Assembly: GCA_030390025.1 (NCBI GenBank)
Contig: JASTWF010000244.1
Coordinates: forward strand, 682,001 to 715,687
From: Squalus acanthias
Lineage: Eukaryota
Direction: 5' to 3'
Length of the DNA stretch: 33,687 nt
The notes below the pieces were generated by a model. The model was not told the origin of the DNA. It did no database searches and saw only the letters and a list, made by a program, of their open reading frames with translations. Positions 1-33,687 of the stretch are shown one piece after another; the stretch's first letter is position 1; each line of letters opens with the position of its first letter. The position numbers and the translations under genes were made by a program.

Positions 1-928
1 ATGTAAGAGTAACATAGGAACAGGAGTAGGCCATTTAGCCCCTCGAACCTGTTCCGCCACTCAATGAGATCATGGCTGATCTGTGACCTAACCCCAAATA
101 TCCACCTTTGCCCAATATCCCTTAATATCTTTGGTTAACAAAAATCTATCAATCTTAGATTTAAAATTAACAATTGACCTAGCATCAATTGCCGTTTGCA
201 GAAGAGAGTTCCAAACTTCTACCACCCTTTGTGTGTAGAAATGTTTCCTAACTTCACTCCTGAAAGACTTGGCTCTAATTTTTAGACTATGCCCCCTAGA
301 CCAAGACTCCCCTACCAGCAGAAACAGTTTCTCTCTTTGCATAGCTGTAGCATAGCTTCTACCCCCTTGTATTCTAGTCCTCTAGATATAAAGGCCAGCG
401 TTCCACTAGCCTTTTTGATTATTTTCTGTACCTGTCCATGACATTTCATGATCTATGTATCTGGACCCCCAAGTCTCTTTGGACCTTCACTGCTTCTAGA
501 TTTTAACCATTTTGAAGGTACTCTGATCTATCCTTTTTAGGTCCAAAGTGGGTGACCTCACATTTGCCTACATTGAAATTCATTTGCCAGATTTTTGCAC
601 ATTCACTTAATCTATTAATATCTCTTTATAATTTTATGCTTCCATCTACACTGCTTAAAATGCTGCCTATCTTTGTGTCATTGGCAAACTTGGATATGTG
701 GCTTTCTATCCCATCATCTAAGTCGTTAATAAGTATGGTGAATAGTTGAGGCCCCAAAACAGATCATTGCGGGACACCACTAGTCATATCCTGCCAAATA
801 GAGGACCTGTCCATTATCCTTACTCTGTCTCCTGCCGCTCAGCCAATTTCCTAATCAGGTCAATAATTTGCCTTCAGTTCCAAGAGCTTCAACTTTAGCT
901 AACAGTCTCTTATGAGGGATTTTATCAT
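1..928 (-). mobile_element. CR1 LINE 3' portion (degenerate RT C-terminus, 3' UTR and tail), internally deleted
   Basis: Minus ORF 88-342 has the CR1 ORF2 C-terminal motifs (RGHSLK, FYTQRVVEVWNSL, FKSKIDRFL). An FDKIPHKR-like RT motif lies near 905-928. The 3' UTR is homologous to 12050-12140. Confidence 0.9.
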
Positions 929-1345
929 AATATATAAGATCTGGTACAAATCAGGAATTGGTCAAAATCCGGATATTATTACAAAAACAAAACTCAAGAT
1001 TATAATTCAAGCACAAATAGTGTTTAGGAACACACAAAATAAGAACCATTACATCCAGTTCCATTCTTATTATAGCCAGTGGTGAGATTCCACCTCAATG
1101 AGATGGGAACTTCCAGGTTGCCTCTTTATATTCTTATATTACACTGACATTGACTATATTTGAAAGCAATAAAATTTGAGTCGATTTAGACTATATTAAA
1201 CTCGGATACACTTGCCTCTTTGAATTTGGAGAATGGAAACTTTCTTCTTTAAATCTAAAGCCTATGTTTACCTGAAGGATGTACTACTTGAGATCTAGAT
1301 GGAAAAGTGAAAAATATTGTGTGATACAAATAGCTAATGGCTTAC

Positions 1346-1450
1346 CTGCTTCATTTTCTGATACTTCTAGCTCAGCAAATGTCTCTGTTGTATAGCCAGG
1401 TGATTCATTGTACATAAATGCTTTTGTTTCTTCATCACCTGCATTGTAGT
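1346..1450 (-). CDS. NCR3LG1: B7-H6/NCR3LG1-like gene, cytoplasmic-tail exon (D)YNAGDEETKAFMYNESPGYTTETFAELEVSENEA(G)
   Basis: 105-nt open exon with acceptor ctttctttctag| and donor GCAG|gtaagc. Phase 1-1 and in frame with the TM exon; non-repetitive sequence. Linkage to the gene is inferred. Confidence 0.65.
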
Positions 1451-1456
1451 CTAGAA

Positions 1457-1856
1457 AGAAAGAAAGAAAGACTTGCATTTATATAGCGGCTTTCATGACC
1501 ACTGGACGTCCCAAAGTGTTTTACAGCCAATGGAAGACTCTTCTGAAGTGTAGTCACAGTTGTAATGTAGGAAACACGGCAGCCAATTTGTGCACAGCAA
1601 GCTCTCACAAACAGCAATGTGTTATCTGTTTTAGTGATGTTGGTTGAGGGATAAATATTGGCCAGTACACCGGGGATAACTCCCCTGCTCTTCTTCGAAA
1701 TAGTGCCATGGGATCTTTTACATGCACCTGAGAGAGCAGACGGGGCCTCAGTTTAACATCTCATCCGAAAGACGACACCTGCGACAGTGCAGCACTCCCT
1801 CAGTACTGCACTGGAGTGTCAGCCTAGATTTCTGTGCTTAAATCTCTGGAGTGGGA
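1457..1856 (-). mobile_element. Deu-domain SINE (SacSINE1/AmnSINE1-like), 5'-truncated at the tRNA B box
   Basis: Minus strand has the Deu-core-like GGTGTCGTCTTTCGGATGAGATGTTAAACTGAGG, an L2-type 3' end (GCTATATAAATGCAAGT) and a (CTTT)n tail. It is flanked by the direct repeat CTAGAA (1451-1456 and 1857-1862). Confidence 0.8.
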
Positions 1857-2036
1857 CTAGAATAGAATATAAATGTCAAGAGTTCAAGAAATTAAACATT
1901 TCATAATTTAATAAAGAATTAACTGTTAACTTACATAATCTATATATTATTAAAATTGGTATGTCCTGGCATCTTTCTATTCAAAAAACCTTTGTCAACA
2001 GTACATATGAGGTTTGCAATGTTAATTGTGTCCACA

Positions 2037-2464
2037 TTTTTTTAATTCATTCACAGGATGTGGACGTCGCCGGCAAGGCCAGCGTTTATTGCCCATCCCT
2101 AATCGCTCTCGAGAAGGTGGTGGTGAGCTGCCTTCTTGAATACAACTGAGTGACTTGCTGGGCCATTTCAGAGGGCAGTTAAGAGTCAACCACATTGCTG
2201 TGGGTCTGGAGTCACATATAGGCCAGACCAGCTAAGGACGACAGATTTCCTTCCCTAAAGGACATTAGTGAACCAGTAGGGTTTTTACGACAATCTGGTA
2301 GTTTCATGGTCACCATTACTGATATTAGCTTTTTATTCCTGTTTTATTTAATTGAATTTAAATTCCCCAGCTGCTGTGGTGAGTTTGAACTCATGTCTCT
2401 GGATCATTAGTCCAGGCCTCTGGATTACTAGTCCAGTGACATAACTACTATGCTACCGTACCCG
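2037..2464 (-). mobile_element. tRNA-derived SINE sharing its 3' tail with the LINE at 9540-10133
   Basis: Minus strand has an A-box-like TAGCATAGTAG and a B-box-like GAGTTCAAA. Its 3' end (TTCAAGAAGGCAGCTCACCACCACCTTCTC...GATGGGCAATAAACGCTGGCCTTGCC...A-tail) matches 10030-10133. Confidence 0.8.
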
Positions 2465-2581
2465 ATCTGGTGGTGCAGTAATGTTTTTGATAAGATTTTC
2501 CCTTAATATATCAGCCTGTGATGCTAAAAATCGAAGACGTGCTTCCAGTCTACATATAGTTGCAGGTGTTGACCACTGGGT

Positions 2582-3870
2582 GGGTCGATTTTGAGTGCCT
2601 TGGCCTGACGTTAATGGGGTGGTAATGGCCTCAAAATGTGGTTGGTAGCCTTACCGTCTCATTAACACGGACGATGCGGACAGCTCCATTTTAAAAGGGG
2701 CCTTCAAGCAGGTGTCCAAAGCGTTCACCTGATTCAGGTGATAGACCCCTTCTAATATAGAAATTGAGGTCCTACGACATAAAATTGCAATTTTAGGTTG
2801 GAGACAATCAGATCCATGGGTGATGGGAGAGAAGAGGCTTAAAGGTAAGTATTCAGCACAAACACAAATGGCTCAGCATGCATAAAACTCCAGCTTTGTA
2901 CAGGGGGTCAACACTGCAAGAGAGGTGCTCTACCCACAGGGTCCAGGAGGCCCGCTAGAAAGAACGATGTGGGACCAAATCACCGAGGCCGTCACTGCTA
3001 GCGGTGTCGCCCACAGCACCTGGCGCCAGTGCCCAAAAAAGCTTCATGACCTCAGACCACTGGTCAAGATCAGTGAATGCAACTTCAATAGTCATCTCCT
3101 ACTAACTGCATCACTAGCCTCACCCACTGCTCAATGCACGACTCCCCCTCCAATCATCCACCTACCAACAATCTGTACCAATCACGAGGCACATCTCCCA
3201 TTCCTAGCCTCACCTCACCCCCTTGGAGGAGACGGTGCAGGCCATTATTGGCAGGAGCATGGCTGAGCCCTTTGGCCAGCTGCGGGGCTGAAAGGATACA
3301 AGATGCTGCTTTCCTCATACATTATCCTCCTTCTGCCATGCACCTCTTGCTTTCCCACCCTCCCCTCACCACAACTCCACCCTTGTGCCTTCCTCATTTC
3401 GCACACCCAAGAATTGCAGCCTGCCCAGCCAGTGGTTGACCAAGAAGAGGGAGAGGAGAGTGAAGAAGATGAAGAAGAAGATGATAGATTTGACACTCCC
3501 AGCCACCAGCTCCTCATGGTCAACTAGCAACACCATTTGCAGTGTCCCCAACTGAAAGTCAGCAGTTTTCCATGAGCCATGCTGCAGCCACTGGGGTAGC
3601 ACTGCATGACATCAGTAGCATAGGCAAAGACAGTCACTAAGAGAATGCATAAGGGTGATTAGTTGATTTCTTGATGTCATATTGGATGGATAGATGTATA
3701 AAGTTGGATTGGAAAGTTTGCTTTGTGGTGGCTTTTATTTCAGCATCGTGGCCAAGAGAACACTGTGATGGTCAGTAACAGAGGGAAGGTAAGGTATGGG
3801 ATTAATGTTGAAAGGGGAATTGGGGTTGTGGTCACTGTTGGTACCGCAGGAGGATGATTCCATTCCATCC
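2582..3870 (+). mobile_element. Decayed PIF/Harbinger DNA transposon remnant (left end plus Myb/SANT-like ORF); right end missing
   Basis: Starts GGGTCGATTTT, like the Harbinger-type TIRs elsewhere in the window, and contains a degenerate Myb/SANT ORF and an acidic segment. The right boundary is approximate. Confidence 0.6.
2868..3070 (+). pseudogene. Myb/SANT-like (trihelix) DNA-binding domain pseudogene of a Harbinger element
   Basis: Translation ...REVLYPQ...MWDQITEAVTASGVAHSTWRQCPKKLHDL fits the W..I...V......(R)T..QC.KK..DL pattern. There is an early in-frame stop. Confidence 0.7.
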
Positions 3871-4135
3871 CAGATGCACGGAGTAAACGGAGTGCACGTA
3901 AACAGAGTGTTTTATTTGGGAATTTGGAAAGAGTGGGAATTCGGAGAAGAGGGGGAAGGAGTTGTTGCTTTTTGCCTACACTACTTGTAGTGCATTGTGT
4001 TACAGGTAGATATTGAATTTCATTGCCCATAACTTAATCTAGATCAATTAAGTAGTCAAGAAACTAAACTGACAACTAAGTTACTTAAATACAAATTTAA
4101 TTTAATTTAATTAAATAGAACAAGGTCATATAGGG

Positions 4136-5087
4136 ATGGCAGTGCAGGTGATGTGCCGCAACTGCAGCATGTGGGAGTTTGTGGAGAGCATTGTGATCCC
4201 AGACAAGCACAGTAAGTGCCTGCATCTTGAGGAACTTCAGCTCAGAGTTGTTGAGCTGGAGTCTGAGGTGCAGACATTGCGGGGCATCAGGGATGGGGAG
4301 AGTTGCCTGAACACTTTGATCCAGGAGGCAGTCACACCCCTTAGGTTAAGTAGTGGTACAGGGCTGGTTAGTGGTCAGGGACAGGAGGGTATGGCTACAA
4401 CTCAGGCAGGTAAGGGGACCCCAGGTGAAGTGCTGGAGGAGCCTCAGCCTTTGCCCTTATCCAACAGGTATGAGGCTCTTGCTGCCTGTGTGGATGAGGG
4501 AAAAGCCTGCAGGATGGATGAGCAAGCTGACCATGGTACCGTGGCGCAGGAGGCCATTCAAGTGGGGGGAGTGAAAGGGAATGTAGTTGTGGTAGGGGAC
4601 AGTATAGTCAGAGGGATAGATACTGTTCCCTACAGCTGCGTCCGGAAGTTCCGAAGGTTGTGTTGTCTGCCCGGTGCCAGGGTTAAAGACATCCCCTCAC
4701 GGCTGGAGAAGAACTTGGAGTGGGAAGGGGAGGATTCAGTTGTCGTTGTCCACGTAGGAACCAACGACATAGGTAGAACTAGAGATGAGGTTCTGCTGAG
4801 AGAGTTTGAGGAGCTAGGATCCAAATTAAAAAGCAGACGCTCAAAGGTAATAATCTCAGGATTGTTACCTGAGCCACGGCCAATTGGCATAAGGACAAAC
4901 AGATTAGAGGTTTAAATGCGAGGCTCAAAGAGTGGTGTGGGAGACAAGGGTTTTGCTTCACGGGGCACTGGCACCAGTACTGGGGAAAGAGGGAGCTGTT
5001 CTGTTGGAATGGGGTCCACTTAAACCGGGCTGGAACCAGTGTCCTGGCCAACCGAATAACTAGGGCAGTAGGCAGGGCTTTAAACTA
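4136..5087 (+). pseudogene. CR1 ORF1 (Cys-rich/coiled-coil N-terminus plus SGNH/GDSL esterase-like domain), one frameshift near 4880
   Basis: CRNC, VVVVGDSIVRG and VVVHVGTND in ORF 4136-4915; NGVHLN continues in another frame to a stop near 5087. Confidence 0.85.
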
Positions 5088-5341
5088 ATGAAGATGGGGG
5101 GGGGGAGATGGGAGAATTCAGGAAAGAGTAAATTTAAAAGCAGCAAGAGAAATGTCAAGGCTCTAGAGCAGGGCAGAGTTATGGGTAAAAATAAGAAGAG
5201 TGGGTCAGGAAGGGACAGAGAGAGTAACAAAGGTAATAGGGCGTCAGTGACTAAGGTGACATCAGGAAAAAATAGAAAAAAGTCAAAGCTAAAGGCATTA
5301 TATCTGAATGCGTGAAACATTCGCAACAAAATAGATGAATT

Positions 5342-6724
5342 TGTAAGAATAAGCCATTTGCTGTAAATATTGCTGTAACTTGACCAAAACTGAAAACAAA
5401 CTTGACCACATTTTGGTATACCAGCATGCTTCGGGAAGTTGAGGGGCTCCTGTGACAACAGACTATTGAACTGTGGAAACATCTTCAGACTTTGGAATGT
5501 AATCTTGAAGGCCCATGGATGCCTAACTGACTAGTGATAAGAGGGTCTGAGAAACAACTGATGACCATTATGCCGTATAGTTAGGGACACGTACGCAGTG
5601 GGAGGGTTGCCATATTTGGGGGTATAACAGGTGCTGTTTCAAGACACTCATTGCTGCAGTTGGGATGGGCGACCTGGTCAGTTGCCAGAAATCATACATC
5701 TAGTCACAGTCGAATTGACCAATCATTGGTGTTAGTACGTATGTGGTTTTGTTTTGCTTGAGCATAAAGTAAAGGGATAGCTCTGTGTATGTTTAGGTAT
5801 AATTGGGAATTATTATACGTTACAAGACTATCGGATTACTTGTAATCTCTTGCTGATGTTTAAGTAAAAGAAGTTTTCACAGATTCATTGGGGGAAAAAT
5901 TCAGCTGCTTGCGCCTCCCGTTAGCGCCATAAGAGGGCGCTAATGGGGCACAAAGCAGCTAACGCCCGGGCGCAGCGCCGCCCACGCCTCCCGCAAAATT
6001 CAGCGGGAGGTTAGCGGCGGTGCCAGCCGGTAGTGCCCTGTGGTGCTGCGCCGCCGGCGATGACGTCATCGCCGTGCACAGCACCCCGCTCGCGCTCCAG
6101 CCGCGATCTTCGGTCGCGCCCCCTGACTTACCGCCAGACGCTATGTCCGACGGGTTCAGGGGGGCGTACGTGCGGCCGGGGCGGCGATATTTAAAGGGGA
6201 GGTGGCAGGCGGCCATTTTTGTTGCTGGCCGCCTGCCAGCACCTGCCCCCGTTGCTGTCCCCGGCCCCCGTGAAGCCCCCCCACCGTGAAGTGCCGGCTG
6301 CGCTCCAAGAGCCCGGCACTTCTCTTGAGTGCCGGGCTCTTTTGCCGTCACTCCCGATCCCTGGGGGCCCAGCTGGGCCCCGGTTCGTGCTGCGCAGGGC
6401 CCCTCCCCTTTAAGAAGGGGAGGAAGGCCTGCAGTACCGCGGTGCGACGTGCCGTAGCGCCAGGATATTCCCTCGCAGCGCCCCAAGAGGGATGCAGGGT
6501 GCTTCCAGTAGCGCCCCGCTTCCCTCTTGGGGCGCAACCACTCAAGTTCCGGCGCGGGGGCGCTAATTTTTTCGGGGCGCTAAACGTAGCGCCCCGTCGA
6601 GGTTAGCGCCCCAAATGGGGCGCGACTCAATTTTTAGCCCATTGGGTTTTGTGTTGTCTGCTCGACGGGTCTGAACTTTGGAAACTGTTTGACGGGGCGA
6701 GGGGCAATTTCCGCACCTCTTACA
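5342..6724. mobile_element. Solo LTR (~630 bp without the nested MITE) inserted in the CR1 endonuclease
   Basis: Perfect 7-bp inverted termini TGTAAGA...TCTTACA with flanks AATT/GATT (4-bp TSD, 1 mismatch). Removing it restores the CR1 reading NKIDELIAEIE. Confidence 0.75.
5890..6640. mobile_element. GC-rich Harbinger-type MITE (family A, copy 1) nested in the solo LTR
   Basis: TIRs GGGGGAAAAATT / AATTTTTAGCCC with a 3-bp TSD ATT on both sides. Many TAGCGCC motifs; homologous to 22469-23226. Confidence 0.8.
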
Positions 6725-6782
6725 GATTAATAGCAGAGATAGAAATTAATAGATTTGATCTAATAGCCATTACGGAGATGTG

Positions 6783-7610
6783 GGGGGCAATTTTACCAGC
6801 CCTGGGGAGGTGGGTATGGAGGCAGGACTGCCGGGGAAATGGCAGAATTCGGGGGCAGGTGCCCAACCCGCACCCAGCCAGCCTCCAAGCCATCTTCCCA
6901 GGAGGTGGGTAGCCGTCCCGCGCCGGGTCCCATCTCCTTGGAGGCAGGAAGGGACTAAAGCCTATTAACTGCCTGTTAACCGGTAGTTAACAGGCAGAAA
7001 ATAGGATTATCCCCTTTTTGCCCTCACAAGCGCGGGCTTCCCGAAGGCTCCAAAACCCGCCAGCTCAGCGAGGCGAGTACTGGGTCTGTGGGGGTCGGGA
7101 GGGGGGGGGGGTGCAAAAGTGTGGTGTGAAGGTAAGTGATGGGTGCAAGAGTGTAGAGGTGAGTATCTGAGGTAAGTGCAAAGTGTTTTTAAAAGTGTAC
7201 TTACCTTTGTTTCTTCCTGCAGGCTTCAGTCGGTTTGTATGCGGAGACTCTCGGACCTCCGTGTTGCGGATGAGAGATGGCCGTTGCATTCTCATATGCA
7301 ACAACCATCTCATTTCTGTAAAAGAAAGAAGGTTGATGAGGTCTTGTATGCAAGACCTCAGCAAACTTCAGAGAATGTCACTGTTTGACAGCTTCACAGA
7401 GCTGTCAAACGATGACAATTCATCTGTCATACATTGACGTGCTCTGCAACCGGCTTTCCCTTGATTGGCCTGCTAAGCCCACTGGGCAGGTTTACCAAGG
7501 TCAATCAAGGGAAAATAGCGTGGGTTGGCCACAAATCGATGGAGGTGGGACATCGACTGAAAAGCAGCAGTCCCGCCTACAACGCGCCCCCATTCACAAA
7601 ATCGCCCCCC
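6783..7610. mobile_element. Harbinger-type MITE (family B) inserted in the CR1 endonuclease
   Basis: TIRs GGGGGCAATTTT / AAAATCGCCCCC with a 2-3 bp duplication (GT/GTG). Removing it restores CR1 AITE(M/T)WLQSDQG. Confidence 0.8.
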
Positions 7611-9539
7611 GTGGTTGCAAAGTGACCAAGGTTGGGAACTAAATATTGCAGGATACTTAACTTTTAGAAGAGATAGGCAAAATGGAAAAGGAGGAGGGGT
7701 AGCCCTGATAATAAAGGATGGGATAAAGACAGTAGAGAGAAAGGATCTTAGCTCCAAACATCAAGAAGTAGAATCAGTTTGGGTGGAGCTAAGAAACAGC
7801 AAGGGGCAGAAAAAATTGGTGGGAGTTGTTTATAGGCCCCCAAACAATAGTTGTAATGTAGGGCAGAGTATAAATCAGGAAATTAGAGGCACATGTAACA
7901 AAGGTAATACAGTAATCATGGGGGACGTTAATCTACATATAGACTGGGCAAACAAAATTTGCAATAATAGTGTGGAGGACGAATTCATAGAATGTATACA
8001 AGATAGTTTTCTAGATCAGTATGTTGAGGAACCAACTAGGGAACAGGCTATTTTAGACATTGTGCAATGAGAAAGGGTTAATTAATAACCTTGTAGTAAA
8101 GGGGCCCTTAGGGAAGAATGACCATAATATGATAGAATTCTATATTAAGTTTGAAAGTGATTTAGTTAAATCCAAAACTGGGGTCTTAAATCTAAACAAA
8201 GCAAACTATGAAGGTATGAGGGGTGAGTTGGCTAAGGTAGATTGGTGAACTACATTAAAAGGTATGACAGTAGACAAGCAATGGCTCGCATTTAAAGAAT
8301 TAATACATAATTTACAACCAATATACATTTGTTTAAGGCACAGGAAAAGTGGTCCAACTATGGCTAACAAGAGAAGTTAAAGATAGTATTAGATCAAAGG
8401 AAGAGGCTTATAATGTTGCGAAAAGGAGCAGTAAGCCTGACGATTGGGAGAATTTTAGCATTCAGCAAAGGAGGACCAAGAAATCGACAAAGAAAGGGAA
8501 AATAGAATATAAGAGTAAACTAGCGAGAGACATAAAAGCAGACTGTAAAAGCTTCTATAGGTATGTAAAAAGGAAAAGATTAGCGAAAGTAAATGTGGGT
8601 CCCTTACAGTTGAGACAGAAGAAATTATAATGGAGAATAAGGGCAGAGAAATTAAACAAATACTTTGTGCCTGTCTTCACGGAAGAAGACGCAAAAAAAC
8701 TCCCAGAAATAGTGGAGAACCAAGGGTCTAGCGAGAATGAGGAACTGAAAGAAATTAGTATTAGTAAAAAGATAGTACTGGGGAAATTAATGGGACTGAA
8801 AGCCGATAAATCCCCTGGACGTGGTGGCCTACATCTTAGGGTTTTGAAAGAGGTGGCTATAGAGATAGTGATGATGGTTGTCATTTTCCAAAATTTCACT
8901 GATTCGAGAACAGTTCCCGCGGTTGGAAGGTAGCAAATATAACCCCACTATTTAAGAAGAGAGGGAGAGAGAAAATGGGGAACTACAGACCAGTTAGCCC
9001 GACATCAGTAGAAGGGAAAATGCTAGAATCTATTATTAACGACGTGGTAACAGGGCACTTAGAAAATAATAATAGGATTGTGCAGAGTCAACAAGGATTT
9101 ATGAAAGGAAAATCATGTTTGACGAATCTGTTAGAATTTTTTGAGGTTGTAACTAGCAGAATAGATAAGGGGGAACCAGTGGATGTGGTGTATTTGGATT
9201 TTCAGAAGGCATTCCATAAGGTGCCACACAAGAGGTTATTAAACAAAATTAGTGCTCATGGGATTGGGGGTAATATATCAGCATGAATTGAGGATATTGA
9301 GGATCGGTTAACGGACAGAAAACAGAGAGTAGGAATAAATGTGTAATTTTCAGGTTGGCAGGCTCTAACTAGTGGGGTACCGCAAGGAACAATGCTTGGG
9401 TCTCAGTTATTCACAATCTCTTAAATTTCCTACTAGATTTCATACAATCATACAGCACAGAAGGAAGCCATTCGAACCATCATTTCTTTCAATACTATAT
9501 ACCAATTTGTCCCAGCTATATATTCGTCAATTTATGGAG

Positions 9540-10133
9540 AGGTCAGTGGCTGGGTATTCTGCAGAGAGTGACTCACCTCCTGACTCCCCAAAGTCTGTCT
9601 ACCACCTACAAAGCAGAAGTCAAGAATGTTATGGAACACTCTCCACTTGTCTGCATGGGTGCAGCTGCAACAACACTCAAGAAGCTAGACACAATCCAGG
9701 ACAAAGCTGTCCACTTGATCAGAAGCCATTCATCATCTTAAACATCCATTCCCTTCATTACCAGTGTACGGTGACTGCATTATGTACTATCTACAGGATG
9801 CAGTGCAGTAACTCACCAAGGCTACTTCGACAGGACCTCCTAAACCCATGCTCTCCACCACCTAGAAGGCCAAGAGCAGCAGGCGCATCGCCTCCATGTT
9901 CCCCATCCGAGTCACAAACCACCATGACTTGGAAATATATCATCGTTACTTCATCATCGTTGGGTAAAAATTATGGAGCACACTACCCAACAGCATTGTG
10001 GGAGTACTTTCACCACATGAACTGCAGGGGTTCAAGAAGTAGGCTCACGACTACCTTCTCAAGGGCAGCTTGGAATGGGCAATAAGTGCTGGCCTTGCTA
10101 ACGACTCCCATAACCCAAGAATGAACTAAAAAA
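9540..10133 (+). mobile_element. 3' fragment of a CR1/L2-group LINE (different family from the flanking CR1s)
   Basis: Degenerate RT C-terminal coding sequence ending in GGGCAATAAGTGCTGGCCTTG and an A-rich tail. It shares its tail with the SINE at 2037-2464. Confidence 0.7.
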
Positions 10134-10188
10134 AGAGAAATTATTAACAGATTCAATCACTTATTTATAAGATTAAGAAGTAGCTTAC

Positions 10189-10290
10189 CTTTTCGATGGT
10201 TTCTCCAAATGTAAATGCCAAAGCCAAGTGCTATACATATTAGCACCACAACACAGATTATAGCTGCAACATGTGAACGGGCCCCAGATC
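10189..10290 (-). CDS. NCR3LG1: B7-H6/NCR3LG1-like gene, transmembrane exon (G)SGARSHVAAIICVVVLICIALGFGIYIWRNHRK
   Basis: 102 nt with acceptor taatttacag| and donor AAAG|gtaagc, phase 1-1. About 21 hydrophobic residues followed by the basic stop-transfer RNHRK. Confidence 0.85.
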
Positions 10291-10559
10291 CTGTAAATTA
10301 TAAGAGTATAAAAACAAATAGCTATTTGAAAATCTATAACAATGAATTGGCTCAAAGTGTAAGGAGAACTGATAATGATCCATGATATTGAACACAGTGT
10401 TCATGCAGATTTGATGTTAACACTCAGTTCCTCAGAACAAGAGTAAGAGCTTAAAAAACAAACGATACGGTTCAAAACTGAATATGAGCAATAAAAAGTA
10501 AATACTGTAAATGATTACTTCCTCCAAGTATTCATAAGGGAAGACAGGAGCAATATGCC

Positions 10560-10900
10560 CTTCCCAAACAAAGATATTCCAAGTAAAATCAATTACTTAG
10601 GTATAAATGAGATGGAAGTCTTATAAATGTTAGAAGTACTCAAAAGAGATAAATGATATTTACCCCAGAGTGCTGTGAAAGACTAGGGAGGAGATTTGTA
10701 AGGCACTAACAATCATTATGAGGAAGTCCATGGAATCTGGGAAGCTACCAGAAGATTGAAACAGACTAATAAGGTGCCCATAACCAAAAAGGGTGACAAA
10801 ACAGACACAGGCAACTATGGGCCCATCAGCCTTACTTTAATTGTGTGTAAACTAATGGAATTGATTATTAGGAGCAAACCTGAGGATTAACTGTACCATA
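10560..10900 (+). mobile_element. Old, diverged CR1 ORF2 fragment
   Basis: Degenerate YPRVL...LPED*...KKGDKTDTGNYGPISL matches the region before the RT core. Confidence 0.65.
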
Positions 10901-10995
10901 ATAACCTAGGAAACAGTAGTTAACATGCTACATATAGGAAGGAAAATAGACAACACATACACATGAATGATGTTGAAATGGTTAAGGATGAAGCT

Positions 10996-12140
10996 GAAAA
11001 GATTGGGGCTCATGGGATTGGGGTAATATACGAGCATGGATTGAGGATTGGTTGATGGACAGAAAACAGAGAGTAGGAATAAATGGGACATTTTCGGGTT
11101 GGCAAGCTGTAACTAGTGGGGTACCGCAAGCATCTGTGCTTGAGCCTCAGCTATTCACAATCTATAGTAATGCTTTGGATGAGGGGACCAAATGTAATAT
11201 ATCCAAGTTTGCTGATAATATAAAGCTAGGTGGGAATGTATGTTGTGAGGAGGATGCAAAGAGGCTTCAAGGGGATATAGACAAGCTAAGTGAGTGGGGA
11301 AGAACATGGCAAATGGAATATGATGTGGAGAAATGTGAAGTTATCCACTTTGGTAGGAAAAATAGAAAAGCAGAGTATTTCTTAAATGCTGAGAGATTGG
11401 GAAATGTTGGTGTTCGGAGGGACCTGGATGTCCTTGTACAAGAATCATTGAAAGTTAACATGCAGGTACAGCAAGCAATTAGGAAAGCAAATGGTATGTT
11501 GGCCTTTATTACAAGAGGATTTGAGTATAAGAGTAAAGACGTCTTACTGCAATTATATAGTGCCCTGGTGAGACCACACATGGAGTATTGTGTACAGTTT
11601 TGGTCTCCTTACCCAAGGAAGGATATACTTGCCATAGAGGGAGTGCAACGAAGGTTCACCAGACTGGTTCCTGGGATGGGGGGATTGTCCTATGAGGAGA
11701 GATTGAGTAGACTAGGCCTATATTCTATAGAGTTTAAAAGAATGGGAGGTGATCTCCTTGAAACATACAAAATTCTTACAGGGCTTGACATGTTAGATGC
11801 AGGGAGGATGTTTCCCCTGTCTGGGGAGTCTAGAACCAGGGGTCACAGTCTCAGAATAAGGGGTCGGCCATTTAGGACTGAGATGAGGAGAAATATCTTC
11901 ACTCAGAGGGTGGTGAATCTTTGGAATTCTCTACCCCAGAGGGCTGTGGATGCTCAGTCGTTGAGTATATTCAAGACAGAGATTGATAGATTTTTGGATA
12001 TTAAGGGAATCAAGGAATATGGGGATAGTGCAGGAAAGTGGAGTTGAGGTAGAAGATCAGCCATGATCTTATTGAATGGTGGAGCAGACTCAATGGGCCG
12101 AATGGCCTACTCCTGCTCTTATTTTTTATGTTCTTATGTA
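10996..12140 (+). mobile_element. 5'-truncated CR1 LINE (RT C-terminal half, 3' UTR and tail)
   Basis: ORF 11052-12047 contains GVPQASVL, SKFADN (degenerate FADD), RGHSLRI and FTQRVVNLWNSLP. The 3' UTR has GGCCGAATGGCCTACTCCTGC and a TATGTTCTTATG tail. Confidence 0.92.
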
Positions 12141-12741
12141 TACTGGCGGACCTTATCTTTTGATCAAAGACACTGAGAACATAAGGAGCAAAGGCTGCTG
12201 AGATGAGAATGTAACAGAACATGTGCAGGATATGATTGTATATTCAGCAATCTGTTTGATGACCTAAAGGTCAAAGTTAAACTCAGTAAGAATTGGGCAA
12301 CGTATGATTGTTTTTAACATGGTATAAAGAGGGAATCAAGCCTTCACTCATGTTAGGAACTTTAGCTACCTTCAAGGCGAGGTACCGTGAACGGCTGGGA
12401 TAGACAATCGCTCATGATTGTCAGGAAGTTCTTTACATGCAAGTTTCTAGACATAGGACTACATGTACTACTCTGTATGTAGTCTGTATGTAAGATGAAT
12501 GTTTTGAAACTATAATAAATGAAGTTAATTGTCAGACATATTACTCTCTCTAGCTTTTCGAATCGGTTATTAAAAGAATAAGGATTAATGCAACACCATC
12601 CAATTTTTCTTTCCCACTCCCTTTCCCTGTCACATATCCACCTTTCACATTCTCCTCCCCTTCCTCCACTCACTCAACCCTCCTTCTCTCCTCTCTTCTA
12701 TCCTCCCCTCACATTTATGTTCCTCTCATGATAGAACTCAC

Positions 12742-13062
12742 CTTGTACAGTGAGTACAGATTCTATTGTGAAACCATCAGGAAATGTTGGGTGCCTCACC
12801 ACACATCTGTACTTGACACCATCATCATTCTCTGTTGGTTGAATCCTCAGCTGACTGGAAATATTAAATGTTTTATCACTATTTTTGACATTTTTATTTG
12901 TATAGCTATCTAACGAAACATTTTCTGTTCTCCATCTTGATATCTTGACCCAGCTGATGTCTAGCGGCCAAGGATAAAATCCAGTAACGTCACATCTCAC
13001 AGAGCCCTCTGCACCACTCGGAATTGTAATGGATTGTGCGGATAAGCTAATGTTTGGTCGAG
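12742..13062 (-). CDS. NCR3LG1: B7-H6/NCR3LG1-like gene, Ig C1-set exon
   Basis: 321 nt with acceptor tttctacacag| and donor CAAG|gtgagt. Translation (A)RPNISL...VRCDVTGFYPWPLDISW...KNSDKTFNISSQL...YRCVVRH has C1-set motifs resembling the human B7-H6 C domain (GFYP, KNxDxTFN, YxCVVRH). Confidence 0.92.
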
Positions 13063-13478
13063 CTGTGTAGAAAACAAATGTAAATTTAAGTACAGGTTGT
13101 ATAGGTTAATAATACACCAGCAATATGCTGGCAATATCTTACTGATAAGCTACTACAAAGCCAAAAAATGTAGATCTTAGATGTGATCAAAATACCTTCT
13201 TTTCCCTTTCTACGTTCTCACATGAAGCCTTTCAAGCCTGAATACAATTAGTCTTTGTGATGAAACCAAGCCATAGAAATTTCCAACAAACAAAAATACT
13301 TTTGGTTTGGAATGGAACTTTATGAATTGGTATCTTAAATGTTTCTCTTGGTCTTCCCTTAGGCAATATCAGACCAGAACCCAGATACACAGGTTCATGA
13401 CCGCATCTGGGAACCCCCAACATTGGTCATTTCTGCTTCCTTGCCCTAGCAACAGGTCAGGGCAGGTTCAGCAGGCAG

Positions 13479-13659
13479 TACACCCAGGGAGAGGAGGGCA
13501 ACCTAGTGAGAGGAGTGAAACCCAATGAGAGGAGGTACACCCAGTGAGAGGAGGTACACCCAGTGAGAGGAGGTACACCCAGTGAGAGGAGGGCAACCTA
13601 GAGAGAGGAGGGAAACCCAATGAGAGGAGGTACACCCAGTGAGAGGAGAGAAACTAGTG
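13479..13659 (+). repeat. 19-bp minisatellite, ~9 units (consensus TACACCCAGTGAGAGGAGG)
   Basis: Directly visible tandem units, with variants GCAACCTAG- and GAAACCCAA-. Confidence 0.9.
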
Positions 13660-14183
13660 TGCTGAATGTTGGTTGTGGGTCGTATATGTGGCTTGAGCCT
13701 GATGGCCCTCAGAAATATAGGTGAGGTTTTTTTTTAATAGCTCCTTATAAAGGAAGCTGATCGGACAATTCATTCTTCTTTCTGGGGAGCAGAGGCAACA
13801 AACCCCCTGAACCCAGATCTGTCTGACTATGTAACAGTATGTGACCTCAGGGTGAAGGTGGGCAACCGAGATACATCCAGCGATGCAGACAGGTGCCGGG
13901 CATATTTAAATTAGGTGACCCTCCCGTTACTCCACATACTCAAAGGGGGTCAGCAGCACAGGGCTCTGGCTGGCATGATCCCTGTAATGTCGATGTAACT
14001 TCGCAGGAAGTGGGGCAGAAATACCGTTTATGTGCAGAAGCAAGGTTTCTGCCATGCTTCCGGCGAAGTTACAGCGGTGGAGCGGGAGCAACTCTGAGGA
14101 AATAATCATTATCCATAGACTCATGCACTTTCTGACATCATTTAACACGAAGATATCACACATGTGGTTTTTACGATCCTTAC

Positions 14184-14519
14184 CTGATACCTGCATTGTT
14201 GAAGTCTTTTCTGCGTTTTCAGGGGTTATGAACACAATGCAAGTGTAACTTCCTTCATCTGCTAACTGTACATTCGGAAGATGAAGTGAAGCATCTCCCT
14301 TTAGTAAATCAATCTCAGAAATGTCTGCTCCAGGTCGCGTTTTCTTATGATCTCCTCCATGGAATGAATACACTTCTGTTCGTTCAAGGAACCATTGGAC
14401 TCCTACCTTTCCTAAGTCGATGTTGTCACCAACATAGCCAGTTACCTTGCATTTCAGGTGAACATTTTCATTTACTAATACTTTCAGTGGGCTTTGAAAT
14501 ATCTCCAGATCTATGGTAT
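14184..14519 (-). CDS. NCR3LG1: B7-H6/NCR3LG1-like gene, Ig V-set exon
   Basis: 336 nt with acceptor tttttttttaaag| and donor TCAG|gtaagg. Translation NVHLKC...VQWF...RPGA...KGDASLHLPNVQLADEGSYTCIVFITP matches the B7-H6 signature RPGA...GDASLxLPxxQLxxxGxYxCxVxxTP as I recall it. Confidence 0.92.
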
Positions 14520-15715
14520 CTTTAAAAAAAAATGCAAGAGTTGTGAAACCATCTAACAAGATATAATGCCACAATAATACTGTACAGCTTTGTGCACAAG
14601 ACACATTTGTATATTCCTTCTAAGTTTAAAACAGCAACTTACCTATCCGTGCCATGTTTACTTTTAATGTAATTATTATAGAATATCTAGAACTTTCACT
14701 ACAAGATCTTCAGAGGTCAGAGCTGATCAGCATGTGTGCTATATATTGGAACTAATGATTGAAAACTGACAGTAGTTCTCTCTTCAGACACTTCTTTAAA
14801 CCAGTAAGAGTGAAAAAAATGAATAGGGTCTCTTTCTCATGGACGTTAATGGGAAGGGAGCTATATCGACATAAGTTCCAGCAACTCATGAGGCTGTTTC
14901 CCCCCCCAAAAAAGTAAGCAGAAAGCACGGGGTTGATTTACGTCTGTGCCGTACATCAGATGGGCGGGACAATCGCTATACCATCCCAGTGATGTCGGTG
15001 GGATGTCCAATCCATTTAGGAGTAAGGCCTTATTCAAACTTGATTGGCAAAGTGCCAGCACGAATCCTGCAGCTTACAGGCACCTCGCTGTTTTGGAGCG
15101 CAGGATATCTAACAGGCCAGCTGCTTCTCAAAGTCAACCTGAGCCTTTTAAAAGGGAATGTAGAGTTTTTATTTGTGGTGTGTTGGAAGCAAATATTTGG
15201 AGCAACAGGTAGAATTTCAACAGCCAGGGTACCCTGATATTCAGATACTGCCACGAAGGTGCTTATTGAACAAATCAGGGTCCAGGAAAGAGGTCCTTTT
15301 CCTTCAGATGATTGATGGATGCCACGCCAAATTAGTCAGCAGGTGTGAGAGAAATGGCTGAGCAGGTCAATACTAGCAACGTCATTCCCAGAACCTGGCT
15401 GTAGAGTCGGAAAAAATGTAATGATCTTACCAGGATAGCAGGAGTAAGACTCCTCTTCACATCTCTCTTACTCTGAATACAGCCCTGGAATACCACATTT
15501 TTCCACAACACTGCCAACCCTTCTCTCTCCCACTACACATGCCTCTCCTTCAATCACAATGGAACACTTTACTACACCTCCTTCTTTGTACACAGACTAA
15601 ACACCTGCTGCCGCCTTCAAAAGCAGGAACAAACAAAATTCTGCTTTTATTTTGTTTGGACTTGGGTAAAGTTCACATTTCTGTTTAGCTCTGTGATACT
15701 TCACATTGTATACAC

Positions 15716-15953
15716 TGTGGCGGATCGCCACCTAAACGGGCATAATCCACTTTCCGTCCGTGGACAAATATCGAGCACATTCCCTTTAAGGCACCTTACC
15801 TTTAAGGCAGGAGTGGGCGGGGCCTCAGGATTTTTCCAGAGAATTCTGGGAGCAAGCTGGTCAGCCATTTTTTGTGCCATGCTGTTGAATTAAAGTCTCT
15901 TGTTTTCCACATATGGATTCAGCCTCAATTCGTGTTTTGCGGCAGCCTCAACA
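15716..15953 (+). repeat. 5' LTR (238 bp, TG...CA)
   Basis: Direct repeat of 19826-20054, differing by ~3 substitutions and one ~8-nt indel. Confidence 0.95.
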
Positions 15954-15954
15954 T

Positions 15955-15966
15955 TGGTGACCCCGA
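15955..15966 (+). other. Primer-binding site complementary to the tRNA-Trp 3' end
   Basis: TGGTGACCCCGA lies 1 nt after the LTR; tRNA-Trp ends in ...TCGGGGTCACCA. Confidence 0.85.
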
Positions 15967-15993
15967 TGCTCAGAACATATTCCGAGCACTGCA

Positions 15994-18900
15994 ATGGCGG
16001 ACACGAACGCAGTTTCCGTGAAACTGCCGGAGTTTTGGGAAAACCAGCCCGAAGCCTGGTTTCTCCAAGCTGAATCTCGCTTCCAGCTGCGAAACATCAC
16101 CACAGATGGGACGAAGTACGACTATCTCGTCACATCACTCGGTAGCGCCGCAGTTTCGAAGGTTTGGACAACGCTGCAGAACCCACCAGAGGAAGGCAAG
16201 TATGCACATCTCAAGACAGCGCTCCTTAAAAAATTTACGGCCTCGGCATATCAGCGAAACTGCCACCTCCTCGACCTTCCAGGCCTCGGTGATGCCTCAC
16301 CGTCAGACCTCCTCTCCCACATGCTCTCCCTCATCGACGAGAGCCCACCCGGATCCCTCTTCCGCACGCTGTTCATCCGCCAGCTCCCTCTCAGCATCCG
16401 CCCAGCGATCGTGGCGTCCGGCCTCACGAACCTGGAAGCCCTGGCCGATGAGGCCGACAAGCTGCTGTCCGCTCACTCCAGCCGTGACGTCACTCCGGAC
16501 CTGGCAGCCAATGCCTGGGCGCGCCCCTCACCGGCCACCACGCGGCCACAAGGGCCTGCCACCAGGCCCACGGGGCCTTCATGCCCCACTAACCCAGGCC
16601 ACTGTTACTACCACGCAAGGTTCGGCGCCAGGGCACAACGGTGCACACCTCCCTGCTCTTTCAAGTCCGCCCCCGTACCAGCCCCTGCGATGGCCGTGGG
16701 CCACGCGGGCTCCCTGCTGTTCATCACGGATGACAAAACCGGCCGCCGGTTCCTGTGCGACACTGGGGCTCAGCACAGCATCATCCCGGCCTCCTCCCTC
16801 GACATCCAAAAGGGCGAACGAGGACCGGCGCTGGCTGCTGCTAACGGCTCGGAAATCTGGACGTATGGCACCCGGACAGTCACCCTCGACCTCGCTGGTC
16901 ACCGCTACCGATGGGAGTTCATCACTGCCAAGGTGCTCTCCCCTCTCATCGGCGCAGATTTCCTGTGTGCCCACTGCCTACTGGTAGACATCCCTCGTCA
17001 CCGCCTCGTGGACATGAACACCATGTCCCCCATTCTGGGCGCCATGGCCCCCCGTCAATCTGCCAACATGGCGTCACAGTGCCACGCCCGGGCCACGGAT
17101 GACTACTCGGCACTCCTGGCCGAATTCCCGGCCCTTACCAATCCGACCTTCTCAGCGGAGGCCGCCAAACACGGGGTGGAACACTTCATCCCCACCACAG
17201 GCCCCCCAGTGTACGCCCACGCCCGCAGGCTGGACCCGACCAAACTGGAGATCGCGCGGACCGAGTTTGCCACCATGGAACAGCTCGGCATCATCCGCCG
17301 CTCCAACAGTCCCTGGACCTCCCCACTCCACATCGCCCCCAAACCAGGCGGAGGTTGGCGCCCCTGCGGGGATTACCGCCGCCTCAACGATGCCACTACC
17401 CCTGATCGGTACCCCGTGCCGCACATTCAGGACTTCTCGGCTAGAGTGGCTGGCCGCTCAGTCTTTTCCAAGGTCAAGCCGGTGCGCGGTTACCACCAAG
17501 TCCCCGTCCACCCCGCGGACGTCCCCAAGACGGCCGTAATCACCCCCTTCGGCCTGTTCGAGTTCCTGCGGATGCCTTCGGCCTCAAAAACGCGGCCCAG
17601 GCATTCCAACGGCTCATGGACTCGGTCCTTCGGGACCTGAAGTTCCTGTTCGTCTACCTGGACGACATCCTGGTAGCCAGTTCCTCCAAGCAGGAACACC
17701 TCGAACACCTTCGCATCCTGTTCGGGCGCCTCAGCGACCACGGGTTCATCCTCAGCCCAGCCAAATGCCAGTTCGGCCTGGACAAGATCGACTTCCTCGG
17801 CCACCACATCACCCATGCTGGGGCCATTCCCCTGCCCACCAAGGTGCAGGCCGTCCAACAATTTCCCCGCCCCACCACCATCAAAGACCTCCAGGAGTTC
17901 CTCGGGATGGTGAATTTCTATAACCGCTTCATTCCCAAAGCGGCGTCCCTCATGAGGCCCCTGTATGAAGCCCTCTGGGGCAGGAGCGGCAAGATGGCAG
18001 TCGAATGGACGGCAGACGCGTCCGCCGCCTTCGACTCCACCAAGACCGCACTCGCCAACGCCACCCTGCTCGCCCACCCACGGCCCAATGCCAGGGTAGC
18101 GCTCACCACGGATGCCTCCGACCACGCGGTCGGCGCCGTGTATGAGCAGTGGGTCGACGGCGCCTGGCAACCACTTGCCTTCTTCAGCCGCCAACTACGC
18201 CCCCCGGAGGTCAAGTACAGCACCTTCGACCGCGAGCTCCTCGCGCTGTTCCTGGTGGTCCGCCATTTCCGGTTTTTGCTTGAGGGCCACCCCTTCACTG
18301 CGTTTGTCGACCACAAGCCCCTGACATTCGCAATGGCAAAGACAACCGACCCCTGGTCCGCCAGGCAGCAGCGCCAGCTCGCGGCAGTGTCCGAGTTCAC
18401 CATGGACATCCAACATGTCTCCGGCCGAGACAATGTGGTAGCCGACTGCCTCTCCCGCCCCGCCATCCACGCCGCACACCTGGCAGTCGACTACGCTCAA
18501 CTCGCAGCAGACCAGATCACCGACCCTGATCTGCTCTCCGCACCCACCAACCTACCAGGGCTACGCCTGGCCGACTTCGCCTGTGGCCCGACCGCAGTCA
18601 CGGTCAAGTGCGACATATCCCTATGTCAACCTCGGCCCGTCGTCCCAGCGTCCTGGCGCCGCCGGGTATTCGACATTCTCCACAACCTCTCCCACCCTGG
18701 CGCCCGCGCATCCATCAAATTGGTAGCCAACCGTTTCGTCTGGCGCAGCCTTCGCAAGGATGTGCGTACTTGGGCCAACTCCTGCCTAGCCTGCCAACGG
18801 GCCAAGGTACAGCAACACACGAAAGCACCCCTCGAGGAGTTTACCGTCCCCTCGCGGAGATTCGACCACATCCACGTGGATATCGTCGGGCCCCTGCCGC

Positions 18901-19682
18901 CGTCGCAAGGCCACACGCACTTGCTGACCATCGTTGACCGCACCACACGCTGGCCCGAGGCAATTCCACTGACCTCTACCACCACCGCCGACATCGCCAG
19001 AGCCTTCGTCAGCACCTGGGTCGCACGGTTCGGCGTCCCCTCCGACATGACGTCGGACAGAGGTCCGCAATTTACCTCTGAACTCTGGACCGCCGTCGCA
19101 CGCAATCTCGGGGTGACCATTCACCGCACCACAGCGTACCACCCCCAAGCCAACGGACTGTGTGAGCGGTTCCACAAATCCTTGAAGGCATCTCTTCGAG
19201 CCAGCCTCAGGACGGCGCCTGGACCGACCGACTTCCGTGGGTCCTCCTTGGCCTGCGCACCGCGGTTAAAGAAGACCTCCACGCATCGGCAGCAGAGCTC
19301 GTGTACGGTCAGCCGCTGCGCGTACCCAGCGAGTTCCTGCCCACCGCCATGAGACCCTGGTCAGCCGACCAGCAACGCCACGACTTCGCCTCACCGGCGC
19401 TGCAGTTCGCCCCGGTGCCCATTGCCCGACACGGCGAATCCACCTCACACGTCCCACTAAGCCTGCACCAGGCACGGTTTGTTTTTCGACCGCCACGACG
19501 CCCACCGCGGACCCTTTCAACCCCCGTACGACGGGCCCTACAATGTGCTACAGGCTGGGGACAAATTTTTCACCATGCAAGTAGGCGACAGGACCGAAAA
19601 AGTGTCGGTTGACCGACTCAAGCCAGCACACTCGGAGCCCGGTGAGCAGGTCCCTGTAGCTCGTCCACCTCCACGCGGCTGA
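15994..19682 (+). pseudogene. gag-pol polyprotein with ~3 single-base frameshifts (~17578, ~19210, ~19490)
   Basis: Gag VKLPEFW...CYYH-X9-C-X3-C; protease LCDTGA; RT YLDD; RNase H TTDAS...DRELLA...DHKPL; integrase H..H..C..C plus DIVG/SDRG/CERF; C-terminal GPY motif. Confidence 0.92.
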
Positions 19683-19825
19683 CCTGCCCTCAAGCCGGTT
19701 CACCCGGCTGCTCCACGCCTGGCCGTTCCACGTCCACCGGCGTCCTACAAGAGCCGCTCCGGCCGGCCCATCAGACCGCCGCACCGTCTCGTCCACACCT
19801 CCGAAGCGGATTCTGGGAGGAGCTG

Positions 19826-20054
19826 TGTGGCGGATCGCCACCTAAACGGGCATAATCCACTTTCCGTCCGTGGACAAATATCGAGCACCTTCCGTTTAAG
19901 GCACCTTACCTTTAAGGCAGGAGTGGGCGGGCTTTTTCCAGAGAATTCTGGGAGCAAGCTGGTCAGCCATTTTTTGTGCCATGCTGTTGAATTAAAGTCT
20001 CTTGTTTTCCACATATGGATTCAGCCTCAATTCGTGTTTCGCGGCAGCCTCAAC
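19826..20054 (+). repeat. 3' LTR (229 bp, lacks the terminal A)
   Basis: Direct repeat of the 5' LTR, preceded by the purine tract GGGAGGAG. Confidence 0.95.
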
Positions 20055-20274
20055 TTTCTTTCAACAACTCTCCCCTCTTGCACACACTTGCTGCTTCTTC
20101 CTCTCAGCATGCATCTGATGCCAAGCTGCCTTAGACATTATTCACACGAACCCACTCCCACTCTTCTTACAGGACAAGCTTGCACAAAACAGAAGGGAGA
20201 CTGCAGGAACCGGGAAAGGATAAGCTATGTTACAAACTCTCACTCCAATGGAGGATGCTGCCATCAATTTTATT

Positions 20275-20468
20275 ATAAAAGGCAGTCAGAAAGATTAACT
20301 GTAGTCGTCTGACATTGTACGCTACACAGGCATTGCTCTCTGTCTATATATGCTTTGCTGATTCGTATTCCTTCACTTCACCTGACGAAGGAGCAGCAGC
20401 TCCGAAAGCTTGTGATTTCAAATAAAACTGTTGGACTATAACCTGGTGTTGTGCGACTTCTCACTTTT
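20275..20468 (+). mobile_element. Penelope-like element 3'/pLTR fragment (194 bp)
   Basis: Perfect 12-bp TSD ATCAATTTTATT (20263-20274 and 20469-20480). It contains a TATATA box, a hammerhead core and AATAAA, the usual PLE pLTR layout. Confidence 0.75.
20378..20415 (+). ncRNA. Minimal type I hammerhead ribozyme motif
   Basis: TCAC-CTGACGA-A-GGAGC(AGCA)GCTCC-GAAA-GC-TT-GTGA: stem I TCAC/GTGA, a conserved core, 5-bp stem II and a palindromic minimal stem III (AAGCTT). Confidence 0.75.
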
Positions 20469-20695
20469 ATCAATTTTATTGGTGGGGGGAGGACACATAG
20501 CATAGGACACACAGCATTTCCTGGACCTGATTTGTTCAATAAACAACTTCACAGTAGTATCTGAAAATCAGGGTACCCTGGTTATCGAAATTCTGCCTGT
20601 TGCTCCAAATATTCGCTTCCCACACACCACAAATAAAAATTCTACCTCAGAGGAGTGGAGAGTTTGCGAGGAGTTGTAACGTTAGGGGGAAATTA

Positions 20696-21385
20696 AACAA
20701 GAACAACAACAACTTGCATTTATATAGCACCTTTAACAGAGAAAAATGTCCCGAGGCACTTCAAAGAAGTGTAATGAGGAAAAATGGATGCTGAGCTAAA
20801 GGAGGGATATTACCAAAATCTTGGTCAAAGAGGTACGGTATAAGGAAGATCTTAAAGGTGATGGGGAAGTGGAGAGGCAGAGAGGTTTAGGGAGGGAATT
20901 CCAGAATGTAGGATGAAGGCACAGCGGCCAATGGAGGGGCAAAGGGAGTGAGATGCACAAGAGGCCAGAGTTGGAGGGTTGTAAGGCTGGAGCAGGTTAA
21001 AGAAATAGGGAGGGACAAGGCCATGAAGGATTTAAACACAAAGATAACAATTTTAAATTTGAAGCATTGGGAGACCAGGAGCAAATGCAGGTCAGCAAGG
21101 ACAGGGGTGCTGGATAAATAGGACTTGGTACAGGTTAGGATGAGGGCAGCAGAGTTTTGGATGAGTTGAAATTTAGGGACGGTGGACAATGGGGTGAGGC
21201 CCAAACAGCATTAGTCGAATCTGGAGGTGACAAAGGCAGACTGGTTGAGTTTTGGCTGGAGGTGGGTTATGTTATGGAGGTAGAAGTAGGCGATCTATCT
21301 GATGGAGAGCTTATGAGGTCGGGAGCTCAGCTTGAGGACAAATAGGATGCCAAGGTTGCAAACAGTCTGCTTTAGCCTGAGACAC
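20696..21385 (-). mobile_element. L2-type LINE 3' fragment
   Basis: (TTG)n tail and GCTATATAAATGCAAG 3' end on the minus strand. Degenerate QNSAA...PVLADLH ORF2 C-terminus; homologous to 28745-29227. Confidence 0.8.
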
Positions 21386-22468
21386 TACCTCTGTTACTGG
21401 GCTAAATTCACTTTACACACCAACAAATCTCTGAAACTAGTCATCTCTAACCTTAGGAATAGAGAGTTCTCCCTCTGTGACTGTTTCTACTCCAAATTTC
21501 TGCAGACTGTCTGAGATCCAACTAGACAGGGAGCCTAAAACCTAACCTCTGATCAAACTTGCTACTGCCCTTCTAGGTGTAGGTTCACCTTGGAGCTAAC
21601 CTCCTCCCGCCCCTGCTGGGCTCAGTTAGATATGACTATTCCAGCATAGTTGTGTGTGAATGTCACTGGAACATATTAACAAACCTCATTGCCTCAAACT
21701 GTTGCACTAAGCACGAAACACCATTCTGAACAGATACTCCGTCTGAATTTAATCCACACTCCCTGAAGTTTGTGTCGCGTTAATCCCTTGTGTGTTGAAT
21801 TTAACTTAATAGCATGCAAATCTACTCGACATCCTTAGGCCAAATAATCAAAAAATCTTACAATCTGGCAGTGCTCCTGCTGACAAAAATTCATAGCACT
21901 GTCTGAGTAATTCTTTTTAATTTCCATGTACCCACCAGCAGATCAGCTGGTTCTACCAGTTGGACAAACCAAACATTCGACATCCATGGGTGTCAGATCA
22001 TGGGCTGGATTTGGCCTGCAGGCCACAGGCTAGACATGGCCAAGTTAGGGCATTGCACTGAACTGACATTGTAGTAGAAAATTAGAGCAATTGTAAAATA
22101 ACTCAGGTAAGATATGATAAACAGTACAGTCCAAAACTTACTCATTACTCTGATTATCTTGAAAGTTAGCCAATTGTGAACTAATAAAAATTAACCAATT
22201 TTAGATGAAGCAAGCGGCTGTAACAATAACAAATTGCTCTCTCGCTAAAAACTCGCTGTAAATGGCATGCTATCTTACTGCCTCCATTTCATGTTTACAC
22301 AGTACTGAAAATTAAAATAAATTATTTCAGTAATGCTTCGAGAAATTGAAAAGAGAAGCAATACATAGAAGTAAAAACTTTGATTTTATCTGACACTGAA
22401 GATGCAATTTGACACGTTTTTAATACCTGTAGATTCTGACGTGGCCATAATGTTTAGTAAATTACTTA

Positions 22469-23226
22469 GGGGGAGAAATTCGGCTGCTTTGCACCTCCCG
22501 TTAGCAGCGGGGGCGGGGGGGGGGGGGGCGGTAACGGGGCGCTAAGGGGTTAGCGATTGGGCGCAGCGAATTCTGCGATGCCCTCAAACTTCCCTGCCGG
22601 TTTAGTGCCTCGCCCTCTCGCACCTCACAGATCGTGATGTCATAAAGTGCGCAGCGCCCCGTAATGCCCCAGATGTGAAATTGCCTCCCGCCCCCTGCTG
22701 TATCGCCAGGCGTGAACAACAGCAGGAAGAAGAGGTGTTGTCACCTCGGCTGGCCGCTTGGGGAGCGCTAATTAAAGGCAGTGGTTTTCAGGTAGGCCGA
22801 ACTTTATTCTTTGCACCAGTCTCTGCCTGCTGAAAGTTTTTGATGCTTTATTGCAGCGAGATGTCCAAGCTCTCCACTCTCAGAGTGTTTGGGGCTGTAA
22901 TGGCAGTCGCGCAGGTCGCCTGGCAACGCAGAACTGAGCAGAGGTATGTTGTGTACCATCATTGGCCCTTCCCTTTAAGCGAGAGAAGCAGCCTCAGATG
23001 CCGGTATCTTTGCACTCCACATTGTTCAGCGTTCTGCCGCTACCGCCCCTTCCTCGCACTTTAGCGCCCTAAGAGAAGTGGTTAGCACTTGATTTAGCGC
23101 TCCACTTCCCTCTTGGAGCGCTAAAACTCGATTTCCCAGGACCAGAAAATGATTATCGTCTGGCGATACTTTTCCGAGATTTCAAAAGTTATTGCCCCAA
23201 ACGGGGTGCTATGGAATTTCTAGCCC
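22469..23226. mobile_element. Harbinger-type MITE (family A, copy 2)
   Basis: TIRs GGGGGAGAAATT / AATTTCTAGCCC with flanks TTA/TTT. Same length class and subterminal sequence as 5890-6640. Confidence 0.78.
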
Positions 23227-24515
23227 TTTGTTTTTACTTTCACTATTATTCCTAATCTTTGTAATCAAATAAGACTTTTGGCAAACTGACCAGAATCATC
23301 TTGGAGGTGCCATGAACATGGACAAGTGTAAAATGAAATTCACATTGTATTAAATTTTTAGTTTTGTGTCTTTTCTACCTTTATTCACCCAAGGCAACTC
23401 TTCATGCTTCTCATCAGCATGTTTCTAGCTACCTTTGCTCTCCTCATTTCTTCCTGAATGTTCCTTTATTGCAAGTGCTGATCTATAATGTGCCTCCAAC
23501 ACTGAACGGGTTTAAATTCATCTCTCTCCCACCACTTTTCCCGACCTTCTTTTGCTTCTCCTGTTGTTTTCTGATGACATTCCTTTTGATCAGTCTCCAT
23601 TACCCCTTTACTTACACCCTGAAAGGTAGCCTGCCCAACCTTCTTTTGCTGACACCTTAGACCTGAAACAACCTGGAAGCATTTAAGTAATGTCACAATC
23701 ACACTGCAATAAGAAAACTAGGAGCGAATTGCTCCAAAGTTCATTCCAGAACCAACATATACTGCCACCACCAAACTGCAATCTAAAGCTGTTGGAGATT
23801 GTTTATTTCATTACACGGAAATAAAACATCAAAAACTGAGTTTATTGCAACACTAACATTGGTGTGTGAATGCAGCTTCAAACTCAAAATGATTGTTCGA
23901 GCTCAACAGCCAGCTTCACATAGCTTACTCTGGCAAAGGGCAGCAGCGGAGACACCATTTAAAGCCCACCACACACGTACTCTGTTTTATTTCATCATAC
24001 AAAAAGTGAAACATTATGTTTTATTTTCCCAGCACTTAAGAAGATTTAAAAAATTAAAAATGAAATCATTTAAAAAGGATAAATAGCAGATAGGATTCCA
24101 GGTGTAACTCTGCCTTAAAAAAAATCAGGTGTATTCTCGACCAGCTGGTCTTACACCTGATTATTTAACTGACAGTAGCAGAGACGCTGTTATTTGCAAT
24201 ATGAAATTAAATATATGTCATGGTAAATATCCTTTCTGCAAGGCTCATAGTAACGGCAAGCTTACAAATAATGAATGTACTTAAATAATTACACATAATC
24301 AACAGTTTAGAAGCTGCACCTATTAAAATTCTGCTAATGTTGATTTGTAACTTTTCTATGCAATAGTGAGCAGACTTTGCTATTAAACAGGTTATCCTTA
24401 CATTTGTAAATGTTGACTGTAACAGAAGCAAAATCTCTCAAAACATTTTTGTTATCCACCTGCATTTTGTCATCGTACAAAAACTAAAAGAGAACTTAGA
24501 TCAGTAATACTTTAC

Positions 24516-24564
24516 CTGATGTTGAAATAAATGAAACAATACTGCAAAAAGTCAAAATGTTCAT
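24516..24564 (-). CDS. NCR3LG1: B7-H6/NCR3LG1-like gene, signal-peptide exon MNILTFCSIVSFISTS(D)
   Basis: ATG with A at -3, a hydrophobic 16-codon leader and phase-1 donor TCAG|gtaaag, in frame with the V exon. Confidence 0.75.
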
Positions 24565-24782
24565 TCTTGTTTTGAGAACTGCGAGCTCCTAAAGCATTCT
24601 CCAAGAACGATATCCATCGACAGGTGCGGCGTTTATTGCAGAACAAACTCAGTCTTTTACTTTCATTATTAAACAACCTTTGTCTGGTTGATTAGCAAGA
24701 GAGAGCAAATAAAATAGAACTTTTGTTACCCGGGACAAAGTTCAAGCACAACAGTTTAATTATTCACTAATATTTAAAGGTG

Positions 24783-25906
24783 TGAAGGGATAATTACTAG
24801 TCCTAGCCCCTTTAGGGCTACCCCAGATCAGGCATATTCCTCAGACGTTCACTTTCAACTAAAGTTTGAGGTAGCCGAATCCTAAAGACGCTTAATTGGG
24901 TCTAAAGGTCCGGACTATCTCTCCCTAAAGGAAAGGAACAACCTGAAAATGTTACCATCCTCCAGATAGCACTTTTAATAAGTTTAGCTAGACTGTAACG
25001 TTCCGGATATTATGAGGGTCCGGAATACTCCCCTAGAATTCTGCAACTCCTCACCAAAGAGTGTACAGAGATTGAGTTTGCGAGTTTGATGTGAGACAAT
25101 TCTAAAAATATATAGATTTATTAAAGAACCGACATGTAATTTACAGTTGGTGAGTCAATCGCAACATTAACAGTTCCAAAAAGAGAAAGCTTACAATCCT
25201 ATTATCAGAGAACCTTACTCTCAAATCTTAACTTCGCTTACAGTTTTACAGTTCTTAGTTTTCTACAGGATATCCACCAAAATCAAATACCTTTGATCCC
25301 GAGGTACAAAGAGTTGGAGACTTACAGAGCCATCTCTGAAGCTGAGAATTGCTTTGCCCCTTAAAGGGAGTCTACTATCCCATTTGAGAGTTCAATATTT
25401 ATACCCTTTTCCAGTGGTATTTCCTTTAAGGTTTTCTGCTGATGTAAGCTAATTATCTCTAGTCATTTTTCTGCTGACCCCTGAAATTCTTACAGTCACC
25501 TCAGTTGCTAGCATTACAGAATTATGTCTCTTCTCTAGGTGTTCTATGTTTACCATAAAAAAGTGTAACGGCAGGTGTGTTTTACTTGATGTCATTTTTA
25601 CGAAGGCAGATGTTTCTTACTTTTATGTGCTTCTTTACAAAGTGTAAATTCGAACACCTTGTACAGGGTGAACCATTGTTTTGTTCCCAAAGGTCAGCCT
25701 GTCGGGAGAACTTTAACCTTCTGTTTCAATAAGGTTATTGATTCAGTGTCAACAACTATCTTACCTCTATAGCCAGAATGCTTTCACAGCTTTTTCATAG
25801 TTAGGTCTCTAGATTTCCAAACCCAGTTTGTCACGTTTTAATAAGGCCAGAATTATTTCATAGAATGGTGTATTTTTCTGAATAGGTTATATGGCTTATT
25901 CCTTCA
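24783..25906 (-). mobile_element. Solo LTR (~1.1 kb), ERV- or Gypsy-like
   Basis: Inverted termini TGAAGGGATAA / TTATTCCTTCA with flanks AAGGTG/CAGGTG. Minus-strand TATAAATA (25396-25403) lies upstream of AATAAA (25117-25122). Confidence 0.7.
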
Positions 25907-27515
25907 CAGGTGCAGCGTTTCAATTAAAGATTGTCAATGAGAACATTTTTCTAAACACATATTGCATCAAAAATATATGCCATCACATCACTCACACCTC
26001 ATACCATTTTGCTGTTCATAAATGTCACTTTTATCATTAATATAAGCGGGAGAATTCTCAACTTTGCCGCCTGGATGGCAATCTGTCAGAGCAAATTGCC
26101 TGCCCGTGTGGAAATGGCCCGATTTTTATTCCAAACAGGCAGGTGAGCCACTTGGCTAGTTTACCATTTTTACCTGAGTGCCAGCTAGCCAGAGTGCAAA
26201 ACCAGGAAACTCGCCTCGGCGGTGCCGCTGGCTGACAGGCGCTGGTATGCAAATGAGCACAGCGGGCACTTGGGAAGCGGATCATGGGTAAAGCCAGTCA
26301 GATCATGGAAACTTGGGAGGAGCAGTTTAAAGGCGCACAAACAGTGGAAATCGCTTCCACTTGAGTTTACTCATTTGGTGAACCGATTCTACCCTGTTCG
26401 AGCACCGGACGTACAGCGGAAACGGCGAGGAAATTCATCCCCGGACAGATGTTCACACATTCTGATATAACCAAGTATTCCTAATTAACACACCAGCCTG
26501 AGCTGGTTTTGCCAACACTGAAGAACAGGAATAAAAGGCTGATCAATGTTTATGCTTCTTCAGTAAGATAGACTAATAATACCGTGGAAGAGCACAGTTA
26601 TTAAAAAGGGAGTGAGGGAATGAGGAATAGGGAGAGAGGAGGAGAAAAAAAGAGACAAATGGGGAGAGAGAGAGAGGCCACTTTAAGCACTGACCAAAGA
26701 GTAGGGGAGACATAGAGGAAGAACAAAAGGAAACAAGTGCTGAATCTTAAGCTGGTCAATGCTCGGCAGCCATGTAGGCTGTAAATGGGTGTCTTCTAGT
26801 CACATGGAGCAGTAGTTCTGCCAAAGGTCACAGATAGAGACAGCTGAGATAGGCTGTAAATGGGACTTAATCTGTTGTTATGGATGAACAGTATATATAT
26901 ATATGTTTTTACTCTTTGCAATAAAGAGACACTTGTGGAATACAATTTTTTTTAATATAATTCTTTTTCACATGAACAGAAGTCCACAATATTTTAGACA
27001 GTACTATGCAGGGACCTAGTCATTTTTTAAATCCTATTTTGACAGTCATACGTTATTAGATTCTCATCTGAGCCTCTCAAGCAATCATCTCGTTAATTTT
27101 ATTCTTTGTAAGACGCTTCTAGTTTCATTATTATGCAGCATTGACCCATGTGCAGTAATTTCTACAAATGTTGTATAATAATTTCTGCAAATCCTGTAAA
27201 ATACTTACCAAACCTTTGGATCTTACTTGTATAGGTCATGGCCATACAAATCGCAAAGAACCCTAGATCATACACCGCCCTCCCCTAATACACAAGTTCC
27301 CTATTACCATTCAGTGTTACACATTTACTAGCATTCAGTTAGCACCAATTCCACAATTTCTTAGCTTGCTATCAGTGCCATTCTATACAGAGTTCCTCAT
27401 TCGAGGTTGTCGGTTCCACAGATTTCTACCTCTGGAATGGGATTCAGACCAATCATTTCTTTTTCACCTATTGAACTGAGGCCAAACACCTCAAACATAA
27501 AATGAGCACATATTA

Positions 27516-27846
27516 CATAGAATTATATAGAATATACAGCATAGAAACAGGCCATTCGGCCCAACTAGTCTGTGCTGGTGTTTATGCTCCACCTGAGTCT
27601 GCTCCCATTCTATCTACCTCATCTCAGCCTTTCAGCATATCTTTCTGTTCTCTTTCTCTCATGTAATCGTCTAGTCTCCTTTTGAAAGCATCCAAGCTAT
27701 TTGCCTCAACCACTTGCTGTGGTAGCAAGTTCCACATTCTAACCACTCTCTGAGTAAAGACATTTCTCCATTTTTCCCTATTGGATTTATTAGTAACTAT
27801 CTTGTATTTATGGCCCCTAGTTTTGGATTCTCTCACAAGTGGAAAA
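27516..27846 (-). mobile_element. CR1 LINE 3' end fragment
   Basis: ORF 27624-27836 (TRGHKYK...FTQRVVRMWNLLP...FKRRLD) plus 3' UTR and tail. Confidence 0.85.
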
Positions 27847-27848
27847 TA

Positions 27849-28447
27849 GGCCTGGATTTTAGTTCGGCGGTGCAGTTTTTAACTGCAGTACGCCTTTAAA
27901 TATTTTTCTGTAGGTTCCCCGCCTACAGCCAGCCTGATTGACAGGCTAGAGGCCTGTTGGGCGGGAACTCCTGCAGCAAAAGGCCGCAGCCGAGCTGGCC
28001 TGAGAGCAGGTAGATCTAGTGGGGGGGTGGGATAGATCGCGGGGGGGGGGGGTGGGGGGGGAGCGGCACAGGGGTCCGATCACGGGGCTGTTGCTTGTTC
28101 TGGTCACACAGGTCCCAGCTCTCCTGTAGAGGGCACCGCGCTATATCAGACTCCCGATGACTGTAAATTGCCACTCAAAAGCCCAAAAATGTCTGTGGGC
28201 AGCAGTATATATGTAAATATATTCAAGAAGGAGTTGGATATATTTCTTAAGGCTAAGGAGATCAAGGGATATGGGGAGAAAGCAGGGACAGGGTTCTGAA
28301 TTTGGATGATCAGCCATGATCGCATTGAATGGCGGAGCAGGCTAGAGGGGCCGAATGGCCTACTCCTGCTCCTATCTTCTATGTTTCTATGTAAGCGTAA
28401 TGAACAGCGAGCGCCATTCCTTCGCTGCTGACCGCAAAATCCGGGAC
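27849..28447. mobile_element. Degenerate Harbinger-type MITE carrying a CR1 3' insertion
   Basis: Termini GGCCTGGATTTT / AAAATCCGGGAC with a GC-rich interior. Confidence 0.5.
28213..28392 (+). mobile_element. Short CR1 3' end (or CR1-dependent SINE tail)
   Basis: IFKKELDIFL-type ORF2 end, 3' UTR matching 12050-12140 and a (TTCTATGT)n tail. Confidence 0.85.
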
Positions 28448-28744
28448 ATTGTATTTTCCTTCTCTTTCTTATCTGCTTTTCTCTATCTTTCTTAGTCTCC
28501 TTTTTTGGTATTTCTGAATAGCCTCTCATAAGTAAGAGCTAACAGTATTTTGGGATGTATCAGCACAGTGCCATATCTGAAAAAGATGGTCTTCCTCTAG
28601 TGTGAGCACCCCCCACCACCACTCCCCCCCCTCCCCTCCCCCGGCTAAAGATGGGGGGTTTGCGGCCTGTGGTACACAATACTTCATACTTCACACTTCT
28701 GATTGTTTACTACAAAGTTGCGAAAATATGTTAATTTCCCTTAA

Positions 28745-29227
28745 AGTCCCGTTTGTCCATCACCCCTGTCCTCGCTGACCTACATTGGCTCCCGGTTAAG
28801 CAGCGTCTCGATTTCAAAATTATCATCCTTGTTTTCAAATCCCTCCATGGCCTCGGCCCTCCCTATCTCTGTAATCTCGTTCAGCCCAACAACCCCCCCC
28901 ACCCCGAGATATCTGCGCTCCTCTAATTCTGCCGTCTTGAGCATCCCTGATTATAATCGCTCAACCTTTGGTGGCCGTGCCTTCTGTTGCCTAGGCCCTC
29001 AGCTCTGGAATTCCCTGCCTAAACCTGTCCGCCTCGCTACCTCTCTTTCCTACTTTAAGACGCTCCTTAAAACCTACCTCTTTGACCAAGCTTTTGGTCA
29101 CCTGCCCTAATTTATCCTTATGTGATTCGGTGTCAATTTATTTTTGTCTTAAAATACTCTTGTGCCGCGACTTGGGACGTTTTACTACGTTAAAGGCGCT
29201 ATATAAATACAAGTTGTTGTTGTTGTT
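28745..29227 (+). mobile_element. L2-type LINE 3' fragment
   Basis: ITPVLADLHWLPV...GGRAF...LWNSLP...FKTLLKTYLF; ends GGCGCTATATAAATACAAG(TTG)n. Confidence 0.88.
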
Positions 29228-30639
29228 AAAACAAAACATCACTAAAACTTGTCATTCTACAGTGCAGGATAACCACCACAAGACATGTTCTTATGGCAAG
29301 TTCAGCAACAATTTCAAGTGATATGGACTCCAAGAATAAACAGAATACATTATAAAATGATTATTCATCAATATGCAAATGTGGAGCAATTACAATTCCA
29401 TCAGTAACAAAACTGCATTCAGGTTAGTTACAAAATATTTACATATTTCACAAATAAATTACAATAAAACATGCCTTTATATCCTAACATAGACAAAAAG
29501 TATAAAACAAAATGGTAGAACAAATATGGGTTATGGAGTTGCGCAAAATTTTAGATTTAAATAAATCTGAAATAAACCAAATGCCTAAAAATTTATAATT
29601 TGTTTTCCATTGTAATGTACAAAGAAAAATAAAATTTAATTCTAAAAATGTTTTATTCCACACAAGCGTGCAACATTGACCAAGCACTGAATCTACAGAA
29701 TTGTAGACTGATGAGAAGCTATTATTAACCACTAGTCTGCTGATGGGTCAAATCATCAAGGTGCAAAAATGTTGCCATAGCCTCGATTCTTCAGTATTAA
29801 TAATCAATGAAAGTGAATGTTATATAACTGTCTAACTAATCAGATTTGCAACATAGGATTGTTCCTGGCAGCATTAGTGCAAGGCCGGAATGGTGTTCAA
29901 AGGGTTAATCCCTTGTCCTCAAAACAAAAATCTGCAACTGCTTGTGAGGAAAAAACACTCCCAATGATAGTAAACTTGTCTCTATTTTGCAGCTAAATGG
30001 AACAATATTTTGGAAAACAATTCTAAATATGAGTGGGACGGGAAGACAAAATGAGCTCACTCTGGGTCCTGGATACAAATCTTAGCCAGACTAATGGGAT
30101 GACATTTTTTCTGTTGACTAGAAGAATTGAACATTAAATGATCCGAGGTGATCTTAACCCCAGTTGCTAATGATTTCAAGTCGACAGTAGAAAGTTGTCT
30201 ACATTTTGGTGCTAAACTGTCACTTTAACTGTCACAAGGAAAAGTAACTCTGGTGCATTAAGCGGTGTTGTTCGGAGGCTGGGATCAGTGCACATTGTTG
30301 GGACACTGAAAGGAGCTGAAGTCTGCACCATTTTCCATGCTACACCAACACAAAGATGCTTGATTCAATAAATAGTGAAGACTATTAAAAAGATACTCCA
30401 TTTCCCATTTTCAACACTATTCTCAAAAACATAATTAAGTTATGGTTACTGTTAAACAAGTTTGTTTTTCCGTCCTCAACGCAAGTGTTATTAGTTGCTA
30501 TTAACAAAGACAGCAGCAGCTCCTACAGATCCAAACTGTTTGTTCTTCCAGCCTGTAACATCCAATTGTACTTTTCGGGAATCTAAAAGGATATTTTAAA
30601 ACATTCAGTCTAAATTTACAAAGTGATTATCAGCGCAAC

Positions 30640-30760
30640 CATTTTGAGTCCTTCTGCGCCCGCGCACCCGATCCCCTACTGCGCATGCGCGCTGTCGGCG
30701 AGGTCCGTCCGCGCATGCGCAGTATCCCACAGTTGCTGCGCGAGCCCAGGCATCAGCTCC
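30640..30760. promoter_or_regulatory. CpG-rich promoter-like patch with two NRF1 consensus sites
   Basis: TGCGCATGCGCG (30680-30691) and CGCGCATGCGCA (30710-30721) both match YGCGCAYGCGCR. Dense CpG in an AT-rich background that does not look repeat-derived. Confidence 0.65.
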
Positions 30761-33687
30761 GTGAGAGAGAGAGAGCGGGGAGAGAGAGAGAGAGAGGGAG
30801 GGGGGGAATGTGAAGAGAGAATCGGGGGAGAGAGAGAGAGAGGGGGGAGAGAGAGAGGGGGAGAAAGAATCGGGAGAGAGAGAGGGGGAATGGGGGAGAG
30901 AGAGGGGGAGAGAGAGAGTGGGGGAATCGGGGGAGAGAATCGGGGAGAGAGAGAATCGGGAGAGAGAGTGGAATTGGGGGAGAGAGACGGAATCGGGGAG
31001 AGAGAGTGGAATTGGGGGAGAGAGAGAATGGGGGGGAGAGAGTGGGAATCGGGGGAGAGAGAGAATGGGGGGGGAGAGAGTGGGAATCGGGGGAGAGAGA
31101 ATCGGGGAGAGAGGGGGGAATCGGAGAGAGAGTGAGAATCGGGGAGAGAGAGTGGGAATCGGGGGAGAGAGAATCGGGGGAGAGAGTGGGAATCAGGGGA
31201 GAGAGTGGGAATCGGGGGAGAGAGAGAATCGGGGAGCGAGAGGGGGAATCGGGAGAGAGAGTGGGAATTGGGGGAGAGAGAGAATCGGGGAGAGAGTGGG
31301 AATCGGGGAGAGAGGGAGAGAGAGTGGGAATCGGGGGGGGAGAGAGAATCGGGGAGAGAGAGGGAATCGGGGGAGAGAGAGAGAATGGGGAGAGAGGGGG
31401 AATCGGGGGAGAGAGAGAATGGGGAGAGAGAGGAAATCGGAGAGAGAGGGGGAATCAGGGGAGAGAGAGAGAATCGGGAGAGAGAGAATCGGGGGAGAGA
31501 GTGGGAATCGGGGAGAGAGTGGGAATGGGAGAGAGAGGGGGAATCGGGGGAGAGAGAGAATGGGGAGAGAGGGAATGGGGAGAGAGAGAATCGGGGAGAG
31601 AGAGTGGGAATCAGGTGAGAGAGAATCGGGGAGAGAGAGGAAATCGGGGAGAGAGAGGGGGAATCAGGGGAGAGAGAGAATCGGGGGAGAGTGGGAATCG
31701 GGGAGAGAGAGGGGGAATCAGGGGAGAGAGAGAATCGGGGAGAGAGAATCGGGGGAGAGAGAGGGGGAATCAGGGGAGAGAGAGAATCGGGAAGAGAGTG
31801 GGAATCGGGGGAGAGAGAATCGGGGAGAGAGGGGGAATCGGGAGAGAGAGTGAGAATCGGGGAGAGAGAGTGGGAATCGGGGGAGAGAGAATCGGGGGGA
31901 GAAAGTGGGAATCGGGGGAGAGTGGGAATCAGGGGAGAGAGTGGAATCGGGGAGAGAGAGAATCGGGAGCGAGAGGGGGAATTGGGGGAGAGAGAGAATC
32001 GGGGAGAGAGTGGGAATCGGGGAGAGAGGGAGAGAGAGTGGGAATCGGGGGGGAGAGAGAATCGGGGAGAGAGAGGGAATCGGGGGAGAGAGATAGAATG
32101 GGGAGAGAGAGAATGGGGAGAGAGAGTGGGAATCAGGGGAGAGAGAATCGGGGAGAGAGAGGAAATCGGGGAGAGAGAGGGGGAATCAGGGGAGAGAGAG
32201 AGAATCGGGGAGAGAGAGAATCGGGGGAGAGAGTGGGAATCGGGGAGAGAGTGGGAATGGGAGAGAGAGGGGGAATCGGGGGAGAGAGAGAATGGGGAGA
32301 GAGAGAATCGGGGAGAGAGAGTGGGAATCAGGTGAGAGAGAATCGGGGAGAGAGAGGAAATCGGGGAGAGAGAGGGGGAATCAGGGGAGAGAGAGAATCG
32401 GGGGAGTGGGGGAATCGGGGAGAGAGAGGGGGAATCAGGGGAGAGAGAGAATCGGGGAGAGAGTGGGAATCGGGGAGAGAGAGTGGGAATCGGGGAGAGA
32501 GAGGGGGAATCGGGAGAGAGAGAATCGGGAAGAGAGTGGGAATCGGGGGAGAGAGAATCGGGGAGAGAGGGGGAATCAGGGGGGAGAGTGGGAATCGGGG
32601 GAGAGAATCGGTGAGAGAAAGTCGGGGAGAGAGGGGGAATCGAGGGAGAGAGAGTGGGGGAATCGGGTGAGAGAGAGAATCGGGGAGAGAGGGGGAATCG
32701 GGGGAGAGAGAGAATCGGGGAGAGAGGGAGAGAGTGGGAATCGAGGGAGAGAGAGTGGGAATTGGGGGAGAGGGGGAATCGGGGGAGAGAGAGGGAATCG
32801 GGGGAGAGAGAGTGGGGGAAGAGAGAGAGGGAATCGGGGGAGAGAGTGGGGGAATCGGAGGAGAGAGAGGGAATCGGGGGAGAGAGTGGGGGAATCGGAG
32901 GAGAGAGGGGGAATCGGGGGAGAGAGAGTGGGGGAATCGGAGGAGAGAGGGGGAATCGGGGGAGAGAGTGGGGGAATCGGAGGAGAGAGAGGGGAAATTG
33001 GGGAGAGAGTGGGGTATCGGAGGAGAGAGAGGGGGAATCGGAGGAGAGAGAGTGGGAATGGGGGAGAGATAGTGGGAATCGGGGGAGAGAGAATTGGGAA
33101 GAGTGGGAATCGGGGGAGAGAGAGAATCAGGGAGAGAGGGGGAATCGGGGGAGAGAGAGAATCGGGGAGAGAAAGAGGGGGCATCGGGGGAGAGAGGGAA
33201 TCGGGGGAGAGGGAATCGGGGGAGAGAGAGTGGGGGAATCGGAGGAGAGAGAGGGAATCGGGGGAGAGGGAGTGGGGGAATCGGGGAGAGAGAGTGGGGG
33301 AATCGGGGGAGAGAGAGGGGGGGAATCGGGGGAGAGAGTGGGGGAATCGGAGGAGAGAGTGGGGGAGAGAGGGGGAATTGGGGGGAGAGTGGGGGAATCG
33401 GAGGAGAGGGGGGAAATTGGGGAGAGAGAGTGGGAATCGGAGGAGAGAGAGTGGGGGAATTGGAGGAGAGAGAGTGGGGGAATCGGGGGAGAGAGGGGGA
33501 ATCGGGGGAGAGAGAGTGGGGGAATCTGAGGAGAGAGTGGGGGAATCGGAGGAGAGAGGGGGAATCGGGGGAGAGAGTGGGGGAATCGGAGGAGAGAGGG
33601 GAAATTGGGGAGAGAGTGGGGTATCGGAGGAGAGAGAGGGGGAATCGGGGGAGAGAGGGGGAATCGGGGGAAAGAGGGGGAATCGGT
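30761..33687 (+). repeat. Purine-rich satellite, ~18-23 bp degenerate unit (GGGAATCGGGGGAGAGAGA), running off the window end
   Basis: Directly visible; almost entirely G/A on the + strand apart from the ATC/GTG cores. Confidence 0.95.

Follow-up and report, generated by a model that had tools for sequence, protein, structure and literature searches.

The window analysed here is the whole 33,687 nt stretch of the Squalus acanthias genome (G000:C1615:682001-715687), and positions given below refer to it unless a contig is named. It carries a gene that is read on the minus strand. The signal-peptide exon, with the start codon (24516..24564), is identical to two orthologues at 12 of 16 positions and ends in a GT donor. 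Further along the gene are an Ig V-set exon (14184..14519; Pfam V-set, E 6e-10), an Ig C1-set exon (12741..13062; Pfam C1-set, E 3e-12) and a transmembrane (TM) exon (10189..10290), each with AG and GT ends; the donor after 10189 faces the candidate acceptors discussed below. The first exon of the cytoplasmic tail (1346..1450) is 105 nt long, in phase 1-1, with an open frame and AG/GT ends.

The nearest proteins are B7-H6/NCR3LG1-like proteins of sharks (68-74% identity over the V domain), and one orthologue carries the name NCR3LG1-like. The basking-shark orthologue (P0005), which is 71-75% identical to the window gene over V and C1, has human B7-H6 as its best PDB match (E 5e-29; next family 2e-15). 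Judged through this orthologue and its PDB match, without a tree, the window gene is B7-H6/NCR3LG1-like and its closest characterised relative is B7-H6. The two share a signal peptide, a V-set plus C1-set ectodomain and a single TM, but the shark gene has a long, repetitive, acidic, multi-exon tail and belongs to a multicopy cluster.

Between the signal-peptide exon and the V exon, the intron contains an element of ~4.3 kb (15716-20057) bounded by ~240 nt direct repeats that are 98% identical; it is LTR-retrotransposon-like, the class being our own reading. A 19 nt minisatellite of ~9 copies (13482-13654) lies in the V–C1 intron. At the contig end is a purine-rich, degenerate tandem array of 2.9 kb (30763-33686), and the CpG-rich stretch with GCGCATGCGC motifs beside it (30640-30760) may be the promoter of the gene.

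The 35 residues of the 105 nt exon can be matched without gaps to the 35 post-TM residues of Mustelus asterias (11 identities) and, in two records, of Scyliorhinus torazame (8 identities), and for these three records none of 20000 shuffles scored as high. In a third Scyliorhinus record the match to the exon breaks off early (7 identities, p = 0.0002); the Chiloscyllium orthologue gives no alignment over the exon (p = 0.30). Six genomic copies of the exon were found, split evenly between C1615 and C10; they are not independent, as C10:45.45-45.55 Mb is a paralogue or haplotype that is 93-98% identical. The AG, the GT and the frame are intact in all six and the sole indel within the exon is of 12 nt, while 11 of the 12 variable codons alter the amino acid. 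By its alignments and intact boundaries, the 105 nt exon is judged to be real.

Among the joints listed for four runs over 1200-2036, where contigs of the SINE described below dominate, none shows splicing into 1450 or into 1856. Contigs of run X1, which is RNA by guess and comes from one study under another organism label, cover the 105 nt exon; one starts at 1346, another extends over 1383-1452, and 1200-1339 is uncovered. These contig ends would fit splicing at both ends of the exon but, coming from a single run with an uncovered part, do not count as evidence for it, and paralogue branching could also end a contig at 1452.

The first-pass annotation spoke of "the cytoplasmic exon". It is an exon of the cytoplasmic tail but not the only one, since 23 of 35 cassette matches in the next 50 kb downstream look intact, with AG, GT, a length of 3n and an open frame. 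The cassettes are of two types, 117 nt and 78/81 nt, and the 81 nt type resembles a 27-residue tail repeat of Chiloscyllium (E 0.003). At least 20 isoforms are annotated for the Chiloscyllium orthologue (with isoform names X12-X20). To judge from the cassettes, the 105 nt exon is the first of many tail exons, with at least 23 further intact-looking ones behind it. Use of the downstream AG was also said to keep a tail with three tyrosines, which is correct for the window copy; Tyr-2 is found in all six copies, but the window copy alone (1/6) has Tyr-14 and Tyr-20, and the aligned Mustelus and Scyliorhinus segments are free of tyrosine.

The SINE and its direct repeat

A tRNA-derived SINE (1457..1856, minus strand) abuts the 105 nt exon, and comparison with 24 unrelated copies indicates that the first ~55–60 nt of its head are missing. 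It agrees with the majority of these copies at 356 of 382 positions, and with 1978 candidates in the genome the 400 nt element counts as a high-copy repeat. A tRNA-like head with A and B boxes, recognised by their usual consensus, is present in full-length sister copies and missing from the window copy; an Rfam search over 1451-1856, where the tRNA head has been lost, gave no match. The element is provisionally labelled SacSINE1/Deu, a name that comes from the first-pass annotation and fits the published description (PMC5499810). Its head-to-tail order is that of the gene (sense), and the pyrimidine tract that now abuts the exon is its (CTTT)n tail (1457..1470), not an antisense oligo(dT).

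The SINE is flanked by two copies of TTCTAG on the gene strand, as had been claimed. The left copy (1857..1862) ends in the upstream AG (1858-1857), and the right copy (1451..1456) ends in the AG of the exon (1452-1451), which is kept in all six genomic copies (TAG in four, CAG in two). The plus strand has just two CTAGAA in 1300-2000, one at 1451 and one at 1857, and the suffix common to both sites is 6 nt long and no longer. The further claim, that an acceptor bearing the AG had been duplicated, stands in that TTCTAG with its AG lies on both sides, and is weakened by the finding that the repeat is partly microhomology. The left register corresponds to the B box of unrelated copies, where TTCAAG is found in 15 of 24 and an AG in 21 of 24 (one of the 24 rows being mis-anchored), and the left TTCTAG matches the SINE's own B-box TTCAAG at 5/6. 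On the right side, the CTTT tail alone already gives TTCT. By these comparisons the 6 bp repeat is also microhomology at both ends, and the two copies are less independent than they appear.

Control tails with a like 3′ end (CTAG) were fetched for 30 of 53 matches, using a pattern with one CTTT unit fewer than the tail of the window copy, and TTCTAG was at the 5′ junction in none of the 30. A few of them have junction repeats of 3–5 nt, most copies are without a clear duplication, and four of the 30 have an open frame as far as a donor-like site. Just 2–3 places in a full-length copy (430–464 nt) match TTCTAG at 5/6 or better, and the window copy is cut at one of them. By this cut, and by the absence of the hexamer from the 5′ junctions of all 30 control tails, the presence of TTCTAG at both SINE ends is judged to exceed chance expectation.

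In all six genomic copies of the exon the SINE is present, inserted at an identical base, so that none of these own-genome copies offers an empty site and the arrangement predates the local duplications. Older paralogues in the cluster stretches examined were not alignable over the site. Contigs of two DNA runs (X19 and X21; two organism labels, one study) bridge the exon into the SINE tail, and the filled site is therefore present under at least one other organism label. An X19 contig that crosses 1857 reaches only 28 letters into the SINE and was therefore left out as a bridge.

Two candidate acceptors for the 105 nt exon

Both AGs are at the positions given in the first-pass annotation (1858-1857 and 1452-1451), facing donor 10189, with the exon beginning at 1450. 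Before the upstream AG, about 400 nt from the exon as had been proposed, are a displaced pyrimidine tract and branch-like motifs (1863..1900) that would be the ancestral ones. They include the TTGAC noted earlier (A at 1876, position −20) and a TTAAT (A at 1892); both yTnAy motifs, at −20 and −36, fall within 64 nt that are free of AG. The downstream AG has no yTnAy motif within 50 nt and another AG at −23 (1473-1472). Its tract, the CTTT tail, is the only one beside the exon, in agreement with the view that the exon relies on it. Pyrimidines at −20 to −3 number 18/18 for the downstream AG, 13/18 for the upstream AG and 12–14/18 for the other acceptors of the gene. By such counts, which were the only measure of splice-site strength, the upstream AG is on a level with the gene's other acceptors and credible as a cryptic one. 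A third acceptor-like site is inside the SINE (1728..1745, AG at 1729-1728; 14/18 pyrimidines), and its use would shift the frame and lead to a stop.

Use of the upstream AG reads VPLQRFKHRNLG-stop, in agreement with the translation proposed earlier; the TGA is codon 13 (1819..1821), and peptide and stop are identical in all six copies. The exon would then be 511 nt long, between introns of 8 kb and 5 kb, and exon definition works against an exon of this size between long introns. Its stop is 473 nt ahead of the next junction and precedes the at least 23 further cassette exons. A stop well before a junction predicts nonsense-mediated decay under the vertebrate exon-junction rule, and the upstream product is therefore predicted to be decayed. 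Neither AATAAA nor ATTAAA is present on the gene strand in 1900-1. The 3′ end of the SINE does contain TATAAA (1478..1483) with a U-rich run after it, and TATAAA is a weak variant of the poly(A) signal.

The branch-like A at 1876 is a G in four of the six copies, and in one copy the upstream site is divided at about −21 by a 4.2 kb insertion. Constraint on the upstream acceptor was considered and rejected. Among the six copies only one column of 64 varies from −24 to +40 (with three choices of background, P = 0.11, 0.03 and 0.006), which is suggestive against chosen backgrounds but ordinary against sliding windows, 334 of 2753 windows of 64 nt being equally invariant (four copies).

The same SINE family is found at a second acceptor of this genome, that of the last coding exon of ING1 (G000:C7:97739748), which lies directly at the end of a full-length sense copy. 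The ING1 site (L149:1704-2545, ~97739748-97740590, minus strand) has ~900 nt of SINE upstream of the exon, with an internal ~33 nt tandem expansion and the SINE tail as pyrimidine tract; no repeated AG was found at the 5′ end of this SINE. If ING1 is spliced normally, as is likely, its tract and branch point come from the SINE, so that a SINE 3′ end of this kind can likely carry an acceptor. Genome-wide, 9,566 SINE tail ends are followed by five pyrimidines and an AG (control 1), and a few at real acceptors are therefore expected without targeting.

Readings of the insertion and known parallels

The reading we favour, and consider probable, is that the SINE was inserted by retrotransposition with a short duplication and that its tail rescued the acceptor; the downstream AG would work, and the upstream AG would be silent or lead only to decay. 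The target hexamer would have resembled both ends of the SINE, TTCT being like the tail (priming) and TTCTAG like the B-box TTCAAG (5′ joining), and the second likeness would explain why the SINE was cut at that base. In the simplest history, priming on the TTCT of the acceptor would be followed by a 6 bp stagger and by 5′ joining at the B box. The old tract and branch site would thereby have been shifted 406 nt upstream, and with the SINE tail the right-hand AG would have gained a tract of purer pyrimidine, its branch A presumably being a weak one somewhere in the SINE 3′ end. Exon definition would prefer the 105 nt exon to the 511 nt one, and upstream use would meet the premature stop. Whether or not a true duplication took place, joining the flanks restores nearly the same acceptor, and the insertion was apparently harmless and self-repairing. 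Counting against this reading are the lack of an empty site and, among the joints listed, of a spliced junction at either AG, the unaligned Chiloscyllium orthologue and the poorly conserved exon residues among copies, an upstream site that is as good by sequence, the lack of yTnAy and the AG at −23 of the downstream site, and a sense Alu in an NF1 acceptor that caused skipping (PMC3219598), given that skipping of a 3n exon would keep the frame here.

The 6 bp repeat fits, in length and context, a short duplication of the L2 type with microhomology at both ends. L2-type elements (ZfL2-1) make duplications of ~5 bp, join their 5′ ends by annealing and leave mostly truncated inserts (PMC4245944). 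The shark insertion would be alike in these respects, but ZfL2-1 is a zebrafish LINE measured in cultured cells. SacSINE1 is described as having an L2-like tail and copies in the 3′ UTRs of elephant-shark mRNAs (PMC5499810). By description, the shark SINE resembles it in its length of 430–470 nt, in its abundance in a shark genome and, judging by full-length sister copies, in a tRNA-like head that bears A and B boxes. The accessible text on Zenon elements gives them poly(A) tails and does not mention SacSINE (PMC13343379).

It is also conceivable that there was no true duplication, the left hexamer being the B-box TTCAAG changed once later and the upstream AG SINE-derived. An AG that 21 of 24 unrelated copies have in this register and the missing duplication in most control copies speak for it, but the SINE match stops exactly at the edge of the hexamer, at one of the few such places in 430–464 nt, and the differing base equals the right-hand copy in all six copies; we regard this reading as very unlikely. 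Real use of the upstream AG, or of the SINE-internal site at 1728, might instead tune the output of the gene through nonsense-mediated decay. The upstream site has a good-looking tract and branch motifs, all upstream products contain a stop, and the merle allele of dogs is a case in which SINE-shifted acceptors can compete (PMC6091007); against this stand the 511 nt exon between long introns, the rival tract of 18/18 and the lack of any sign of constraint, and we regard such tuning as unlikely. Skipping is somewhat less probable again. A weakened acceptor would then leave the 105 nt exon as an optional tail cassette, often skipped in frame, for which the missing yTnAy at the downstream AG, the phase 1-1 exon of 3n length, residues that drift freely among copies, the many annotated isoforms of Chiloscyllium and the NF1 precedent (PMC3219598) can be cited. 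On the other side, AG, GT and frame are whole in all six copies with an indel of 12 nt, and ING1 suggests that the end of this SINE family can serve a needed exon.

The first-pass annotation had proposed a tail switch, with both AGs in use. The upstream AG would then give a stable, short-tailed protein if polyadenylation in the 3′ end of the SINE allowed an escape from decay. The resemblance of the upstream site to a normal acceptor, the invariance of the SINE peptide and stop, and the TATAAA (1483-1478) with its U-rich run are in its favour, and SacSINE1 copies in 3′ UTRs (PMC5499810) add a precedent. The other observations speak against it: the stop is early, a canonical poly(A) hexamer is missing, the upstream invariance is within the local range, the branch A is lost in four of six copies, one copy has its site split, and the tyrosines are not conserved. 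A search for annotated isoforms of close relatives gave three candidates, none of them at E <= 10, and no database protein with such a tail came up; this search was a weak one, the query being the downstream exon and not the SINE peptide. We hold the tail switch to be very unlikely. The same very low probability is given to a bolder form of it, in which the insertion would have built a whole alternative last exon from the old acceptor, the SINE stop and a weak poly(A) signal with its U-rich tail, yielding a decay-proof B7-H6-like protein without the tail of more than 20 exons, and in which the pyrimidine tail of the SINE family would allow it, across shark genomes, to land in acceptors, repair them and leave spare ones.

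The closest known arrangement is that of canine merle, a SINEC_Cf insertion at the PMEL intron 10/exon 11 boundary (PMC7349775; PMC6091007). Merle is likewise a tRNA-derived SINE at an intron–exon boundary, with the original acceptor held in the target-site duplication, the SINE tail as pyrimidine tract and more than one candidate AG. Merle differs in its antisense orientation, with oligo(dT) at the upstream end, and in its 15 bp duplication; the AG that competes lies within the SINE itself, its use is demonstrated and adds 52 residues in frame, and there is a phenotype. The shark SINE, in contrast, is in sense orientation, its CTTT tail abuts the exon, its duplication is of 6 bp and upstream use leads to a stop; it is present in all six genomic copies, and competition between its AGs is hypothetical. 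A sense AluY in NF1 intron 14 (c.1642-1_1642) is a disease allele with an 11 bp duplication and a skipped exon (PMC3219598). Like the shark SINE it has landed in sense on the AG of an acceptor and is flanked by a short duplication, but it places the Alu poly(A) tail beside the exon, whereas the shark tail is pyrimidine-rich and likely rescues the site. No paper on the shark gene, on rescue by a sense CTTT tail or with wording for an acceptor duplicated by a SINE was found in the open-access literature searched.

Most known cases of a SINE inserted in a splice acceptor are alleles that do damage, such as NF1 and merle. A sense SINE with a pyrimidine-repeat tail can likely replace a disrupted tract and persist, and the window locus and ING1 are two such SINE-tail acceptor sites in one genome. 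We predict that, among shark SINEs touching real acceptors, sense copies will be over-represented and splicing normal. The effect on the window gene alone is probably nil, and the tail switch would be of consequence only if it were seen in RNA.

Structure of the cluster and the tail array

The C10 locus (G000:C10:45450001-45550000) was compared with C1615:430001-715687. Its 5′ part matches the window gene and its 3′ part matches a C1615 region 200 kb away, and a partial duplicate of the TM exon is found at 45486624 on C10. By this alignment, the two loci differ through large structural variation between haplotypes or paralogues. The 4.2 kb element of one C10 copy (G000:C10:45522060-45526260; L005:1-1064), ~21 nt before the upstream AG, has G/C-run ends and an apparent 3 bp duplication.

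The tail array (G000:C1615:633000-678500; L007-L011) consists of acidic, symmetric cassette exons of 117 nt and 78/81 nt in tandem units of ~1.9 kb, some of which are 98-99% identical. Paralogues and the Mustelus and Scyliorhinus orthologues have repeated domains of ~140 residues after the TM, on the predicted cytoplasmic side (L020:8121-8552; G000:C10:45500692, 45509572 and 45512355; G000:C1615:470168 and 459048), and the window gene copy is without these domains of its relatives. The domains had neither a Pfam nor a PDB match. Their look-alikes in the Atlas are mostly Ig C1/C2-set clusters at 0.81-0.84, which serves as a lead only, and the repeats may represent Ig-like domains that a B7-H6-like protein carries inside the cell.
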